64,000 nucleotides of DNA. Source: Candidatus Woesebacteria bacterium RIFCSPLOWO2_01_FULL_39_23. Its GTDB lineage: Bacteria; Patescibacteriota; Microgenomatia; UBA8517. Where the stretch lies: positions 6,569-70,568 of the forward strand of contig MGHG01000005.1 of assembly GCA_001793095.1 (NCBI GenBank), in the 5' to 3' direction. The notes beneath the pieces were generated by a model. It was not told the DNA's origin, made no database searches, and was given only the letters and a program-made list of their open reading frames with translations. Numbering within the stretch: position 1 is the stretch's first letter; every line of letters begins with the position of its first letter. This document shows, piece after piece, positions 1 to 64,000 of the stretch. The translations under genes and the position numbers were made by a program.

Positions 1-1808
1 TCAATTTCCTTCCTGTGGCTTTTTACAACAGACGCAGCATTTTTATAAGCTACTTCTACGAGCTTTCTAATTTCATTATCAACCTTTTCCTGCATCGCAG
101 GAGAAATCTGTCCCGGTTCGTACCACTGTGTTTTACCCATTTCATCAACATCATACTGCGGTCCCAAGCTGATTGGTCCGAGGTCACTCATGCCATATTC
201 CACAACCATAGCACGGGCAAGTCGAGTTGCCTGCTCGATATCATTAGATGCTCCCGAGGTCATTTCGTTAAATACTTCTTCCTCAGCAGCCCGTCCGCCC
301 AACATGGCAGTTATTTGTTGCAGCATTCTGCTTTTAGTTTCGTGCGTCCGATCAGCTGCCGGAGGAATAAGCGTATGTCCCAAGCTCATACCACGGGCAA
401 CAATTGATATTCGCTGCACGGGATCCATCTTGGGCAAAAAGTGTGTAACTATCGCGTGTCCCGCTTCATGATAAGCAGTAATTTTTTTATCCTCTTCGCT
501 TTGCAATCTCTTTTTAGCAGGACCTAACTTCACTTTTGTAGCTGCTTCTTCAATATCCGCCGCTTCAATTTCTTTTTTATCTGCCCTTGCTGCGTGAATG
601 GCCGCTTCGTTAAGCATATTTTCTAAATCAGCTCCTGAAAAACCGACAGTGCGATCGGCAACACTTCCCCATTTAATATGGCCTGCAAACTTTTTACCTT
701 TAGCGTGAATTTTAAGTATTGCCTCCCGGCCTTCTTTATCAGGCATATCGAGCATCACGCGCCTGTCAAAACGACCGGGTCTCAAAAGTGCAGGATCAAG
801 TAAATCTCCTCTATTAGTTGCAGCAACAACTACAACATTATCGTTAGGCGTAAAACCATCCATCTCAACCAATATCTGATTCAACGTTTGTTCACGCTCA
901 TCATGTCCACCAATGAAACCACGACCGCGTTGTCGGCCTATGGCATCAATCTCGTCGATAAAAATTATTGACGGTGCTTGAGTCTTAGCAGTTGCAAAAA
1001 GGTCACGTACACGACTTGCTCCTACCCCAACCAACATTTCCATAAATTCCGACCCCGCCATTGAGAAAAAGGGCACCCCCGCCTCTCCCGCTACTGCCCG
1101 TGCAAGCAACGTTTTTCCGACTCCTGCAGGACCAAATAAAATTACTCCTTTTGGCGTTCTTGCGCCAATCTTTCGGTATTTTGCAGGATTCTTTAAAAAG
1201 TCGACAATTTCTTCCAACTCCTTCTTTGCTTCGTCTACTCCGGCAACATCGGTAAAGGTTACATTTTGTTTACCCTTAGCAAAAAGTTTTGCCCGCGACC
1301 TACCAAAAGAAAAGATATCCTGCGCGCCTTTATTTTGCGCCCGCATAATCATTAAAAAGAAAACAGCCATTAAACCCAAGGGGAGAACAATGCCTAATAT
1401 TTCGCCTGCAACTTTTGAAAGCGACTGGTCTACCACTGTGTATTTAACGGATGAAGGTTCAATACCTTCCTTGTCAAGAAGTTCTGCAAAACTCTCACCA
1501 GCTTCTTTGGTAGTAATTTTCGCAGTTCCGTCATTATAAGTAAGGACCAACTTTTCATTTTGGACTGTCACTTCGCTAACCTTCCCCTCTTTTATGTCCG
1601 TTAGTGCCTGAGAGATTTCGAGCTTTTGACTCAAATTTTGAACCTCAAAGATGGAAAGGAGGAAGGGAGCAAAAAAAATAAATAGAATAATCGCAATAAT
1701 TACCTTCCACAGGTTTATCCTAAGCTTTATTTCGACTCTTTTTTTAGTTTTGCCTTTATTTTTACCGGTTATTTTTTTAAACGGTAATTTCTTTGTAATA
1801 GAATCCAT
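1..1808 (-). CDS. ftsH: ATP-dependent zinc metalloprotease FtsH (C-terminus truncated by window edge)
   Basis: Minus-strand translation from ATG at 1808-1806 reads MDSITKK..., with an N-terminal TM segment, AAA+ Walker A GPAGVGKT, the [11 protein letters not shown] motif, and the HEAGHAIV zinc-binding motif. The frame stays open to position 1. The listed plus-strand ORFs in this span are antisense junk. Confidence 0.9.
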
Positions 1809-1935
1809 AAAATATAACTAATAACTCATAACTGATAACTTATTGCGACAACAGAATTATAACATGCAAATCAGTAGAAAGTAGAACGGAGAAGATAGTT
1901 TGGGAAATTGCTTGCTACTTGCTACTAGCTGCTCA

Positions 1936-2349
1936 CTACATTATTTTCGTTCCATCCGGAACGTTCTCTTTCGGTATTAGTAAGACTGGCGGTGTTGTTT
2001 CACTTGCCTCGCCGCCAGGCGGGTCATCCTTTTCTACAACCATCAGCATCATGCCCTCGCTTATATCACCCTCCGGACCGATCTTTTTCGGTTCCAAATT
2101 AATAATAAAAGGAAACTGCTTCCCTTCCAAATCCTGGGGTTTATAAAACTTCATTATTCCTGAAAATACGACAATTGTATTTTTTTGTCGTCCAAAGCGA
2201 GCAGGGTGAGTCGAAGGATCGTTCTCTAGAGGCCCTATATCTACGGTAAGTTTCATTACCCAATGGCTCCATTCCGGCACTTCAGCCTTAACGACAGTTC
2301 CTATTCTGATATCTAATTTTTGGAATTCACCAATACTTATATCTGACAC
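1936..2349 (-). CDS. tRNA-binding domain protein (CsaA/Trbp111/EMAP-like)
   Basis: 137 aa; LDIRIGTVVKAEV...IVVFSGI pattern typical of the tRNA-binding OB-fold found at the MetRS C-terminus and in CsaA. Confidence 0.55.
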   Translation of the reverse strand: MSDISIGEFQKLDIRIGTVVKAEVPEWSHWVMKLTVDIGPLENDPSTHPARFGRQKNTIVVFSGIMKFYKPQDLEGKQFPFIINLEPKKIGPEGDISEGMMLMVVEKDDPPGGEASETTPPVLLIPKENVPDGTKIM

Positions 2350-2395
2350 ACTGAAGTAAATATAACTAATTAATTAACTTTATTAAAGAAGATAT

Positions 2396-2725
2396 TTACC
2401 GTTGATTCGGTTTTCTAACTCCATTCCTTATGCTCAAAACGAAATTATCGCTTAGTGTGTGAGGAGGTCTAGTAAGATTTTCTAATGTTCTTTTAATATC
2501 TCTTGAAACTAAACCATCTGTACCTTTAATAATCAAGCGCAAAACATTACCTACTTCGCTTGATTCTAGATCTACGCCATCGACTCTAATTCCTCCCCGG
2601 GCATCTTTTATTACTGCTCGTTTTAATAAACTATTGATTACAATTTTTCCTGCACCCTCTGTCTTAGTTTTTATTACTCTCTCAACCATGTTTGATATAT
2701 TATTATAGGAGAAACTTATTGTCAA
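2396..2725 (-). CDS. hypothetical protein
   Basis: 109-aa ORF with compact spacing to trpS; no recognisable motif. Confidence 0.35.
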   Translation of the reverse strand: MTISFSYNNISNMVERVIKTKTEGAGKIVINSLLKRAVIKDARGGIRVDGVDLESSEVGNVLRLIIKGTDGLVSRDIKRTLENLTRPPHTLSDNFVLSIRNGVRKPNQR

Positions 2726-2729
2726 TTCT

Positions 2730-3737
2730 TTAAAGGAGTCCCATCTTTTCTTTAACCTCTTTTAAGGTTTGACCTGCGATATCCCGAGCTTTCTTTGCAC
2801 TTTCCTGAATCACATTGTCAACATAAAACTCGTCCTTTTCCAGCTCAGTGCGTCTTTTTTGTATCGGTCCCAGTTCTTTATAAATCGCTTCAGCAAGTTC
2901 CGACTTTAATTCGGAATATTTTATTCCATCAGAAGTATATTGCTTCTTATAATCTTCTTTCTTTTCTATCGTTTCGAAAAGTTCAACTAATGCAAATAAA
3001 CTTGCAACTCCTCCTGTTTCGGGGATTTTATCTCCTCTTCCAGAATCCGTCGGAACCTTAGCTAACTTCTCTCGTATCTCGTTTTGTGTATCACTTAAAA
3101 GTATATAGCTTCCCTCGACGCTCTTACTCATCTTTCCCTCCCCTGTTAGTGAGGGTACATAGTGACCTTCAGTTTTAAACTGATCGGGTTCGGGAAAATC
3201 TAACTCATACTTCTCATTCATCTTTCTTGCCACCTCGCGCGTGACTTCCAAATGTGGAAGCTGGTCGTCACCAACGGGTACTGCATTAGCCTTGTAAATT
3301 AAAATATCCGAAGCCATTAAAACCGGATAGTACAAAAGCGCCATATTTACGTCATCCGGATACTGTTTTATCTTCTCTTTATAAGTCGGTAAATGCAGCA
3401 TTCTTGCAACTGTCAGTTCTGTTGCAAAAAGATATGATAACTCGATATGCTCTGGAATATGGGATTGGACAAATATTGTAGACTTTGACGGATCAAGCCC
3501 GGCGGCTAAATAATCCAACACAACGTGCCTGATATTTTTCTTTAAATCCTCGGGCTTATAGGGAACGTTTATCGAGTGGAGATCAGCAACCATATAAAAG
3601 GTTTCAAAATCAGGATTTTCCTGCAATGCTAGCATGCCCTTGATTGCACCAAGGTAATTACCTAGATGCAGCCTCGAATTGGCTCTAATCCCCGACAGAA
3701 CACGCTTTCGGGTATTTGTTCTAATATTGTCTTTCAT
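2730..3737 (-). CDS. trpS: tryptophanyl-tRNA synthetase
   Basis: 335 aa; class I aaRS signatures: HIGH-like SGIRANSRLHLGNY and KMSKS; length and motifs typical of TrpRS. Confidence 0.85.
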   Translation of the reverse strand: MKDNIRTNTRKRVLSGIRANSRLHLGNYLGAIKGMLALQENPDFETFYMVADLHSINVPYKPEDLKKNIRHVVLDYLAAGLDPSKSTIFVQSHIPEHIELSYLFATELTVARMLHLPTYKEKIKQYPDDVNMALLYYPVLMASDILIYKANAVPVGDDQLPHLEVTREVARKMNEKYELDFPEPDQFKTEGHYVPSLTGEGKMSKSVEGSYILLSDTQNEIREKLAKVPTDSGRGDKIPETGGVASLFALVELFETIEKKEDYKKQYTSDGIKYSELKSELAEAIYKELGPIQKRRTELEKDEFYVDNVIQESAKKARDIAGQTLKEVKEKMGLL

Positions 3738-4366
3738 AACTGTTTAATTATTCTCGCTTTTAATCCATAACAATTATATGAGTTTTTTCCTGCAAAAAGT
3801 GGGATAAATCCCTCGCGACATTTAATAAAGTTTTTATACTTACCTTGTTTATCAATCTTACCAAAAACTTCATATAATGTAACTCTCTTTACGCTCGGTT
3901 TATTTAAATTGCTAACTATTCGTATTGTATTTTTAATGGACTTGAAAGAAAAATGCTTTCCTACCTCAACAGACACCCCAGCAAAATAATCTATAAGTGA
4001 ATAGCCTTTCTTAATGTTATATTTCATAAATACAATTTTCGGAATTCCCAGCGTTGAGGCAAATGGTATCATTTTTTTGTCTACAACAATGACAAAAGCT
4101 TCATTCATTGATTGATTTGTATGCAAGTCTATTACTAATTTATTTTTATCTAATCTTCTAACTAATTTTTTTGCCAGTCTTTCCTCATAGGACATACCCG
4201 AAGTACCAAAAGAAGCATTCAAATCTTTTTCAATAAATCTTACATTTTTTGCTAATGCTAAAGTATTGGCAACCACTTGTTCCTCGTTTATACTTGCAAG
4301 CGCAATTATGGGAAGTTTTTCATCTCCGTGTAAACCAGTAACAAATTGAATTTTATTCATAATCAT
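3734..4366 (-). CDS. succinylglutamate desuccinylase/aspartoacylase (AstE/AspA) family zinc hydrolase
   Basis: 210 aa; GLHGDE and DLH metal-ligand motifs of the AstE_AspA deacylase family; stop overlaps the upstream gene start (4-nt overlap). Confidence 0.5.
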   Translation of the reverse strand: MIMNKIQFVTGLHGDEKLPIIALASINEEQVVANTLALAKNVRFIEKDLNASFGTSGMSYEERLAKKLVRRLDKNKLVIDLHTNQSMNEAFVIVVDKKMIPFASTLGIPKIVFMKYNIKKGYSLIDYFAGVSVEVGKHFSFKSIKNTIRIVSNLNKPSVKRVTLYEVFGKIDKQGKYKNFIKCREGFIPLFAGKNSYNCYGLKARIIKQL

Positions 4367-5442
4367 CCTTTCTTATTTATTCTCGCCGTTAGTCTTAGAG
4401 ATGGTAAATCAATAAATCTAACGGCATCTTTTTCTCCTTCAATTTCAGTAGATTGAGGATTATAGTTTAAAGTTACTTCGGCTTCAATTTTAGAAAGTTC
4501 GTTGTGAGTTTTAAATTCACAGGCAGCCATGATAAGTGCCGGACATGTTCCACCAAGTCTTCCAGTAATATCCGTAATTCCGCTTAGCGAATCCTCCTTG
4601 CTTGTCTTTCCAAACAAACAATCATAACTGATTCTTGATATTGATGGATTGAAATAGGAATAAAACTGATCAAATTTTTGTGATTTTATAATAGCAATTT
4701 CTTCGTTTCTATTATTAGCAATTGCTGACAAATTACTAATATTTCCCCGAACAACTCTAATTTTTGCCCCCATATATCTATCTCTGCCATCCTCCGGAGC
4801 AACATCATTCTTTTGAAGAGCGAGAAAGCTATATCTTTCCCCTTGCAAATCACAGTAACCAACGGAGATTGTATTTTGGTCATACAAATTTACCTCTAAC
4901 ACGAGTCCTTCTGTAGATATTTTTTCCTCTTGTAATTTATTTATTACAGTTCTTAATTCCGTTTGGTTCTCTACAGTAAACTGGTCCCTACCATCTGACT
5001 CATTGGGAATTTTTATCCTAACAGCTCGAGATACATACCCAATCTCTTTGTATGCTTTTTCTATACCCTCTTTCGAAAAAACCGTAACACCAGGTAAAAC
5101 CAAATCTTCCACTATCTTAGAAAAATTAACCGAGTAAAAATCGGGTGTATTTACTGTATTTGTTTTATGAAGAATTGCTTTATGTACATGACCTATTTTG
5201 TCAATTAATAATCCATAGAAATCATTTTTATCATTTATACCTTTTAAGTGAGAAAGTCCTCTAACTTGAGTTACGGGCGGGACATAGTATACGTTCATGT
5301 TATTTTTATCAATTTCTTCTTTTTCATCAACATAATCTACACCAAAGTAATTAGCTATATATTTAGCAACTAGGCCATTTCTGCCTCGATAATAATTCCT
5401 ATAAGGCAAAGTCGTTGTAACACCCTCTAAATCGAGCTTCAC
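4363..5442 (-). CDS. hypothetical protein, possibly ATP-grasp-like, translationally coupled to the AstE/AspA-like gene
   Basis: 359-aa ORF with 4-nt overlap to the downstream deacylase gene; no unambiguous motif, and the ATP-grasp assignment is a guess from spacing of Gly-rich and acidic segments. Confidence 0.4.
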   Translation of the reverse strand: MKLDLEGVTTTLPYRNYYRGRNGLVAKYIANYFGVDYVDEKEEIDKNNMNVYYVPPVTQVRGLSHLKGINDKNDFYGLLIDKIGHVHKAILHKTNTVNTPDFYSVNFSKIVEDLVLPGVTVFSKEGIEKAYKEIGYVSRAVRIKIPNESDGRDQFTVENQTELRTVINKLQEEKISTEGLVLEVNLYDQNTISVGYCDLQGERYSFLALQKNDVAPEDGRDRYMGAKIRVVRGNISNLSAIANNRNEEIAIIKSQKFDQFYSYFNPSISRISYDCLFGKTSKEDSLSGITDITGRLGGTCPALIMAACEFKTHNELSKIEAEVTLNYNPQSTEIEGEKDAVRFIDLPSLRLTARINKKG

Positions 5443-6129
5443 TGAAGATTTCGAGCCAAACTAACCCCCGTCCTTCGGCTGCACTCAGGATCTTGGACCC
5501 TGTGACAGACTCAGAACTAGAGGCTCCTTTCCCTACAATCCCTCTAAATTGATCTAATTCTTGTTTTCCCATATTTACTCTCTGTTTTACTACACTACTA
5601 CGTAGTGATGTAGTAAAATCTTGTTAAACAACAAATAGAGCCCTTGCAAAACCACCAAAAAATGATGATCTTACAAGGGCCCTTTCGACTTTGCTCAAGA
5701 CTATAGCCTTCTGGGTGTGCCACCCTGTTTTGTCGACTTATTCCAGTTACCCTCCTTATTTTCGCACTCAGCTTTTAAGTTTTATTCAAACACGCTTCGT
5801 GCCAAAATTATCGGAGGGTTGTGTACTATTTTAAGAACTCAAGGTACACAAAAAATCCCGATCAAATCGGGACTCATCTTAAATAAGCAAACCTTATTCT
5901 TGACGAGCTCCACTTCGATTACATTCAATGTAAACGTTACGACACTCGTTGCAGTCTTATTACGGTTTCGCCTCCGTCGCATATTTTTGCGCTCCTTGTC
6001 TCGCCTTAGCTTTACGCGTAGGCGGACGACCCAGTTCCAACCCTCTGGATCAAAGGATTTATTAAATTATGAATGAATGATATCAAAACAAAAATTAAAA
6101 AGCAAATCGAAGCTAAAGGGAAGAAAATA

Positions 6130-6357
6130 CTATTCGATCTTATTAAGAACGTTCATTAAATATTCATCAGTAACCTCAATGCTTGAAACTACACTACCAT
6201 CAACACCCCTAACAGGCATAAATCCATCGCCGTTTGATCCGAACACTAACGGCCTAGCAATAGCCAATCTCCTATTCCTATTTTTTTCTGACAGGTTTTC
6301 GGTTGGAATACCTCCTAAGGCCTGAATAGCTAGTTCTTGAGCTTCTTTACTTAGCAT
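6130..6357 (-). CDS. hypothetical small protein
   Basis: 75-aa ORF with plausible composition (MLSKEAQELAIQALGG...). Confidence 0.3.
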   Translation of the reverse strand: MLSKEAQELAIQALGGIPTENLSEKNRNRRLAIARPLVFGSNGDGFMPVRGVDGSVVSSIEVTDEYLMNVLNKIE

Positions 6358-6440
6358 AAATCTGTAACAATAGAGGTAATTATATAATTAAAATAACTAT
6401 TTGATAAGAAGCCAAAAAGAAGAAATAAGCTTTATTCTCT

Positions 6441-6743
6441 CTATTCAATCTTTGGTATTTTCACTATTGCTTTTGTTCCCGGACCTGCAGGTTTACCCTT
6501 ATTCGTAAAAGTGTTGTCCAGTTCAACTATAATATATAGATCATCCGGGCTCTGTTCTGCTTTCAATTTACCCGCTACCCGCTCTGCAGTATCTTCAGCA
6601 TTAGAGATTATTCTGCCGTCTTTAGTTACACCTCGCCTGTAATTACCAATAAATACCGTTCCCACTGGTAGGTCATAAAACTCCCGAAGTCTTTTAAAAA
6701 TTAGGTCACTCTCTTGTTCGAGTTTCGACTTCTCGGGCGTCAT
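6441..6743 (-). CDS. hypothetical protein
   Basis: 100-aa ORF, non-repetitive composition. Confidence 0.35.
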   Translation of the reverse strand: MTPEKSKLEQESDLIFKRLREFYDLPVGTVFIGNYRRGVTKDGRIISNAEDTAERVAGKLKAEQSPDDLYIIVELDNTFTNKGKPAGPGTKAIVKIPKIE

Positions 6744-6798
6744 AGAAAGATATTATAACACGATGTTTCGAAGCTAAAGGGAAGAAAAAAGTTTTAAT

Positions 6799-6999
6799 TT
6801 ACTTCTTGTTTAACTTTGTGGGTTCTATTTTCACTGAGGTCTCTATTATAACAACTTCACTTTTCCCAACTTCCGAAGGTAGGCGTTGAACTATTCTTTC
6901 TTTACTACTTATAATTCCGATCCTGTGAAGATGATATTTCTCCACAAGTCTTACTTCCCCTCCCCTTCCTGCAATCTTTCTTATTAAATTCATCACCAT
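6799..6999 (-). CDS. hypothetical small protein (KOW-like?)
   Basis: 66-aa ORF just upstream of the tRNA cluster on the same strand. Confidence 0.3.
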   Translation of the reverse strand: MVMNLIRKIAGRGGEVRLVEKYHLHRIGIISSKERIVQRLPSEVGKSEVVIIETSVKIEPTKLNKK

Positions 7000-7131
7000 G
7001 AGTGCCAGCGATTGGGATCGACCTACTAATCTTAGCTTTCGGCTTCAGGAACTATTCGTTCACGCCTCTAGCTGCGATTTCAGAAGGGTCAGCCTTTGGC
7101 TGAAACCCTTCACGATTATAAATTTGTCTTG

Positions 7132-7204
7132 TGTCAGCGGGTGGATTCGAACCACCGGCCGCTGCGTTATGAATGCAGTGCTCTAACCACTGAGCTACGC
7201 TGAC
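7132..7204 (-). tRNA. tRNA with CAU anticodon (Met, or Ile2 if lysidinylated); CCA not encoded
   Basis: Minus-strand read GTCAGCG TA GCTC AGTGGTTA GAGC A CTGCA TTCATAA CGCAG CGGCC GGTGG TTCGAAT CCACC CGCTGAC A. The cloverleaf is canonical with a 7-bp acceptor and TTCGAAT T-loop; 31:39 is an A-C mismatch. Confidence 0.8.
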
Positions 7205-7205
7205 A

Positions 7206-7291
7206 AACTTGAACTCTGAATGATGCGCTCCCCGCCTGCAGTACACTATGCGTAAGCATTACGGGCAAGTACCACTGAGCTATACTGGCGC
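7206..7291 (-). other. tRNA-like 5' fragment (acceptor strand + D-arm only) fused directly upstream of tRNA(CAU)
   Basis: Minus strand reads GCGCCAG TA TAGCTCAGTGGTA followed by about 60 nt that cannot be folded into anticodon and T arms. No matching 3' acceptor strand found. Confidence 0.4.
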
Positions 7292-7308
7292 GTCGAGTTT
7301 ATATTTTA

Positions 7309-7992
7309 CTACAATCGTGTTTGCAATCTCAAACCTTCGATATAACCTTGAATTTTCCTTAAAAAATCTTTACTTTTAAGAACTTTAACTCGTAATAAAC
7401 CATAATATTCATCGGGATGATCGTATATTTTTTTCCACTTCACATTCTGAAAATAGGGTTTTCTAAAATTATTAAGTGGAATATTTGTTAAGTCAGACCA
7501 ATGTCTTTCAATCTCTCTGATCCTAGATCGATGACTGTCATTAAGGGTTACACGTACAGTAAGATCGTTATAGTTATAATTAAAACATTTACTTAACCAT
7601 ATCAAAAACAAATTAATCATTGTTGGATCTGAATTAGCAAATCCAGCCTGACTATCTTTTTTAAAACCCTCGCTCCAATAGAGAGCTATTCCCACCAAAA
7701 ACAGCTCCCTTTTAGACAATAAGCCAACTTCGTTAATCCCCTTTCGTTTTAACTCCTCAACTTTCTTATTAGTTTGTAATTTTATATGATTTATATAATC
7801 TAAACGTTTACCATATAGAGGATCTCTTGCATGACTTTCTAAAACTTTGTATTGCTCTTGGGTTAGAATAATATCCCTTGTCCAAAGACTAACAGAACTT
7901 GTTGATACATTTAATTTTTTTGCTATATATTTAATGCTTAACCCTTTTTTTCTTAAATTTATAGCTTCAATTTTTTTCTGAGATTTTGCCAT
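7309..7992 (-). CDS. HTH-domain protein with LAGLIDADG-like motif (homing-endonuclease-like), paralog 1
   Basis: 227 aa; N-terminal HTH (LRKKGLSIKYIAKKLNVSTSSVSLWTRDI). Central LVGIALYWSEG resembles a single LAGLIDADG motif, followed by the conserved GFANSDP box. Paralogous to 55051..55770. Confidence 0.5.
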   Translation of the reverse strand: MAKSQKKIEAINLRKKGLSIKYIAKKLNVSTSSVSLWTRDIILTQEQYKVLESHARDPLYGKRLDYINHIKLQTNKKVEELKRKGINEVGLLSKRELFLVGIALYWSEGFKKDSQAGFANSDPTMINLFLIWLSKCFNYNYNDLTVRVTLNDSHRSRIREIERHWSDLTNIPLNNFRKPYFQNVKWKKIYDHPDEYYGLLRVKVLKSKDFLRKIQGYIEGLRLQTRL

Positions 7993-8032
7993 GTATACGA
8001 GTATTATTGTACCATACGGTCAAGTATTATTC

Positions 8033-8061
8033 TTGATTATTTTTTATACAGCAGCTATAAT
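8033..8061 (+). promoter_or_regulatory. sigma70-like promoter for tmRNA
   Basis: TTGATT (8033-8038), a 17-nt spacer, then TATAAT (8056-8061), about 28 nt upstream of the mature tmRNA 5' end; consistent with an RNase P-processed leader. Confidence 0.5.
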
Positions 8062-8089
8062 CATAACGTTCATTAATATATCAATACAT

Positions 8090-8424
8090 GCGGGGTAGTG
8101 TACGGCTGCACGGAAGGCTCGAAGTAATTGGGCCCTCAGATAAGAAATTATTATGAGTGAATTTGGTCACGGTACCATGTAGTACGTGATCGTGCGCTAA
8201 ATAGTGCGCGACTATATCGGTGAAACCTAAGTGGTAAGTATAAGCGGAATCATAAGGTAACGCCGAGGAAAGATCCTGAATAAAATTGAAGGAAATCCGT
8301 AGAGACTATACGCCAAATACCTAAACTATATTTAGAATGGTAAAGACATAGTCCGATACTCCGGGAAACCGGAGAAATTTTTAAGCATAATCTTCCAGGC
8401 TGGGTTCGACTCCCAGCCCCGCAA
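8090..8424 (+). ncRNA. ssrA: tmRNA (SsrA)
   Basis: 5' UGCGGGGU pairs with 3' ...GCCCCGCA across about 335 nt. The 3' end is a tRNA-like T-arm, CTGGG TTCGACT CCCAG, plus acceptor strand, discriminator A, and no encoded CCA. The 5' region GGCUCGAAG resembles the conserved tmRNA GGAUUCGACG box. No D-arm is present. Tag reading frame not resolved. Confidence 0.6.
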
Positions 8425-8429
8425 CACAT

Positions 8430-8475
8430 TCGACTCGCTTCGCTCGCTCAGTGCGAGCCGAGGAGAATGTGTGCT
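8430..8475 (+). terminator. hairpin cluster downstream of tmRNA
   Basis: CACATTC...GAATGTGTG long-range inverted repeat enclosing the GCTCGC TCAGT GCGAGC hairpin. Confidence 0.35.
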
Positions 8476-8559
8476 GAGCCCGTCGGAGCTCGACTTATTC
8501 GCTCCATTTCAATTACTATTGAAATGTCCACTTAACCAAGTCGGCTCCTCCTCTCAAAA

Positions 8560-8853
8560 TTGCATAGCAATTTTGAATTAACTGCTATACTACTCCCAAT
8601 GAAATCCGAATACGATCTTTACGGTGCCAGAAGGAAGGAAGATGAAGAGAAGTGGTTAAAATTAGTTAACTACTATCTTGACTCACTGGAATCCGGAAGA
8701 AAGATAAAACTAAAAGATGCTGCTGAAGCATCCGGTTATACTCCTAATTCAGCCTCTAACCAACTAAAAAAGATCAGAAGAGAAATAAATAAAAATAAAC
8801 TCGTTCTTACAAGAGATGGTAAGTTCATCGAACCGTCAGAAAAAATAACTTAA
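8560..8853 (+). CDS. hypothetical protein
   Basis: 97-aa ORF downstream of ssrA; charged C-terminus (KKIRREINKNK). Confidence 0.35.
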   Translation: MHSNFELTAILLPMKSEYDLYGARRKEDEEKWLKLVNYYLDSLESGRKIKLKDAAEASGYTPNSASNQLKKIRREINKNKLVLTRDGKFIEPSEKIT

Positions 8854-8954
8854 TCCATCCCAGCACATTCTTCCCACTCGTCTTTCCTGCCTACCGGCAG
8901 GTCAGTTTTAGCCAAACTCGGCTCGTAGAGCTAATAATCGGGATTGTTTGTTAT

Positions 8955-9308
8955 TTATATGCCAAAAAGATGAAACCATTTCTTCCAGTTTGGATCGGGA
9001 AGGGTGTCCTCTTGCTCTTCAATTTTGGGAGCGAGTTTCCTTACAACCTCGGGTGGTGGGAGAACTACCACTATCTCCCCCTCTTTCGCTAAGCCTAATT
9101 TATCCCTTATCTGCTTCTCAATATAATCGTCGCTTTTCACCTCTTCCAACTTTTTCTCAAGATCTTTTTCCTCTTCCTCTAAAGCCTTTACTTTCTCTTC
9201 TTTTTCCTTAGTCATTCTCTTGATCTCCTGCACTCGACCTATATTCTTGTAGAATGAAAGCGCCAACGAGAGTAGCAAAAAGTAAAAAAGGAATTTTTGG
9301 AATCTCAT
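8955..9308 (-). CDS. septum formation initiator (FtsB/DivIC/FtsL-like) coiled-coil membrane protein
   Basis: 117 aa; N-terminal TM, long Glu/Lys coiled coil, IEKQIRDKLGLAKEGEIVV segment typical of FtsB/DivIC. Confidence 0.5.
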   Translation of the reverse strand: MRFQKFLFYFLLLSLALSFYKNIGRVQEIKRMTKEKEEKVKALEEEEKDLEKKLEEVKSDDYIEKQIRDKLGLAKEGEIVVVLPPPEVVRKLAPKIEEQEDTLPDPNWKKWFHLFGI

Positions 9309-9532
9309 ATTATAATTTTACAGCTCATTTCAATTTCTTAAAGCTAGGTTATTCCGAGTTCAAAGCAAGATCCAACATCATTCACCTTACATAATTCTAA
9401 CAAGAGTTTGTAATTATTCTTACATAAATAGACTTATAATGTATTGACCTCTTGTGCAAAGATGTGTTAATATACTGCCCATAAGCCTTTAAAAAAGGGT
9501 ATAGATAATTCTCAGGCTTAAGTTCTGCATAT

Positions 9533-10396
9533 ATGGTACAAGATTCCTTAAAAAGTCTGCTCCCCAAATTTATTAAGAATTTGGAAGAAAAAAAACGTTC
9601 CCCCTCTACTATACTCGCATATAGAGCAGATCTGGAACAATTGGTATCATTTCTAATAGAAAAAGGTAAAGTAACCAGTGATCAAGTTAAATCTGAAGAT
9701 ATAGAAGCCTTTAGAGATTCTCTCTTAACCCAGAAATATACCCCAAAATCCGTTTCAAGGAAGCTAAACGCAATTAAAACCTTTTTCAGATGGATTATTG
9801 ACGGCAAATTTGCAACATACGATCCTTCCTCAAACGTATCCCACCCCAAAGTCGAAATTTCTAATCCCAAGTTTTTATCTCCCCTCGAATACCGCGCTTT
9901 AAGAGATGTTGTCCGGGGTGATTTGCGAGTTGCAGCCATAATTGAGCTTATTCTCCAAACAGGACTCCGAATTTCCGAAGTATCAAACCTTAAAATTGAT
10001 GATATTAAAGATAGTAACTTAAAAGTCAGAGCATATGCGACCCAGCTCGAGCGTGTAATTCCACTTAATAATCCCGCCAAACAAGCACTAGACCAGTATC
10101 TCAAAGGTAGGCCAAAAGGAGATTCCGAATATATTTTTGTAAGTAAGAATTCAAAACCTCTGGCTATAAGAAACGTTCGCGCAGCAATTGATAGATATTT
10201 CCAAAGAGCCGAAATAGCAGGCTATTCGGTAAATGATCTGAGAACAACTTTTGTCGTTCAAAACCTTAAGGCGGGTGTCGATTTAGTCTTTTTATCTAAA
10301 GTTTCCGGCCACAGACGCCTTTCAACCACCGAGCGCTACCTCGAACTTGCTCAAATAAAAGAATCCGGCAAGAAACAAACCCTCGAAGAATTATAA
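9533..10396 (+). CDS. tyrosine site-specific recombinase (XerC/XerD-like)
   Basis: 287 aa; N-terminal core-binding ILAYRADLEQLVSFL; C-terminal catalytic R...HRRLSTTERY (R-H-R-Y) signature. Confidence 0.8.
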   Translation: MVQDSLKSLLPKFIKNLEEKKRSPSTILAYRADLEQLVSFLIEKGKVTSDQVKSEDIEAFRDSLLTQKYTPKSVSRKLNAIKTFFRWIIDGKFATYDPSSNVSHPKVEISNPKFLSPLEYRALRDVVRGDLRVAAIIELILQTGLRISEVSNLKIDDIKDSNLKVRAYATQLERVIPLNNPAKQALDQYLKGRPKGDSEYIFVSKNSKPLAIRNVRAAIDRYFQRAEIAGYSVNDLRTTFVVQNLKAGVDLVFLSKVSGHRRLSTTERYLELAQIKESGKKQTLEEL

Positions 10397-10532
10397 TATT
10401 CCAAGGTGAAGTCAGCGATTTGTAATCCTGAGTGGATCTCAGATGGTGAGCGCAGTCGAATCCCTCGAAGGAGTCGAAGGACAAACTTTGGAAGAACTAT
10501 AATCCGATAAAGTAGAGGCTTCTCCTTGCCAA

Positions 10533-10823
10533 TTAATCGCTTTCGCGTAAATCTCTAGGACGTTTTTCCTCTCTACTTAATCCAGTACCAGTCGAAGTTG
10601 GAGTAATTGGATTAGTACCTCTTCCTTGTGGTTCAGGATCAAATACACTCTTTAAGTCTGCTTCAAGTTGGTTTCTTCTGTAAGGGTTATCTCCCGCCCA
10701 ACTTTCTAATATTTTTCTTGAATCTTCAATCGGACCGAAGTTCCCACCCGTTTTAATATTTGGTATATGAATACGATAATCTACCGGAAGCTCGCCTAAC
10801 CGCTCCTTTTTTATTTCCGACAT
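10533..10823 (-). CDS. hypothetical protein with low-complexity C-terminus
   Basis: 96-aa ORF immediately upstream (same strand) of tRNA(UAU). Confidence 0.3.
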   Translation of the reverse strand: MSEIKKERLGELPVDYRIHIPNIKTGGNFGPIEDSRKILESWAGDNPYRRNQLEADLKSVFDPEPQGRGTNPITPTSTGTGLSREEKRPRDLRESD

Positions 10824-10880
10824 AATAAGTTTTTATCATCTTAATTATAACAAAAATCTCATTTTCGACATATCGAAATT

Positions 10881-10955
10881 TGGTGGAGCCGCTTGGAGTC
10901 GGACCAAGTACATCGATCTTATAAGGATCGCGTTCTGCCGGTGAACTACGGCTCC
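10881..10955 (-). tRNA. tRNA with UAU anticodon (putative tRNA-Ile decoding AUA), CCA encoded
   Basis: Minus strand: GGAGCCG TA GTTC ACCGGCA GAAC G CGATC CTTATAA GATCG ATGTA CTTGG TCCGACT CCAAG CGGCTCC A CCA. All stems are Watson-Crick, giving a 72 nt body plus CCA. Confidence 0.7.
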
Positions 10956-11034
10956 CCAAATTCCGCTATAAGCCAAGCTTGCATCTCACTACGTTCGATG
11001 TAAGAGTCGCGCTCTACCATTGAGCTACAAGCCC
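10956..11034 (-). other. tRNA-like 5' fragment fused upstream of tRNA(UAU): acceptor + D-arm + anticodon 5' stem/loop with UAC, no 3' half
   Basis: Minus strand GGGCTTG TA GCTC AATGGTA GAGC G CGACT CTTAC..., then no complementary anticodon 3' stem or T-arm. Same architecture as the fragment at 7206-7291. Confidence 0.4.
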
Positions 11035-11079
11035 AAGATTTCGCTTTATCTGAAGCTATATTATATAACAGAAGGTAAG

Positions 11080-11319
11080 TTAAAGAAACTTAATTATATC
11101 CTTGACTGCAAAGTTACGTTCCTCATTCTTTTCCAAATCTAAAGCTTTTAGAAACCATTGCTCTTTCGGATGCCACTGGGTCTTGCCATACCAAAGCTTG
11201 ACAGGTTGAACCCGCCTAATGGCTACTTCACTCTGCCAGTTGGTGTATTCGAATTTTAGGGGTATAACACGAGTCTGTTTCTTAACCATAACGTTTATAT
11301 TTACCACTAAGTAGTTCAA
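11080..11319 (-). CDS. hypothetical protein
   Basis: 79-aa ORF. Confidence 0.3.
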   Translation of the reverse strand: MNYLVVNINVMVKKQTRVIPLKFEYTNWQSEVAIRRVQPVKLWYGKTQWHPKEQWFLKALDLEKNEERNFAVKDIIKFL

Positions 11320-11351
11320 GTAGAACAGGTACTACAAGTAGAACAAGAAAA

Positions 11352-11720
11352 TTAACTTTCGATCTTGTCTTTGTAACGATATAAAAGAAATGAAACTTTA
11401 GCTCTCTGTTTATCAAATTCTTCGTACTCATCACTACTCCAGTAGTTAACCGCTTTCACCACTTCACCTTGGCTTTCAAGTTCAAGAAGGGAGCCCTCAG
11501 CTATCTCAAGATATCGAAGCTTATCTTTAATAGATCTTCTTACCCAACCCTCTGCAATTTGGCTCATTATTGAAACAGTTGCTCTTCTCATCTGAGATTT
11601 AAGTCCAAATTGCTCGCTATTCGGAAAATTCTCTGTTAACCGGTAAACTAATATTGTCAATTCCTTCGCTTCTTGCCATACAATTAAATCTCTGTACCCG
11701 GAAATATTTTTATACGTCAT
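11352..11720 (-). CDS. four-helix-bundle protein (23S rRNA intervening-sequence protein family)
   Basis: 122 aa; YRDLIVWQEAKEL...FGLKSQMRRATVSIMSQIAEG matches the conserved signature of this family. Confidence 0.7.
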   Translation of the reverse strand: MTYKNISGYRDLIVWQEAKELTILVYRLTENFPNSEQFGLKSQMRRATVSIMSQIAEGWVRRSIKDKLRYLEIAEGSLLELESQGEVVKAVNYWSSDEYEEFDKQRAKVSFLLYRYKDKIES

Positions 11721-11768
11721 ATATTATTCCTGCTCTACCTGATCTACTTGTAATACGTGTTCTACCTG

Positions 11769-14090
11769 TCAGAGCTTTGCTCTTCTTGATATTTCCGCTT
11801 CAACCAAACGCAGATCCCGTCCATAATTAAGCTTGCTCATTTCCTTTATTATGTCAGCAATTTTCGGATTATCCTTCTTCTTTTCTTTAGCAAGATCTTT
11901 AGTTACATCCATCGAAAAAGGCGGAACTGGCTCATTGTTGACCGTTGTTTTAATATAAGCATGAAACTTTTCGATATTAAGAAGATCGTCTTCTCCAAAA
12001 ACAGGGCTATACTCATGAGCCAGATAATTTGCGTCAGTTACGCCAACTCTGAAGGAAATAATAGTACCGACATTCCCGAACACCGCATTTTTCACCTCTT
12101 CTTCAACCTGACCTATAAATTGGTTGGCAACGGTTAAGTTCAGTCTGTATTTTCTTGCCTCAGAAAGAATTTGGGCAAAGTCAGGAGTAGCAAAGTTCTG
12201 GAACTCATCGACATATAAATAAAAATCGCGCCTCTGATCCTCAGGAACATCTGCCCGACTCATGGCCGCCATCAGAATCCTGGGAACCAATATGAGTCCT
12301 AAGAAACTCGAGTTTTCCTCCCCTATTTCACCTTTGGATAAATTGATGAAAAGAATTTTACCCTTATCCATTACGTCTCTGAAAGAAAATGAAGATTGGG
12401 ATTGGCCTATGATATTTCTGATCATCCTATTTGTTACAAAGCGGCCGAATTTCGAAACAATATAATCCAAAACTTCAGATTTATGGAAGTCTGCCGTTTG
12501 AGCAATTTGATCAGTCCAGTACCGTCTGATAATAGGGTCTGTTACCTTAGGCAACAGCTCCTGTACATAGCGCGCATCAGTGAGGGCTCTCATAACCTCA
12601 ACGAACGTTGCTCCCTCATCGCACATAACAGTCAACATTGCATTTCTGACAGCGTGCTCAAAGCGAGGACCGACAATACCGGTTTTATAGGGATCGAAAA
12701 GTTTATACATCATATTAATAACTGCCGTTGCTGCAAAATGCTTTTGATCTTCGGTCCTTGCCTCTAAAAGATTAAGTCCCATCGGGCGTTCGGTGTCGGC
12801 GGGATTGAAGTAAATTACGTCTTCAGCACGCTCGGGCGGAATTCTTTTTAGCAGATCCTCAATTGCATCACCGTGCGGATCCATGTAGCACAGTCCCTTC
12901 CCCTCATTAATATCCTGCATAATCATTTGCTTCTCCAGCTCGGTTTTACCGGTACCCGTCTTACCGATAATATAAATATGTCTTCTTCTGTCATCTTCCC
13001 GTATATAAACCGGCCTCCTGACGCCTCTATAGGTACTCATACCAAAATAAAGACCTTCTGACGGAATTTCCTGAGGCGCGGGTGCCGTTTTTGCGTATAC
13101 CCAATGAATATGGGGTGTTGTTATCTGTTTATTTGGGAAATGGTAAATTGTTGCAAGCTCCTCAGAATTCAAGATCGTTCGTCTATTTCCCCAAAGGTGA
13201 AACATCGGTTGATAACGGTAAATAAAATCTTCGATGAAAGCACCTTTTTGGCGGATAGTTCGACTCTTGAGATTATTTAAATCACTCGAGAGCTGGGCAA
13301 AAGTGCTGCTAATATTTGCTAAATGCGCCTTAGCTGAATTTTCATCCCTTGAAACAACAACTACCCTAACTGATGTTTCAAACCCAACCTTACTGACTTT
13401 GTTTTCGATTGCCTCTAGCGTCTTTGCAGGAACTGAAAATTTCGCTTTTTGTGGGTCCGACTCCTGTTTTTTAATATTTGATACGAAAGTTGACCCGGAT
13501 TTTTGCCATAACAAATCAACCGGTGTCAGTAGTATCTGAATTGCGGCAGACTCACCTTCACCCATTTTCGCCAATGCCGAAGTAAGCGAAGAAAGCGGAT
13601 CGGTAGCCAACTCTCTAAAAGTTTTCAAGGGGTAATAATTATCTTTCGCCAGTTGAAAAGCTTTATAAGCAACCTTCCCGTCTTCGGTAAAAATATTATA
13701 TTCCTGAACTTCGACAATATCGGCGTCTGTATAGGCTCCGTGAATCTGTTTCTCGACCAAATCCTGAAATTCTTTTGGTGTCCATATATAGAATCTGATA
13801 TCTTCTTTCTTAGCTACAATCTCAAAAGAAACATTCGGCTGGAATGAATACTTCTGCTTCCAACCTCCCTTTTTAATCGCGAAGAGGGAAGCAAACAGTT
13901 GTTCCATTGCATCGATTTTGACTTCGTTATTTTTATGGACAGCAACCTGAAGTAAAACGGAATCAACCGATCTTTCCTCCCTTCCTCTATAACGAAACTT
14001 CGTGTAAGCATAGATTGAAATCGCGGCAATTATAAAAATAAAAATCGATACAAAAAACAAAATTACAAAAATAAGATTAACGTCAATCAT
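11769..14090 (-). CDS. membrane-anchored VirD4/TraG/TraD-like type IV coupling protein ATPase (DUF87-type)
   Basis: 773 aa; N-terminal TM helix; Walker A IIGKTGTGKTE and Walker B LYVDEFQNF; TraG/TraD-like C-terminal region. Confidence 0.6.
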   Translation of the reverse strand: MIDVNLIFVILFFVSIFIFIIAAISIYAYTKFRYRGREERSVDSVLLQVAVHKNNEVKIDAMEQLFASLFAIKKGGWKQKYSFQPNVSFEIVAKKEDIRFYIWTPKEFQDLVEKQIHGAYTDADIVEVQEYNIFTEDGKVAYKAFQLAKDNYYPLKTFRELATDPLSSLTSALAKMGEGESAAIQILLTPVDLLWQKSGSTFVSNIKKQESDPQKAKFSVPAKTLEAIENKVSKVGFETSVRVVVVSRDENSAKAHLANISSTFAQLSSDLNNLKSRTIRQKGAFIEDFIYRYQPMFHLWGNRRTILNSEELATIYHFPNKQITTPHIHWVYAKTAPAPQEIPSEGLYFGMSTYRGVRRPVYIREDDRRRHIYIIGKTGTGKTELEKQMIMQDINEGKGLCYMDPHGDAIEDLLKRIPPERAEDVIYFNPADTERPMGLNLLEARTEDQKHFAATAVINMMYKLFDPYKTGIVGPRFEHAVRNAMLTVMCDEGATFVEVMRALTDARYVQELLPKVTDPIIRRYWTDQIAQTADFHKSEVLDYIVSKFGRFVTNRMIRNIIGQSQSSFSFRDVMDKGKILFINLSKGEIGEENSSFLGLILVPRILMAAMSRADVPEDQRRDFYLYVDEFQNFATPDFAQILSEARKYRLNLTVANQFIGQVEEEVKNAVFGNVGTIISFRVGVTDANYLAHEYSPVFGEDDLLNIEKFHAYIKTTVNNEPVPPFSMDVTKDLAKEKKKDNPKIADIIKEMSKLNYGRDLRLVEAEISRRAKL

Positions 14091-14424
14091 TCATGCTTCC
14101 TCCACTTTTAATCATCCGCCAGCCAAAATGAACTGCCTTTTGAATAAGTCTAATCCAAAATACTGCAAACCATGTCAAGGCATCATCGGCAGATCCTTTA
14201 GTCCAGGCAGTAAGTTGTGTTTGAGATGCCGGAATTTGAATAGTAACCTGCTGGGTTTTCGGTGTTCGAATTAAGGGTTTCCCCGAGTCATCGGTTACTT
14301 GCGCAGTAAAGTCATCACGCCGTGTTTTTACACCAAGCCCTTGTTCTACCTCCGGCGGAATCTCTGTGGGTCGCTCCGTTACTAATTCCTCCTTGGATGT
14401 AACACCCCGTTCAACATCTGCCAT
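14083..14424 (-). CDS. small membrane protein, coupled to the T4CP-like gene
   Basis: 113 aa; C-terminal hydrophobic helix (LTWFAVFWIRLIQKAVHFGW); 8-nt overlap with the upstream ATPase gene start. Confidence 0.4.
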   Translation of the reverse strand: MADVERGVTSKEELVTERPTEIPPEVEQGLGVKTRRDDFTAQVTDDSGKPLIRTPKTQQVTIQIPASQTQLTAWTKGSADDALTWFAVFWIRLIQKAVHFGWRMIKSGGSMND

Positions 14425-14496
14425 AGTAATACCATTTTAGCAAATGGCGAAATTTCTTAATAGTACCTGGAGTCATGCTGAACTTGTTTCAGCATC

Positions 14497-15045
14497 CTAT
14501 CTCTTTTTCACAATCCAAATTATTTCCTTTCCACCTTCTTGTAAATTAGCCCACCTAGCAAAAGTGTAAAGAGAATCTGATAAACGGTTAAGATAAGTTA
14601 ATATGGAAGGTTTTACCTTTCCAGACTCGGAATAAGCTACTACCTCCCTTTCCGCTCGTCTAGATAATGCTCTGGCAAATTGAAACAGTGATGCGGTTTT
14701 GGATCCGCCCGGGAGTATAAAATTTGTTAATGGTGGAATTTCTGTGTCAAGCAGATCTATAAGCTTCTCTAAATGAGTTGTTTGGCTTTTAGAAAATTTA
14801 AGATCGGATCCAGCAAGAATAGAGCCTATATTTAAAAGGTTGATCTGCATTCTTTCGATTTCTTTTTTCACCAGAGGCAAACCCTCACTAAAAGCGGAAA
14901 CGATTCCCAAATAACTATTCAATTCGTCAACGGCTCCGATTGCAGAAATAAGAGGCGCGGATTTTGGAAGTCTTACGGATTTCCCCTCAACTTTTCTATA
15001 TATTCCCGTCTCCCCCCGATCCCCTTTCTTTGTATAAATGGACAT
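14497..15045 (-). CDS. ATP:cob(I)alamin adenosyltransferase, PduO type
   Basis: 182 aa; N-terminal IYTKKGDRGETG signature of PduO/MMAB adenosyltransferases. Confidence 0.8.
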   Translation of the reverse strand: MSIYTKKGDRGETGIYRKVEGKSVRLPKSAPLISAIGAVDELNSYLGIVSAFSEGLPLVKKEIERMQINLLNIGSILAGSDLKFSKSQTTHLEKLIDLLDTEIPPLTNFILPGGSKTASLFQFARALSRRAEREVVAYSESGKVKPSILTYLNRLSDSLYTFARWANLQEGGKEIIWIVKKR

Positions 15046-15068
15046 AGGTTAAATTGTTAACAGTATAT

Positions 15069-15443
15069 TTAATCAATTTTGGGTTCGGAGTGGTGAAATT
15101 CTCGATAAATAACTTCAGCATTTCTTTTCGACTTAATCGAACCAGCTACAATCTCACCTAATACTTGCGCGTTTTCTATTTCTGTCCAGGAAAAACCCAA
15201 CTCTCGTTTCTTATGAGACATATCAAACAACTTCGAAGAATCTTCTGTTATTCTAGGGTCTGAATTTTTATAGCCTTTTACTTGCATAAAGAATTTTAAA
15301 TAATCAAGCAGCTCACGATGTATCCAACCTTTACTACTTTCCACAATATCTTTCCTGCCATTTGGAGTTACCACAACGACTTCTACCATATCTTCGCGGC
15401 GTCTCTCTATCTTTTGATGATCAAATCCGGTTTCAACTCCCAT
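15069..15443 (-). CDS. hypothetical protein
   Basis: 124-aa ORF between pduO and nrdJ; no motif recognised. Confidence 0.35.
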   Translation of the reverse strand: MGVETGFDHQKIERRREDMVEVVVVTPNGRKDIVESSKGWIHRELLDYLKFFMQVKGYKNSDPRITEDSSKLFDMSHKKRELGFSWTEIENAQVLGEIVAGSIKSKRNAEVIYREFHHSEPKID

Positions 15444-15809
15444 TTCATTTACCTCGATATATCTTATAGCTCTGAGGTTAGAAAATTGTATAACAAATCA
15501 TTAATTGAGTCAAAAGAGGTTCCTCACTCCGTTACTACCACACCCTGTAGCGTGGTAGTAAGAATTATGTGTTATCTTTATCAATTTGAAGTTCCTTTAG
15601 ACGTGGCCGAAGCCATTGTGTGGTCAAGCGTCCCCGCTAGGCAGGGCATTTCCAGAAGTTCTGGTGGTTCTGCCAGCATAACAGCTCCAGTCACATCTAA
15701 AGACCCTCAATGCAAGATATTAAGCGATCCGATATTGAGATATCAGGAGAAAATCCAATCCAATTCTCTTAATATCTTTATATCCCAATATCCTAATATC
15801 TCCGTATTG

Positions 15810-17966
15810 TTAAAGTTCGCAGGTCGAATACCCGCATTTTTTACACTTAAGACATTTTCTGTCTCTAATCAGTTTACCACTACAGTTAGGACAAATATTT
15901 ACTCCGCCGGCTGGCGGATTTTTTCTTCCCCCGAATTCAAACACTTGATCGTTCTTTGTTCTATCGCGATAAACAGTCAGTCCTTTACAACCAAGCTTCC
16001 AGGCTAGCACATAAGCTTCCTGAATATCTTTAGGAGTTGCCGAAGCGGGCATATTTATCGTTTTTGTAATCGCGTTATCTGTCCACCTCTGGAAAGCTGC
16101 CTGCATTTTTATATGATCCCTCCAATTTATATCGTGAGCCACTTTGAAAATCCGCCTAATATCGGCGGGAATTTCTTGTATATTTTGGATACTCCCATGA
16201 TGATCGATAACCATTTGTATTAATGCATCCGAATATATTCCCCGCTCTTGTAGCTTCTTCACAAAAAGAGGCACCACAGTTCGAAGATGCATGCCATCAA
16301 GTACATTTTGTTCATAGGCAAGTGCAAAATAGGGTTCAATTCCAAAAGAAGTTTCGCAGATAACGGCATTTCCGGAGCTTGGAGGAAAAGTAAGGAGAGC
16401 AACATTTCTGGGTTTTTTCGCTCTTTTTGCCCATATTGAGTCTTTGACTAAAGGAAACGGACCTTTTTCTTTAGCAAGCTTGCATGAAGCTTCAAATGCT
16501 GCCTCGTACATCGTTTTTGTTACATGCTCAGCTAAGTCAAAAGCTTCCTTGGAGTCATATGGAATTCCAAGTATCGTAAGAGCTTCAGCCCATCCGACAC
16601 AGCCAATTCCTATTCTTCTGTGCGCTCTCACCGATTCAGTGACCTCCGTAACCGGAAACCATGAGGCGTCAATCACGTTATCCATTAATCTCGTGGCAAT
16701 TACCATAACGCTTGTCAATTTGTCAAAATCGAAGGTACGAGCTTCAGGATTGACAAACTTAACGAAATTAACATACCCCAAATTACATGATTCATAAGGA
16801 TACTGGGGAATCTCACCGCACACATTAGTAGCTAATATCGGACCTTTTTTGGCCAATAACGGATTCCCGAATTGCGTGCCTTTATTAATTGCTGAAAGAT
16901 TAAGTATTCCCGGATCTCCTGTTTGCCAAGCCATCGTTGCCATGAGCTCCAAAATCGAGCTTGCCTTGACAGTATTTACTACCTCGTTAGTTCTTGGGTT
17001 AACTAGTTTCCAGTCTTTGCCCTTCAATGCAGCTTGCATAAAAGCATCGGTAATACCGACCGAGATATTGGTTTTACTTAAATAGCCGTCATTTTGTTTT
17101 GCTGCAATAAAATTAAAGATATCCGCATGGTCAGCGTTGAGAACCGCCATATTGCCGGATTCATATCTGCCCTCCTGACGGAAAAGCGACGTCATCAAGT
17201 CAAACATCTCGATTATCTTAACCGGTCCTGCTGCAAGATCCGGAATACCCCCTACAACATCCCCCTCAGGTCTGACATTAGAAAAGTTGTAGCCGCATCC
17301 TCCGCCATGTTTTTTAATAAGAGTCGATTGATGGAGAATCTTAAAAATAAAATTAATATCATCTTCCACCGGCCAGACAAAACAATTCCCGAGCTGAGCG
17401 GCCTTCTTGCCTGCATTTGCCAGAGGCCTGGTTCCCGGGTGGAATTCAAAATTTATCATGACATCATAAAATTTCTTGTACCACATATCCTGATTTTTCT
17501 TACCCTTTTCAACACTTGCTAAAAATCTGGCAACTCTGTCAAACATTCCGCCGGGAGTTTCGATAATTTCTCCCTTTTCATTTCTACTGAGGTATCTTTG
17601 CTTTAATATGTATAACGTATTATAGGAAAGCCCAATATCGTCTTTTACTCCAAGAGATTCCTTATCCTGCCGGGCGTGTTTCTTATTCTCACGAAAGCGG
17701 ATAAACTCCTTGGCAGTTTTTGCGTGACCTCGTTCAATCAAGACTTTTTCTACAAGCTCGCCAATTTCAGTCGTTTTAATACTTTCACCATTCGGATATC
17801 TTATCTCTAAAGTCTCCTTTACCAATTCTCCCAACTCGAGTGCCAAGTTTTTATCATTACCGCCTACTTTTTGCGCAGCCATCCAAATACTTTCCGTGAT
17901 CTTCTCAACTGAAAACATTTCCTTCTGACCGGAAAGTTTAATTACCTTTTTTGCAGTTTGCGTCAT
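15810..17966 (-). CDS. nrdJ: ribonucleoside reductase class II (adenosylcobalamin-dependent) with N-terminal ATP-cone and C-terminal zinc ribbon
   Basis: ATP-cone region VIKLSGQKEMFSVEKI; active-site NVCGEIPQYPYESCNLG (NxCGE family motif); C-terminal CPNCSGK...CLKCKKCGYSTC. The ORF is listed to 18125, but M54 at 17966 avoids overlap with the upstream nrdJ. Confidence 0.85.
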   Translation of the reverse strand: MTQTAKKVIKLSGQKEMFSVEKITESIWMAAQKVGGNDKNLALELGELVKETLEIRYPNGESIKTTEIGELVEKVLIERGHAKTAKEFIRFRENKKHARQDKESLGVKDDIGLSYNTLYILKQRYLSRNEKGEIIETPGGMFDRVARFLASVEKGKKNQDMWYKKFYDVMINFEFHPGTRPLANAGKKAAQLGNCFVWPVEDDINFIFKILHQSTLIKKHGGGCGYNFSNVRPEGDVVGGIPDLAAGPVKIIEMFDLMTSLFRQEGRYESGNMAVLNADHADIFNFIAAKQNDGYLSKTNISVGITDAFMQAALKGKDWKLVNPRTNEVVNTVKASSILELMATMAWQTGDPGILNLSAINKGTQFGNPLLAKKGPILATNVCGEIPQYPYESCNLGYVNFVKFVNPEARTFDFDKLTSVMVIATRLMDNVIDASWFPVTEVTESVRAHRRIGIGCVGWAEALTILGIPYDSKEAFDLAEHVTKTMYEAAFEASCKLAKEKGPFPLVKDSIWAKRAKKPRNVALLTFPPSSGNAVICETSFGIEPYFALAYEQNVLDGMHLRTVVPLFVKKLQERGIYSDALIQMVIDHHGSIQNIQEIPADIRRIFKVAHDINWRDHIKMQAAFQRWTDNAITKTINMPASATPKDIQEAYVLAWKLGCKGLTVYRDRTKNDQVFEFGGRKNPPAGGVNICPNCSGKLIRDRKCLKCKKCGYSTCEL

Positions 17967-17973
17967 GATGGTA

Positions 17974-20562
17974 TTAACATTCCGAGTATCCACATGCTTG
18001 GCATTTGGAGCAGCCTTCCTCATAAACCAATGCACTTGCACCGCAGGATGGGCAGATATCTCCAACACCCTTAATATCCGCAAGGCTAAGTTGGTTTGCA
18101 GACATATTTTCTTGCACTTCTGCAACTCCCCCAGGATGAAGACTAAAGTTCGTTACCCCATTCGTGTTTATTCCTCCGTTCCCGTTTGTAACTAAGTAAC
18201 TCTTACCATCCCCCTCCGTTTTGTGATTATTGTCAATTTCATCCGGTTTTACATTTTCGTAACCCTCCCGTCCCTTGAGAAAGCCATTAATTCTGAAGCC
18301 AAAATGAAGCGAAAGTGCCATTGCGATAGCATCCGGGAGTGACAATACTTTATTAGGCCCAAAACCCACGGACCGTCTCCCTCCAATACCGGCTAGCTGG
18401 AGAGCAATCTCTTTTGCCCGATCAACCGGCCTAAGATCACTTCTAAAACGTAGTGCCGTTGATATTGTTCTGCCTAAGGCTTCCGACATTGCTGCAACAT
18501 CGCTTCCGGCTTTTCCTACGTTGACAAAAAGTTCTAAGGGTTCCTGCTTCTCGTCTTGATTTATTGTCACAAAAGCAGTTCCAACAGGCGTATTAAGCCG
18601 ATAAGTTGCACCTGTAACCTTAAATGGCCTACTAATAGTTGACTCTTTAGGTAATTCCTTCTTCTTTTTGTCATTAATTCCTAAATTAAGAACTTGAGCG
18701 GCTTTGCAGCCATCTCTGAAAACAGTTACTCCCTTACAATCCGTCTCCCAAGCCAATAGATATGCCTCTTTTATATCCGATACATTGGTTTCATTTCTCA
18801 TATTAATAGTCTTACTCACGGCATTTTCCGTATATTTCTGGAATGCTGCCTGGTGCCTGATATGCCAATCGTGGTTAATTTCGTGGGCAGTACCAAAGAC
18901 TCTCTTGACGTCATCCGGCACCCCGTCAACTTCTCTTACAACTCCATGTTCGCCGATTTTTCTTTTTAACTCATCCGTCCAAAAGCCTCTTCTTTTCGCT
19001 ACCTCTTCAAACTTTGGATTTACAAACGTCAGGGTTCTATCCAGACTTTTATCTTTAACAATATGCTGGTATGCAATTGCAAATAGGGGTTCGATGCCGC
19101 TACTCGCTCCTGCCAGTATTGAAATCGAACCTGTCGGGGCAATAGTTGTAACGGTCGAATTTCTTCGCGGTTTTCCATTTTTATAAATACTAACTCCCCA
19201 GAGCGGAAATGGCCCGCGGTCCTTTGCCAACTCGTGAGTGGCGGCAACAGACTCTGTCTCAATAACTTTCATAATTTTTTCCCCAAGCGTTAAGGCTTCT
19301 TCCGAATCATAAGGAATCCCCAACTCAACCAGTAAATCCGCCCATCCCCCAACTCCAAGACCAATACGTCTAATAGCCAAAGATGTCTGGCGAATCTCTT
19401 TCAAGGGATACGGATTCATTTCAATTACGTCATCAAGAAATCGTGTTGAGACTCTCGCAACTTCTTTCAACTTTTCCCAATCAATAGACTTTTCGCCGTT
19501 ATTATCAACTACAAACTTCTGAAGAAAAATACTACCTAAATTACATGAATCATACGGATAAAGAGGTTGCTCACCACAGGGGTTGGTTGACTCAACCGGA
19601 CCGAGTGGCGGAACCGGATTTGCTGAACCTTTATTTATCCTATCCAGAAAAATTAATCCAGGATCGCCGGTTTTCCAAGCTCCTTCGGCGATTTCATCCC
19701 AAACCTTTCGAGCAGAGAGCTTTCCGACAACTCGTAAGCTTACACCTTTGTCATCCTTTTTGGGTGCAATAAGGTCGTATTCACTATCGTTTTTGAGAGC
19801 CTCCATAAAGGCATCAGTAATTGCAACAGATATATTGAAATTGGTAATTCCTCCTTCTTCCTTACAATGAATGAATTCAAGAATATCCGGATGATCAACT
19901 CTTAATATTCCCATATTTGCCCCACGCCTTTTACCACCCTGTTTTATTTCGTTTGTCGCAGCGTCAAATATCTTCATAAAAGACACGGGGCCTGAGGCAA
20001 TTCCTCGGCTTGACCGCACTATTTCTCCATGCGGCCGTAATCGACTGAAAGCAAAACCCGTTCCCCCTCCCGTTTGGTGTATCAAAGCCTGATATTTAAT
20101 AGCGTCAAAAATACCAACTAGCGAATCTTCAACAGGAAGAACAAAACAAGCAGAATATTGTAGACCGTTACCCGTTCCCGCATTCATCAGGGTCGGAGAA
20201 TTCGGGAGAAATTCATGAGTTACCAGAAGATTGTAAAACCTGCGTGCAGTTGTTAAAACCTCACTTTTTGTTTTACCCCAACAAACCTCAGCCGATGCGA
20301 TATCCCAAGCAACCCGCCAACATAACTCTTCGGGAGTTTCGATAACTTGTCCATCCTCATTCCTGCGCAGATATCTCTCACTGAGAACCCTTAAAGACTG
20401 CTCAGTCCATTCTCCCTTGGGCAAATCGGAAGGTACATCAGGCCTTTTTCCAAGTTTTTTATGCAATTTCTCGACGAGTTCCCCGTACGTAGGAAAGTTA
20501 AGATGCTCTAAACTAAGTTCCGAGTGGCCGTTGCTTTTAATTTTTTTAATTTTTTTGGACAT
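17974..20562 (-). CDS. nrdJ: ribonucleoside reductase class II, second paralog, without ATP-cone, with long C-terminal extension
   Basis: 862 aa; TNPCGEQPLYPYDSCNLGS active-site motif; C-terminal CPSCGAS...CSKCQACGYSEC zinc ribbon; no intein-like insertion seen. Confidence 0.85.
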   Translation of the reverse strand: MSKKIKKIKSNGHSELSLEHLNFPTYGELVEKLHKKLGKRPDVPSDLPKGEWTEQSLRVLSERYLRRNEDGQVIETPEELCWRVAWDIASAEVCWGKTKSEVLTTARRFYNLLVTHEFLPNSPTLMNAGTGNGLQYSACFVLPVEDSLVGIFDAIKYQALIHQTGGGTGFAFSRLRPHGEIVRSSRGIASGPVSFMKIFDAATNEIKQGGKRRGANMGILRVDHPDILEFIHCKEEGGITNFNISVAITDAFMEALKNDSEYDLIAPKKDDKGVSLRVVGKLSARKVWDEIAEGAWKTGDPGLIFLDRINKGSANPVPPLGPVESTNPCGEQPLYPYDSCNLGSIFLQKFVVDNNGEKSIDWEKLKEVARVSTRFLDDVIEMNPYPLKEIRQTSLAIRRIGLGVGGWADLLVELGIPYDSEEALTLGEKIMKVIETESVAATHELAKDRGPFPLWGVSIYKNGKPRRNSTVTTIAPTGSISILAGASSGIEPLFAIAYQHIVKDKSLDRTLTFVNPKFEEVAKRRGFWTDELKRKIGEHGVVREVDGVPDDVKRVFGTAHEINHDWHIRHQAAFQKYTENAVSKTINMRNETNVSDIKEAYLLAWETDCKGVTVFRDGCKAAQVLNLGINDKKKKELPKESTISRPFKVTGATYRLNTPVGTAFVTINQDEKQEPLELFVNVGKAGSDVAAMSEALGRTISTALRFRSDLRPVDRAKEIALQLAGIGGRRSVGFGPNKVLSLPDAIAMALSLHFGFRINGFLKGREGYENVKPDEIDNNHKTEGDGKSYLVTNGNGGINTNGVTNFSLHPGGVAEVQENMSANQLSLADIKGVGDICPSCGASALVYEEGCSKCQACGYSEC

Positions 20563-20569
20563 ATTATTC

Positions 20570-21010
20570 TTATTCTTTTATCGCCTTAGCGAAATCTTCT
20601 AAATCTTCAAACTGCAAATAGACACTTGCAAATCTAAGCCAAGCTACTTTGTCTATCCTTCTAAGCCTCTTTAATACTGCCTTCCCTATCGATTTACTGC
20701 TGACCTCTTCTTTCTGGCTTCTTAGCATCTCTCTTTCGACACTCTCGACCAAATCGTTAATAAAATCCATTGAAATTGGTCTTTTTTCGACTGCTCTAAG
20801 AACCCCTCTTTTTACTTTCTCTTTGTCAAACGACTCTCTTCTGCCGTCTTTTTTTATTACCCAGAGAGCGGACCCTCCAACTTTTTCGTAAGTTGTAAAA
20901 CGTTTTTTACACTTAAGACATTCTCGCCTTCTTCTTATTGATTTCCCCTCGTCTACGGTTCTTGATTCGAGTACTTGAGTATCCCTGGCTGCACAAAACG
21001 GACATTTCAT
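20570..21010 (-). CDS. nrdR: transcriptional repressor NrdR
   Basis: MKCPFCAARDTQVLESR...RRRRECLKCKKRFTTYE zinc ribbon plus ATP-cone. The ORF track starts at 21037, but the conserved MKCPFC start at 21010 is more likely. Its stop lies 8 nt from the nrdJ start. Confidence 0.85.
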   Translation of the reverse strand: MKCPFCAARDTQVLESRTVDEGKSIRRRRECLKCKKRFTTYEKVGGSALWVIKKDGRRESFDKEKVKRGVLRAVEKRPISMDFINDLVESVEREMLRSQKEEVSSKSIGKAVLKRLRRIDKVAWLRFASVYLQFEDLEDFAKAIKE

Positions 21011-21033
21011 ATTTTCATAGATGAAAACAAATA

Positions 21034-21110
21034 TCACTACCCCTAGTGTCTAGAGACTATTTAACCACCAGATATTGAATAGTCAACTAGTAATATATAT
21101 GTCAAAAAAT
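21034..21110 (-). promoter_or_regulatory. putative nrdR promoter with NrdR-box-like palindrome
   Basis: Minus strand: TTGACT, 17 nt, then TAAATA, followed by ACACTAGGGGTAGTGA (arms CACTA/TAGTG as in the NrdR-box consensus, with a GGGG centre). Confidence 0.35.
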
Positions 21111-21231
21111 ATCAACTGCCGCATGTTGTGAAGCTAAAAATTGAACATTAAATGAAGAATTTGCAGGATTATTATGGGGTAGAGTTGGGACTGAATCCAC
21201 ACATCCAATAATAATTATTCAATAATAAAAA

Positions 21232-21864
21232 TTATTGCCAATTAAAGGGATTATCCGGGGGGGCGATTCCCTTTTCCAGAAGTGCGTTACGTGACCTCTC
21301 GTATACTTTTGTTGAAATGTTCTGGGTAACTTTTAACCCCGCAATTGCATCTTCCGGTGCCGTTGCCAGAATTGCGTCAATCACCTCATAATGCTTAAGG
21401 GATGCATTCGCGAGTCTTTTCACAAGTTCTGTAGTATCTACTCCCTCTTTCCTGATTTTCTCCTCTTCGATTGATGCTTCTTCCATGTACTTCTCGCCTT
21501 TTGTCAAAGTTGAATATGCAACTTCGGGTTTTCCCTTATCGAACAGGATCTTGCTTGCCCCCAACCTTTTATCGGAAAACAAAAGAAGAAGCTCTATTTT
21601 TTTTGTTTTATTCGTCGTCAATAATAACCAAACCCTGTCCCTAGCAGCTTTAATTCTCCAAAGCGGACTATCAGGCAAAACCTTCCCGGGGTAGGCTAAG
21701 TAATAAATAATTGAATAAGACTTATTACCTGATACCATATTCAGATCTAAACCTTTTCCCTGGCCAAATTCATACTTAACAGAGGCTGTACGAAGTATTG
21801 ATATAAATAGTATCCCAAAAGCAAAAAAAAGCGTTGCTACAACAAAAATAATCTTGCGCCACAT
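21232..21864 (-). CDS. hypothetical membrane-anchored protein
   Basis: 210 aa; N-terminal TM helix. Confidence 0.4.
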   Translation of the reverse strand: MWRKIIFVVATLFFAFGILFISILRTASVKYEFGQGKGLDLNMVSGNKSYSIIYYLAYPGKVLPDSPLWRIKAARDRVWLLLTTNKTKKIELLLLFSDKRLGASKILFDKGKPEVAYSTLTKGEKYMEEASIEEEKIRKEGVDTTELVKRLANASLKHYEVIDAILATAPEDAIAGLKVTQNISTKVYERSRNALLEKGIAPPDNPFNWQ

Positions 21865-22037
21865 TGAGGTAGTTTATCTTAAATCCGTGCTCTTCTTAAG
21901 TCAAGGAATCAGATAGTCTCATTCGGAGAAACAGAAAACTCAGAATACTCGGGGAATCTGAATATCAGACACTCCGATTAGGTAAAATCATCGGTCTATC
22001 AGACTATCTGAATCTCCGATTTTTCAGAGTATTCTGA

Positions 22038-22685
22038 TTATCTGAAAAGAATTACTGGCCATTCCCAGAGAACATGCAGGAGAATTGATGAGGCAATATT
22101 TTTTGTTCTCGCAAAGACAAAAGCGGATCCGACTCCGAAGAGAAAAATCAAACCCAGATAAATTGCAGCCGAAGGTAAGGCTAGTTTCCACAAAAATACC
22201 GCTACCGGGACATGCATGGCAGCCCAAATCAAGCTGGTTACACAATTAGCCGCCCACTCCTTCTTCAAGATAGTTAACAGCCTGTTGAAGATATAACCCC
22301 TGAAAGTCGTCTCCTCAACCGTCGCCGTTATGCAAGAAATAGCCAGACCGTAAAAAAACGGATAATTTCCGATATTTGCGGTAAAGTCAAAGCCTCGATA
22401 TTTAATGAAACTCACAATTAACCCGGCAATTCCGAAACCAGCCCCAAGAGCTAATGCAAAATAAAGCGAAGGAAATAAATTTTTAAAAGTTACACCCAGT
22501 GAAGAAACTGAAGCATGTTCTCGCTTTAGTAAATATATGATTGGAGCCAGCCAGAGAATCGGTTTTACTAACAACTCGTCAATTGGCTCCGGTAAGTTAA
22601 AGTTTGAGCGATAGACGCCCCAAACGATTAATAAATAAACCGAAAATAAAATTACATTCTTAATGAGAGGTTTCTTTTTAGACAT
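22038..22685 (-). CDS. CPBP family intramembrane metalloprotease (CAAX protease/Abi)
   Basis: 215 aa, polytopic; EETTFRGYIF (EExxxR), AAMHVPVA and SSILLHVLWEW (HxxxN/W) motifs. Confidence 0.7.
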   Translation of the reverse strand: MSKKKPLIKNVILFSVYLLIVWGVYRSNFNLPEPIDELLVKPILWLAPIIYLLKREHASVSSLGVTFKNLFPSLYFALALGAGFGIAGLIVSFIKYRGFDFTANIGNYPFFYGLAISCITATVEETTFRGYIFNRLLTILKKEWAANCVTSLIWAAMHVPVAVFLWKLALPSAAIYLGLIFLFGVGSAFVFARTKNIASSILLHVLWEWPVILFR

Positions 22686-22697
22686 AAGGAAATTTTA

Positions 22698-23255
22698 CTA
22701 TGTTCTTTGCACTTTGTTGCTTGTCCTATTTATCTTACATTCCCGATAAGCGAAATCGATAGACGCAATTACCATATTTATTTTTTCCTCCGCCTCAGGA
22801 AGGCTGATCGCGTTTTTTTCATTTGGGAACCAATGAAAAAGGAGATTCCGGCACTCTTTCCAGGTTTGCCACAGATTATCTGCTAATACTTTATCTTTAG
22901 AAAATTCCACAATTTTGTCATAAACACTTTCTCGATCCCTATATTCTTTCTCAAGCGATGGATTAAGAGCCTTCCCTACTCTAAAATGTTTACCATAATA
23001 ATCATCCTCTCTAATAAAATCTAAATCTAAAAACAATGTTTTTAAAAAGCCTTCATATGCTTTTGCCGCCGGAAAAACCGCGAAAGCATAGTCATGGAAT
23101 TTAGTCCTTTTAATAGAACCCCTACCATAGCTTCGGCTTAGTTCGCTTTCCCATCTTCTGGCTGTAGTAATTAGAAGCACTGATTGCGTAAGAAGCTCTC
23201 GCAGGTCCTCGTGAATATAGCCCCACCAAGGTTTCGTTTCCAAATTATTCTCCAT
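22698..23255 (-). CDS. hypothetical protein
   Basis: 185-aa ORF upstream of the CPBP protease gene, same strand. Confidence 0.35.
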   Translation of the reverse strand: MENNLETKPWWGYIHEDLRELLTQSVLLITTARRWESELSRSYGRGSIKRTKFHDYAFAVFPAAKAYEGFLKTLFLDLDFIREDDYYGKHFRVGKALNPSLEKEYRDRESVYDKIVEFSKDKVLADNLWQTWKECRNLLFHWFPNEKNAISLPEAEEKINMVIASIDFAYRECKINRTSNKVQRT

Positions 23256-23391
23256 GTCTTTCTCATGGTATCAAATTCTTTCGAACCAGGCAAAAAAAGA
23301 GCATAATATCATACTTGAGTTATACTCTGGGGATGAAAGCCCGGAGTTTTCTTGAATGCTGCTATAATTACTAACGACAAACAAAAATTTT

Positions 23392-25665
23392 ATGTCTAAA
23401 AAGAAAAAAGCAAAAAAATATCTAAAAAAGCTATCAAAGGTTGAAAAAATTAAATCCTCATCTAAGAAAAAGACAAAACGCGGAATTTCTAAAAGGAGAA
23501 TATTTGCAATTGCATTAATAGTAATCGCGTTAACAGGTTTTTTTGTTTGGCTTTTTTGGGGGGTCCCGCTTCCGACGAAACTAATGCAAAGTAAAGTCCC
23601 CGTCTCCTCAAAGCTATACGACAGAAATGGTAAACTAATCTACGAAATCTACGGCGATAAACGAAGCACTCCTATTGAAATCGATGAGCTTCCCAAATAC
23701 GTTATTGATGCAACAATCTCAATTGAAGATAAAGATTTTTATAAACACCACGGTTTTTCAATAGCCGGGATAACCCGGGCAGCTTTCAATACTATCTTTA
23801 AAAGAAAGCTCCAGGGAGGCTCAACTCTGACTCAACAACTCGTTAAAAACGAATTATTGTCCCCCGAGCGAACGGTAAAACGGAAAATCCGGGAATTTGC
23901 ACTCACTTTTTTTGTGGAGATAATCTACAGCAAAAAACAAATTCTCAGCCTGTACCTCAACCAAATTCCTTATGGCTCCACGGCTTACGGGGTAGGTGCT
24001 GCAAGTGAGCTATATTTTGGCAAAAATGCAAAAGACTTAAGTCTAGCTGAGGCAGCGCTCTTATCAGGACTTCCGGCAGCACCTACAAAATACTCTCCGT
24101 TTGGTGCCCATCCGGAACTTGCAAAAGGCAGACAGGAAACTGTACTTAAACGCATGGTTGAAGATAAATATATCACCCAAGAGGAAGCAGATAATGCAAA
24201 AGCTTCCTCTTTAAAATATGCTGAACCTGAAAGCTTAAGGGCACCACACTTTGCACTTTGGGTAAAAGAACTCTTAGCCGAAAAATACGGAGATTCAGTT
24301 ACAGAGCAAGGAGGACTGCGGGTCAAAACTACGCTTGACTTGGACCTACAGGAGTTGGCCGAAGCAGAAGTTGCTTCAGAGGTGGCTAAGCTTAAAAAAC
24401 TGCATGTCGGTAATGGTGCAGCTATTGTTACTCGTCCTAATTCCGGGGAAATATTAGCCATGGTGGGCAGTAAAGACTATTTTGCGCAAGATGAAGATGG
24501 GAAAGTTAATATCATTTTTGCTAATCGCCAACCCGGATCTTCCATCAAACCTTTAAATTATGCTCTCGCCTTAAAAAATAGAAAAATAACTCCAGCCACA
24601 CCTTTAGCTGATGTGCCGACTTGTTTTTCAGTTTACGGACAACGAGCTTATTGCCCGGTCAATTATGACAGAGGTTTCCACGGAGCCGTGCAGGTACGCT
24701 ATGCACTGGCTAATTCCTACAATATTCCGGCAGTCAGGGTTCTCGCTTTAAATGGTATTGAAAACTTCATAAACTTTGCCACTAAAATGGGTATAACTAC
24801 ATTTACGGACCCGAAAAATTATGGATTATCTCTTACGCTCGGCGGAGGCGAAGTAAAACCTTATGATATGGCAGAAGCTTTCGGGGTTTTTGCCAATCAA
24901 GGTATAAAAATACCACTAATTTCAATACTAAAAGTTGAAGATTACAAAGGAAAAGTTTATGAGGATGTTAATCCCGATGATATAGAAGGTGAAAGAGTTC
25001 TTGACGCTGATACGAGCTTTCTAATTTCACATATTCTCCAAGATAATGGTGCCCGTTCGGCAGCTTTCGGGAGTTCGTCATACTTAGTTGTTAAAGATCA
25101 TCCACAGGTGTCAGTAAAAACAGGAACGACAAACGACAGGCGCGACAACTGGACAATCGGCTATAACGGCCACGTACTCGCCCTCGCTTGGGTAGGCAAT
25201 AACGACAACTCCGAAATGAGCGGAGCTGTTTCAGGTGTCTCAGGCGCCTCCCCGATCTGGAATATTATCATCAAGGCAGCACTTGATAAATCAGAAGAAG
25301 GTTACTTCAACCTAAAAGATAAAAACGATGCCTGGCCAAAACAACCGGAGGGCGTAATAGGCGCTAACGTTTGTACCCCAAGCGGGAATCTGCCAAATGA
25401 CCCTAATAATCCCGGCTGTGCGACTAGATATGAATATTTCTTAAAAGACAGAGTTGGGGCGGGAATAGAAAGCGGTAACAAAGATGTTTTAATTGATAAA
25501 ACCAACCAAGCCCTCGCTTATCCCGAACTACCCCCCGAATTAACAGAAACTCAAAATCGAGCATTTCTCTTGGACCCACTTGGTACCCTGGTTTGCTTAG
25601 ACTGCCCGATAGCATCCGCTTCAGCCAAAATCAGCTACCCCATACAAGCAAAAATTGGCCAGTAA
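23392..25665 (+). CDS. class A penicillin-binding protein (PBP1A; GT51 transglycosylase + transpeptidase)
   Basis: 757 aa; Lys-rich N-terminus + TM; GT51 motifs EDKDFYKHHGF, GGSTLTQQLVKN, RKIRE; transpeptidase SSIKP (SxxK), SYN (SxN), KTGT. Confidence 0.85.
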   Translation: MSKKKKAKKYLKKLSKVEKIKSSSKKKTKRGISKRRIFAIALIVIALTGFFVWLFWGVPLPTKLMQSKVPVSSKLYDRNGKLIYEIYGDKRSTPIEIDELPKYVIDATISIEDKDFYKHHGFSIAGITRAAFNTIFKRKLQGGSTLTQQLVKNELLSPERTVKRKIREFALTFFVEIIYSKKQILSLYLNQIPYGSTAYGVGAASELYFGKNAKDLSLAEAALLSGLPAAPTKYSPFGAHPELAKGRQETVLKRMVEDKYITQEEADNAKASSLKYAEPESLRAPHFALWVKELLAEKYGDSVTEQGGLRVKTTLDLDLQELAEAEVASEVAKLKKLHVGNGAAIVTRPNSGEILAMVGSKDYFAQDEDGKVNIIFANRQPGSSIKPLNYALALKNRKITPATPLADVPTCFSVYGQRAYCPVNYDRGFHGAVQVRYALANSYNIPAVRVLALNGIENFINFATKMGITTFTDPKNYGLSLTLGGGEVKPYDMAEAFGVFANQGIKIPLISILKVEDYKGKVYEDVNPDDIEGERVLDADTSFLISHILQDNGARSAAFGSSSYLVVKDHPQVSVKTGTTNDRRDNWTIGYNGHVLALAWVGNNDNSEMSGAVSGVSGASPIWNIIIKAALDKSEEGYFNLKDKNDAWPKQPEGVIGANVCTPSGNLPNDPNNPGCATRYEYFLKDRVGAGIESGNKDVLIDKTNQALAYPELPPELTETQNRAFLLDPLGTLVCLDCPIASASAKISYPIQAKIGQ

Positions 25666-26887
25666 TGCTATATTATTGGTAGTGGAAGAAGACTCTAAAT
25701 ATATTAATCGACTTCAGCTTTCAAAGGACATTATCAAGTTCAGCGCCATTGCTCTAATGCTTATAGTTTGGGCAATTGTTAGTTTTATCGCCCGGTCAAA
25801 TAAGGAACTAATTGAGAAAAATCCGAATATTTCTTCTTACGAGGAATGCGTGGCAGCACCCGGAAGCAAAATTCAGGAAAGTTATCCTTCCGTTTGTGTA
25901 GCCGTGAACGGCAAGCGCTTCGTCGAGCCGATCACCATCCAACAAACCAATTCTGAAACCATTACATCAGACTGGAAGAAATACATCAGCACAGACCAGA
26001 GCTATACACTGATCTACCCTCCAGATTGGCTTGTAAGGGCAAGTGAAAGTGTAATTGAAATTTACTATCCCAAAGCAGTCCGCCTTGATTCTTATATCTT
26101 AATCGAGTCATTCTCCGATGATTATAGTTGCGAAAAACATAGAGACACCGAAACGAAGAAAGGTGAACCGGATCCACTATCTATTCCCTCGTATTTTAAT
26201 GAGGATTATATATGGTTAGGCGATTTCATAGACAAGAAATTTACTTATTTATTTAGGAATACTTTTAAATCGGATGGAAAGATCTATCAAAGAGAATACC
26301 GTCTGATTCCACACAACAACATATGCTATACAATTGATTCATATTCCTTAAGTGAAGAGTATCTAAAAACTCACGACCAAATCCTCTCCATGTTCAAGTT
26401 TATAAATATGATAAATCCCAAGTGGAATAGACACATTAATGAAGAGTTCAATTTTTATTTTGAGTACCCTAAAGATTGGGAATTCACCGAAGATTATTAC
26501 CACCAAAGAGGATTATCAAAATACTCAGACTTGTTATATGTAAGTATTCGCCCAAAAACAATGAAGGTCGATTCTTACTGGCTAGTTAGAGTTATAAATG
26601 ATTTGAGTGTTGACGGAGTAGTACAAGATGCACTCAAAGAAAATCCCGCTTATCCGGACCGTCAAACCGAATTAGTTGCTTTCAAAGACATCACTTTCTT
26701 AAATCTACCTGCAAAACAACTCAACTATAAAGACATGATTACAGATCAATACACTAAAAAAGTTATTACACACGAATATTCTGAGACACTATTAGAAAAG
26801 GATGGTTATATATTTGTACTTCCTGCCAATTCGACAAAAAATACCGTAATGGATCAAGTTCTATCCACTTTTAGATTTATAGACTAG
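25655..26887 (+). CDS. hypothetical exported/membrane-anchored protein
   Basis: 410 aa; single N-terminal TM. Confidence 0.4.
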   Translation: MASNAILLVVEEDSKYINRLQLSKDIIKFSAIALMLIVWAIVSFIARSNKELIEKNPNISSYEECVAAPGSKIQESYPSVCVAVNGKRFVEPITIQQTNSETITSDWKKYISTDQSYTLIYPPDWLVRASESVIEIYYPKAVRLDSYILIESFSDDYSCEKHRDTETKKGEPDPLSIPSYFNEDYIWLGDFIDKKFTYLFRNTFKSDGKIYQREYRLIPHNNICYTIDSYSLSEEYLKTHDQILSMFKFINMINPKWNRHINEEFNFYFEYPKDWEFTEDYYHQRGLSKYSDLLYVSIRPKTMKVDSYWLVRVINDLSVDGVVQDALKENPAYPDRQTELVAFKDITFLNLPAKQLNYKDMITDQYTKKVITHEYSETLLEKDGYIFVLPANSTKNTVMDQVLSTFRFID

Positions 26888-26898
26888 TTTTACTTAAA

Positions 26899-27966
26899 AT
26901 GTACAAACACTCCAAAGGTTTTATTCCTCTCATCATCCTTTTAGTCATTTCATTATTTATTTCTTTTGGTATAGGTTATTATGCATACAAAAATGGACAG
27001 ACCCGCCTGCCGGACGGTGACCTGGCAAATTGGAAAACTTTTAAGGATGAGCACTATAATTTTATATTCAAATACCCTACCAATTGGACAGTCGAAATCG
27101 ATCCCCCTTCAGCCTTGCGATCCCTCGCTATTAAAGACGAAGGGAAAATAAGAGCCATCCGCATCGACACTTCAGTTAACCTATCAATGGGACTAAGTGC
27201 ACCATGCACTCCCCCCAGATGTCAACTAGAACTCATTGAAGGAAATATCGGCAAAATAGGTATCGAATGGCGGGACAACAGTGGCTTTTCAATGCAGGGT
27301 AAAGACAATCAATCCGCCATCAGTTTTACTTTAGAGAAAATTACACCAGAAACAAAGGCTTTTTTTCGCCTTATCCTCTCCACCTTCAAGTTCTTGGATC
27401 AGGCAACGAATAAACGTACCGTCGAAGTCACACGGACAGATGGCACTAAAACTATAATTGACTTGAATTTGGCAAAAAAATACCCAGACGGAAAAGTTAA
27501 TGATGATATCTCTTCCTCTTGGATAGAAAAAACAATCCCTTCTCCCGACGAATCCAAAATAGTTGTGGTAACTTCGGATGGAGGTTCGAGTGTCTACGTG
27601 GTTTTGCTTACTTCATTTGCAAACCCCACAACCTATGAGGAAATAGGACTCAACGACACCTCTTTATTAAATAATATTGTCTGGTCTGACAATAGCCGCT
27701 ATGTGACTTTAGTCTCCAGACCTGCAGATATCGGTCCTTATAGAGTCAAAGTTTGGGATACACAAGCAAATAATATTGCTTCTATCAAAATCCAGTCAGA
27801 CCTTCTCAAGGATACCTGTGCTAGTCCATCTCTTTTCAATCCAAAATGGGTAGACAACTCAACGTTACAAGCTACCTATGAAGCCTACTACTTTGTTTCG
27901 GACGAAACCTGCCGGCCTGATCCTTCGAAACCAATCCAAAAAGGCATAACCACTATAACAATATAG
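26899..27966 (+). CDS. exported protein with conserved KGF...GIGYYAYKNGQTRLPDG N-terminal anchor (family member 1)
   Basis: N-terminus MYKHSKGFIPLIILLVISLFISFGIGYYAYKNGQTRLPDG; about 45 nt are nearly identical at nucleotide level to 28060-28105. Confidence 0.45.
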   Translation: MYKHSKGFIPLIILLVISLFISFGIGYYAYKNGQTRLPDGDLANWKTFKDEHYNFIFKYPTNWTVEIDPPSALRSLAIKDEGKIRAIRIDTSVNLSMGLSAPCTPPRCQLELIEGNIGKIGIEWRDNSGFSMQGKDNQSAISFTLEKITPETKAFFRLILSTFKFLDQATNKRTVEVTRTDGTKTIIDLNLAKKYPDGKVNDDISSSWIEKTIPSPDESKIVVVTSDGGSSVYVVLLTSFANPTTYEEIGLNDTSLLNNIVWSDNSRYVTLVSRPADIGPYRVKVWDTQANNIASIKIQSDLLKDTCASPSLFNPKWVDNSTLQATYEAYYFVSDETCRPDPSKPIQKGITTITI

Positions 27967-27984
27967 CAACAATCAAATTTCAAA

Positions 27985-28671
27985 ATGGATTTAGAGAATA
28001 AAAGTCAAAAAGGCTTTGCCCAAGTTTTGATCATAATAATCCTGGCTGTCCTTGTTGTCGGAGGAATTGGGTATTATGCATACAAAAATGGACAGACCCG
28101 CCTGCCGGACGGGCAGGTAAAAACAACTTCTCAATCATCTCCTTCCCCCACTCCTACAATAGATACCTCAAATTGGAAAACTTACTCAAGCGAAGCCGGG
28201 TGGATACTCAAATATCCGAAAAATTGGTACGTATACGATAAGGGTTATAAGTTAGGTAATAAAAATGAATATTTAAATAATTACCACACTGTATCCTTTA
28301 GCCCCAATAAATTTCCGGAATCTATCCTTGAAGGTACTGAATTTGCATATAAAGGATTATCAGTAAGTTTTGACCCGAGCAACTTGGATCTCGATAAGGT
28401 ATTAGAAAATGCAAAAAATGATAAAAGTTTTGTTAGCGGAAATAAAATCGAAGTTGCAGGTAAATCAGCAGTAAAATTGATTTACGATTCACGAAGTGAA
28501 AATAACTTACCTCCAGCATTCAGGGAACAACGGGTATTATACAAGATTAATTATTCAATGTTTAATTTTTCTTTACTTAGCATTTCTTATAACTTAAGCG
28601 ACATGCAAACTCTCGAAGATAATCCATATAATCAAATCCTCTCCACCCTTCGGTTTGACTCGGGGCTGTAG
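27985..28671 (+). CDS. exported protein with the same N-terminal anchor (family member 2)
   Basis: ...KGFAQVLIIIILAVLVVGGIGYYAYKNGQTRLPDGQ... Confidence 0.45.
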   Translation: MDLENKSQKGFAQVLIIIILAVLVVGGIGYYAYKNGQTRLPDGQVKTTSQSSPSPTPTIDTSNWKTYSSEAGWILKYPKNWYVYDKGYKLGNKNEYLNNYHTVSFSPNKFPESILEGTEFAYKGLSVSFDPSNLDLDKVLENAKNDKSFVSGNKIEVAGKSAVKLIYDSRSENNLPPAFREQRVLYKINYSMFNFSLLSISYNLSDMQTLEDNPYNQILSTLRFDSGL

Positions 28672-28732
28672 CCCTACGATTTAACTCAGGGCTATAGCTT
28701 TTAAGTTTTTAGATTAAAAATTGTGATATAAT

Positions 28733-28990
28733 TTGTTCACAATGGCTAAAAAGAAAGTAAAAATTCTGCAGTATAACGCGGTTATTCAGGAAGAAAAAGA
28801 GGGTGGATACTCTGTTTGGGTTCCCGCCTTACCGGGTTGTACTTCTCAAGGTGAAACATTTGAAGAAGCAGTAAAAAACATCAAGGAGGCAATTGAACTT
28901 TATTTGGAATCGTCCCCTGAAATTCTGGAATATGGCGACGAAAAGAACGACAAACAGTTTCTGGTACCTATAAAGGTAAGGTATGCCTAA
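28733..28990 (+). CDS. hicB: HicB-family antitoxin
   Basis: 85 aa; YSVWVPALPGCTSQGETFEEAVKNIKEAIELYLE matches HicB/UPF0150. Confidence 0.65.
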   Translation: MFTMAKKKVKILQYNAVIQEEKEGGYSVWVPALPGCTSQGETFEEAVKNIKEAIELYLESSPEILEYGDEKNDKQFLVPIKVRYA

Positions 28991-29222
28991 ACTGCCCCAA
29001 GTTAGTGGACGCGAAGTAATAAAAGTCTTGAGAAAAATAGGATTTGAAAAAGTTTCTCAAAAAGGAAGCCATATTAAACTTCAGAGACAGAAAGCAAATA
29101 CCACACAAATTATAATTGTCCCCGATCATAAAATTATAAAGAAAGGAACGCTCCGAAACGGAATTTTAAAACCTATCCCTCTTACTGTTGAAGAATTTTT
29201 AAGTTTACTCAAGAGAAAATGA
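28983..29222 (+). CDS. hicA: HicA-family mRNA interferase toxin
   Basis: 79 aa; GSHIKLQR...VPDHKIIKKGTLRNILK; 8-nt overlap with hicB. Confidence 0.65.
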   Translation: MPKLPQVSGREVIKVLRKIGFEKVSQKGSHIKLQRQKANTTQIIIVPDHKIIKKGTLRNGILKPIPLTVEEFLSLLKRK

Positions 29223-30115
29223 ACAAAAATCTAAGCCCCGTACCAAACTCTGTTCTGGTGCGTGGGTCAAACGGTTTTGTTCCTCTCATCATTCTTTTAG
29301 TCATAACCTTATTAACTTCTATTGGAATTGGGTATTATGCGTATAAAAATGGACAAATAAAATTACCTTCTCAAGAACCTACTCAAAAAAGTGAAAATTC
29401 TATAGGAATTGGATTCGGTCTGTCTGAAAGAACCCTCCCCTTTTTACGCTATCTGACAAATGCCAATGATTTTGTTGATCTCATGAACATCACTAAATCT
29501 TCTGATTTAATAACAAATGCCAACGAAAAATCAATTCAGACAGTATGCATAGCCAGATCTCTCGATGGACTAAAAGAAATCGCCGCTTTGGCGAAAGAAA
29601 AAGAGGTGATATGTAACTATCTTGGTTATAATCCGGAAGATCGTGAGGGAACTCCGGAGGAAGAATTAAACGACTTCGTCGGATCTAGCCAAAAAGCACA
29701 ACAGACTGTGCAAAGTTATGGACTAAAACTGGTTAACGGCCCCGGCTTGAAATATATAAGTAAACAGGAAGAGAATTACGCACAAGCAGCGAAGTTTACA
29801 GATATTTGGCTTATTCAAACCCAAGGTTTAACTATAGATAAAAAAACAAACAAACACGCAACTCCGGAAGAATACAACCAATCAGTAAAAAGGGTTGCAG
29901 ACATGCTTAGGAGTGGAAATCCGGAGGTTAAAATATGGGCACAAATAGTACTCACTCCGGGAGGGGTTGAAGCAGCACAATTTACGCCAGAAGAAATCGT
30001 TGCCTATATTAAGTCAGTTGAAGGAACGGTTGATGCAGTTAGAATTTATACAACAGGTACTCCCAACTTTGAAGACATTCTTCAAAAAATTATCAATCTA
30101 TTACGTCCCAGTTGA
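29219..30115 (+). CDS. exported protein with the same N-terminal anchor (family member 3)
   Basis: ...NGFVPLIILLVITLLTSIGIGYYAYKNGQIKLPSQ... Confidence 0.45.
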   Translation: MNKNLSPVPNSVLVRGSNGFVPLIILLVITLLTSIGIGYYAYKNGQIKLPSQEPTQKSENSIGIGFGLSERTLPFLRYLTNANDFVDLMNITKSSDLITNANEKSIQTVCIARSLDGLKEIAALAKEKEVICNYLGYNPEDREGTPEEELNDFVGSSQKAQQTVQSYGLKLVNGPGLKYISKQEENYAQAAKFTDIWLIQTQGLTIDKKTNKHATPEEYNQSVKRVADMLRSGNPEVKIWAQIVLTPGGVEAAQFTPEEIVAYIKSVEGTVDAVRIYTTGTPNFEDILQKIINLLRPS

Positions 30116-30176
30116 AACCTCCTCACAAAAAAACTCCCTCTTAAAACCTATTGCTTTCGTTGTTACAATATAGGTA

Positions 30177-32435
30177 GTGGAGCACCTCCTCCCATATAAA
30201 CCAGATGAGAAATTTGCCCAAAAAATAGCCAAAGTTGCCTTCAAGCTAATACTAAGGCTACTAGCTTTTATTGGCAAACCCTTTTACCTCGGTATTTTAA
30301 GTGTTTTTCTCTTTACAATTTATATTTATTATGGGGTAAAGAAAATAGACCGAAACCACGATCTTTTTTTGATTAAATTATCCTCTTCATTAAAAACAAG
30401 CCTCAAAAAACCGCTCATAAAAACAAAGCTCTTCTTTCTTCAAAAAACGTACAATAGAAAAGCTCATGTATCGAAAAACTTATTAATTAGCATTTCAATC
30501 ATTACAGTCCTACTTACATTCTCTACCACCTTCTTTTGGACTTATATTATGGAGGATCTTCCCTCTCCTAAAGTTTTATCAACGCGGGCGTCAGAAGTTT
30601 CGACGAAAATATACGACAGAAACGGCGTCTTACTCTACAAAATTTATAAAGATCAAAATCGAACACCGGTAAAACTTAGTGAACTTCCTAAAAATGTGAT
30701 TCTCTCAACTCTGGCCATCGAAGACGCTGAATTCTACTCCCACCCGGGTTTTTCTCTTAGAGGCATGTCGAGGGCATTAATTAAAAATACTTTACAAGGT
30801 AAACTAACCGGAGGCTCAACAATTACCCAACAGCTTGTAAAAAATACTCTATTATCACCCGAAAAAACGTTCAGCAGAAAGCTGAGAGAATTAGTTTTGG
30901 CCATAGAGGTTGAATTCTATTTCAGTAAAGATCAAATTCTCGAAATGTATCTTAATGAAGTATCTTACGGTGGAACGGCCTATGGAATTGAAGAGGCCTC
31001 TAAGTTTTATTTTGGTAAAAATGCACAAGAACTTACTTTAGCCGAGGCGGCACTCTTAGCTGGTTTACCCCAAAGTCCGACTAAATTTTCCCCGTTTGGT
31101 TCGAATCCAAAAACTGCAAAGGAAAGGCAAAAAGAGGTCTTGGATCAAATGGTCAAAGATTTATTCATATCTGAAGCTCAAAAGGAAGATGCTCTTAAAG
31201 AAGAGTTAAAGTACGCCAATAACACAATTGATATAAAAGCCCCACATTTTGTTATGTATGTTCGCGACCTTTTGGAAGATAAATATGGGAAAGGCGTTGT
31301 AGAAAAAGGAGGACTAGAAGTTGTAACCACGCTTGATCTTAAAACCCAACACATGACTGAAAAGGTAGTTGCCGAGGAAATTCCAAAACTTGTAAATTAC
31401 CACGTAGGTAATGGTGCAGCTCTTGTTGCTAATCCTCAAACCGGTGAGATACTTGCAATGGTCGGAAGTAAAAATTATTTTGATATTCCTTCGGAAGGAA
31501 ATGTCAATGTACTTACGTCCCTTCAACAACCGGGTTCTTCTATAAAGATTGTTAATTATGCTTATGCACTTACTCACGGATATACCGCTTCTTCTATAAT
31601 CAACGATGCTCCAATAAGCTATAAAATTGCAGGACAAACCCCTTATTCACCCAAAAATTATGATGGCAAGTTTCGGGGAAAACTCACTTTAAGAAGCGCT
31701 TTTGCCGAATCCCGTAATGTTCCTGCAGTCAAAGTTTTAGCAAGTTATGGAGTTGACAAGATGATTGATCAGGGAAGAAAAATGGGCATAACTACATGGA
31801 ATGATCCGTCAAACTACGGGCTCTCTATTACCTTGGGAGGAGCGGATATAAAACCATTGGAGTTAGCCCAAGTTTATTCCGTCGTAGCAAATTACGGTAC
31901 AAGAGTAGATTTCAATCCGATACTGAAGGTGACAAATTATAAAGGTAAAGTTTTAGAAGATAAAACCGATCGCCATGTTGAGGTGGTTCTGGATCCCCGC
32001 GTTGCATTTATTATAACTGACATATTAAAAGATAATAAGGCTCGTACTCCGGCGTTCGGTGCTAACTCACTTCTTAACATCCCCAATCACAAAGAAGTCG
32101 CAGTAAAAACCGGCACGAGTAATGCTCTTCGTGACAATTTTGCAATCGGTTATAACCAATATTATTTAACTCTGGCTTGGGTAGGAAATAACGACAACTC
32201 TCCGATGTCGAGGATTGCTTCGGGAGTAACCGGAGCAACGCCTATTTTTAACAAAATTATGACTAACCTCCTGGCAGACAGATCAAATCATCCATGGGAA
32301 ATTCCGGCAGGTGTTGAGAAAAAGAAAATCTGTTCCTCCTATAAAAAAGCAGATAGCGAAGAAATTATAGTTAAAAGCTTCGAGGAGTGGTTTTTAAAGG
32401 AAAATGCCCCGAAAAGTACCTGCTTACTTCACTGA
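30177..32435 (+). CDS. class A penicillin-binding protein (second PBP1A paralog)
   Basis: 752 aa; GT51 EDAEFYSHPGF, GGSTITQQLVKN, RKLRE; transpeptidase SSIKI (SxxK), SRN, KTGT. Confidence 0.85.
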   Translation: MEHLLPYKPDEKFAQKIAKVAFKLILRLLAFIGKPFYLGILSVFLFTIYIYYGVKKIDRNHDLFLIKLSSSLKTSLKKPLIKTKLFFLQKTYNRKAHVSKNLLISISIITVLLTFSTTFFWTYIMEDLPSPKVLSTRASEVSTKIYDRNGVLLYKIYKDQNRTPVKLSELPKNVILSTLAIEDAEFYSHPGFSLRGMSRALIKNTLQGKLTGGSTITQQLVKNTLLSPEKTFSRKLRELVLAIEVEFYFSKDQILEMYLNEVSYGGTAYGIEEASKFYFGKNAQELTLAEAALLAGLPQSPTKFSPFGSNPKTAKERQKEVLDQMVKDLFISEAQKEDALKEELKYANNTIDIKAPHFVMYVRDLLEDKYGKGVVEKGGLEVVTTLDLKTQHMTEKVVAEEIPKLVNYHVGNGAALVANPQTGEILAMVGSKNYFDIPSEGNVNVLTSLQQPGSSIKIVNYAYALTHGYTASSIINDAPISYKIAGQTPYSPKNYDGKFRGKLTLRSAFAESRNVPAVKVLASYGVDKMIDQGRKMGITTWNDPSNYGLSITLGGADIKPLELAQVYSVVANYGTRVDFNPILKVTNYKGKVLEDKTDRHVEVVLDPRVAFIITDILKDNKARTPAFGANSLLNIPNHKEVAVKTGTSNALRDNFAIGYNQYYLTLAWVGNNDNSPMSRIASGVTGATPIFNKIMTNLLADRSNHPWEIPAGVEKKKICSSYKKADSEEIIVKSFEEWFLKENAPKSTCLLH

Positions 32436-33659
32436 AGTTTCGCCTTGGTATATTATTTCCGAAAGCTTGGGAATTACCTCATCTGCCTCTTTTTCAACAA
32501 CTCCCTTGGTCATAATAACAGCTACATAAGGCCCCCCTCCGGGCTGGAGGTCTTTCTCCGAACCTTGAGGTTCTCTGAACCGGAGGTCGGCATATATGAT
32601 TCCGCCGTCATTAACTACATGTACTTCACGTCCGTATTTATGGGCAACTCTTATATTCTCCGGCACACCTCCTGCTAGCCAATTTTCAAAGACTGTGTCC
32701 GTCAAATACCCCAGAATCTCATTTGCGGATTTCTCAGTCAGAATAGTTGTCTGCCCGCCACCTGCCCGCAAGGTCTCGCCACGCGTGACAGACGGGTTGC
32801 TGCGCTCAGGCGCTGGCAGGCTGGCTTTCCAAAGTTTTTCAAATATTACTCCGATATCTTTGGGGGTGGTTGCATTCTCAGCCAAATTGGTTGATGTCAA
32901 ACCTATATCAGATATTATTTCCTTGATTTTTTCCTCCCCGAGTAACTTTCGACAAATATTGAAAGCGGTATTATCCGACTGTTTACCCATTAACCCCACC
33001 AAATTCCGATACGTCGTTTCATAACCAACAGGTTTTCCGTATAAACTTCCTGAACCGACGACCTTATCACTGGCCGTGAGCTTGTATTTGGTATCTAAAT
33101 CAATATTTCCTTTCTCGGCTTCCATAAACATACCGACAATTACCGGAAGCTTTATTAAAGAAGCCGCTTCAAATACCTCATCTTCATACTCGCCGTAAGT
33201 AAATCCGCTACTAAGCTCAATAACGTAAAATCCGTAAACGCCGGAGAGATAGCTGGTTGCATCTTTAAATTTCTGAGTTACCTCAAGAGCTTTCTCCTCA
33301 TCTTTCTTTTTACCGGTAATAACAATTGTTTCCTCCCCCCAAAAAGGACTTGATATTTTAGGGATCCCGAATTTGGGCAGACCGGGGAATTTTCCCTCCC
33401 TGGCGTCTAAAGCCAAATAGAATGACGTTCCGGCAGTAAAAATCAACAAGGTTAGAAGTAATATTCTGTCTATCCTACTCCACTCCCGAGGAGGTTCTTT
33501 TCTTTTTCTCCTACCGACGTTGTCGGCCAAGCTCTGCTTATTTTCAGATTTTAAGTCTTTAAAATCTTTACTCTTCGGTCTCCTTCTTAAGGGTTTTTCT
33601 ACCAGCTCCTCATCATAGTCATCTTCATTTATTTTCTTAGTCTTTTTGAATAACACCAT
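32424..33659 (-). CDS. serine hydrolase of class A beta-lactamase/DD-peptidase family, membrane-anchored
   Basis: 411 aa; basic N-terminus + TM; ASLIKLPV (SxxK), KQSDNTAFN (SDN). Confidence 0.55.
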   Translation of the reverse strand: MVLFKKTKKINEDDYDEELVEKPLRRRPKSKDFKDLKSENKQSLADNVGRRKRKEPPREWSRIDRILLLTLLIFTAGTSFYLALDAREGKFPGLPKFGIPKISSPFWGEETIVITGKKKDEEKALEVTQKFKDATSYLSGVYGFYVIELSSGFTYGEYEDEVFEAASLIKLPVIVGMFMEAEKGNIDLDTKYKLTASDKVVGSGSLYGKPVGYETTYRNLVGLMGKQSDNTAFNICRKLLGEEKIKEIISDIGLTSTNLAENATTPKDIGVIFEKLWKASLPAPERSNPSVTRGETLRAGGGQTTILTEKSANEILGYLTDTVFENWLAGGVPENIRVAHKYGREVHVVNDGGIIYADLRFREPQGSEKDLQPGGGPYVAVIMTKGVVEKEADEVIPKLSEIIYQGETSVK

Positions 33660-33832
33660 ATATCCATTTTACAATGAAATTTTGGCTATTAATATATGAA
33701 GTAGATTAGGATTTTCTTCGGAATATTAGTGTGGAATATTGCTTAAAAGATAAGAGGTATTTATTTACTCAAAACAAATTATTTTCTCCGATTATTCGCT
33801 CCAAGCCGATTAATGAAAAAAGGCACTCTAAC

Positions 33833-34858
33833 TTAAGCTACTTTGTACCTAACTAATTCTTTCTCGGTGTTTGCCCGCGCCTGAGGCCATACTTCTTTGT
33901 TAATAATATTTTCAGGTACTTGGCCAGAAAGTACTTGGAGTACCGCATCAACTGCGAGTTGCCCCATCTTTTCCCTGGCTTCATGGGTACCGGAGGCGAT
34001 ATGGGGTGTTAATACAACATTCTCCATGCCAATTAACTCAGGATTGATGTTCGGCTCGACTTCAAAAACATCGAGGGCAGCTCCACTTAAATGGCCGCTC
34101 CTCAGGGCGTCAACTAATGCATGTTCGTCGACAATTGGTCCTCGGGCAGTATTGATTAAATAACATCCCTGTTTTAACTTTCCCAGGCTTTCGGCATTGA
34201 CCATTCCTCTAGTTTCATCAGTCAACGGAACATGCAGTGATACAAAATCGCTCTCGCGAAGTAATCGATCAAGATCTGAAAATTCGATACCTATGTCCTT
34301 CTCGGCGTCAGTATCAGGAGTTCTTTTATTGTATAGGACTCGCATTTCAAAGCCTTTTGCGCGTTTGGCGACCATTGTTCCGATCCTGCCTAAACCGATA
34401 ACGCCCAGGGTTTTCCCCTTCAATGATTTCCCAAGAAAGATATTGGGTTCCCAGCCTCTATAACTTCCCCGCCTTGTCGATTCATCGGCTTCAACAATCC
34501 TTCGGGTTAAGGCCAGAAGCAGTGCCCATGTATGTTCGGCTACGGCTTCATTAACTTCCTCGCATGGCGTATTAGCTGCGATTATGCCCCGATCGGATAG
34601 TTCAGGAACATTGATATTGTCAAAACCTACTGCATAATTTGAAACAACTTTAAGTTGAGGTCCAATTGCATCTACGAGCTCGCCGTCAATTTTGTCTGTA
34701 AGAAGAGTGAGAAGCGCATCGCATCCTTTTCCTTTATCAATTAATTCTTCCTGGGTAATCGGTCTGTCGAACTCGGAGATAGTTACCCCATTGCCTGATT
34801 CTTTTAATCTATCGAGTGCAGTTCCCGGAAATTTTCTTGTAACAAATATTTTTGACAT
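33833..34858 (-). CDS. D-isomer-specific 2-hydroxyacid dehydrogenase (glyoxylate/hydroxypyruvate reductase-like)
   Basis: 341 aa; NAD-binding GVIGLGRIGTMVAKRA, catalytic R...E...H arrangement (LTPHIASGT). Confidence 0.8.
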   Translation of the reverse strand: MSKIFVTRKFPGTALDRLKESGNGVTISEFDRPITQEELIDKGKGCDALLTLLTDKIDGELVDAIGPQLKVVSNYAVGFDNINVPELSDRGIIAANTPCEEVNEAVAEHTWALLLALTRRIVEADESTRRGSYRGWEPNIFLGKSLKGKTLGVIGLGRIGTMVAKRAKGFEMRVLYNKRTPDTDAEKDIGIEFSDLDRLLRESDFVSLHVPLTDETRGMVNAESLGKLKQGCYLINTARGPIVDEHALVDALRSGHLSGAALDVFEVEPNINPELIGMENVVLTPHIASGTHEAREKMGQLAVDAVLQVLSGQVPENIINKEVWPQARANTEKELVRYKVA

Positions 34859-34977
34859 AAACTACTGCGGCCTAAAGGCTGTAGTATTCGCGCCTTTCAG
34901 GCTCGACAAGTTTGTTGCGTTCGATTCACCCCCGGCATAAATGCCGGTGTACTCTCGAATGCAATAGATTAATAGTA

Positions 34978-35298
34978 CTATCCCTGGTGTAATTGGGTCA
35001 AATTTGTTTCTAATATTTTTTCAACGACATCTCTTGGCTCGATAAGGTATTTCTCACTACAATTGGCTCCCGTAAGTATATAAAACTGAGGACCTTTACC
35101 ATTTGTTTCTGTAATTATAACAGCGGGTATTCCTCCCCTCTCATTATCTACAACTTGGAGAAATCTTGCTGTATTAACAAATTTTATTAACCCATCTCTT
35201 TTAATACCGTCTAAAATATCTCTTTCTGCCACCTTAAAACTCCTTAACTTCAACTCCGCTCGATTTAGCTCTAGCCATCCATGTTTGCATCCCCTCAC
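34978..35298 (-). CDS. hypothetical protein
   Basis: 106-aa ORF; 65-nt overlap with the kinase gene start makes it less certain. Confidence 0.25.
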   Translation of the reverse strand: MRGCKHGWLELNRAELKLRSFKVAERDILDGIKRDGLIKFVNTARFLQVVDNERGGIPAVIITETNGKGPQFYILTGANCSEKYLIEPRDVVEKILETNLTQLHQG

Positions 35299-36226
35299 CT
35301 GTTAAAAGACCTTTTTGTGCACCGATATAACCAATCACCGAAGCTGAATTAACAGTTCCCTGTAAGAGTGCTTCGTCGATATTTTTGCCTTTAATGAGAG
35401 CTGCCAGGCAGCCCGACCCGAAAGCGTCTCCGGCACCCGTTCTTTCAAACGAATCCACAGGCATAACTCCTGCTTGGTAATATTTGCCTTCAAACAGCGT
35501 AAAAGAGCCGTTAACACCGTCTGTTATTATTGGAATTTTGGGTCCGAGCGCAGCTACAGCATCCAGCAGTTCCTTATCCTTACCCGTACTTTCCGTCCGG
35601 CCGCTTAATTTTTCCGCTTCTTCTCTATTTATGTAAAGAATAGTTGCAATACTCAAAACATTTTTCAACTTTTCAACCCCTACCCTAAGTTGTCTGCTTC
35701 CGGGATTAAATACCAATTTAACATCAGGGTGGGATTTAACCCAATCAACAACGCGTGTGTAAATACTTTCAAAGTCATCACCCGCAGAGGTCAAATATAT
35801 CCACGAAGCTGATGGCATCTCTTCAGGAAACTTATAATTAATTTCATCTTTGTATGTAAACATCGTTCTCTCACCGGAATAATTTATTGCTAGTGAATAA
35901 TTTGATCTTTTCTCAGGCAACCTGTAAACATGTGATACATCAACGCCTTCTTTCATCAAGGTTTCTACTATCTGATCACCTATTTTATCTGCCCCTAATG
36001 TAAGTATGGTTGAATTTTTTATCCCAAGCCTTTGTGTACCAACCCCGTTATTTGCAGCGTTTCCACCTATTGAAAACTCCAAATCCCTAATTGGAATCTT
36101 ATCGCCATACGAAAAACAAATCAGACAATCCTTGTCGTTTAGTTGACACAGTGTTTCAGTCTCGGTCGGAAATATGAAAGCATCCAGCGACGCATCGCCT
36201 ATTGTTAAAAGATCAAATTCGCTCAT
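35234..36226 (-). CDS. PfkB-family carbohydrate kinase (ribokinase/fructokinase-like)
   Basis: 330 aa; GGNAANNGVG and C-terminal GAGDAFGSGCLAAL motifs. Confidence 0.75.
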   Translation of the reverse strand: MSEFDLLTIGDASLDAFIFPTETETLCQLNDKDCLICFSYGDKIPIRDLEFSIGGNAANNGVGTQRLGIKNSTILTLGADKIGDQIVETLMKEGVDVSHVYRLPEKRSNYSLAINYSGERTMFTYKDEINYKFPEEMPSASWIYLTSAGDDFESIYTRVVDWVKSHPDVKLVFNPGSRQLRVGVEKLKNVLSIATILYINREEAEKLSGRTESTGKDKELLDAVAALGPKIPIITDGVNGSFTLFEGKYYQAGVMPVDSFERTGAGDAFGSGCLAALIKGKNIDEALLQGTVNSASVIGYIGAQKGLLTGEGMQTWMARAKSSGVEVKEF

Positions 36227-36227
36227 A

Positions 36228-37277
36228 TTAATAATCTCCTGACCTTGCTAAACTGTTTAACCTTGCCCGTTCATAGAAAAGTTGCTGTGCATGCGCGATA
36301 TTTTCAGATTTTCCCACCCAAGCTTTGAGGGCGGGCTCCTGAAGAGCTCTTCCGAAAGAGAAACTCAGCTTCCAGGGAATATTTTCAAGCTCATTAAGTT
36401 TATCGAGATGGTCTGTTGAATCCTCGGGAGAATCGCCACCTGAAAGAAATACAACTCCCGGAAGTTCATCGGGTAGAACTTCTTTAAAAACCCGCAGAGT
36501 AGTCTTGGCAATTTCTTTACTGTCCGACTTCTCAGGATAATCAAATCCGGGGTGGACCCAGCTGGCTTTAAGAAGCATGCCTTTTATATAAACCCTGTGT
36601 CTTGATAGAGCAATAAAAAGATTCTTCATCATCCGTTTCGACACCTCAGCCGACCTTTCAAGCGTGTGACTTCCCTCCATTAAAACCTCTGGCTCGACAA
36701 TTGGCACCATGTCCTGTTCTTGCGATAGGGCAGCAAAACGGGCTAACGCTTCACAATTTGCATATATACATCCGTCCGTCGGCAAATCTTTATCAATCTT
36801 TATGACTGCACGCCATTTTGTAAATTCCGCACCAAGATTGACATAATCACTCAACCTCTCGCGAAGAGAGTCCAATCCTTCGGTTATTTTCTCTCCCGGA
36901 AAATTTGCCATGTCTTTTGCGCCCATATCGACTTTAATACCGGGAGTTATTCCAATCTTTGCGAGACAGTCAGGAAAAGCTATTCCCCCGTCCGTATTTT
37001 GTCTAATCGTCTCGTCGAATAAAATAACACCGCTTATGAAATTCTTTATATTGGGTGTTGTAAAGAGCATCTGACGATAAAGCCTGTGGTTTTCGGGAGT
37101 TGAAGCGACACCAACTGAGTCAAAACGCTTCTTTATTGAGCCAGTACTTTCATCGGCAGCTAAGATACCCTTCCCCTCGAAGATCAGTCTATGCACTCGT
37201 GTTTCAAGTTTAGCTTTATCCATAACTATTATCCAATCTACCATTTTCTGGTTGCAAGAACAAGAAAAATAATTCAT
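36228..37277 (-). CDS. fructose-bisphosphate aldolase, class I
   Basis: GKGILAADESTGSIKKRF is the hallmark class I FBA segment; a likely alternative start is MDKAKLE (M19). Confidence 0.8.
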   Translation of the reverse strand: MNYFSCSCNQKMVDWIIVMDKAKLETRVHRLIFEGKGILAADESTGSIKKRFDSVGVASTPENHRLYRQMLFTTPNIKNFISGVILFDETIRQNTDGGIAFPDCLAKIGITPGIKVDMGAKDMANFPGEKITEGLDSLRERLSDYVNLGAEFTKWRAVIKIDKDLPTDGCIYANCEALARFAALSQEQDMVPIVEPEVLMEGSHTLERSAEVSKRMMKNLFIALSRHRVYIKGMLLKASWVHPGFDYPEKSDSKEIAKTTLRVFKEVLPDELPGVVFLSGGDSPEDSTDHLDKLNELENIPWKLSFSFGRALQEPALKAWVGKSENIAHAQQLFYERARLNSLARSGDY

Positions 37278-37290
37278 AATTTAACCCAGC

Positions 37291-38376
37291 ATGAAGCCTG
37301 CCGATCCAACCAGAACTAATCCTAGCGGCCCAACAGGGTCGGTATTTCCGTCTTCGAACGACTTAACCTCCCAACAGCAAACTCCTACTCAAAATATCAC
37401 CGAGCCTCAACCTGTCGAGCCAATAATTAAGCCTAACATAACGGTTCCTGAGCAACCTGAACCTAATCAGCCAACTGCACCGGTTTTCCCTCAATTTCAG
37501 AACACGCCTCCGAGTATGCCGGCAGCTACTTATTCCAATCCTTTTGAGACTGTTACCCCACCCGTAACTCCGCCTCAACCCACAGTTCCTATCACTAATC
37601 AGGCTTCCCCAATGGATCCGCCACCATCTCCGCCATCAGTTGGGCCGTCAATCCAAGATACAACTCCTAATCTGAATGAAGTAATTACTCCTCGAAGATC
37701 AAGAAGTAAATTGCCCATTTTGCTTATTCTTGGAATTTTAATCTTATTAGTTGCTGGTGGCGTCGGGTATCTGGCTTATCAAAATATGCAACTTAAAAAT
37801 AAAGTCACACAAACTCCCTTGACTCAAGTCGCTACACCGACACCTGATATTTATACAAACCTAAAAACTTTTAGGAGTAATATTATTCCTGTTGAATTCA
37901 AAGTACCATCCGACTGGGAAGTCAGCGAAAGTCAAAACCAAGAACTAGGCAATCAGAAAATTATAAGTGTTAAATCTCTAGATTTTGCCTATGAAGGATC
38001 GGCCATCTCGAAGGGCTTTGAATTTAGAGTTGGGCCGATGAATGATCTTACCCAAAAGTACGATGCTTTCGAAGAATTTACAGCCGAAGAGAATAAAGAC
38101 GGGAAAAACGATCTTGTTGTCTTAAATGGCATCAAATGGCTTAAAAATGGATCAAGCGCAAAAACCTTAATAGATAGGACTCCAGTACCAGTCGCGCTTT
38201 ACACCGGAACTTCTCAAGCCAACGTTGGAGTTATTCTTTTTAACAAAATTCTTTCTTCATTCAGAATAGTTTCCCAGGTAACTCAAAGTACGCCGTCTGC
38301 TTCACCTTCTCCAAATTTAACCGGACCGACCACATCTCCCACAGCAACGCCTGCAGTTTCAGTTGACAATTTGTAG
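37291..38376 (+). CDS. proline-rich membrane protein with GGVGYLAYQN-type TM segment
   Basis: 361 aa; about 130-aa Pro-rich N-terminal region; TM LPILLILGILILLVAGGVGYLAYQN resembling the GIGYYAYKN family motif. Confidence 0.4.
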   Translation: MKPADPTRTNPSGPTGSVFPSSNDLTSQQQTPTQNITEPQPVEPIIKPNITVPEQPEPNQPTAPVFPQFQNTPPSMPAATYSNPFETVTPPVTPPQPTVPITNQASPMDPPPSPPSVGPSIQDTTPNLNEVITPRRSRSKLPILLILGILILLVAGGVGYLAYQNMQLKNKVTQTPLTQVATPTPDIYTNLKTFRSNIIPVEFKVPSDWEVSESQNQELGNQKIISVKSLDFAYEGSAISKGFEFRVGPMNDLTQKYDAFEEFTAEENKDGKNDLVVLNGIKWLKNGSSAKTLIDRTPVPVALYTGTSQANVGVILFNKILSSFRIVSQVTQSTPSASPSPNLTGPTTSPTATPAVSVDNL

Positions 38377-38387
38377 AAGTGTGAAAT

Positions 38388-38798
38388 ATGTTCAAACCTC
38401 CACACAAAAAGATCATAAAGACTAAGGAGAAACTTCTTTACCCTTCCCTGATAATTCTTCTTCTTACTGTCATTTCCTACTTCATCCTGGTAAAAATACG
38501 TGTAAATAGATTCCTAAGTACACAAGGATTAACCTCCTTACCTACTCCGACACAAAGTTTAAACCCGAGTCCGACTCAAAAACCCAATATAACGCCTACG
38601 CCTTCTGAAAAAAGCGGGGGCTGTTTTATAGGTGGTTGTAACGGAGAAATTTGCGCTGATGAAAAAATGGCTTCCCCATGTATTTATAAACCCGAATTTG
38701 CATGTTATAAAAAAGCTGTTTGTGAAAGACAGGATAATGGGTCATGTGGTTGGACGCAAACGGAAGAATCAATTACCTGTTTTGGAGCCTCAATGTAA
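38388..38798 (+). CDS. Cys-rich membrane-anchored hypothetical protein
   Basis: 136 aa; N-terminal TM; 10 Cys in the C-terminal 60 aa. Confidence 0.35.
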   Translation: MFKPPHKKIIKTKEKLLYPSLIILLLTVISYFILVKIRVNRFLSTQGLTSLPTPTQSLNPSPTQKPNITPTPSEKSGGCFIGGCNGEICADEKMASPCIYKPEFACYKKAVCERQDNGSCGWTQTEESITCFGASM

Positions 38799-38844
38799 AT
38801 TTGAAAAATTGACAAGAGTCTCAAAAAAAAGCACAATCTAAATA

Positions 38845-39780
38845 ATGAAAATTGTTGAATGGATCAAGAATAATAAATTTATAACTGTTGTTATTCTTGT
38901 TTTAGCCTACTTTTCTATAAATCTTTTCGAAAGCTTCTTTGGTGTAAATTTACGCTCTTTTAACTTGCCTAGCACAACTAAACAAATATCTACTCCAGAA
39001 TATTCATTAGGTACTGGCGGTATTGGCGGATCCTTCGGCTCCGTAATAATGCCCCCAACGAGAGATTATGCGCCACAAACCGATGTTGATGAGCGTCTTG
39101 TTATCCAGGAGTCAAGTCTATCCCTACTTGTTAAAGACGTCACCGACGTAAGAAATAAAATCGTTAAATATGCTCAGGATAACAGAGGCTATATGGTTAA
39201 TTCGAGCGTCTCCAATCCCCAGGATGCACCGACATCAACCGTGACTATACGCGTCCCGGCAGATAAATTAGAAAGCGCGCTTAACTATTTTCATTCATTG
39301 TCTGTCAAAGTAGTCTCGGAAAATCTGGTCGGGCGGGATGTTACTGACCAGTATGTGGATATTGATAAAAGAATCGCTCAGAACGAAAGAGCTATCAGCA
39401 AACTCGAAGCAATCCTAGATTCAGCCACAAAAGTCAGTGATATCACGAGCGTAACCCAGCAAATACTTACGTACCAAAATCAAATCGATGCCCTAAAAGG
39501 CCAACAGGACGCCCTTAAGAAAAATTCAGAGCTTGCCAAGCTTACTCTCTATCTTTCGACGGATGAGATTGCTCTTCCTTATGCACCCAGCGAAACCTTC
39601 AGACCTAAAGTTATATTCAAACTTGCCGTCAGGTCTCTTGTCGGAACCCTCAGAAAGTTAGCTACATTGGCCATATGGGCAGGAGTATACGCAGCCGTCT
39701 TTGTTCCGGCTATCATTATCATCAAACTTATCTGGAAGTGGTTGAAAAAAAGAAAGACTGAGGTGAGTAAAAGTGATTAA
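38845..39780 (+). CDS. DUF4349-like membrane protein
   Basis: 311 aa; N- and C-terminal TM helices; central coiled-coil region typical of DUF4349. Confidence 0.4.
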   Translation: MKIVEWIKNNKFITVVILVLAYFSINLFESFFGVNLRSFNLPSTTKQISTPEYSLGTGGIGGSFGSVIMPPTRDYAPQTDVDERLVIQESSLSLLVKDVTDVRNKIVKYAQDNRGYMVNSSVSNPQDAPTSTVTIRVPADKLESALNYFHSLSVKVVSENLVGRDVTDQYVDIDKRIAQNERAISKLEAILDSATKVSDITSVTQQILTYQNQIDALKGQQDALKKNSELAKLTLYLSTDEIALPYAPSETFRPKVIFKLAVRSLVGTLRKLATLAIWAGVYAAVFVPAIIIIKLIWKWLKKRKTEVSKSD

Positions 39781-39874
39781 ATATCAAAAAGGTTTCGTTA
39801 GTTTCTTTACACTATTGGTAATAGCTTTAGCTGTATTTATAGGAATCGGATTTTACGTCTATAGTATAAGATTT
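39773..39874 (+). CDS. mini-ORF encoding only the family signal-anchor (KGFVSFFTLLVIALAVFIGIGFYVYSIRF)
   Basis: GTG-initiated 33-codon ORF overlapping the upstream stop; the peptide reproduces the KGF...GIG(Y/F)Y motif of the 26899/27985/29219 family. Confidence 0.25.
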
Positions 39875-39889
39875 TAAATCGTCCGTAGA

Positions 39890-40918
39890 CTATTCCTTCC
39901 GTGCTACAACTTTCTTACAGGCTTCAATAATATCAGCCGACTTCATCTTGTATTTTTCTAAAAGCTCATCCGGCTCCCCTGATTCTCCAAAAGAGTCCGA
40001 CATACCGATAAATTCCATCGGAACCGGATAATTTTTAGCTAAAACTTCAGCAACTGCTCCTCCCAATCCTCCGTTTATTTGGTGTTCCTCTACAGTCACA
40101 ACAGCACCACATCTTTTGGCAGCATTTATTATAGTTTTCTCATCAATTGGTTTTATCGTATGGCAATTTATCACCATCGTAGTGACAGGGTCTGACCCTG
40201 TCATAAGATCATTTGCAGCCAATAAAGCTTCATGGACAAGAGGGCCACAAGCAACAATTGCAACGCTATTGGTAATCAGTAACTTGTGATCAGTGACTTG
40301 TGAAACAGAGTCCCAGAAAATTTCTGCTTTACCGATATTAAATGGGGTATAATCGGAAGTTATAACAGGTGTTGCCTCACGGGCAAATCTAATATAGGCT
40401 GGTTTTCCGTTTCCCGCCACCTCAAGAACTGCTTTTTTAGTTTCTATTGCATCGCAAGGTGCAATAACTATCATATTCGGCATTGCCCGCATAATTGCAA
40501 TATCCTCCAAGGCTTGATGTGTCGCCCCGTCCGGTCCGACCGAAATCCCCGCATGAGCTCCAGCAATCTTTACCGGTACATCATTCAAGGCTATTGTTGT
40601 CCGAATTTGTTCCCAATTCCTCCCCGGAGAAAAAGTGGCATAACTGGCTATAAAAGGAATTTTACCATAGTTTGCCATTCCCGCAGCTATCGTCGCCATC
40701 GCCTGCTCAGCAACACCTACTTCAATATAACGCTGGGGAAACTTTTCTTTGAAATAATATGCTCTTGTACTCTCACCAACGTCAGCGGAAAGAACAACTA
40801 CTCTCTCATCTTTCTCCCCAGCTTCAACTAATCCTTCACCAAAACCATTTCTGGTCGGTATTTTTTCAATACCCGCCTTAAATATTTTTTCTGATAACTT
40901 AGCTTTTGAATTAATCAT
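39890..40918 (-). CDS. transketolase, C-terminal (pyrimidine-binding + C-terminal domain) subunit
   Basis: 342 aa; matches the C-terminal half of split transketolases (…GGLGGAVAEVLAKN…). Confidence 0.85.
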   Translation of the reverse strand: MINSKAKLSEKIFKAGIEKIPTRNGFGEGLVEAGEKDERVVVLSADVGESTRAYYFKEKFPQRYIEVGVAEQAMATIAAGMANYGKIPFIASYATFSPGRNWEQIRTTIALNDVPVKIAGAHAGISVGPDGATHQALEDIAIMRAMPNMIVIAPCDAIETKKAVLEVAGNGKPAYIRFAREATPVITSDYTPFNIGKAEIFWDSVSQVTDHKLLITNSVAIVACGPLVHEALLAANDLMTGSDPVTTMVINCHTIKPIDEKTIINAAKRCGAVVTVEEHQINGGLGGAVAEVLAKNYPVPMEFIGMSDSFGESGEPDELLEKYKMKSADIIEACKKVVARKE

Positions 40919-41158
40919 TTAATTCCCCAGATTATAAATTGGGCTAATCAAGTAGTTTGCAATAACTGCTGAAATTAATCCGTATAGGAAAAATATACCT
41001 GTACCAATAATTATTACTAACTTATAATTGCCTCCTCTCTTTTTCTTATAAATTGCCAAACCAATTGTTCCTAAAAATATTAAAGGGTATCCCCACATTC
41101 CCAGGGAGGCTATTTGCCCCATCAAATTCAGTCTTCCTTGGTAATCAAAATTATTCAT
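40919..41158 (-). CDS. small membrane protein inserted between the transketolase halves
   Basis: 79 aa with two predicted TM helices; abuts both transketolase ORFs. Confidence 0.3.
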   Translation of the reverse strand: MNNFDYQGRLNLMGQIASLGMWGYPLIFLGTIGLAIYKKKRGGNYKLVIIIGTGIFFLYGLISAVIANYLISPIYNLGN

Positions 41159-42041
41159 GTTCGCTTTTAATTTTTCCTCTCAATGTTCTCAATTCTTGTA
41201 ATGCTTTTTTGGCTTCTTCCGGATTTGGTGGCTTGCCATGCCATTCCCATCTTCCTTCCATAAAATCAACTCCCTTACCGGGAATGGTATGACAAATTAT
41301 TACCGTTGGATTTTCAGCAATGGCTTTTGCCATATTTGCGGCCTCAATTATTGTCTCGATGCTATGACCATCCACCTCTATTACACTCCAGTTAAATGCT
41401 TCATATTTCGCCTTCAAGGGTTCAAGAGGCATAATCTCTTCTGTATACCCGGAAATTTGGATATTATTACGATCAACAAAGGACGTTAGATTGGACAAAT
41501 TATTTTTTCCAGCAAAGGCAACCGCTTCCCAGTGATTGCCCTCCTGATGTTCGGCATCAGAAGTTATACAAAAAACCCTGAATGTAGCTTGTGCTGAGGA
41601 CGTTCGGCTGAGCTCAGTCGAAGCCCTTGTCGAAGCACCCATGCGGCTAGCATAAGCATATCCCGCAGCCTGGGCTAACCCGGATCCCAGTGGACCCGAC
41701 GTTGTTTCAATTCCCGGCAATCTTTGCCTTTCCGGATGACCCTGGAGTTTACTCCCTAACTTTCTTAATGTAGCCAGTTCTTTGTGAGAGAAAAAGCCGG
41801 CGTGTGCAAGAGTTGCATAAAGCACCGGGCAAATATGGCCGTTTGAAAGAATTAATCTGTCTCTCTCTTCCCAATTGGGTTTAGCGGGATCATAAGTCAT
41901 GACACCGCCGAAATATAATGCTGTAAAAACATCCGCCATGCCTAGCGGCCCCGCGGAATGGCCGCTCCCTGCCTTTAGAAGCATCTTCACAATATCTTGT
42001 CTAATCTCATTGGCCTTAGCTTGCAGATCATTAATGCCCAT
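41151..42041 (-). CDS. transketolase, N-terminal (TPP-binding) subunit
   Basis: 296 aa; GSGHSAGPLGMADVFTALYF TPP-binding region. Confidence 0.85.
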   Translation of the reverse strand: MGINDLQAKANEIRQDIVKMLLKAGSGHSAGPLGMADVFTALYFGGVMTYDPAKPNWEERDRLILSNGHICPVLYATLAHAGFFSHKELATLRKLGSKLQGHPERQRLPGIETTSGPLGSGLAQAAGYAYASRMGASTRASTELSRTSSAQATFRVFCITSDAEHQEGNHWEAVAFAGKNNLSNLTSFVDRNNIQISGYTEEIMPLEPLKAKYEAFNWSVIEVDGHSIETIIEAANMAKAIAENPTVIICHTIPGKGVDFMEGRWEWHGKPPNPEEAKKALQELRTLRGKIKSEHE

Positions 42042-42050
42042 CCAGCCATC

Positions 42051-42635
42051 CTACCTTCCCATTTTTTTCTCAAATCTTCTAATTACTGGAATGATGTCTT
42101 CCTTTCTTTCAACAATCTCAAATACCTTCATTTCGTCTCCACCAAGGCTCAGGTGCTTTCTCAACACATCGATAATTTCCGGCCAAAAATCACCGTAAAG
42201 AATAAAAGGTTTATGGTGACCATAATATAGTTTAGCCAGAACCCAGGCCGTACCAAATTCACTCACGGTACCAGAACCACCCCGGAAAATAATATACATG
42301 TCGGCATGCTCTAAAAGCTTAAACATCCTCTCAATATAATTTGTTGTTTTTATCTCGACATCAACTATATTTCCGATATATCTCCCCTCAAATCCGGGAG
42401 CATCTTTCGGATAAAAAGTAACAGCAAGCGTCTCTCCCCCTACTGCTTCAGCGCCCTTTGTCGATGCATCCATCACACCAGGCCCCCCGCCATTCACAAT
42501 AGTGAAACCCTCTTCTGCAAGCATCTGCGCAATCTGATATGCATCTTTATAAACCCGGCCTGACTCCTTTGCTTCAGCATCTCCAAAGAAAGCAATATTC
42601 TTGATAAGCTGTTTAACAATCTTTTTGTCGTTCAT
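42051..42635 (-). CDS. LOG-family protein (cytokinin riboside 5'-monophosphate phosphoribohydrolase-like Rossmann protein)
   Basis: 194 aa; GGGPGVMDA and RGGSGTVSEFGTAW (GGxGTxxE) motifs. Confidence 0.75.
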   Translation of the reverse strand: MNDKKIVKQLIKNIAFFGDAEAKESGRVYKDAYQIAQMLAEEGFTIVNGGGPGVMDASTKGAEAVGGETLAVTFYPKDAPGFEGRYIGNIVDVEIKTTNYIERMFKLLEHADMYIIFRGGSGTVSEFGTAWVLAKLYYGHHKPFILYGDFWPEIIDVLRKHLSLGGDEMKVFEIVERKEDIIPVIRRFEKKMGR

Positions 42636-42668
42636 AAAAATAATAGTTAACTCGTTAATCAGAGAAGG

Positions 42669-44487
<1,819 letters not shown>

Positions 44488-44600
44488 TTATAATTTAAGT
44501 ATACAGTCAAACCACAAGCATAAGAAAGAAGTACCCATCTCCAAAATATTATAAAGGATGTAATAGTATGAATAATCATAAGCATGTTATAATTCCCTAA

Positions 44601-45002
44601 ATGACAGAAACAAACGAAAACGATAATAAGAGGTTGTCACTTAGAGAGCAATTATCTAATCCTATAATTTATCGTAATGCTGCTAGTTGGCTTCGTGCCC
44701 AATCTGATAAAGATGTCAATATAGATCCGGCTAAATTACATAATACAACCCTTACAGCTTTAGCTATTGGAATGTGGACGACAGCCGGATTAATGGCAGT
44801 TCATAAAACAGAAACGGGTAGTGATAGTGATCCAAAAGTGTTAATCGATGGTGGCCTAACGGCACTTCAAGCATCGGGTATTTTGATTTTGGGTATGGAA
44901 CAACAGCCGGAAAAAGTAAAATTATCAACAGCAGTTTTACCTCTTTTAGCTAAATCTTTAGATAGGATTGCAGAAAGACTTGAGAGCAGAAAAACTTCTT
45001 AG
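44601..45002 (+). CDS. hypothetical protein
   Basis: 133-aa ORF on the opposite strand between gap and pgk. Confidence 0.35.
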   Translation: MTETNENDNKRLSLREQLSNPIIYRNAASWLRAQSDKDVNIDPAKLHNTTLTALAIGMWTTAGLMAVHKTETGSDSDPKVLIDGGLTALQASGILILGMEQQPEKVKLSTAVLPLLAKSLDRIAERLESRKTS

Positions 45003-46015
45003 CTCTTTAGCGCTTCAATTCCAGGTAAAGTGCCTTTTGCCAAAAACTCAAGCATTGCCCCACCGCCGACCGAAATCCAGTCAAAGCGCTCATTTAAACC
45101 GAATTCTGTAATCGCTGCTTCAGCATCTCCCCCCCCTGCCAATTTGAAGGCAGAAGAGGCTGCTATAGCCTCAAAGACTTCCTTCGTTCCTTGTCTGTGA
45201 CCTTCGTCCTCATATTTCCCCGGTACTCCTGCTACAACAAGTGTGCCAGCCTTCGCGATCTCTTCTTTAAACTTTTCAATAGTGTGAATCGTAATATCTT
45301 CGTTGTCTGGAACAAGTTGCCCTAAAATAATTTTTTCAGGGTTTGAGTTATCCTCGCCAAATAATAAAGGCAGCTTTCCTCCAACCAATATTTTATCGGC
45401 AATCCTGGTGAAACTTTTTATATACCCTACTTTATCTTGTTTTATTCCCCCAACAACTAACACTACAGGCCTTTTAGGACTAACAAGCACCCGATTTAAA
45501 TTCTCGACTTCTTTTATAAACCTGAAACCTGCTGCATGAGGTATCAATTTAGGGATTCCTACAATAGAAGCGTGTTCTCTATGTGAATTAGCAAATGCCT
45601 CATTTATGTAAACATCTCCCAAGTTAGCCAAGTCCTTAGCAAAATTTTCGTCATTTTCTTCCTCGCCTTTATCAAATCTTAAGTTTTCTAAAAGCAAAAT
45701 ATTACCTTCCCCTAACATCTTGACTCTTTTTTCGACTTCGTACCCAGTAATATCATGGAAAAAATTTACTCTCTCTCCTACAATTCCACCGAGAACTTGG
45801 GCAATGGACGAGAGGGATAATTCCGGCAGTCTCTCTCCTTCTGGCCTTCCTTTATGACCAATAAGAATAAGTCGCGCTCTTTTGGAAACTAAATAGTCTA
45901 AAGTCTCCTCCGCGAACTCTAAGCGAGTGTAATCATCTTCTACATCAAGATCCATTCTTACAATTACTCTTTTTCCACTAACATCTATATCCTTTAGTTC
46001 TGGTAAATTAATCAT
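44999..46015 (-). CDS. pgk: phosphoglycerate kinase (compact form)
   Basis: 338 aa; RLILIGHKGRPEG, LLLENLRFDKGEEENDENFAKDLANLGDVYINEAFANSHREHAS, GGGDAEAA...GGGAMLEFL motifs. Confidence 0.8.
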   Translation of the reverse strand: MINLPELKDIDVSGKRVIVRMDLDVEDDYTRLEFAEETLDYLVSKRARLILIGHKGRPEGERLPELSLSSIAQVLGGIVGERVNFFHDITGYEVEKRVKMLGEGNILLLENLRFDKGEEENDENFAKDLANLGDVYINEAFANSHREHASIVGIPKLIPHAAGFRFIKEVENLNRVLVSPKRPVVLVVGGIKQDKVGYIKSFTRIADKILVGGKLPLLFGEDNSNPEKIILGQLVPDNEDITIHTIEKFKEEIAKAGTLVVAGVPGKYEDEGHRQGTKEVFEAIAASSAFKLAGGGDAEAAITEFGLNERFDWISVGGGAMLEFLAKGTLPGIEALKS

Positions 46016-46660
46016 ATTTATAAGTATGGATTATGTAGTACCTGCCCGCAAGTACCCGGCCCGAAGTTGCTTCATCGCTGCAAGCGGGTACGCACAAGCG
46101 TTGCAGGCGGGTGTAGCAAGCAACATGTAGTATGCAATAACTTTTGAACTAGTAAGATAAGTTGACAACCAAACATAATTATATATACTATAAGGTATAT
46201 CCATTAAAGTTTATGGAAAGAACGTCTTTATTTGGTTCCGAAGAAACTGCCCTGTATCTAGCAGTTGCCGAAGTTGAAAAGTCCTTTTTGGGTTCAGGGC
46301 CTCAGAATGAGCGACAGGTTGTGTAATTAAGGAATCGGGTTGATAGTATTTTAAGTTCTATTGGTGGTATCAGCGGAGACACGCCAGCAATTGCGTTTTT
46401 AATGAGAGGTTTTCAACGAGTCAAGGGTACCCGAAACTCAAAAGTTCCGTTCGAAGAATGGTTAAAAGGTTAATAGCCATTCGTTATCTGCTTCGATCTT
46501 TTCGATATCCAAAAGCCTTCTTTTACACCCTATCTCTTATATTATCAACTTTCGTTGATGTATCGTTGTGTTTCCGAATATAAGTTTTATAATTCAACCC
46601 AGAAGTTCCTTATGAGCATAGAAAAAGCATCGCATTGTAATATAGAAATAGTATAAAACC

Positions 46661-47110
46661 ATGGAGAGAGAACCTTTATTCAAAGTAATAAAACCACGGT
46701 TAAGGCAAAGAATTAGTGACCCGATAAAAATCTCCTATGTCGACGATGACAAATGGGCAGTTGATGGCCAAACTAACATTCTTTCAAGAAAAGGGTATGA
46801 AGTTACGGGGTTTCAAGTTATTTATCGACCGGGAGTTAGAATTCAAGAAAAACAAATTGAAACACTTATCGAAAAGATCGCTCAAAGTTCTATGCTATCT
46901 ATAGTTGATTTAGGATTGGGAAGTATTAATACTCACGCATTACTTGATAATCTGAAAAGCAAAGGCGTATTAACAATTATTTTAACAGGTGCTATCTCGC
47001 GGGCTGAAAGACTCGAGGAATTTGAGGGTGTTTCCAATCTAATATTATCTAAACCACTAAGGAGAAATGAATTAGACGAAGCAATTAAAAAAGTTCTTCA
47101 TATTTCTTAA
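46661..47110 (+). CDS. stand-alone response-regulator receiver (CheY-like) domain protein
   Basis: 149 aa; ISYVDDD, SIVDLGL (phospho-acceptor Asp), LTGAIS, LSKP (conserved Lys). Confidence 0.5.
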   Translation: MEREPLFKVIKPRLRQRISDPIKISYVDDDKWAVDGQTNILSRKGYEVTGFQVIYRPGVRIQEKQIETLIEKIAQSSMLSIVDLGLGSINTHALLDNLKSKGVLTIILTGAISRAERLEEFEGVSNLILSKPLRRNELDEAIKKVLHIS

Positions 47111-47567
47111 TTATTTTCTTTCACCTTGACTTCAGAAATATTGTGATTATAATTCCAGGTATTATGACTCCAAAAGAACTACTTGCAAAAAGATGTCGTA
47201 ACTGCCGTTTGGCTACACCTTTTTTAGCAGAATATACGGAACAAAGGCGAACTGTCTTTAGTATTAACGGTGTTGTTGTTAATAAGAGTAGCAATTCCGA
47301 ATCTAGTAAACCTAAAATTATACTTCAAAGAAATTGTACCAGGGCATATCCGCTTATTGATACCGTACCGGCTTTTGACAAATGTATTTCTCCTAGAGAA
47401 TTCGAAGCTCACCCCATTATTGAAGCTAGTTCTTAGCTTCAATATTCTCTATATCCAGAAGTCTTTTTTACCAATTTGTTGGCCAGGTGCAGTTAATTAT
47501 TTTCTTCAAGTTTCTTTATTTCGTCTAACCTGTGCTTATACCTTGCAACGAGATAAGTTTTATCCCC

Positions 47568-47834
47568 TTAAACGGTCTCTCTTAATCCACGATGAATATA
47601 CTGTTTAATCAAAGATTGATAAGGAATATCTTTTTGGTGTGCTTTCATCTTAACTCTACTTAACAAAGAGTCAGGAATTCTTATTGTAATCGGTGTAGAC
47701 GTGAGTTTTAAATTCGGGAATATCCACTTTTCTGCTTTTGACCAATCTACATACTCGGTCGAATCAACTTTCTGCCAAAAAAGTCTTTCTTCTTTTTCCG
47801 TCTTGAATTTAGGTATTTTTTTTAATTTTTTCAT
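47568..47834 (-). CDS. brnA: BrnA antitoxin (RHH, COG3514)
   Basis: 88 aa; EKEERLFWQKVDSTEYVDWS...ITIRIPDSLLSRVKMKAHQKDIPYQSLIKQYI. Confidence 0.6.
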   Translation of the reverse strand: MKKLKKIPKFKTEKEERLFWQKVDSTEYVDWSKAEKWIFPNLKLTSTPITIRIPDSLLSRVKMKAHQKDIPYQSLIKQYIHRGLRETV

Positions 47835-48120
47835 ATCTTTCCACCTCCTTTAGATGCATTCTTCTTGCTGAAATAACACGAACTTTGCCTTTCCTAAAAG
47901 TAAAAACTACAAATACATTTACTTTTTCTAACGTCTTACCCGCAATAATAAATCTCTCTTCTTTTTGAGAATGTTTTATATCCGGTAAAACTATAGATTC
48001 GCTGTCCGTAAACACTTCTTCCGTCTCTTTTGGTAAAATTCCGTGTTTTAAATAACTTTTATCTAAATTCCACTTGTCCCAATCAAATTCCAAAACTTTA
48101 CCTTTAACTCTAGCCTGCAT
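47809..48120 (-). CDS. brnT: BrnT toxin (DUF497 ribonuclease)
   Basis: 103 aa; LEFDWDKWNLDKSYLKHGILPKETEEVF...RVISARRM; overlaps brnA start. Confidence 0.6.
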   Translation of the reverse strand: MQARVKGKVLEFDWDKWNLDKSYLKHGILPKETEEVFTDSESIVLPDIKHSQKEERFIIAGKTLEKVNVFVVFTFRKGKVRVISARRMHLKEVERYEKIKKNT

Positions 48121-48198
48121 TGTACATACTATATATGTACATGTTTAAATTGTCAAGTCATTTTTATATTTGTTTCTTGTCATTATCAGCTTTTAACC

Positions 48199-48441
48199 TT
48201 GACATTCACACACAGTCCTATAATACAAGATATGAAATACGATCACGAACAATCAATGGATATTGGTGCGAGGATTGAAAGAATGGTAGCTAGAGCAACG
48301 ACCCATCAAGTTCTTACTAATCTCGCAACTGAACTCGAAGCTCAGGGAAAACCAATTCCCGCTCAAGAATTGCGAGAGGCGGGCAAAAGTTTCTATCAAA
48401 AAGCTTTAGCTCGTGATAAAAAACTTGCGTCTTCCACGTAA
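48199..48441 (+). CDS. hypothetical protein
   Basis: 80-aa ORF. Confidence 0.3.
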   Translation: MTFTHSPIIQDMKYDHEQSMDIGARIERMVARATTHQVLTNLATELEAQGKPIPAQELREAGKSFYQKALARDKKLASST

Positions 48442-48474
48442 ATTCTCTTTATCAACTAGTAGTTCTCCTCAATC

Positions 48475-48696
48475 CTATTTCTCATTGGGTTCAATTGTAC
48501 CTATAACCTCTCCCTCTGCGTTCACCAAATCTATTGGAACCGAGGTTCTGACCACACCCCGCTCTTTAAAAAAACCAAGAATGGTCTCATCAATATGTTC
48601 GCTTCGCCGTCTATTATGTTCTTCCCATTTCCTTCTCCATTCCTCATGCAACTTCTGCTTTCCTCTTCTTCCAAATAATTCAAACAATCTATCCAT
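48475..48696 (-). CDS. hypothetical protein
   Basis: 73-aa ORF, Arg/Glu-rich. Confidence 0.3.
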   Translation of the reverse strand: MDRLFELFGRRGKQKLHEEWRRKWEEHNRRRSEHIDETILGFFKERGVVRTSVPIDLVNAEGEVIGTIEPNEK

Positions 48697-48710
48697 ATCA
48701 CCCCCCCTCC

Positions 48711-49160
48711 TTAATTATTTTCTTCAATCCTCTTAATATCCTCTAACCTTCTCGTGTGTCTTGCGGCCTTGTCGAATTTTGTTTCAAGAAACACTTTTAA
48801 CATATTTTTCGCCTCAATCTCGCTCGTAAAATCAGCTGCAATTACCAAAACATTCATGTCGTCATCTTCTCTTCCTGCCTTAACCTGTTCAACAGACTTC
48901 CCGATTGACGCGCGGACACCGTCGAATTTGTTGGCAACCACATCAACCCCCACTCCGGAGCCACATAATAGAATCCCACGGGAATCTTTATTGTCTGCGA
49001 CGAGTGAGGCAACTTCCGAAGCGTATTTTGTATAATCATCATCCGGATCCAAATGGTCTGCTCCGACATCAGTAAATACATATCTCCACTCAAAGAGCCA
49101 TTTTGCTATTTTTTCTTTTAGACTATACCCACGATGGTCTGAGCCCAAGTATACTTTCAT
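48711..49160 (-). CDS. rpiB: ribose-5-phosphate isomerase B (RpiB/LacAB family)
   Basis: 149 aa; MKVYLGSDHRGYSLKEKI, LLCGSGVGVDVVANK motifs. Confidence 0.85.
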   Translation of the reverse strand: MKVYLGSDHRGYSLKEKIAKWLFEWRYVFTDVGADHLDPDDDYTKYASEVASLVADNKDSRGILLCGSGVGVDVVANKFDGVRASIGKSVEQVKAGREDDDMNVLVIAADFTSEIEAKNMLKVFLETKFDKAARHTRRLEDIKRIEENN

Positions 49161-49169
49161 AACTAGATA

Positions 49170-49292
49170 GCCTGACTAGCCCCACACAAACGACATTGTG
49201 ACGCGAGGACGCCCACCTGCCAACGACTGGCACTGTCGGGCTGGTAGACCTCGGGAACAACGAGTTTTGTGCTGGGGTGATCCGCACCTATG
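49170..49292. ncRNA. candidate structured RNA element (GC-rich, long closing helix) between rpiB and tpi
   Basis: About 60% GC in a roughly 38% GC genome. Long-range pairing CCCCACACAAA / TTTGTGCTGGGG encloses three local hairpins (CUCG-UUGUUCC-CGAG, CGAC-AGUGCCA-GUCG, and a GCGUC-containing stem). Strand and class undetermined. Confidence 0.35.
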
Positions 49293-49302
49293 TAAACTTT
49301 CA

Positions 49303-49328
49303 TATTTTAACTTTTGTAATTTTGATAT
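49303..49328. terminator. 26-bp perfect palindrome TTTTGATATGCACGTGCATATCAAAA (bidirectional hairpin/possible operator)
   Basis: Exact reverse-complement symmetry, read directly. It sits 17 nt downstream of the tpi stop on the minus strand and just after the structured element on the plus strand. Confidence 0.5.
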
Positions 49329-49345
49329 GCACGTGCATATCAAAA

Positions 49346-49999
49346 TTATAGTCTAAAACCGCTCGCCAGATTTTCTATTACCTCATTTGGATCCAAAGCA
49401 AGAACAACCGCAGAAGCCACGCCAATTCCCTTCGCCCCAAGTTTCAAGCTCACCCGGACATCTTCAACGTCTTTTATTCCGGCGCCCACTAAAATCGGAG
49501 TATTGGGAATTGCGTTGACAACTTTTTCAATAATTTCAGGTTTTGCTTTGGCAACAGATGTGTCTTTGGAGGCAACCAACTCTGGCGGTTCATAACCAAT
49601 CCAATTGGGCTTAAATTTAGCGACTTCAATAGATTCCTCTAGAGAGTCTGCAAATATTAAAACTTCTAATCCCAAGTTCCTTACCTTCTCCACAGTCTTG
49701 CCTAGATCCTCATAGCTTAACTTATGCTCAGAATGGTTGAGAATTACGCCTACGGCCCCTGCGTCTTTGACAATCTCCGGAGGAGTCCAACCTGTCGCAC
49801 GCCCCCGTTCCACAAAATCAACATGTTGAGCCCAAGCTCCTTCGGGTAGAATTTTAGCAACTTCCTTAAGATCAGCAAATTGCGGACAAGCAACTGTGCG
49901 GATATTATATTTCCCTCCTGCCTCCAATAAATATCCAGCCAACTTGACAGCTTCCCCGCCGGAAGACGCTTTATAGGTTTTATGATTAACAAGAAGCAT
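49346..49999 (-). CDS. tpiA: triosephosphate isomerase, archaeal-type short form
   Basis: 217 aa; GVILNHSEHK and WIGYEPPELV...GAGIKDVEDV motifs; the length matches the archaeal TIM family rather than 250-aa bacterial TIM. Confidence 0.75.
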   Translation of the reverse strand: MLLVNHKTYKASSGGEAVKLAGYLLEAGGKYNIRTVACPQFADLKEVAKILPEGAWAQHVDFVERGRATGWTPPEIVKDAGAVGVILNHSEHKLSYEDLGKTVEKVRNLGLEVLIFADSLEESIEVAKFKPNWIGYEPPELVASKDTSVAKAKPEIIEKVVNAIPNTPILVGAGIKDVEDVRVSLKLGAKGIGVASAVVLALDPNEVIENLASGFRL

Positions 50000-50037
50000 T
50001 AAAACTAGTGTATCACGGTTTAGAAAATTAGATTTAA

Positions 50038-50310
50038 TTAGGCTGTTACTACATCACCATCTATTAAGCCCAGAATTGAGTTGATCTTTCCTTTATCAAA
50101 ACCTATTACCGTTTCTTTAGTTCCGTCGTCTTTCTCAATTGCAATGAAGGGTACTCCCATAAACCCACCCGAGACTGTCTCCATCTCTTCTTTAGCTGCT
50201 TCATCCTGATCAATTAACTTCTCCAAATATGCAATTCCCTTCTCGTCGAAATAATCTTTGAGCATTTTGCAATAAGGACATGTAGTTGTTGAATAAATAA
50301 TTACTTGCAT
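50038..50310 (-). CDS. glutaredoxin-like protein (NrdH/Grx family)
   Basis: 90 aa; CPYC active site; thioredoxin-fold spacing. Confidence 0.7.
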   Translation of the reverse strand: MQVIIYSTTTCPYCKMLKDYFDEKGIAYLEKLIDQDEAAKEEMETVSGGFMGVPFIAIEKDDGTKETVIGFDKGKINSILGLIDGDVVTA

Positions 50311-50473
50311 TAATAACTCACCTCCAAGTGAGATATCTCTTCAAGATCTCACGGAATACCGTTAGATACGATTACCCTAACTGAAACCTAAAGAAGATTA
50401 ACACGAGTTCATAACACGCTACAAGACCCGTATTTCGGGTCTAGTAGCATATACTATAGTCTTGACAGAAAGA

Positions 50474-51010
50474 TTACTCGATAGTAATTTCACCCTCCAT
50501 CCCCTGAGCCCTATGGTTCCCAACTGAGCAATAGAAAGTAAACGTTCCCGCTTTGTCAGCCGTAAATTCAACCATATCGGTTGTTCCGGGCGTTATCGTT
50601 TTCGTCGAGACACCAAGTTCACTTATAACTAAATTGTGAGGAAATTTACCTGTGTTTTTAAAAGTTATTTGGACTTTTTCTCCTTTTGCTACTGTCAAGG
50701 CGGATGGCGAGAAAGAAAATTCACTGCCTTCAACTGCGACTTCCTTAAGCTGATCCGTAGATCCTAACGTAGTCGTTGGCATTGTAGTCACATTGGTTGT
50801 GCTTGTCGGATTAGTCTGACTAATATTCTGTGCGGTACCCGCAGGAAGATTGGTCGATCTAATTTTATTTTTCGACATTACCAAGTAACCGCCTACTGCC
50901 AAAATTGCTATCGCGAGAACAGCTATTGCAATCATCATGCTTTTATTCCCCGAAGAATTAGTTTGACCACCTGTATCTATTTTATTATTATCTTCGTCCA
51001 TATTTTTCAC
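50474..51010 (-). CDS. membrane-anchored cupredoxin (blue copper protein)
   Basis: 178 aa; TM + Thr-rich linker; H...C..H....M ligand pattern (FPHNLV...YCSVGNHRAQGM). Confidence 0.6.
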   Translation of the reverse strand: MKNMDEDNNKIDTGGQTNSSGNKSMMIAIAVLAIAILAVGGYLVMSKNKIRSTNLPAGTAQNISQTNPTSTTNVTTMPTTTLGSTDQLKEVAVEGSEFSFSPSALTVAKGEKVQITFKNTGKFPHNLVISELGVSTKTITPGTTDMVEFTADKAGTFTFYCSVGNHRAQGMEGEITIE

Positions 51011-51162
51011 CTCCCTACGGGTCAGAGACCCTCTGGGTCGGTGACCTCTTTAGCTAGCAATTTACTTTAATAAAATAACAAATATCTAAAAATGCTATCG
51101 TTATTTACAAATGTTATCTATGAGATTTCTCACAGGCAGTTTAGGGGTTCTATTCAAAGTCG

Positions 51163-51897
51163 CTAAACAAAAAGGAATCCAAGAAGTCTCATCCAAGAAG
51201 GTTTCTCGATCGACAATATTTCTCCCCCCACCGCTGATACTTTAGCTTCAACCGGAAATGTATAATCGTAGACATTAAGTATCGGAATAACTTTTTCAGC
51301 CTGGACCAAATAATAAAGGTTGCCGTCTTCATCTTCTGATATCCTCACTTCATCTCCCTTGGAATGCATGGTTGCGACACCGGATCTGATTAAAGAGGTT
51401 ACTGCCTGCCTCGGAAGAATAGAAAGGAACTTATAACCGGTTGGAGTCGCAAGGGCAAGCTTTGCGTTTTTCGGGTCGATTTCAATCTGATAGTCAGTAA
51501 CAGCCTTGATATCTCCCTGATTCAAGGAAAAGGCACCGTTAACAACACTTATTGATAGCCTCTCTACAGTCGGCCGCTCCTCTATTTGTAAAATTTCATC
51601 TGTTACACCTGAGACGTCAAACTCTTTACCACCCGTCGCACTAAGGACAGACAAGAGCATCTTGCCGTTTTCTTTAGATAACGAAACCTTTGCATTATCA
51701 AATTTTGCCCCGGAGTCTTCGTTGACTATTTTCAAACTTCCCCCATCCGTTTCCACGGCCAATACATTTACAAGGGTACTGCCTTCTTTTGTAATAGTTA
51801 TAAAGGCAGCACTAGCTTCATTTAAACCAACTTTGAAAGTTGATACAAAGGAAAAGACAAAAATAATAAAATACTTTGCACTATTTATTTTCCGCAT
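51163..51897 (-). CDS. hypothetical secreted protein
   Basis: 244 aa; N-terminal signal/TM. Confidence 0.4.
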   Translation of the reverse strand: MRKINSAKYFIIFVFSFVSTFKVGLNEASAAFITITKEGSTLVNVLAVETDGGSLKIVNEDSGAKFDNAKVSLSKENGKMLLSVLSATGGKEFDVSGVTDEILQIEERPTVERLSISVVNGAFSLNQGDIKAVTDYQIEIDPKNAKLALATPTGYKFLSILPRQAVTSLIRSGVATMHSKGDEVRISEDEDGNLYYLVQAEKVIPILNVYDYTFPVEAKVSAVGGEILSIEKPSWMRLLGFLFV

Positions 51898-51997
51898 ATT
51901 TAACGCATAATTTCCGAAGGGTACAATTCTATACCCTTCGAGCCCCGTATAAACGATTCCAATTCAATCGGGATGAATTCTGTGCGGGGCCGGCTCC

Positions 51998-52198
51998 CTA
52001 CCTTCCCATCTTCAGATATATCCCAAATAGAGCTAAAACTGAAGCGACCAATAGCCACTGGGTTGAAGCAAGCCAAATATCAACTCCAAGATATCCAAAT
52101 CCTGCCAAGACTACCGCCGCCACTGCTCCTCCGACCAAAACTTTAGATGCTGTAGCTACATCTTTCTTAGTCATATGTATCACCTTCTCCCGCACCAA
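51998..52198 (-). CDS. small membrane protein
   Basis: 66 aa; two hydrophobic helices. Confidence 0.3.
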   Translation of the reverse strand: MVREKVIHMTKKDVATASKVLVGGAVAAVVLAGFGYLGVDIWLASTQWLLVASVLALFGIYLKMGR

Positions 52199-52336
52199 AT
52201 TAATAGAAAATATTCCATTGATTTTGAATATACCATTTATACATCTTAGACAACATTTAAATACTTCATTTATAAATAAACTTGAGTATCATATTTTAAA
52301 AATCAACTATTAATTTGGTGCGGGACTTCCGCCATT

Positions 52337-52861
52337 TTAATAAATATAACCCTTGATTACAAAGCCCGTCACATAAGCAACCACCGCAGCCACCCCGCCG
52401 ATAAGAAGCATTTCAAATCCGCTTCTTAACCACTTCTTTTTAGTGTAATTTCCCTTGAGTGCCCCGATTATAAAAAGGAGTATAAAAACTAAACTCAAAG
52501 ACAGTATAAAATTACTACTTCTTAACCCCAATATATAGGGAATGAGCGGAACCAAACCCGCTGAATCGAATGCTAAAAATGTTACCAGCGCCTGTCTTTT
52601 AGGAGTTGCTTCAGAAATATGCTTATCTCCTTCTACCTGCTCATACTCCACCTCGCTTTTAACACCAAGATATGTACCTGCGGACATAGAAAGCCCGTCG
52701 GCGAAAAGATTAGCAAATCCCAGTATAACGACCACTGTCGGGTCCAAAGATGCTCCCGTGGCTCCAGCAACCACAGCAAAAGTGGTTACAACTCCATCGC
52801 TTGCTGCAAAAACCGAGTCTCGCAAATAGGATGCCCGCTTATGCAAAAGAGCCTCTTTCAT
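52337..52861 (-). CDS. VIT1/CCC1-family iron/manganese transporter
   Basis: 174 aa; DGVVTTFAVVAGATG and ANLFADGLSM motifs. Confidence 0.65.
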   Translation of the reverse strand: MKEALLHKRASYLRDSVFAASDGVVTTFAVVAGATGASLDPTVVVILGFANLFADGLSMSAGTYLGVKSEVEYEQVEGDKHISEATPKRQALVTFLAFDSAGLVPLIPYILGLRSSNFILSLSLVFILLFIIGALKGNYTKKKWLRSGFEMLLIGGVAAVVAYVTGFVIKGYIY

Positions 52862-52888
52862 CTTATTTCATATTAACATAATTTCCTG

Positions 52889-53386
52889 TTGCAATTATTG
52901 TCAGTCTTGTTAATATTAATCCACCTCATGGATAAATTTAAAACCCTGGTAATAACAATAATTCTAGTTTTTCTTGCTTTTATTGCCGCTTGGTTTTCCC
53001 TTTTTAATAAATTCAAAATCTTCCCGCCAAAAGCAAGCTCAAATCCCACATCCAATATTCAAATAACTGAAACCCAACAAAATGTAAGCCTGAAGGTAGT
53101 TTTTCCTGATGATAATGTCAATTACATTAAGGAGTTTAAAGCGGAAAATAACGAGACAGCATACAGCATACTTACCGAAGCTCTGGAAATCCGAAAAATT
53201 CCATACGAAACTAAAAAATATGATTTTGGTGTTTTCGTCAAGTCGATAAAAGGCCTCGAAAGTACAGCCCAGAAATCATGGATTTATTTTGTTAACGGAG
53301 AAAGCGGAGCTGTTGCAGCCGATCAATATAGATTACAAGCTGGTGACAAGGTGGAGTGGAAATATATACCCCCTTCGGGGGAATGA
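52889..53386 (+). CDS. DUF4430-domain exported protein
   Basis: 165 aa; TM then YDFGVFVKSIKGLESTAQKSWIYFVNGESGAVAADQYRLQAGDKVEW, typical DUF4430. Confidence 0.5.
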   Translation: MQLLSVLLILIHLMDKFKTLVITIILVFLAFIAAWFSLFNKFKIFPPKASSNPTSNIQITETQQNVSLKVVFPDDNVNYIKEFKAENNETAYSILTEALEIRKIPYETKKYDFGVFVKSIKGLESTAQKSWIYFVNGESGAVAADQYRLQAGDKVEWKYIPPSGE

Positions 53387-53389
53387 CAA

Positions 53390-54025
53390 ATGCTAAATTA
53401 TAAATTTCAAATTAAAAGACACAATAAGCCTTCTCGTACTTCATACTACTTGCTACTTTCTACATTGTTCCTCGTTGCTTTCTTAGAACGTACTGTTTGG
53501 GATCTGGGACCGAATGTCGAGCTGGTAACGACGGTGATGATTTTAGCCTCGTTTTATCTTGGCAGAAAAGAATCTTTCTGGCTTACGTTCACAATAATCG
53601 CGACGACAGATAGACTTATCGGAAACTCAAGCATCTTCCTCTTCACCTGGAGCGGCTTCCTCCTTCCGGCATTTCTAGCCGGTAGTGTATTTAAATACCT
53701 ATCTACTAAATACAAGCATCCAGCTACAAAGAAAATATTAGATGGTGTTTTGTTAACTTCCTTAGGTATCTCTTCTAATATTTTCTTTTATCTCTGGACC
53801 AATTTTGGCGTCTGGCTACTCGATTCCTGGGAAATGTATACCAATAATCTTCGTGGACTTCTCCTTTGCTACATCAACGGCCTGCCATTTTTGAAGAATC
53901 AAATGGTCAGCTCACTTCTCTTTATCCCGCTGGGAATTGTCCTAATCGAAGCTGCCTTAAAACTAGCAATAAAATACAAGTCGAATTATGCAAATTATCT
54001 TCAGATCCTTAAAGATTCACACTAA
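53390..54025 (+). CDS. polytopic membrane protein, ECF-transporter S-component-like
   Basis: 211 aa, 5-6 TM helices; 4 nt after the DUF4430 gene. Confidence 0.4.
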   Translation: MLNYKFQIKRHNKPSRTSYYLLLSTLFLVAFLERTVWDLGPNVELVTTVMILASFYLGRKESFWLTFTIIATTDRLIGNSSIFLFTWSGFLLPAFLAGSVFKYLSTKYKHPATKKILDGVLLTSLGISSNIFFYLWTNFGVWLLDSWEMYTNNLRGLLLCYINGLPFLKNQMVSSLLFIPLGIVLIEAALKLAIKYKSNYANYLQILKDSH

Positions 54026-54066
54026 AACTCTTAATTCTTAATCTTTAAGAGGCAAAAAGTGAGACT

Positions 54067-54309
54067 TTATTGCGAAGGTGGTTTATATACAAAATTCGGG
54101 TCAAAGACCTTAGATGAATCTTCCTTCGGTACTACATGAAGTGTAATTGCCGTTATCGGCACTACCCCTTTTATATAGTCCGCTTTACACCTCAAACACC
54201 AATTCGTTATTGCTTCTTCTCCTATGCCATGTGGGTTAACAGACCTAATTATGGCTGGAATGGGACATCCGACTATAGAGCATCCATCGGGTTTTAATTG
54301 TTCCAGCAT
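54067..54309 (-). CDS. hypothetical Cys-containing small protein
   Basis: 80 aa with 4 Cys (C..C...C..C). Confidence 0.3.
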   Translation of the reverse strand: MLEQLKPDGCSIVGCPIPAIIRSVNPHGIGEEAITNWCLRCKADYIKGVVPITAITLHVVPKEDSSKVFDPNFVYKPPSQ

Positions 54310-54345
54310 AGCTTATTATACTTTCACGGAATCTAGAAATACAAG

Positions 54346-54903
54346 CTATATTCTGACTTTATTCGAAGGTTTAAACTTCCACCCCGGTAAATTGTCTGAA
54401 AAATCCTGCACCACACCGATTGCTGCTTGCGACGATTTAATGCGCGGCCCCTTGCGTAACTCTGTTGGTGTCATGCAAAAAATAATATCCAAGGTGTTAT
54501 CTCCCGCACCTGTAACATACACTTGAACGTTAGCTGAATTACCTGTATACTCTTTTTCGCGTTCAAATCCTAATCTTTTAGCAATTACTTCGGGGTCAAA
54601 ATCGAATTCATCTTTCAAATCAAGTTGCCTATTGTTACGTTTGGCCATAACCTCTTCAATTGTAAAACCCTCTCGCTTATATAGCTTAGTCACTGGAATC
54701 CGGAGATAACCAACGCCAGTACGTTCAGGACTTAATAATGCCTGAAGCTTAAGCCCATTAGTCGTAGTTACCGAACAATAAAAGACACCATTTCTAAGTT
54801 CAGCGTCATCCCACTTTTTGACTTGGCGCGAGATTTCGCCTCCATTTTCTTCAATATACTGCCATGTTTCCCTAGATGGTGCCATGTGACATAAATATAG
54901 CAC
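54346..54903 (-). CDS. hypothetical protein
   Basis: 185-aa ORF. Confidence 0.35.
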   Translation of the reverse strand: MLYLCHMAPSRETWQYIEENGGEISRQVKKWDDAELRNGVFYCSVTTTNGLKLQALLSPERTGVGYLRIPVTKLYKREGFTIEEVMAKRNNRQLDLKDEFDFDPEVIAKRLGFEREKEYTGNSANVQVYVTGAGDNTLDIIFCMTPTELRKGPRIKSSQAAIGVVQDFSDNLPGWKFKPSNKVRI

Positions 54904-55050
54904 TTAATGATTAATATGCAATCAATAATTGAATATGAATAGTTAACGTTATATTACAATATATAAGAGAAAACCATCTAGCCTGGCTTCCCTTTCTTTA
55001 GAAGTTATATTACGAATAATGAATTTATTTACTACTCACTTAATATTTCT

Positions 55051-55770
55051 ATGTTCGTATATTACAGTTATTATATGGGTTACTTTGGTAAATTAGATGA
55101 AAGAATCAAAGTACAAGAACTTCGTAGGAAGGGGTATTCTTACAATGAGATACTTCAATATGTAACAGTTTCTAAAGATACTCTGAGCAGATGGTGCAGT
55201 AATATTCCCCTATCTGTCGAACAACAAAACCGTTTATTAAAAAACAAATCTTTAGGACAACGTAAGGGATCGCTAATAGCTGCAGAGAAAAAAAGGGAAG
55301 AAAGGATATTTAGAACAAATGCAATTATGAATAAAGCCAAAAAGGAAGTGGGGAAACTGAACAAAAGAGAAAGATTTATAGCTGGTTTAGCTTACTATTC
55401 AGCAGAAGGCGATAAATCTGAGAGCAAAAGTGGTTTTGCCAATTCTGACCCTAAAGTAATATGTTTCATGATTAATTGGTTCAAGGAGTTCTGTAATATC
55501 CCTGAGTCAAAATTTCGTGGAGCTTTGTGGTTACATGAAGGTTTAAATGACTATCAAGCGAGAAGGTTCTGGTCAAAAATCACAGGAATACCACTAGAAC
55601 AATTTTATAAGACTTACATTGCAAAAAACAAACAAGACAGTAAAAAGGTCAGAAAAAATCTACATCTATATGGGGTATTTTCTATAAGGTTTTGCGATGT
55701 AAACATACAAAGGAAAATATTAGGATGGATTTCAGGTTTATTTGATGCTAAAATCGGTACTGCTCTTTAA
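55051..55770 (+). CDS. HTH-domain protein with LAGLIDADG-like motif (homing-endonuclease-like), paralog 2
   Basis: 239 aa; N-terminal HTH LRRKGYSYNEILQYVTVSKDTLSRWCSNI; IAGLAYYSAEGDKSE LAGLIDADG-like box; GFANSDP box shared with 7309..7992. Ends 3 nt before the intron-containing tRNA. Confidence 0.5.
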   Translation: MFVYYSYYMGYFGKLDERIKVQELRRKGYSYNEILQYVTVSKDTLSRWCSNIPLSVEQQNRLLKNKSLGQRKGSLIAAEKKREERIFRTNAIMNKAKKEVGKLNKRERFIAGLAYYSAEGDKSESKSGFANSDPKVICFMINWFKEFCNIPESKFRGALWLHEGLNDYQARRFWSKITGIPLEQFYKTYIAKNKQDSKKVRKNLHLYGVFSIRFCDVNIQRKILGWISGLFDAKIGTAL

Positions 55771-55773
55771 TAT

Positions 55774-56066
55774 TCCCCGGTAGCTCAGCGGTAGAGCGGA
55801 TTCCTGTGATTTCTTAGCAGCTCTTAAGGGAAACTTTAAGATGAAAACTGGGAGAATTGCGTGAAGCCCCTATCTTCGGATGAGGTAACCCGCAGCCGAT
55901 CCTTTGTTAAAGTGGAAAGCACTGCTTTAGCTTAGGCAGGTTCAGAAACTATGCACCCAGACTCTAATCCAAATCGGCATGAGTAAGATATAGTTCCGCG
56001 TCCCATGGAAACATGGGGGTACGAGTAAGAATAAGGTCGTAGGTTCGAATCCTACCCGGGGAGCCA
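55774..56066 (+). tRNA. tRNA-Asn(GUU) interrupted by a 218-nt group I intron between positions 35 and 36 (intron 55808..56025); CCA encoded
   Basis: Exon 1 is TCCCCGG TA GCTC AGCGGTA GAGC G GATTC CUGU. Exon 2 is UAA GAATA AGGTC GTAGG TTCGAAT CCTAC CCGGGGA G CCA. The acceptor is a perfect 7 bp. The intron has group I core elements: P-like GGGAAACTTTAAGATG, Q-like AATTGCGTGAAG, R-like GTTCAGAAACTATG and S-like AAGATATAGTTCC. An IGS GCAG can pair with exon CUGU, and the intron ends in G. Confidence 0.8.
55808..56025 (+). mobile_element. group I self-splicing intron (tRNA anticodon-loop type, no internal ORF)
   Basis: Conserved P/Q/R/S core sequences are listed above. The 218-nt length is in the range of Azoarcus/Anabaena tRNA introns. 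The ORFs listed on the opposite strand inside it are spurious. Confidence 0.75.
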
Positions 56067-56090
56067 GAATCTTTTGTAGTATAATTAAGT

Positions 56091-56387
56091 ATGCATAATA
56101 TTCCAACCCCAGAAGGCTTGCAAGCAGTTCTGTGGTCAAAAAAATTAAACAACATAGACATTAATAAAGACAAAAACTATATCATTAATCAGGTGCTTGC
56201 CTACGGCCTTATAGAACATATCCAGTGGCTCTTTAAGGTGTATTCAAGAAATACAATTATTGAAACTTTTTTGGAAAATCCTTCCAAGATATACTCAGAT
56301 AAAGCTTTAAATTTCATAAAGTTCATTCTTTTTGAAAATAATCCTGTCAATTTAGACGAGAAAAAATATGTCCGATATCCACTTTGA
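56091..56387 (+). CDS. hypothetical protein (possible antitoxin partner of the downstream AbiEii-like gene)
   Basis: 98-aa ORF overlapping the downstream gene start by 20 nt. Confidence 0.3.
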   Translation: MHNIPTPEGLQAVLWSKKLNNIDINKDKNYIINQVLAYGLIEHIQWLFKVYSRNTIIETFLENPSKIYSDKALNFIKFILFENNPVNLDEKKYVRYPL

Positions 56388-56997
56388 AATACTCGATCCG
56401 GACAGATTGGAAGTATTCAAACTCCTAGCTAAATTCAAAAAATATGGCGTATTGGGAGGTGGTACTGCTATCGCACTTCAAATAAAACATCGAAAATCTT
56501 TTGATTTTGACATTTTTTTAAATCAGAGTGTTCCAGAGGAATTAAAAGAGAGTGTAAAAAGTGTTTACAGAGATTTCCAGATACTTCGTGAAGAAGCTAA
56601 TCAAATAGACTACATTGTAAAAAAGGAAATAAAATTAACTTTTCTAAAACACGCGTTTCCCCCTCTGCATTCACTTATAGATACAGGATATATAGAACTT
56701 TTCAATCTAAAAGATTTAGCTAGTAACAAAGCGGCAACCATCGGCAGGAGAGGAACTTGGAGGGATTATGTCGATTTATTCTTTTTAATAAAAGATGGCA
56801 CCTCGAATTTAAAAGAGATCATAGATGAGACAGAAAAAAGGTTTGGGGGTGAGTTCAATAAAAGACTTTTTCTTGAGCAGCTCCTCTACACAAGGGATAT
56901 AACTGACTATGAAATTGACTTTCTTGGTAAAAAACATGAACCCGAAGAAATTAAAAACTTCTTTGAAGATCAAGTAAAAAGTTATAATAGGTTCTAA
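56368..56997 (+). CDS. AbiEii/AbiGii-family nucleotidyltransferase (DUF1814) toxin-like protein
   Basis: 209 aa; GVLGGGTAIALQIKHRKSFDFDIF matches the GGTALxLxxxHRxSxDxD nucleotidyltransferase signature of AbiEii. Confidence 0.55.
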   Translation: MSDIHFEILDPDRLEVFKLLAKFKKYGVLGGGTAIALQIKHRKSFDFDIFLNQSVPEELKESVKSVYRDFQILREEANQIDYIVKKEIKLTFLKHAFPPLHSLIDTGYIELFNLKDLASNKAATIGRRGTWRDYVDLFFLIKDGTSNLKEIIDETEKRFGGEFNKRLFLEQLLYTRDITDYEIDFLGKKHEPEEIKNFFEDQVKSYNRF

Positions 56998-57068
56998 AAT
57001 CCTCCTATATACCCACCATTCTTCTCAATTAGCTCTTTTTTTAGAACTTTTGATATACTTCAAATATT

Positions 57069-57356
57069 ATGAGGAATTTGCTTAGTAAGACATGTGCTTG
57101 GCTTCCTATTACAATGTCAGCTTCTGCATTGATATTTACACTTGTTTGGTTGGCGGTATTTGGAATTGTGCGCAGCGAAGATGAAGGTATAGCTGCCCAC
57201 ATTTTTCAGCTACTCATGGGTGGTCAGCTGCCAATAATTGCCTTCTTTGCTCTCAAATGGGTACCGCAAAAACCGAAGCAAGCTATAGGGGTATTGGCTC
57301 TGCAATTTGTTGCTGGAATTGTTGCCTATGCTCCAGTTTATTTTTTAAAGCTGTAG
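57069..57356 (+). CDS. small membrane protein
   Basis: 95 aa, 3 TM helices. Confidence 0.3.
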   Translation: MRNLLSKTCAWLPITMSASALIFTLVWLAVFGIVRSEDEGIAAHIFQLLMGGQLPIIAFFALKWVPQKPKQAIGVLALQFVAGIVAYAPVYFLKL

Positions 57357-57414
57357 CTTAATCCAGTATTTCTCTCTAATTGATTTATACAATCATAAAC
57401 TTCATTATTAAATA

Positions 57415-58263
57415 ATGCGCCAGAAAGGATTCATCCACGTTATTCTGCTTATATTAATTGTCTTTATCACTATGGGGGTGATGAGTTTTGTTATGTATAA
57501 CGGATCTAAGAAAGAGCTCAATCTTGAGGGAGATTCAAATTACATCTATAAAGACCAAGCAGAGAAAAAGATGAATAAAAAAGAATTTGGATGGCCAAGT
57601 AATACAGCGAAATACATAACCGCAGTTCCGGTTGATTTGACCCAGATTCAAAGCATATCTAAATACCGATCGTGTGCAGGTCACATTCGGGATGGATACG
57701 ACTTCGACCGTATTCGAGAATACGATAGCTCTATGAAACATTATTTGTACCCGATTCCTATGTATCAAGTCACAATGGATAAGGTAAAACTATTTGCTCC
57801 TTTTGACGGGAAAGTTATTCAGATTGATTACGAAAAAAATAAGGTGATCCCCGGTCGACCACATAACGGTAACGGTATTCATTTTTCAACTTTAGTTGAT
57901 CCTAATGTTAAATTTGTTTTTGGTCACCTATATTTCGCGCGAGATTTTAAAATCGGTGAGGAAGTAACAGCCGGGGAATTAATAGGCTATGCCGCTATTG
58001 GTGATAAAGGAACCGATTTTGATATCGACCTTTCAGGTATTAATAAAACAAATGATGACGTCGAAATCCTCGGTTCAGCCTTTGACCATATGACGGACAC
58101 AGTATTAGCGAAGTTCGCCAAATATGGAGTAACTTTGGAAAATATCAAGTTCAGTAAAGAGTATAGAGATGTCCACCCTTGTGGTTATTACGGAACGAAT
58201 AAAGACAGATCTGACCAATGCATTGGCAGAATAAACGAATGTTGGGTGCAATTAAAGCACTAA
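57415..58263 (+). CDS. membrane-anchored hypothetical protein (possible M23-like peptidase fold)
   Basis: 282 aa; N-terminal TM; HIRDGYD (HxxxD) present but second His motif not clear. Confidence 0.35.
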   Translation: MRQKGFIHVILLILIVFITMGVMSFVMYNGSKKELNLEGDSNYIYKDQAEKKMNKKEFGWPSNTAKYITAVPVDLTQIQSISKYRSCAGHIRDGYDFDRIREYDSSMKHYLYPIPMYQVTMDKVKLFAPFDGKVIQIDYEKNKVIPGRPHNGNGIHFSTLVDPNVKFVFGHLYFARDFKIGEEVTAGELIGYAAIGDKGTDFDIDLSGINKTNDDVEILGSAFDHMTDTVLAKFAKYGVTLENIKFSKEYRDVHPCGYYGTNKDRSDQCIGRINECWVQLKH

Positions 58264-58319
58264 AATTCTTCTTAAAGACTTTCGTTGACTTCGTCAAATA
58301 GAGACCTCATTATTAATTA

Positions 58320-58412
58320 ATGCGCCAGAAAGGATTCATTCATATCTTTCTTCTTTTCTTTATTGTTATCATTTTAGCTGTAGTTGGTATTACAACTTAT
58401 AACAACCGTTGA
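58320..58412 (+). pseudogene. duplicated 5' end of gene 57415 (MRQKGFIH...) truncated after 30 codons
   Basis: About 35 nt including the RBS region (ttattaa(t/a)taATGCGCCAGAAAGGATTCAT) are near-identical to 57405-57440; the ORF terminates after a TM-like 30 aa. Confidence 0.35.
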
Positions 58413-58816
58413 AACGATTAAAATTCACAACAAGACGAAAAAGACAATAAATTCAATTTTATAGAAAAACTAAGACAAAGCAGTAAATATCAAAATCCTT
58501 CCTTAAATTATAGTTTCCCAGACTGCTCTACAGATACTTCAGGAATTTTTACAAAATCTTTTAGGGGGGGTGGTTAACCGACTTATATAATTCCTCTCGG
58601 TGGTTCCATCAAGGCGGGCAAGTTACACCACAGATCATGTTTATCCAATAAGCTTTACTAACCAGAAAATCGTACCTATATATGCGCCGAAGGGCGCTGC
58701 AGTCAAAATGAATCTTTCCAAAAACCGATTACGTATGAATTAAATCAAAACCAACTCTCTGTCTGTTTTGAAAATTTAAATCAGATTCCCCTTTTCAGCC
58801 ATGGTAATATATTAAG

Positions 58817-59386
58817 ATGAACGTTAACAAACGCTTCGTGCTGGAACCGGACATGCGCGACGAACTTCTTAATACTCTGAAAGACCGTTTTGAGAAAAAC
58901 ATGAACCGCCATAAAGGCCTCGTCTGGTCTAAAGTGCAGGCAAGGCTGGAAGCTCATCCGAAAAAACTATTGTCACTTTATGAGATGGAAAGAACCGGCG
59001 GTGAACCGGATGTTGTTGGCCGCGATTCTAAAGCGGTTGAATACAAATTTTATGATTGTTCGGCGGAAACCCCCAAGGGCCGCAGAAATGTTTGCTACGA
59101 TCGTGAAGCATTGGAGTCAAGGAAAGAACATAAACCAAAAGGTTCTGCACTGGATATGGCAGAAACTATGGGAATTGAACTCTTAACTGAAGAGGAATAT
59201 CGGGAGCTGCAAAAACTTGGTTCTTTTGATACGAAGACATCAAGCTGGATAAAAACACCCGCTGACATTAGAAAACTCGGCGGTGCCCTCTTTGCTGACC
59301 GCCGTTACAATGCTGTCTTTATTTATCATAACGGTGCGGAATCTTATTATGCCGTTCGGGGATTCCGCGGTAAACTTCGGGTCTAA
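58817..59386 (+). CDS. DUF4256-like protein in a GC-rich, atypical-codon segment
   Basis: 189-aa ORF. Local GC is about 46%, against an approximately 38% background. It makes frequent use of CTG/CGC/GGC/CCG codons, unlike the flanking genes. Confidence 0.45.
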   Translation: MNVNKRFVLEPDMRDELLNTLKDRFEKNMNRHKGLVWSKVQARLEAHPKKLLSLYEMERTGGEPDVVGRDSKAVEYKFYDCSAETPKGRRNVCYDREALESRKEHKPKGSALDMAETMGIELLTEEEYRELQKLGSFDTKTSSWIKTPADIRKLGGALFADRRYNAVFIYHNGAESYYAVRGFRGKLRV

Positions 59387-59512
59387 TCCGCCAGCCTGCG
59401 TATGCACGAACAGCTAAATTTGAATTTGAGGATCTCCTGAATAAAGAAAGAAATTATCTGAAAAGGAGGGTGAGATTTTCACAAAGCACAATTTGCTGTA
59501 CCATATGCTCAT

Positions 59513-60775
59513 ATGGGGCTATTTATTGAAGCACGAGAGCGGGTAGCTTATGATCGTGTACCTGAAATCAAAGAAACAGAAACACAATTTAGGAGATATG
59601 CGGGGGCAACATGGAACGGGATTGAAGAAGCAAGTAGGACAAAGACGGGATTTATAGATGACCAGATAATTCCAACAAATGGTGAGTATTTACTAAGTGG
59701 AGAAACCTCAATTACAAATATGGGCTTAGTTCTACCATGCACTATTGCAGCTTCTGAGTTGGGACTGTTAAAGGAATCTGCAAGCGAAAGTTTGGACAAG
59801 AGCATATCGGAAATAGAACACCTACCCCGAACTAAAAAGAGATTTTTATATACGTGGTATGACACAGAAAATGGCCAAGGACTTAATAATAGCAAAAAAA
59901 GCGGGGATCCCTGGCCTCTCGTGTCAACAGTGGATACGGCGTGGTTATTAGCGGGATTAATGACTGCACGACAAGCATACCCCGAATTTAAGGAGCGTGT
60001 TGATAAAATAATGAGGTCGGTAAATGTCCCGTTTTTGTATGATAAGAAGAAGGGGTTATTTTGGGGTGTATACGATGGAGTGAGGAATAAACCGACCGGT
60101 TTTCACTATGATTTACTAGCTTCTGAGGCGAGAATGATGACTTACATAGCTATGCAAGAATACGGTATTCCCACAGAAGCATATTTTAAATTAGGCAGAG
60201 AAGGTGTAGGAAAAAGCAGGTCAGAAAGTGGCGGAAAACAAAAATTAATGAGCTCGGGCGGCGGCGCCTTGGAAATATTATCTCCAAGACTTCTCGTACC
60301 GGAGGGAGAATGGAGCGAGTTGGGTCTGAATATTCTCCAAAAGAGATTTGTAGACTGTATGGTAAGAGGTAATCCAAAGATGGGATCAGGAGGTTATAAG
60401 TCGCCATGTGAGGAGGGGGGAGTTTACGGGGAACACGGTATAGGAGAATTTAGCCTAAACAACCCCTGTACGGGAGAGACTGAAACGCCGGTTGCGGCCT
60501 TTTTAGGGCTGTCTATACAACCTGAGAAAATACCCAAATTTCTGTCTCGTATTGAGTGGGAGATTCCGGGTGTATATCGTGAAGATTTGGGTTTCGCGGC
60601 CTCCTTCAACCGCAAAAATAGGACTGCTTCCAAGGCCAGACTGGCTGTTGACTCCGAGATGATATTTTTAGCAATAGCAAATCACGTGCTTGACGGGAAA
60701 ATACAGAAATTATTTGCCCCTCAAGTGGAGGCAACCGTTAAACCTTTACTGGCATCGGAGAACTACTGTGAGTGA
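59513..60775 (+). CDS. hypothetical protein (possible alpha/alpha-toroid glycosidase-like fold)
   Basis: 420-aa ORF; weak resemblance to DUF3131/six-hairpin glycosidases; assignment tentative. Confidence 0.35.
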   Translation: MGLFIEARERVAYDRVPEIKETETQFRRYAGATWNGIEEASRTKTGFIDDQIIPTNGEYLLSGETSITNMGLVLPCTIAASELGLLKESASESLDKSISEIEHLPRTKKRFLYTWYDTENGQGLNNSKKSGDPWPLVSTVDTAWLLAGLMTARQAYPEFKERVDKIMRSVNVPFLYDKKKGLFWGVYDGVRNKPTGFHYDLLASEARMMTYIAMQEYGIPTEAYFKLGREGVGKSRSESGGKQKLMSSGGGALEILSPRLLVPEGEWSELGLNILQKRFVDCMVRGNPKMGSGGYKSPCEEGGVYGEHGIGEFSLNNPCTGETETPVAAFLGLSIQPEKIPKFLSRIEWEIPGVYREDLGFAASFNRKNRTASKARLAVDSEMIFLAIANHVLDGKIQKLFAPQVEATVKPLLASENYCE

Positions 60776-60884
60776 GATCAGTATTATTCGCAATCCAATC
60801 TCGAAGCTAGTATCCCGGAGGAGTACTTCGGCGAGCTCAATGCGAGCTGAAAAGCTGAAGAGTCCAGCTGCCGGAGTAAAAATT

Positions 60885-61391
60885 TTAAAGCAGAGATAAG
60901 GTAAACCAGGGCAAATCGTAATCGTGAGTAAATTTCAACCCTTGCAGTTCATTTGTATCTATTCCAAGTGCATCTAATATACCAGTAATATCTTTCTTTA
61001 AAACAGAATGTGGAACCAAACAACTATTACTGATTCTATGAGAATAAACTACAATTTTTTTCCACTCAGAATCTCTTGTCCTCTCAAGAAATAGTCTGTA
61101 ACCCCTATCCTTGATTTGAGCGTCAACATAGAGGCCATTACCTTGGTCATCAGGTTCTCCGAACCCAGTATGTAGTAAACCGCTATACCCAAGGCTCCGC
61201 GCCTTTTTCCAAATTTCGGAAGGTGGATAATATCTATCTAAAGTAATTTTACCCAATCTTTTACCTTTACATGCATACACACCTTCGATGCTTATTCCTT
61301 GAAGATCAATGAAATATTCGCTAATGATATTAGAAGCTATAAACGTAAATAGAAAAATGACTACCAATATACGGAAAACTTTCTTGAACAC
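60885..61391 (-). CDS. hypothetical secreted protein
   Basis: 168 aa; N-terminal TM/signal. Confidence 0.35.
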   Translation of the reverse strand: MFKKVFRILVVIFLFTFIASNIISEYFIDLQGISIEGVYACKGKRLGKITLDRYYPPSEIWKKARSLGYSGLLHTGFGEPDDQGNGLYVDAQIKDRGYRLFLERTRDSEWKKIVVYSHRISNSCLVPHSVLKKDITGILDALGIDTNELQGLKFTHDYDLPWFTLSLL

Positions 61392-61485
61392 AATACCTAA
61401 TAATATATTTTGCTTGACTTTGTGTCGACTACTTAGAAATCGGGAGTCTAAGAATCTCAGAATCAGGGAGCACTGACTCTGTAAT

Positions 61486-62088
61486 TTGGAGATTTATTAC
61501 TGTTTGTCTATAATACGCTTCGTGAGACCAGAACTAATATTTCATCGCACAAAAACAACCCTGAACAGATTGGTATCGGGCGAGATTTTTGATCAACGAG
61601 AGCTACATAAACTTGGAGTGCAACATGTGGGTTTAGTTACCCACCCTGAAAATCCAGAAGTGGTGTACGAAAGAATCATTTTAGGAACTTCTATTCCGGA
61701 CACTCAAAGAACAGTTTTTAATAAAACTTTTGAGGGGGATGTAATGCATTTAACTCCAGATCCACGCGGTGTCACGGGGAGTGTGGGATTTATTGATTTT
61801 GTTGAAGTTACAAACCGATACGGAAGTCGAGATCTTCAGAAAAGATATGGTAAAGAGATCCATATAACTTATGCGGGTGTTGAGGTTGGGCAGCGTGGCC
61901 AAATTGCAAATATAAGGCTTTTTGAGGCAATAAAATTAATAGCAAAGAAACGTGGCGTGACTTACATTAGTGCCGAGGTTCACAGTAGTAGATTCCGAGA
62001 ACTTTTCCCAATATTTAAAAGGCTGGGTTTTAAAGAAGGAACAACCCTAAACGATGGCCGTGTCAAAATTTCCTGCGAACTTGTGTAA
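61486..62088 (+). CDS. hypothetical protein (possible GNAT-like)
   Basis: 200-aa ORF; QRGQIANIRLFEAIKLIAKKRG resembles GNAT motif A weakly. Confidence 0.3.
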   Translation: MEIYYCLSIIRFVRPELIFHRTKTTLNRLVSGEIFDQRELHKLGVQHVGLVTHPENPEVVYERIILGTSIPDTQRTVFNKTFEGDVMHLTPDPRGVTGSVGFIDFVEVTNRYGSRDLQKRYGKEIHITYAGVEVGQRGQIANIRLFEAIKLIAKKRGVTYISAEVHSSRFRELFPIFKRLGFKEGTTLNDGRVKISCELV

Positions 62089-62274
62089 CGGGGGGGGTAA
62101 TTGGATTTTGGTCCAATAGATCCTTAGATCTCACTTTCATTTTGTAGCATCTTGATCCCCTCATATCTCGTTATTATAACTCCAATCTCAATCGGATTAT
62201 TAAATATCTCGATTATTCTTTCTAAAGATTTTATAATATCGTAAGTGCTAGGGAGCTTTTGGCTTTGGAGTTTG

Positions 62275-62601
62275 TTATGAATTCTCTGAAATATCGGTAA
62301 CGGGTTTAGGAAGTGGTCTTTTCTCATTAATCATTAGCTTTTCTATAAATGCTTTTTCAAGGTCAATCCCCTTTAATTCACATAACCGTAATAAATTCCA
62401 AAAAACATCAACTACTTCATGATTTAAATCATCTTTACTTTGCTTTTCTCTAACAGCTTCAAAAACTTCTCCCACCTCTTCTCCAATCCTAAGAAGCACT
62501 TCCGTTTCATCCTTGGGATAAAAACCACGACGTTTTAACTGGTCTACCATTAATCTCTGTAATTCATTTATTGTTTTTGACATTATGTTTAATTGTACCA
62601 C
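62275..62601 (-). CDS. mazG: MazG-like nucleotide pyrophosphohydrolase
   Basis: 108 aa; EEVGEVFEAVRE...EVVDVFWNLLRLCE (EExxE...ExxD) motifs. Confidence 0.65.
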   Translation of the reverse strand: MVQLNIMSKTINELQRLMVDQLKRRGFYPKDETEVLLRIGEEVGEVFEAVREKQSKDDLNHEVVDVFWNLLRLCELKGIDLEKAFIEKLMINEKRPLPKPVTDISENS

Positions 62602-62926
62602 CGGTCAACTCAAGGCGACAATGGATTGTTTCTGCAACTTCTTTATCTCCCCCCACCCAATTCTTAAAACCTCCACTTCAATGGGGCTTTCAAAGACTGA
62701 AATGATTTTGTTTAAGGCTGGTATAAACTCCACCAACTCGGGTTTACAACTCTTCGTCAGTTATTTTGATCTCCCAAAATGTTATTTCTAGATACGCATT
62801 AGAGTAATTTGGGTATAAGAATTCCCCGCCCGCTTCGATATGCGAAGCATTTCGGGCAGGCAGAGCTGGGGAGCTCATTTCTACGGATTTCTTCAGATTT
62901 AGGACTTTTGATATACTGCAAATGAG

Positions 62927-63562
62927 ATGCCCAAAAGCATATATCAACACTACCAACAACTGCTTCAGGAGTATGGTGACCCTGTAAATTATTGGCCTCA
63001 GTGGTGCGCTAAGAGCAAATCCACAGAAGAGCGGGAGAAAGTTATTATTGGGATGGTTTTGGTTCAGAGAACTAGCTGGCACAATGCTGACATTGCCCTA
63101 AAAAATCTTAAAAAAGAAAACCTTCTGTCTATTGATGGAATAGCGAAGCTTAAAAATTTGGACCAGCTTACTCAACTTATTCGTCCGGCGGGTTTTTATC
63201 AATCTAAACCTCAGCGCCTTTTTGATATTTGTACCTTTGTTGTCAATCAAGGTGGAATAAAAGGACTCATGAAAAAGGATGTCAAAGATATTCGCCAATG
63301 GCTTCTTAACATTAAAGGTGTGGGTCAGGAAACTGCCGATACAATCCTTTTATATGCATTAGACAAGCCTGTTTTTATTATTGATGAATATACCCGCCGT
63401 TGGGTTGAGAAAGAAGGTTTAATTAAAGAGAAAGACTATTCTAAACTGCAGCAATTTTTCCACATAAATTTAAAGTCAAATCTAAATAACTATCAGAATT
63501 TCCACACCCTTATAATTGTGAGCCAACGAGGTAGGGAAAAGTCAGTAATGGAAGTTGTATAA
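62927..63562 (+). CDS. HhH-GPD superfamily DNA glycosylase (endonuclease III/AlkA-like)
   Basis: 211 aa; LNIKGVGQETADTILLYALDKPVFIIDEYTRRW helix-hairpin-helix + Gly/Pro-rich loop + catalytic Asp. Confidence 0.65.
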   Translation: MPKSIYQHYQQLLQEYGDPVNYWPQWCAKSKSTEEREKVIIGMVLVQRTSWHNADIALKNLKKENLLSIDGIAKLKNLDQLTQLIRPAGFYQSKPQRLFDICTFVVNQGGIKGLMKKDVKDIRQWLLNIKGVGQETADTILLYALDKPVFIIDEYTRRWVEKEGLIKEKDYSKLQQFFHINLKSNLNNYQNFHTLIIVSQRGREKSVMEVV

Positions 63563-63569
63563 TCAGTTC

Positions 63570-63731
63570 ATGAGGTGTCCTAAATGTGATACAGAAATGG
63601 TTTTGAAGAAGAAAGATAACAGTTTTAATTTTGATGTAAAACCAAAGAAAAAGTACGAAAGAAGTATGTATTGGTGCGAGAAAGATGATATTTGGATCAG
63701 TATTGAAACTCCTGTAGGGGAAAATAGATAG
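63570..63731 (+). CDS. small zinc-ribbon protein (unlisted 53-aa ORF)
   Basis: MRCPKCDTEMVLKKKDNSFNFDVKPKKKYERSMYWCEKDDIWISIETPVGENR; CPxC...WC pattern. Confidence 0.3.
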   Translation: MRCPKCDTEMVLKKKDNSFNFDVKPKKKYERSMYWCEKDDIWISIETPVGENR

Positions 63732-64000
63732 AAAATCTTCTTGAAAGAAAGGCCACATGTTTACTTTTCAAAAAATCAGTAATACAATCCGGGTATGACG
63801 ATTGAAAAACTAAAAAACAAATTTCCCTGGAATGTCATCGTCAAGATAGAAGAATTTATTAACGGTGGTTATCCTGTCGAAATAACCAGAGAGCCAATAT
63901 GGGAATCTTATGTAAAAGAGGATGGGACCAAGGGTTTCCGTCCTACAAAAGGAACCAGAATTAAATATAATAGTCCGGGTTCAGATATGTAGCAAGCTCT

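Follow-up and report, generated by a model that had tools for sequence, protein, structure and literature searches.

A LAGLIDADG-like gene family at the 5′ edge of Patescibacteria tRNA genes and its association with ORF-less group I introns

Introduction

Group I introns that interrupt tRNA-Asn(GUU) between anticodon positions 35 and 36 are a described class in Patescibacteria, present in 15 of 95 complete genomes of the phylum (Nakagawa et al., mSystems 2026; bioRxiv 2025; PMC13011429). The class is placed in structural subgroup IA. GTP-dependent self-splicing in vitro was shown for a Saccharimonadia homologue only and needed no protein. Endonuclease genes were searched for inside the introns only, where HNH genes were found in 4 Asn introns; mobility was judged to be limited, and flanking genes go unmentioned in that report (PMC13011429). 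Precedents for collaborative, or trans, homing come from phages, namely F-CphI and the psbA intron of cyanophage S-PM2, and mobE and the nrdB intron (with its defunct I-TevIII) of phage T4 (PMC3984707, PMC2790892). Phage T4 also encodes SegB, a free-standing endonuclease that lies inside a tRNA cluster and recognises tRNA genes (PMC2330249).

Here we describe two split tRNA genes and two adjoining, related open reading frames (ORF1 and ORF2) in a 64,000-nt stretch of a Candidatus Woesebacteria genome (hereafter, the window), whose encoded proteins are identical to Candidatus Woesebacteria entries. Introns of this kind have been published; what looks new is the ORF family.

Results

A group I intron in tRNA-Asn(GUU)

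Positions 55774-56066 (+ strand) are confirmed as a tRNA-Asn(GUU) gene with a group I intron between anticodon positions 35 and 36. The 5′ exon (55774..55807, +; tRNA positions 1-35, last base U35) and the 3′ exon (56026..56066, +; U36 to A72, discriminator G73 and an encoded CCA) flank a 218-nt intron (55808..56025, +) that has no internal ORF. Joined in silico, the exons form a 75-nt tRNA-Asn(GTT) that is accepted by ARAGORN, in agreement with the split proposed in the initial annotation, and moving the junction by 1-3 nt alters the anticodon. The acceptor, D and T arms of the spliced tRNA have no mismatches, also as first read, and the anticodon stem has a single G27-A43 mismatch that is common to related Patescibacteria tRNA-Asn genes. 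The 5′ exon end CUGU (55804-55807) pairs with GCAG (55817-55820) to form P1, whose splice-site pair is a U-G wobble. Directly 5′ of this guide, UUCUUA (55811-55816) pairs with UAAGAA of the 3′ exon to form P10 (6 bp, no mismatch), and the two strands make up the internal guide sequence (55811..55820, +). Because P1 is joined by a 6-bp P10, the splice junction is fixed. The terminal base of the intron is G (56025), so that the exon U, guide and terminal G noticed earlier are all in place.

A covariance-model search, proposed earlier as a check, matched Rfam Intron_gpI (RF00028) at 55798-56018 on the + strand over the full model (56.7 bits, E 1e-11; gathering cut-off, 50 bits). The four core strings on which the group I reading had been based fall in the P2, P4, J6/7-P7 and J8/7-P7 columns of the Rfam alignment. 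Across 26 homologous introns aligned with RNAalifold, compensatory double changes were found in 21 of 32 predicted pairs (P2, P3, P4, P5 and P8), and P1 was kept in all 26, while P9 was absent from some ORF-linked introns. The GCAG guide and P1 were likewise present in 41 of 41 related introns. Under a strict adjacency rule, P10 reached at least 3 bp in just 16 of these 41, and it was no longer treated as general to these introns; its support for the junction is confined to the window. By itself, then, the intron is a new member of a class already published in 2025/26, as host tRNA, insertion site and phylum all match, and the initial view of an Asn host and a 35/36 site as unusual is outdated (PMC13011429).

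A second split tRNA gene in the window

A tblastn search of family proteins against the window, together with the ORF list, identified ORF2 (7309..7992, - strand; 227 aa, OGM12772.1), a paralogue of ORF1 (~32% identity) that belongs to the Met clade of the family, has about 200 homologues and is 41% identical to a further member, L063 (E 1e-56). ORF2 lies between two tRNA-Met(CAU) genes. The one 104 nt downstream (7131..7204, - strand) is intronless and was detected by ARAGORN and by the Rfam tRNA model (70 bits). The other (8089..8424, + strand) is transcribed divergently from ORF2, whose start codon is 97 nt away, and is split into exons at 8089-8119 and 8386-8424, which yield tRNA-Met when spliced in silico. 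Its 266-nt group I intron (8120-8385, + strand) is inserted at 33/34 and matches Rfam RF00028 with 51.6 bits at 8110-8375. The exons are nearly identical to those of a published Microgenomatia Met(CAT) 33/34 gene. ARAGORN, run on the 64-kb window, overlooked both split tRNAs.

Domain content of ORF1

ORF1 (55075..55770, + strand) encodes 231 aa, and its stop codon ends 3 nt ahead of tRNA-Asn. The reading frame given in the initial annotation (55051-55770; 239 aa from the upstream ATG at 55051) exists, but homologues and the NCBI record (OGM12824.1; 231 aa, Candidatus Woesebacteria) place the start at MGYFGK, position 55075. At least 223 homologues have 50-65% identity to ORF1, every one beginning MGYFGK. 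The layout consists of an N-terminal helix-turn-helix (HTH) DNA-binding region (55093..55218, +), a long helix and one C-terminal LAGLIDADG-like domain (55363..55752, +) with the motif FIAGLAYYSAEGDK.

The earlier description of this gene as HTH plus LAGLIDADG-like stands in part. The HTH was detected weakly (HTH_23/38, E 0.002), and in a PDB profile search the ORF1 motif lined up with I-DmoI at its second LAGLIDADG motif (E 0.05). By contrast, the proposed comparison with LAGLIDADG families returned no match to the Pfam LAGLIDADG_1/2/3 or WhiA models in any of 25 family members, which matched HTH families only, and searches of Pfam, NCBIfam and PHROGs gave nothing past weak HTH matches. A Foldseek search with a full-length structure model gave no LAGLIDADG match; the first beta hairpin of the predicted structure is shortened, and its order of helices and strands differs from that of I-DmoI and other LAGLIDADG homing endonucleases. 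The Asn, Lys, Met and Ala clades all keep the motif ‘lY..EG.K’, and its acidic residue (E, with D in a few members), G and K are conserved in all clades at only ~30% shared identity. This acidic residue is presumably absent from WhiA, and an identification of ORF1 as WhiA itself is ruled out by the single domain and the N-terminal HTH.

A large family positioned at tRNA 5′ ends

The ORF family is large, unannotated and unnamed, comprising 1009 clusters at 50% identity (E<=1e-30), and CP066688.1 is one complete genome that carries the ORF. Across 72 species-level loci, a tRNA gene lies directly downstream of the ORF in 71, on the same strand except in L054. Spacing from stop codon to tRNA is mostly +3, +12, -10, -21 or -38, the ORF stop codon thus lying inside the tRNA in many loci. 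This tRNA-flanking position is seen in every clade of the family, down to 28% identity, and extends to intronless tRNA-Lys, tRNA-Ala and tRNA-Met genes; no intron was found within 3 kb in the Lys and Ala clades. Frameshifts or in-frame stops affect 2-3 of the 72 loci, 95% of genes are intact, and dN/dS of 0.04-0.16 in homologue pairs indicates purifying selection. A phage origin is not supported, because a search of viral contigs gave no relatives of the ORF. A genomic-island or integrase reading was ruled out by the position at the tRNA 5′ end, the lack of a recombinase domain and the conserved dnaG-rpoD-tRNA locus. We note that many loci have a separate large serine recombinase on the 3′ side of the tRNA.

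The ORF is linked very strongly to intron-bearing tRNAs in two clades only. The intron is present at 52 of 54 Asn-clade loci, a 2x2 association that is confounded by phylogeny, and in the Met clade an intron-bearing tRNA(CAU) adjoins 8 of 9 ORFs, the window's ORF2 included. The initial proposal that ORF1 is linked to its neighbouring intron therefore applies to these clades, whereas the family as a whole is tied to tRNA 5′ ends generally, those of intronless Lys, Ala and Met genes among them. Even within the Asn clade, L016 and L041 combine an intact ORF with an intronless tRNA-Asn, and the anticodon arm of the L016 tRNA is identical to that of the spliced tRNA-Asn of the window. Conversely, the ORF was found at 0 of 121 randomly sampled tRNA-Asn genes, 5 of which have clean introns. 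Of 8 interrupted tRNA-Asn genes in the metagenome sample, three (L089, L127 and L146; truncated contig, partial tRNA or possible ORF-containing intron) were not confirmed as intron-bearing and were left out of the count.

Asn-clade ORFs are insertions into a conserved dnaG-rpoD-tRNA-Asn locus. Where the ORF is absent, six loci have a gap of 32-152 nt between the rpoD stop codon and tRNA-Asn, and other ORF-less loci have a wider one; where it is present, the distance is at least 769 nt and up to about 3.4 kb. L095, L121 and L140 are without both ORF and intron.

Mosaic history of ORF, exons and intron

ORF, exons and intron appear to have separate histories, a suggestive pattern of mosaic flanks that fits homing without proving it. 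ORF similarity shows no correlation with intron similarity (Mantel 0.06, not significant), and the values for ORF and tRNA (0.18) and for intron and tRNA (0.11) are also low. ORF and rpoD similarities correlate at 0.48, and much of ORF inheritance is therefore vertical. Between L033 and L043, a block of ORF, tRNA and intron is 75-85% identical, compared with 65-75% for the flanking rpoD. L006 and L013 have ORFs that are 70-79% identical and tRNA/intron segments that are 31-56% identical, with the breakpoint at the ORF/tRNA junction, and L006 and L009 share 92% identity in rpoD and just 75% in the tRNA. One intron lineage adjoins ORFs that are merely 44-73% identical to each other. A further pair, L018 and L050 (rpoD 96%, ORF 54%), was considered as a xenologous replacement and dropped, dnaG being equally diverged in the nucleotide profile.

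Discussion

A free-standing homing endonuclease as the preferred reading

Our preferred reading, to which we give about an even chance (roughly 0.5), is that ORF1 encodes a homing endonuclease, free-standing and directed at tRNA genes, through which ORF-less introns are mobilised in trans. Such a view keeps the first half of the initial suggestion of a free-standing homing endonuclease or maturase. In such a scheme, the 218-nt insert would be a functional ORF-less group I ribozyme whose excision from the pre-tRNA restores the GUU anticodon. The predicted endonuclease would dimerise, because it has a single LAGLIDADG domain, and the dimer would recognise the DNA of the cognate tRNA gene and cleave both strands of an ORF-less allele in, or close to, its 5′ part. 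Repair from an ORF-bearing donor would then place a copy of the ORF in the tRNA leader, after the preceding gene or promoter and ahead of tRNA nucleotide 1, a position in which it could be co-transcribed while leaving the tRNA undamaged. A neighbouring intron begins only 34 bp inside the tRNA in the Asn clade, and in the Met clade ~90 bp separate it from the start of the ORF. Such an intron could be co-converted along with the ORF, by trans or ‘collaborative’ homing. Introns without an endonuclease of their own might in this way persist and swap partners in reduced genomes. The broader proposition, that a very large HTH-LAGLIDADG family is specialised on the 5′ edge of bacterial tRNA genes in Patescibacteria and Omnitrophota and mobilises ORF-less group I introns in trans, possibly enforcing their retention, is offered tentatively, as slightly less probable than not.

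A domesticated host factor with a LAGLIDADG fold is a doubtful alternative, in which the protein would bind the neighbouring tRNA gene or its transcript as a WhiA-like regulator, a tRNA processing factor or a maturase, with no active mobility. Strong purifying selection and nearly uniformly intact copies speak for it; selfish endonucleases are not usually so intact or so low in dN/dS, and a host-beneficial protein fits these values equally well. ORF identity also partly tracks rpoD, and the close fit between ORF and tRNA, many ORFs even ending within the tRNA, suggests coupled expression. Against a domesticated role, a metal-binding-type E or D is conserved in all clades, and the distribution is patchy, with no ORF in L095, L121 and L140 or at any of the 121 sampled tRNA-Asn loci. 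A WhiA-like factor fits poorly in both the order (HTH first) and the number (one) of its domains. The maturase option could account for an Asn-clade ORF that almost never occurs without the intron, and for the loss of P9 in some ORF-linked introns. A cognate maturase is, however, at odds with the lack of correlation between ORF and intron and with the divergent ORFs beside one intron lineage. Homologues also flank intronless tRNA-Lys, tRNA-Ala and tRNA-Met, maturases are usually intron-encoded whereas ORF1 lies outside its intron, and a related intron, from a class without a known Asn-clade ORF, splices in vitro without protein. A maturase is thus disfavoured for ORF1.

Improbable, too, is a strict form of collaborative homing, in which the endonuclease cuts exactly at the 35/36 junction of intronless tRNA-Asn and the intron is kept because it destroys the site. 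The asymmetry of the Asn clade, with the ORF almost never without the intron and the intron often without the ORF, is what such immunity would produce, F-CphI and the psbA intron offer a precedent (PMC3984707), and the anticodon arm forms a pseudo-palindrome that would suit a homodimeric LAGLIDADG enzyme. However, because L016 and L041 pair intact ORFs with intronless tRNA-Asn, in L016 with the very anticodon arm of the spliced window tRNA, and because the Lys and Ala clades are intron-free, the intron cannot be an obligatory immunity device, and this model was downgraded. The Met-clade ORF also adjoins an intronless tRNA-Met, and the breakpoint between L006 and L013 falls at the ORF/tRNA junction, not at the intron site.

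Least probable is a historical accident, in which an unrelated HTH gene was inserted once upstream of an intron-bearing tRNA-Asn in a Microgenomatia ancestor and then inherited vertically with no functional tie: the near-confinement of the Asn clade to Microgenomatia-type genomes, the conserved dnaG-rpoD synteny upstream and the ORF-rpoD correlation would follow from it, but adjacency recurs independently in the Met clade, with another tRNA (CAU), another site (33/34) and a divergent geometry, tRNA flanking holds in every clade down to the most distant, and the exons and introns of close relatives form mosaics (L006 and L009; L033 and L043, with a block above rpoD in identity).

Implications

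If the family encodes active tRNA-gene endonucleases, it could supply the mobility that the ORF-less tRNA introns of Patescibacteria have seemed to lack. The published view, by which homing endonucleases are absent from most of these introns and transfer is limited, or the introns largely immobile, would then be revised, and it would become clear why self-splicing introns persist in tRNA genes that are essential and single-copy, in bacteria with the most streamlined genomes. It would also provide a chromosomal bacterial case of collaborative or trans homing, so far known mainly from phages, and a compact new LAGLIDADG scaffold (~130 aa plus HTH) whose natural specificities cover several tRNA genes. 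For genome annotation, ORF stop codons inside tRNAs and split tRNAs overlooked by ARAGORN are of practical concern.

Comparison with known systems

The tRNA-Asn intron shares host tRNA, site, phylum, exon-end U, intron-end G and RF00028 match with the published Patescibacteria class, its 218 nt fall inside the published range, and the window's tRNA-Met(CAU) 33/34 intron is in the published table as well. It differs in that its endonuclease-like gene adjoins the tRNA on the upstream side and is not contained in the intron. That gene resembles I-DmoI at the motif, where ‘YYSAEGDKS’ of ORF1 aligns with ‘LYVAEGDKT’. Unlike I-DmoI, I-Tsp061I, I-Vdi141I, I-CeuI and I-CreI, it has no Pfam LAGLIDADG match, carries an extra N-terminal HTH and is neither intron- nor intein-encoded. 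WhiA (DUF199; PDB 3hyi, 8dy9) likewise joins an HTH DNA-binding domain to a LAGLIDADG fold, but its two LAGLIDADG domains precede a C-terminal HTH, whereas in the ORF1 family the HTH is N-terminal and is followed by a long helix and a single domain. WhiA is moreover a near-universal Gram-positive regulator, whereas the ORF1 family is patchy, tRNA-linked and keeps the acidic motif residue.

The arrangement as a whole is closest to those of F-CphI and mobE, in which a free-standing endonuclease or endonuclease-like gene also adjoins a gene with an ORF-less or ORF-dead group I intron, relatives have alleles missing both, and flanking markers are mosaic. Those systems belong to phages, protein-coding genes and Endo VII-like or HNH enzymes; the present one belongs to bacterial chromosomes, tRNA genes and a putative LAGLIDADG-like enzyme with an HTH, and its family is also present beside intronless tRNAs. 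With SegB it has in common a (putative) homing endonuclease gene between tRNA genes; SegB recognises an element conserved among tRNA genes and promotes inheritance of the tRNA region around it. SegB is a phage GIY-YIG enzyme that cuts near tRNA 3′ ends, whereas the ORF1 family is LAGLIDADG-like, chromosomal and located at the tRNA 5′ end.

Intron and host tRNA

The intron reported in the initial annotation, a 218-nt group I element at 55808-56025 splitting a tRNA-Asn(GUU) gene, is confirmed in every detail. The Rfam group I intron model matched 55798-56018 (+) at 56.7 bits across the whole model (curated cut-off, 50 bits), and in-silico removal of 55808-56025 joined 55774-55807 to 56026-56066 as a 75-nt tRNA-Asn(GTT) with encoded CCA; moving the junction by 1-3 nt produced different anticodons. 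ARAGORN in default mode detected neither intron-bearing host tRNA of the window. The splice position is set by the sequence itself: the 5′ exon end CUGU pairs with the guide GCAG (55817-55820), U-G wobble included, the intron ends in G (56025), and UUCUUA (55811-55816), just 5′ of the guide, is perfectly complementary to the UAAGAA that opens the 3′ exon, giving a 6-bp P10. The guide is present in 41/41 homologous introns and a P10 of at least 3 bp in 16 of these, and in an RNAalifold consensus built from 26 introns, 21 of 32 pairs, spread over P2, P3, P4, P5 and P8, have changed in a compensatory way.

Group I introns at position 35/36 are already published for 15 tRNA-Asn(GUU) genes in 95 complete Patescibacteria genomes, with precise in vitro self-splicing of one tRNA-Asn and one tRNA-Asp intron (PMC13011429). 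Proteins encoded in the window are identical to ones from Candidatus Woesebacteria MAGs. The intron is accordingly one more member of an established class; the rarity first ascribed to an Asn(GUU) host with a 35/36 insertion is out of date. That survey sought endonuclease genes within introns only, where four of the Asn introns proved to contain HNH genes. Its conclusion was that such genes are absent from most tRNA introns and that these move little; flanking genes are not mentioned (PMC13011429). We found no description of the flanking ORF family in the literature searched; the intron is real but known, and the abutting family appears to be undescribed and is open to testing.

Predicted fold of the abutting ORF

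ORF1 (55075-55770, +) stops 3 nt upstream of the tRNA, a spacing given correctly at the outset, and starts with MGYFGK at 55075 rather than at 55051, as judged from homologues and the NCBI record. At least 223 homologues of 50-65% identity and ~230 aa were found, all in Patescibacteria and all annotated as hypothetical. The wider family comprises roughly a thousand or more 50%-identity clusters (1009 when E ≤ 1e-30 is required, 4213 with E ≤ 1e-10) of tRNA-flanking HTH-LAGLIDADG-like genes in Patescibacteria, tied to intron-bearing tRNAs.

The initial designation 'HTH + LAGLIDADG-like' held unevenly: sequence libraries gave a weak N-terminal HTH as the sole signal, and the LAGLIDADG part came from a profile search of PDB sequences, in which I-DmoI was the only non-HTH match (E 0.05) and 'YYSAEGDKS...NSDPKVI' aligned opposite 'LYVAEGDKT...NKNKALL', its second LAGLIDADG motif. 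AlphaFold predictions were confident for both the full-length protein (pLDDT 85) and the C-terminal 142 aa (pLDDT 86, pTM 0.81). Foldseek with the full-length model returned no LAGLIDADG match and was uninformative. The fold comparison list for ORF1 contains the TliVMA intein endonuclease (7.2), I-Tsp061I (6.8), I-CeuI (6.4), I-DmoI (6.3), PI-PfuI (6.1), E-DreI (6.0) and I-Vdi141I (5.8), together with two WhiA structures (8dy9, 6.9; 3hyi, 6.1). Every family clade keeps the acidic residue ending the motif helix, the next G and a K three residues on. We conclude that ORF1 probably consists of an HTH and a helix of ~45 residues, together with a divergent LAGLIDADG-like domain present once. Having just one such domain would imply that the protein dimerises, and catalytic competence seems plausible. 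Some members of 500-576 aa (P0293, P0296, P0318, P0323 and P0328) have two or three profile matches each; they may be single-chain pseudo-dimers formed by tandem fusion, or else gene calls crossing a tRNA.

Linkage to tRNA genes and introns

Scanning one genome per species yielded 72 ORF-family loci. In 71 of these a tRNA gene comes next, sharing the strand of the ORF everywhere but at L054. In the Asn clade (L001-L054, 46-64% identity) the adjoining gene is tRNA-Asn, with an intron in 52 of 54; at L016 and L041 the ORF is intact and adjoins an intronless tRNA-Asn. L054 is the clade's sole orientation exception: its intron-bearing tRNA-Asn (3668-3928, -) is convergent with the ORF and begins 8 nt past the stop. 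Distant members from Omnitrophota and other Patescibacteria (28-43% identity) lie upstream of intronless tRNA-Lys(CUU), tRNA-Met(CAU) or tRNA-Ala(GGC), often within tRNA clusters, and no intron was found within 3 kb of them except at L064. The annotation suggested that the ORF is linked to this intron, and the Asn clade bears out the association; because distant members flank intronless tRNAs, however, the primary linkage is to the tRNA 5′ end rather than to the intron.

The distance from ORF stop to tRNA is concentrated at +3, +12, -10, -21 and -38 nt, the stop often falling within the tRNA as UAG at positions 8-10, a D-arm TAG or an anticodon-loop UAA; the only stop is inside the tRNA at L008, L013, L019, L021, L025, L026, L032, L044, L050, L053, L055-L062, L064-L068, L070 and L071. 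If RNase P cut such transcripts at tRNA nucleotide 1, a non-stop mRNA would remain, and the internal stop is possibly a built-in brake on ORF expression.

A pattern that matches the tRNA-Asn 5′ exon whether or not an intron follows recovered 121 tRNA-Asn genes from metagenomes, none with the ORF upstream (0/121); five loci (L085, L112, L115, L117 and L183) have a clean intron. The association is thus asymmetric, since introns often occur without the ORF and the Asn-clade ORF almost never without an intron. At L115 (6516-7484) the 898-nt intron encloses a 215-aa ORF and is probably the HNH-type intron of the literature; L089 may be similar, though a contig end interrupts it.

The association is strong and recurs in the Met clade (~200 homologues). 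ORF2, a paralogue of ORF1 within the window (7309-7992, -; 227 aa, 41% identity to L063), is followed by an intronless tRNA-Met (7204-7131, -) and lies 97 nt from a divergent split tRNA-Met(CAU) (exons 8089-8119 and 8386-8424, +) with a 266-nt group I intron at 8120-8385, site 33/34 (Rfam match 8110-8375), so both group I introns of the 64-kb window adjoin a family member. Introns at 33/34 of tRNA-Met(CAU) in Microgenomatia are also tabulated in PMC13011429, and the exons of one listed gene are almost identical to those here. In 6/6 contexts sampled, matched by the layout of L064, an intron-bearing tRNA(CAU) lies 85-100 nt upstream of the Met-clade ORF on the opposite strand. All six also keep the order xerC-like integrase (9533-10396 in the window), DivIC (8955-9308), split tRNA-Met, ORF2, tRNA-Met and class I tRNA synthetase, indicating a stable chromosomal neighbourhood. 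At one Met-clade locus, L193, the intron-bearing tRNA(CAU) is closely followed on its 3′ side by an 83-aa GIY-YIG gene (877-1128, -), and thus has a second endonuclease-like gene type beside it.

The window also encodes a tRNA-Ile with anticodon UAU (10881-10955, -; ARAGORN; Rfam tRNA, 56.3 bits). Reading of AUA by such a tRNA is uncommon in bacteria, the usual route being a lysidine-modified CAU tRNA.

Insertion and probable recombination at the tRNA-Asn locus

Clustering of flanking ORFs placed dnaG-rpoD upstream of tRNA-Asn in metagenome loci that lack the ORF and also in many of the loci that have it. From rpoD stop to tRNA is 32-152 nt in ORF-less L095, L102, L131, L152, L165 and L172 (larger in other ORF-less loci) and at least 769 nt (up to ~3.4 kb) in ORF-bearing loci, the extra length being occupied by the ORF. 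The locus is conserved, and the ORF has been inserted into it. The window's own copy, with no rpoD within 5 kb of ORF1, has a different context. A large serine recombinase gene (~500-550 aa, minus strand) begins 130-300 nt past the tRNA-Asn 3′ end in 15 related ORF loci (L003, L009, L018, L019, L022, L031, L040, L041, L043, L046, L052 and others) and also in L095, a Patescibacteria-like allele with neither ORF nor intron, so the 3′ side seems to be an ORF-independent integration hotspot. In the window, the tRNA-Asn is directly followed on this side by a DUF6922 gene (56091-56387, +; Pfam E = 1e-11) overlapping an AbiEii-family nucleotidyltransferase toxin gene (56368-56997, +; 2e-9), which looks like a type IV toxin-antitoxin or abortive-infection pair.

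ORF identity tracks rpoD only moderately (Mantel rho 0.48) and intron identity not at all (0.07); across 40 loci, correlations were 0.06 for ORF and intron, 0.18 for ORF and tRNA, and 0.11 for intron and tRNA. A single intron lineage (≥75% identical) occupies tRNA-Asn genes 68-100% identical beside ORFs 44-73% identical, and genomes with RpoD 90-92% identical have tRNA-Asn genes either 100% or just 75% identical. Between L033 and L043, the ORF and tRNA/intron block (75-85%) exceeds rpoD (65-75%), with edges at the ORF start and tRNA end; between L006 and L013, identity runs from 78-89% in rpoD and 70-79% in the ORF to 31-56% in tRNA/intron, with a breakpoint at the ORF/tRNA junction. L018 and L050 were dropped as a third pair, their nucleotide profile being uninformative. 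These patterns are what recurrent recombination or gene conversion focused on this spot would leave, short of proving homing.

Interpretation and precedents

The best-supported reading, at a probability of about 0.5, takes the ORF for a LAGLIDADG-type homing endonuclease that is free-standing, targets tRNA genes and resides in the tRNA leader. A tightly linked, ORF-less intron would then be mobilised by co-conversion with the ORF (trans or collaborative homing), the direction of transfer being presumptive. A serious, if less likely, rival is a domesticated regulator or maturase, as the likeness to WhiA and strong purifying selection (dN/dS 0.04-0.16; frameshifts or in-frame stops at 2-3 of 72 loci) would suggest; a cognate maturase, however, sits poorly with uncorrelated ORF and intron similarities, homologues adjoining intronless tRNAs and protein-free self-splicing of a related intron. 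The strict version of homing, in which the intron gives immunity at the endonuclease cut site, is weakened by L016 and L041, which pair an intact ORF with an intronless tRNA-Asn, and by the intron-free clades. For the free-standing endonuclease, F-CphI/psbA, mobE/I-TevIII and SegB are precedents for trans or collaborative homing.

Follow-up and report, generated by a model that had tools for sequence, protein, structure and literature searches.

A probable dead paralogue beside a putative old single-gene DUF4256 import in a Candidatus Woesebacteria contig

The 64-kb stretch of DNA that we analysed (64,000 nucleotides, hereafter the window, to which all positions refer) comes from a contig of Candidatus Woesebacteria, a member of the CPR. 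Between 57,380 and 60,775 it probably holds the remains of a dead neighbour gene, an old import of the single gene DUF4256, and a bystander gene of 420 aa (Table 1). In place of a tempting 'insertion scar' we read a dead paralogue next to one gene imported long ago, and the locus is mostly ordinary. In the history that we propose, the CPR cluster of the intact gene at 57415 (p282) would normally also hold one or more genes of a second family, X, and the X gene downstream of 57415 would have died in this Woesebacterium. Its leftovers, the pseudogene psiX, would comprise the promoter-like region, the start, the anchor, about 110 broken N-terminal codons and the last ~16, the middle ~270 having been deleted. 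DUF4256, with some 45-70 nt of 3' flank (roughly 58817-59458, ~0.6 kb), would have arrived by horizontal transfer, its family apparently moving between phyla as a gene-sized unit. The order of these events is one that we infer.

Table 1. Features of the locus, with window positions and the evidence for each.
Feature	Position	Strand	Basis and content
5' module copy 1, of p282	57380..57502	+	alignment to 58285-58404; promoter-like TTGATT-17-CATTAT, start codon, N-terminal anchor codons
p282, intact 282-aa protein, predicted membrane-anchored	57415..58263	+	Pfam, homologue, AF2 and Foldseek searches
5' module copy 2, of psiX	58285..58404	+	promoter-like TTGACT-17-CATTAT (58285-58313), same start context, first 8 codons, anchor codons
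30-codon ORF MRQKGFIHIFLLFFIVIILAVVGITTYNNR*	58320..58412	+	putative surviving N-terminal anchor of psiX; ends at first nonsense codon, TGA 58410
psiX, putative family-X pseudogene	58320..58739	+	tblastn, X profile, stop counts
DUF4256, intact, 189 aa, predicted cytoplasmic	58817..59386	+	PF14066 full-length match; putatively horizontally acquired
Conserved 3' motif GCACGAACAGCTAAATTTGAATTTGAG	59404..59430	+	travels with DUF4256 in other phyla; would mark the right-hand extent of the import
420-aa protein, six-hairpin glycosidase-like	59513..60775	+	partial DUF3131 match; PDB profile similarity

DUF4256 matches PF14066 with 301.4 bits (cut-off 27, E 2e-90) over profile positions 1-173 of 173 and retains all 84 invariant columns of a 29-sequence alignment. 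Because the copy is intact and conserved, it is probably functional. Its AlphaFold model was poor (pLDDT 57), and a literature search for DUF4256 found no paper in the library searched. The initial annotation had described the gene as GC-rich, with an enterobacterial style of codon choice unlike that of every flanking gene, and had proposed that it was acquired recently. The gene is indeed GC-richer than its host (0.454 against a mean of 0.394 for genes of the window, sd 0.038, z 1.6; GC3 0.421, z 1.06) and enriched in CTG, CGC, GGC and CCG, which account for 20 of its 55 Leu, Arg, Gly and Pro codons where host usage predicts 8.0 (P 4e-5). The deviation is modest: of 60 genes scored for overall codon atypicality, three are more atypical than DUF4256 (4th, z -2.1), and the native-looking p282 stands at -2.0. 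Taken gene by gene, GC and codon statistics would not by themselves pick it out, and a foreign segment drawn from such impressions would have been too large by a factor of about four. The region upstream of the gene is host-like and AT-rich.

Comparison of synonymous codons site by site gave a sharper pattern. Of 136 sites, 88 (65%) carry the family-modal codon, where host usage predicts 37% (z 7.5), and codons are shared with homologues from other phyla at z 4-5; the same test applied to p282 homologues as a control yielded z about 0. The codon choice is therefore the DUF4256 family's own rather than enterobacterial. Family GC stays at about 0.45-0.48 while the GC of the hosts ranges from 0.35 to 0.61. 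The site-specific conservation is family-wide (median pairwise z 3.8) and even along the gene, and part of it may stem from selection acting on the nucleotide sequence and not from recent shared ancestry.

The 3' flank carries a second signature. The conserved motif is identical at 21 of 21 nt to the flank of a DUF4256 locus of Haliangiales, L047 (E 6e-7), and similarity to that flank extends from 59387 to about 59458, the position at which the blastn alignment ends. The motif was found in 5 of 81 DUF4256 loci and in none of the controls; it follows DUF4256 also in Myxococcota, Chloroflexota and Bacillota, and was absent from viral contigs. Read in frame, the post-stop element gives [I/T/M]LHRQLNL[N/D][L/V]RT, a conserved peptide in about 16 of the 81 loci. 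Taken together, the family codons and the 3' flank motif support a foreign, horizontal origin for a unit of about 0.6 kb.

That part of the initial annotation thus stands; the word 'recent' does not, and the high-identity donor match that it had envisaged was not found. The best genome locus reached 78% aa and 77% nt identity and none of the best 80 loci exceeded 79% nt, values that speak against a recent transfer. Among 5.8 billion proteins, no relative beyond the 90%-identity cluster to which the gene belongs came closer than 82% aa; the cluster representative (P0001), which comes without a contig, is 89% identical. Conservation of DUF4256 in bacteria and archaea is some 75-90%, its synonymous sites are unsaturated, and the copy described here is the most divergent that we found (at most 78% to the best 80 genome loci, where others typically show 80-90%), so that the transfer may be old or the gene may have evolved fast in its CPR host. 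The family is rare in CPR genomes such as the one that carries this copy.

The gene resembles horizontally acquired single genes and islets in its patchy phyletic distribution, in the conflict between tree and taxonomy, in its foreign codons and in its non-coding flank. In contrast to typical islets, we detected no mobility gene, att site or target duplication with it; it has no close donor, and its compositional contrast is weak. No integrase, transposase or recombinase family of Pfam was detected between 54346 and 63562, NCBIfam and PADLOC gave no match for the five genes tested, and no direct repeat or target duplication surrounds DUF4256, the 5' module repeat lying wholly upstream with no copy beyond. 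An inverted repeat that flanks the gene (58778-58798 and 59458-59478; 76% complementary, with a 9-nt exact core) was discarded, being at chance level by our own estimate. A bolder proposal is that DUF4256 and a post-stop element of about 30-40 nt form a self-contained, gene-sized mobile unit without a recognisable mobility gene, which would have spread evolutionarily recently among a dozen bacterial phyla, CPR and Asgard archaea; the element could serve as a signal for its recombination or expression, or could itself be translated, through either read-through or re-initiation. We put this forward tentatively and think it somewhat unlikely.

The same signatures might be explained in the opposite way, by an ancestral, vertically inherited DUF4256 whose odd codons and flank result from strong nucleotide-level selection in all hosts, acting on an RNA or DNA element or on translation kinetics. 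The evenness and family-wide reach of the codon conservation, a 3' motif better conserved than synonymous sites and the post-stop peptide all fit such an origin. We nevertheless regard it as distinctly improbable, given that the DUF4256 tree is scrambled across phyla: the nearest neighbour belongs to the same phylum for 41 of 81 genes, taxon labels of many homologues being derived from metagenome bins. Some cross-phylum pairs are 90-99% identical in nucleotides, with similarity that stops at the gene edges, and neighbourhoods are not conserved between loci. Just two Patescibacteria appear among the best 80 genome loci and these are not each other's closest relatives. A conserved RNA element also failed to emerge, the Rfam search of the region returning no match and the consensus fold around the DUF4256 stop codon reaching -3.7 kcal/mol with no covariation.

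Upstream of DUF4256 lies p282, whose family (211 homologues) is distributed in CPR and Actinobacteria. The best non-self identities are 56-64%, and these closest orthologues sit in other genomic contexts. Pfam gave no match for p282, and PF01551 matched neither p282 nor family X, only distant members of the p282 family. With the AF2 model (pLDDT 88) Foldseek returned, at E <= 1e-3, 28 PDB matches, almost exclusively to M23/LytM domains, Csd1/Csd2, LytM, lysostaphin and EnvC among them (E 5e-5 to 1e-3), at a probability of 1.0 and a target-normalised TM of about 0.5. The predicted fold is M23/LytM-like, that is, peptidoglycan peptidase-like. PDB profile matches reached E about 0.3, and invariant His and Asp residues are present. 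The protein is like the M23/LytM peptidases (lysostaphin, LytM, Csd1-3, EnvC) in predicted fold and in the PF01551 domain of its distant relatives, and unlike them in lacking a PF01551 match of its own and in that no canonical HxH motif stands out when the family consensus is inspected by eye.

Family X is our name for a CPR family of about 415 aa that is remotely homologous to the p282 family (hhalign probability 98.7%, E 2e-16). X genes adjoin p282-family genes in at least six other loci (L087-L090, L092, L095, L098, L128, L140). In L085 an M23 gene lies downstream of a p282 orthologue; BLASTP against it gave no significant match (E 0.45).

This typical CPR character of p282 and X bears on a wider delimitation of the foreign DNA. 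Two 26-nt direct repeats (57040-57065 and 62898-62923; 24 of 26 positions identical) occur only twice in the 64 kb and bracket 5.86 kb containing a 95-aa gene, p282, psiX, DUF4256, the 420-aa gene and a further three, and the whole block could be one genomic island inserted downstream of an intron-bearing tRNA gene that ends at 56066. In favour of an island, a toxin-antitoxin pair (AbiEii) is found with the tRNA gene immediately upstream. However, each repeat stops 3 nt before a start codon and holds a -10-like TATACT, so that a shared promoter is at least as likely an explanation of the repeats. There is no integrase, no copy of the tRNA 3' end was found downstream when it was searched for as an att site, and composition within the block is heterogeneous. 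The chance that the block is a single island appears low.

The start of p282 is repeated at the head of the region that follows it, as the initial annotation had noticed. Exactly two copies of the 20-mer ATGCGCCAGAAAGGATTCAT are present in the 64 kb, at 57415 and 58320, where chance predicts 0. A repeat search aligned 57380-57461 with 58285-58366 (82 nt, 77% identity), with a core of 33 nt and a single mismatch (57402-57434 against 58307-58339), and gapped alignment stretched the similarity to about 122 nt, the two modules of Table 1. Past this point the DNA of p282 and psiX is no more alike than shuffled sequence (score 13 against 12.3 +/- 1.5). Neither matching inverted copies of the module nor a recombinase family were found, and folding of the shared leader gave z about 0. 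The second copy does open an ORF of 30 codons, also as first described.

What follows this ORF is recognisable X sequence. Searches with X proteins by tblastn gave a combined E of 2e-11, and the X profile matched over its positions 5-92 at 32.4 bits (E 2.5e-12), over 93-122 at 10.3 bits and over 390-406 at 2.5 bits. X residues from about 12 to 84 are read from 58344-58607 in the ATG frame; 58609-58689 continues in another frame with residues from about 84 to 112; and 58692-58739 returns to the ATG frame with the last ~16 residues. The matches are collinear (58323-58689, then 58692-58739). The C-terminal remnant is a weak match (2.5-4.1 bits) whose support comes mainly from position and collinearity, although the X C-terminal profile, run on the six frames of the window, placed its best hit there (4.1 bits against -2.9 for the next). 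Stops interrupt the ATG frame at 58410, 58419 and 58575, and a further one lies at 58659 within the shifted part. There are at least two frameshifts, the frame changing near 58608 and again near 58690; some 270 codons are deleted from the middle, and the normal stop is lost. The ATG frame nonetheless has 4 stops where shuffled sequences have 11.6 +/- 3.1 (P 0.008) and the other five frames 9-13. GC of the region falls to 0.34. A conceptual translation of the remnant matched nothing in Pfam. The remnant was also considered as a copy of p282, and this reading was dropped when the p282-family profile run against 58264-58816 matched the membrane anchor only.

In its homology to an intact family, its stops, frameshifts and large internal deletion, and in occupying the position where relatives keep an intact gene (beside a p282-family gene, as in at least six other loci), psiX is like other bacterial pseudogenes. 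It departs from plain decay in that its promoter-like region, start and first 8 codons still match those of its live neighbour almost exactly. An alternative would make the ORF at 58320 a functional gene in its own right, encoding a small membrane peptide and derived from a partial duplication of the neighbour's 5' end, with the remainder as spacer. Its promoter-like site, start context and hydrophobic helix are all intact, and the repeat core (32 of 33 positions) is far better kept than the edges, as if selected. We consider this very unlikely, since X sequence with depleted stops continues in frame past the ORF stop (E 2.5e-12), which suggests that the 30 codons are the stump of a longer gene. 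No conserved homologue of 30 aa was seen, and the 55-codon ORF that follows the orthologue in L087 and L090 begins alike and differs in sequence. The 'duplicated start' is, as far as these alignments tell, the 5' end of psiX itself and the head of a dead neighbour gene.

The initial annotation had instead seen in the repeat, DUF4256 and the 420-aa gene a pattern that suggested one recent horizontal acquisition, its insertion or recombination junction marked by the duplicated start. In this model a DUF4256 + 420-aa cassette would have entered in or beside the locus, and the duplicated start would have arisen as a duplication at that junction. The repeat does lie 0.5 kb upstream of a gene that is GC-richer than the host, uses more CTG, CGC, GGC and CCG, and is of putatively foreign origin. 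We give this model very little credence. About 320 nt after the repeat match X, including its C-terminal end; because the N- and C-terminal remnants of psiX both lie upstream of DUF4256, the repeat would be the native 5' end of a decayed X gene and not an insertion junction. Beyond the supposed insert there is no further copy of the repeat, no donor exceeds 79% nt identity, and no integrase or transposase lies nearby. The 420-aa gene, included in the insert at first, shows no tie to DUF4256: the two were linked in 0 of 80 other loci, its nearest relatives show 30-37% identity, and the flank common to other DUF4256 loci ends by 59458, ahead of its start. Its composition is intermediate, as had been stated (GC 0.438, z 1.15). 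It scored 36.1 bits against DUF3131 (cut-off 20.3), covering merely profile positions 1-137 of 367, and PDB matches were to 8wy1 (E 1e-14) and to 8rf9 and 8rf0 (3e-11), similarities by which the protein is related to the beta-1,2-glucan cyclisation/transglycosylase domain. A search with the protein found nothing below 1e-5 but itself. On the sequence evidence the gene is a lineage-specific bystander, with no detectable link to the transfer or sign of foreignness.

An assembly chimera or a contaminating contig end, which the scaffold gap inside DUF4256 (58830-58962) in the public assembly GCA_001792575.1 might bring to mind, is a negligible possibility: at least four independent assemblies carry an identical region, those compared, each from a different sample, agreeing at 99.99-100% over 10 kb around the site; 22-23 contigs from ENA, JGI and NCBI samples share the arrangement; and three short contigs of other samples run across the DUF4256 junctions with an identity of 99.9%. 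All contigs retrieved represent one strain (99.9-100% identity), and a search for strain variants returned merely 1-2 SNPs and the one scaffold gap. Among these contigs, all of the same strain, there was no sister genome that keeps X intact or lacks DUF4256.

No terminator-like site was found on the strand of DUF4256 between the promoter-like site of psiX and the gene, so that transcription could read through from that site into DUF4256.

The likeness of the p282 and psiX gene starts recurs elsewhere. Neighbouring genes of L095 show comparable nucleotide identity at their 5' ends (49 nt, z 24), as do genes 3 kb apart in L128 (56 nt, z 23.7). That 5' ends are common to neighbouring p282/X genes in at least two other lineages points to concerted evolution, in which the promoter/start/anchor module would be kept alike between neighbouring genes of a cluster. 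Short-tract gene conversion or recombination may be the cause, and selection for a shared expression or export signal would perhaps maintain the likeness; selection on a common regulatory or export signal, or recent partial duplication, would produce the same pattern as gene conversion.

Comparable arrangements are known from the vpma genes of Mycoplasma agalactiae and the vsp genes of M. bovis, multigene families with conserved 5' UTR and signal-peptide modules (PMC2268961), and from the lpl genes of Staphylococcus aureus, tandem lipoprotein paralogues that recombine (PMC2568036). Recombination between paralogues is the accepted cause of the shared 5' segments in these systems. The p282/X clusters resemble them in that genes for exported or surface proteins are clustered and carry a highly similar 5' non-coding region and N-terminal export segment on bodies that differ; the combination of 5' UTR and signal sequence common to cluster members, which characterises vsp and vpma, was found in the window, L095 and L128. 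They differ in that no site-specific recombinase, inversion sites or phase-variation repeats were seen here, and in that the genes encode M23/LytM-like enzymes, not lipoproteins. Merely two or three genes of each cluster share the module, and the recombination that is accepted for vpma, vsp and lpl is one that we infer here.

Clusters of M23/LytM-like surface enzymes in CPR thus share promoter, start and anchor modules at the nucleotide level in at least three lineages. Such sharing suggests that recombination has driven, or co-regulation has accompanied, the evolution of enzymes with which episymbionts may act on cell walls. For DUF4256, the unsaturated synonymous sites and the travelling 3' motif make both the function and the spread of the family testable.

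The gene start repeated between the 57415 gene, which encodes a 282-aa membrane-anchored protein (p282), and the DUF4256 gene is real. The 20-mer ATGCGCCAGAAAGGATTCAT occurs in the window only at 57415 and 58320 (expected 0), and without gaps the repeat comprises 82 nt (77% identity). Allowing one 3-nt gap extends it to ~122 nt (57380-57502 versus 58285-58404), and the similarity stops where the 30-codon ORF that opens with the second copy ends. Over the remaining 450 nt, alignment to the rest of the 57415 gene is at the level of shuffled sequence, and the profile of the 57415 family matched 58264-58816 at the anchor only.

When the conceptual translation was compared with all fetched loci by tblastn, the match was a 412-aa gene (50% over 40 aa) lying directly upstream of the 57415 orthologue in locus L092, with a weaker match to a 420-aa gene in locus L095. 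Family X, composed of anchored proteins of 412-445 aa without Pfam match, is encoded by genes that adjoin 57415-family genes in CPR loci L087-L090 (three tandem copies), L092, L095, L098, L128 and L140. X proteins and the X profile align collinearly to the window: profile positions 5-92 to 58323-58613 in the ATG frame (32.4 bits, E 2.5e-12), positions 93-122, in a different frame, to the peptide TTDHVYPISFTNQKIVPIYAPKGAAV (10.3 bits), and positions 390-406 (of 407) to EGRCSQNESFQKPITYE at 58689-58739, in the ATG frame again (2.5 bits). A profile of the X C-terminus, run against six frames of the 64-kb window, placed its top match at the EGRCSQNESFQKPITYE site (4.1 bits; next -2.9). Within the ATG frame there are 4 stops, fewer than the 11.6 +/- 3.1 of shuffles (P 0.008) and the 9-13 of the remaining five frames. 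The collinear matches and the depletion of stops indicate that 58320-58739 is, in all probability, a family-X pseudogene, the only X copy found in the window (lesions in the Table). The initial annotation had taken the duplicated start for the junction of a recent horizontal insert carrying DUF4256 and the 420-aa gene downstream. It corresponds instead to the 5' end of the probable pseudogene, and since both pseudogene ends lie upstream of DUF4256, the pseudogene was not cut by the import.

Coordinates of features in the window (unless a locus handle is given) and in compared loci
Feature	Location	Detail
Second intron-bearing tRNA	~8088-8420	tRNA-Leu
tRNA gene with group I intron	55771-56066	
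DUF6922/AbiEii pair	56091-56997	type IV toxin-antitoxin nucleotidyltransferase; overlapping ORFs
57415 (p282) gene	57415-58263	282 aa
Promoter-like TTGAYT-17-CATTAT, start codon, membrane-anchor codons	inside repeat	
Probable X pseudogene	58320-58739	
Pseudogene nonsense codons	58410, 58419, 58575	
Pseudogene frame changes	near 58608, 58690	
Pseudogene deletion		~270 codons
DUF4256 gene	58817-59386	
3' motif	59404-59430	GCACGAACAGCTAAATTTGAATTTGAG; 3' flank of DUF4256
3' motif, other DUF4256 loci	L047 1217-1240; L039 2235-2258; L007 3714-3737; L013	L013: just after stop
420-aa gene	59513-60775	
Anchor motif RQKGFIH	window	
Anchor motif KRFWW	L087/L092/L095	
Anchor motif QEGFH	L128	

Family X is remotely homologous to the 57415 family (profile-profile probability 98.7%, E 2e-16, 20% identity), and because of this divergence the 32 of 33 identical bases at the two starts cannot date from the duplication that produced them. 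The model predicted for the 57415 protein is confident (pLDDT 88) and matches M23/LytM peptidoglycan-peptidase domains; the protein itself has no PF01551 match. Neighbouring X and p282 genes on other CPR contigs have 5'-end stretches of 19-56 nt in common (z up to 24). In L095 the starts of two tandem p282-family paralogues have 49 nt in common (z 24; 2841 versus 3797). In L128 the shared stretch, between an X gene and a 57415-family gene separated by 3 kb, is 56 nt long and covers the upstream region and start (z 23.7; 3773 versus 6897). Sharing is weaker in L087 (999/2354/3636/6001), L095 and L098. The N-terminal anchor motif is genome-specific and common to both families. This pattern suggests concerted evolution of a promoter, start and anchor module, in which short gene-conversion tracts or module exchange would keep the 5' modules alike and a common regulatory or export requirement might preserve them. 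No special RNA fold was found in the shared leader. Parallels exist in the mycoplasma vpma/vsp genes, with conserved 5' UTR and signal-peptide regions (PMC2268961), and in the tandem, recombining lpl genes of S. aureus (PMC2568036). At the present locus, neither a recombinase nor inversion sites were seen. The p282 orthologue in L087 is followed, directly past its stop, by a 55-codon ORF at 6838-7009 (= L090 4796-4963). This ORF, which repeats the orthologue's start context at its own beginning (AATCATGCCA...; MPQT... and a hydrophobic helix), runs into a convergent ATPase gene and may be another truncated downstream partner.

The DUF4256 gene is the part of the proposed insert that does appear foreign. 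Outside its own cluster, its protein has >8000 relatives (70-82% identity), and the representative of its 90% cluster (P0001; from another run and without a contig) is 89% identical. The 80 best genome loci come from Bacillota, Bacteroidota, Acidobacteriota, Chloroflexota, Ignavibacteriota, Verrucomicrobiota, Planctomycetota, Myxococcota, Actinomycetota, Cyanobacteriota, one other Patescibacteria genome and a Promethearchaeota bin. All 80 align at the DNA level (best 25 at 76-79% nt), with third positions 35-62% identical to those of the window copy. Identical residues share their codon in 37-62% of cases, versus ~0.43 expected from within-residue permutation (z up to 5.7; 57415-family control, z -1.2 to 1.9). 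Across more than ten phyla (L005-L084) the family shows site-specific synonymous codon conservation (median pairwise z 3.8), spread evenly along the gene; column 94 is CGC in 69/81 genes and the next is AGA in 60/77. The window copy carries the family-modal codon at 88/136 sites versus 37% expected from host usage (z 7.5). GC of the gene stays at ~0.45-0.48 in several hosts whose flanks range from 0.35 to 0.61.

Only 41 of 81 DUF4256 genes have their nearest neighbour in the same phylum. Cross-phylum pairs include Rubrobacter/Chloroflexota (98% aa, 99% nt), Haliangiales/Verrucomicrobiota (95/95) and Promethearchaeota/Chloroflexota (87/90). Similarity in such pairs ends at or near the gene ends, in contrast to two Bacillaceae loci that are syntenic over 20 kb, so the pairs are not accounted for by mis-binned identical genomes. 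No neighbouring genes are conserved across the DUF4256 loci. The GCACGAACAGCTAAATTTGAATTTGAG motif, with 0-6 substitutions, directly follows the stop in Haliangiales, Mesobacillus, Anaerolineales and Oceanobacillus loci (0 in controls). It holds this post-stop position in five phyla and in ~16/81 loci reads in frame as [I/T/M]LHRQLNL[N/D][L/V]RT after TAA, TGA or TAG. The window copy is displaced by a 12-nt, in-frame insertion, and similarity to the Haliangiales flank continues up to 59458. The motif gave no conserved RNA fold, Rfam match or viral-contig match. Together, the codon, neighbour and 3'-flank results make it very probable that the gene was imported along with a short 3' flank, as a ~0.6-kb unit. 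The acquisition had been thought recent, a reading opposed by the best genome locus at 78% aa and 77% nt. The window copy forms the longest branch and shows no specific relationship to the other copy from Patescibacteria (z 2.5), so either the transfer is not recent or the gene evolved fast in its CPR host. Literature searches on DUF4256 gave nothing, NCBIfam, PADLOC and PDB provided no match or relative, and its predicted structure model was poor.

The initial compositional observations on DUF4256 hold. Its GC (0.454) exceeds the gene mean of the window (0.394, sd 0.038), as does its GC3 (0.42; mean 0.35, sd 0.066), and CTG/CGC/GGC/CCG are enriched (20/55 versus 8.0 expected, P 4e-5), about half of them at sites where the family has the same codon. 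However, the contrast is modest: leave-one-out codon likelihood ranks the gene 4th of 60 (z -2.1), next to -2.0 for the 57415 gene and -1.9 for the 420-aa gene. The latter (GC 0.438, GC3 0.39) shows no such enrichment, and several housekeeping-looking window genes equal its GC. It has a partial DUF3131 match and resembles beta-1,2-glucan cyclisation/transglycosylase domains in the PDB. A word-indexed search returned the protein itself only; an exhaustive one returned 2036 relatives, the best at 30-37% identity. It is near DUF4256 in 0/80 loci, and we find no evidence that it is foreign or arrived with DUF4256.

Mis-assembly or contamination, also considered initially, is excluded, since the DUF4256 and 57415 proteins each occur on >20 contigs (ENA, JGI and NCBI samples) with constant gene order, four of these match window 54000-64000 at 99.99-100% identity, and the DUF4256 junctions are spanned, at 99.9%, by three short contigs that come from additional samples. 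All contigs compared are near-identical (99.9-100%), with no divergent sister strain among them. The region's proteins are on record for Candidatus Woesebacteria bacterium RBG_16_40_11 and RIFCSPLOWO2_01_FULL_39_23 (CPR/Microgenomates). One public scaffold, MGGU01000007.1 (L173), has N-gaps inside AbiEii and at window 58830-58962; the latter (L173 6978-7020) puts 43 N in place of 133 nt in the 5' portion of DUF4256, perhaps owing to strain variation or low coverage.

Upstream of the locus, a 239-aa HTH protein gene (55051-55770) ends directly before an intron-bearing tRNA gene with a clear 5' half (CCCCGGTAGCTCAGCGG...) and 3' half (...GGTTCGAATCCTACCCGGGGAGCCA), and the DUF6922/AbiEii pair lies between this tRNA and the locus. 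Rfam group I intron matches fall inside both intron-bearing tRNA genes (55798-56018, 56.7 bits; 8110-8375, 51.6 bits), which ARAGORN called only once the intron was removed. ARAGORN also called a tRNA-Ile with anticodon TAT (10881-10955), which is uncommon in bacteria. The 26-nt direct repeat TTTAGAACTTTTGATATACTTCAAAT (24/26 identical) occurs in the window only at 57040-57065 and 62898-62923, bracketing 5.86 kb (57040-62923) that includes the whole locus. It could bound a larger island, but its copies end 3 nt before ATG (57069, 62927) and it looks more like a shared promoter or leader.

The observation behind the insert model is thus confirmed, and the model itself is supported in part: DUF4256 appears foreign, but its other elements find no support. 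The locus offers another instance of familiar processes: a gene has decayed, the 5' ends of paralogues have probably evolved in concert, and a single gene has been transferred. Two side observations deserve follow-up: CPR M23-like clusters share 5' modules, and DUF4256 with its 3' motif is conserved at the DNA level across domains.
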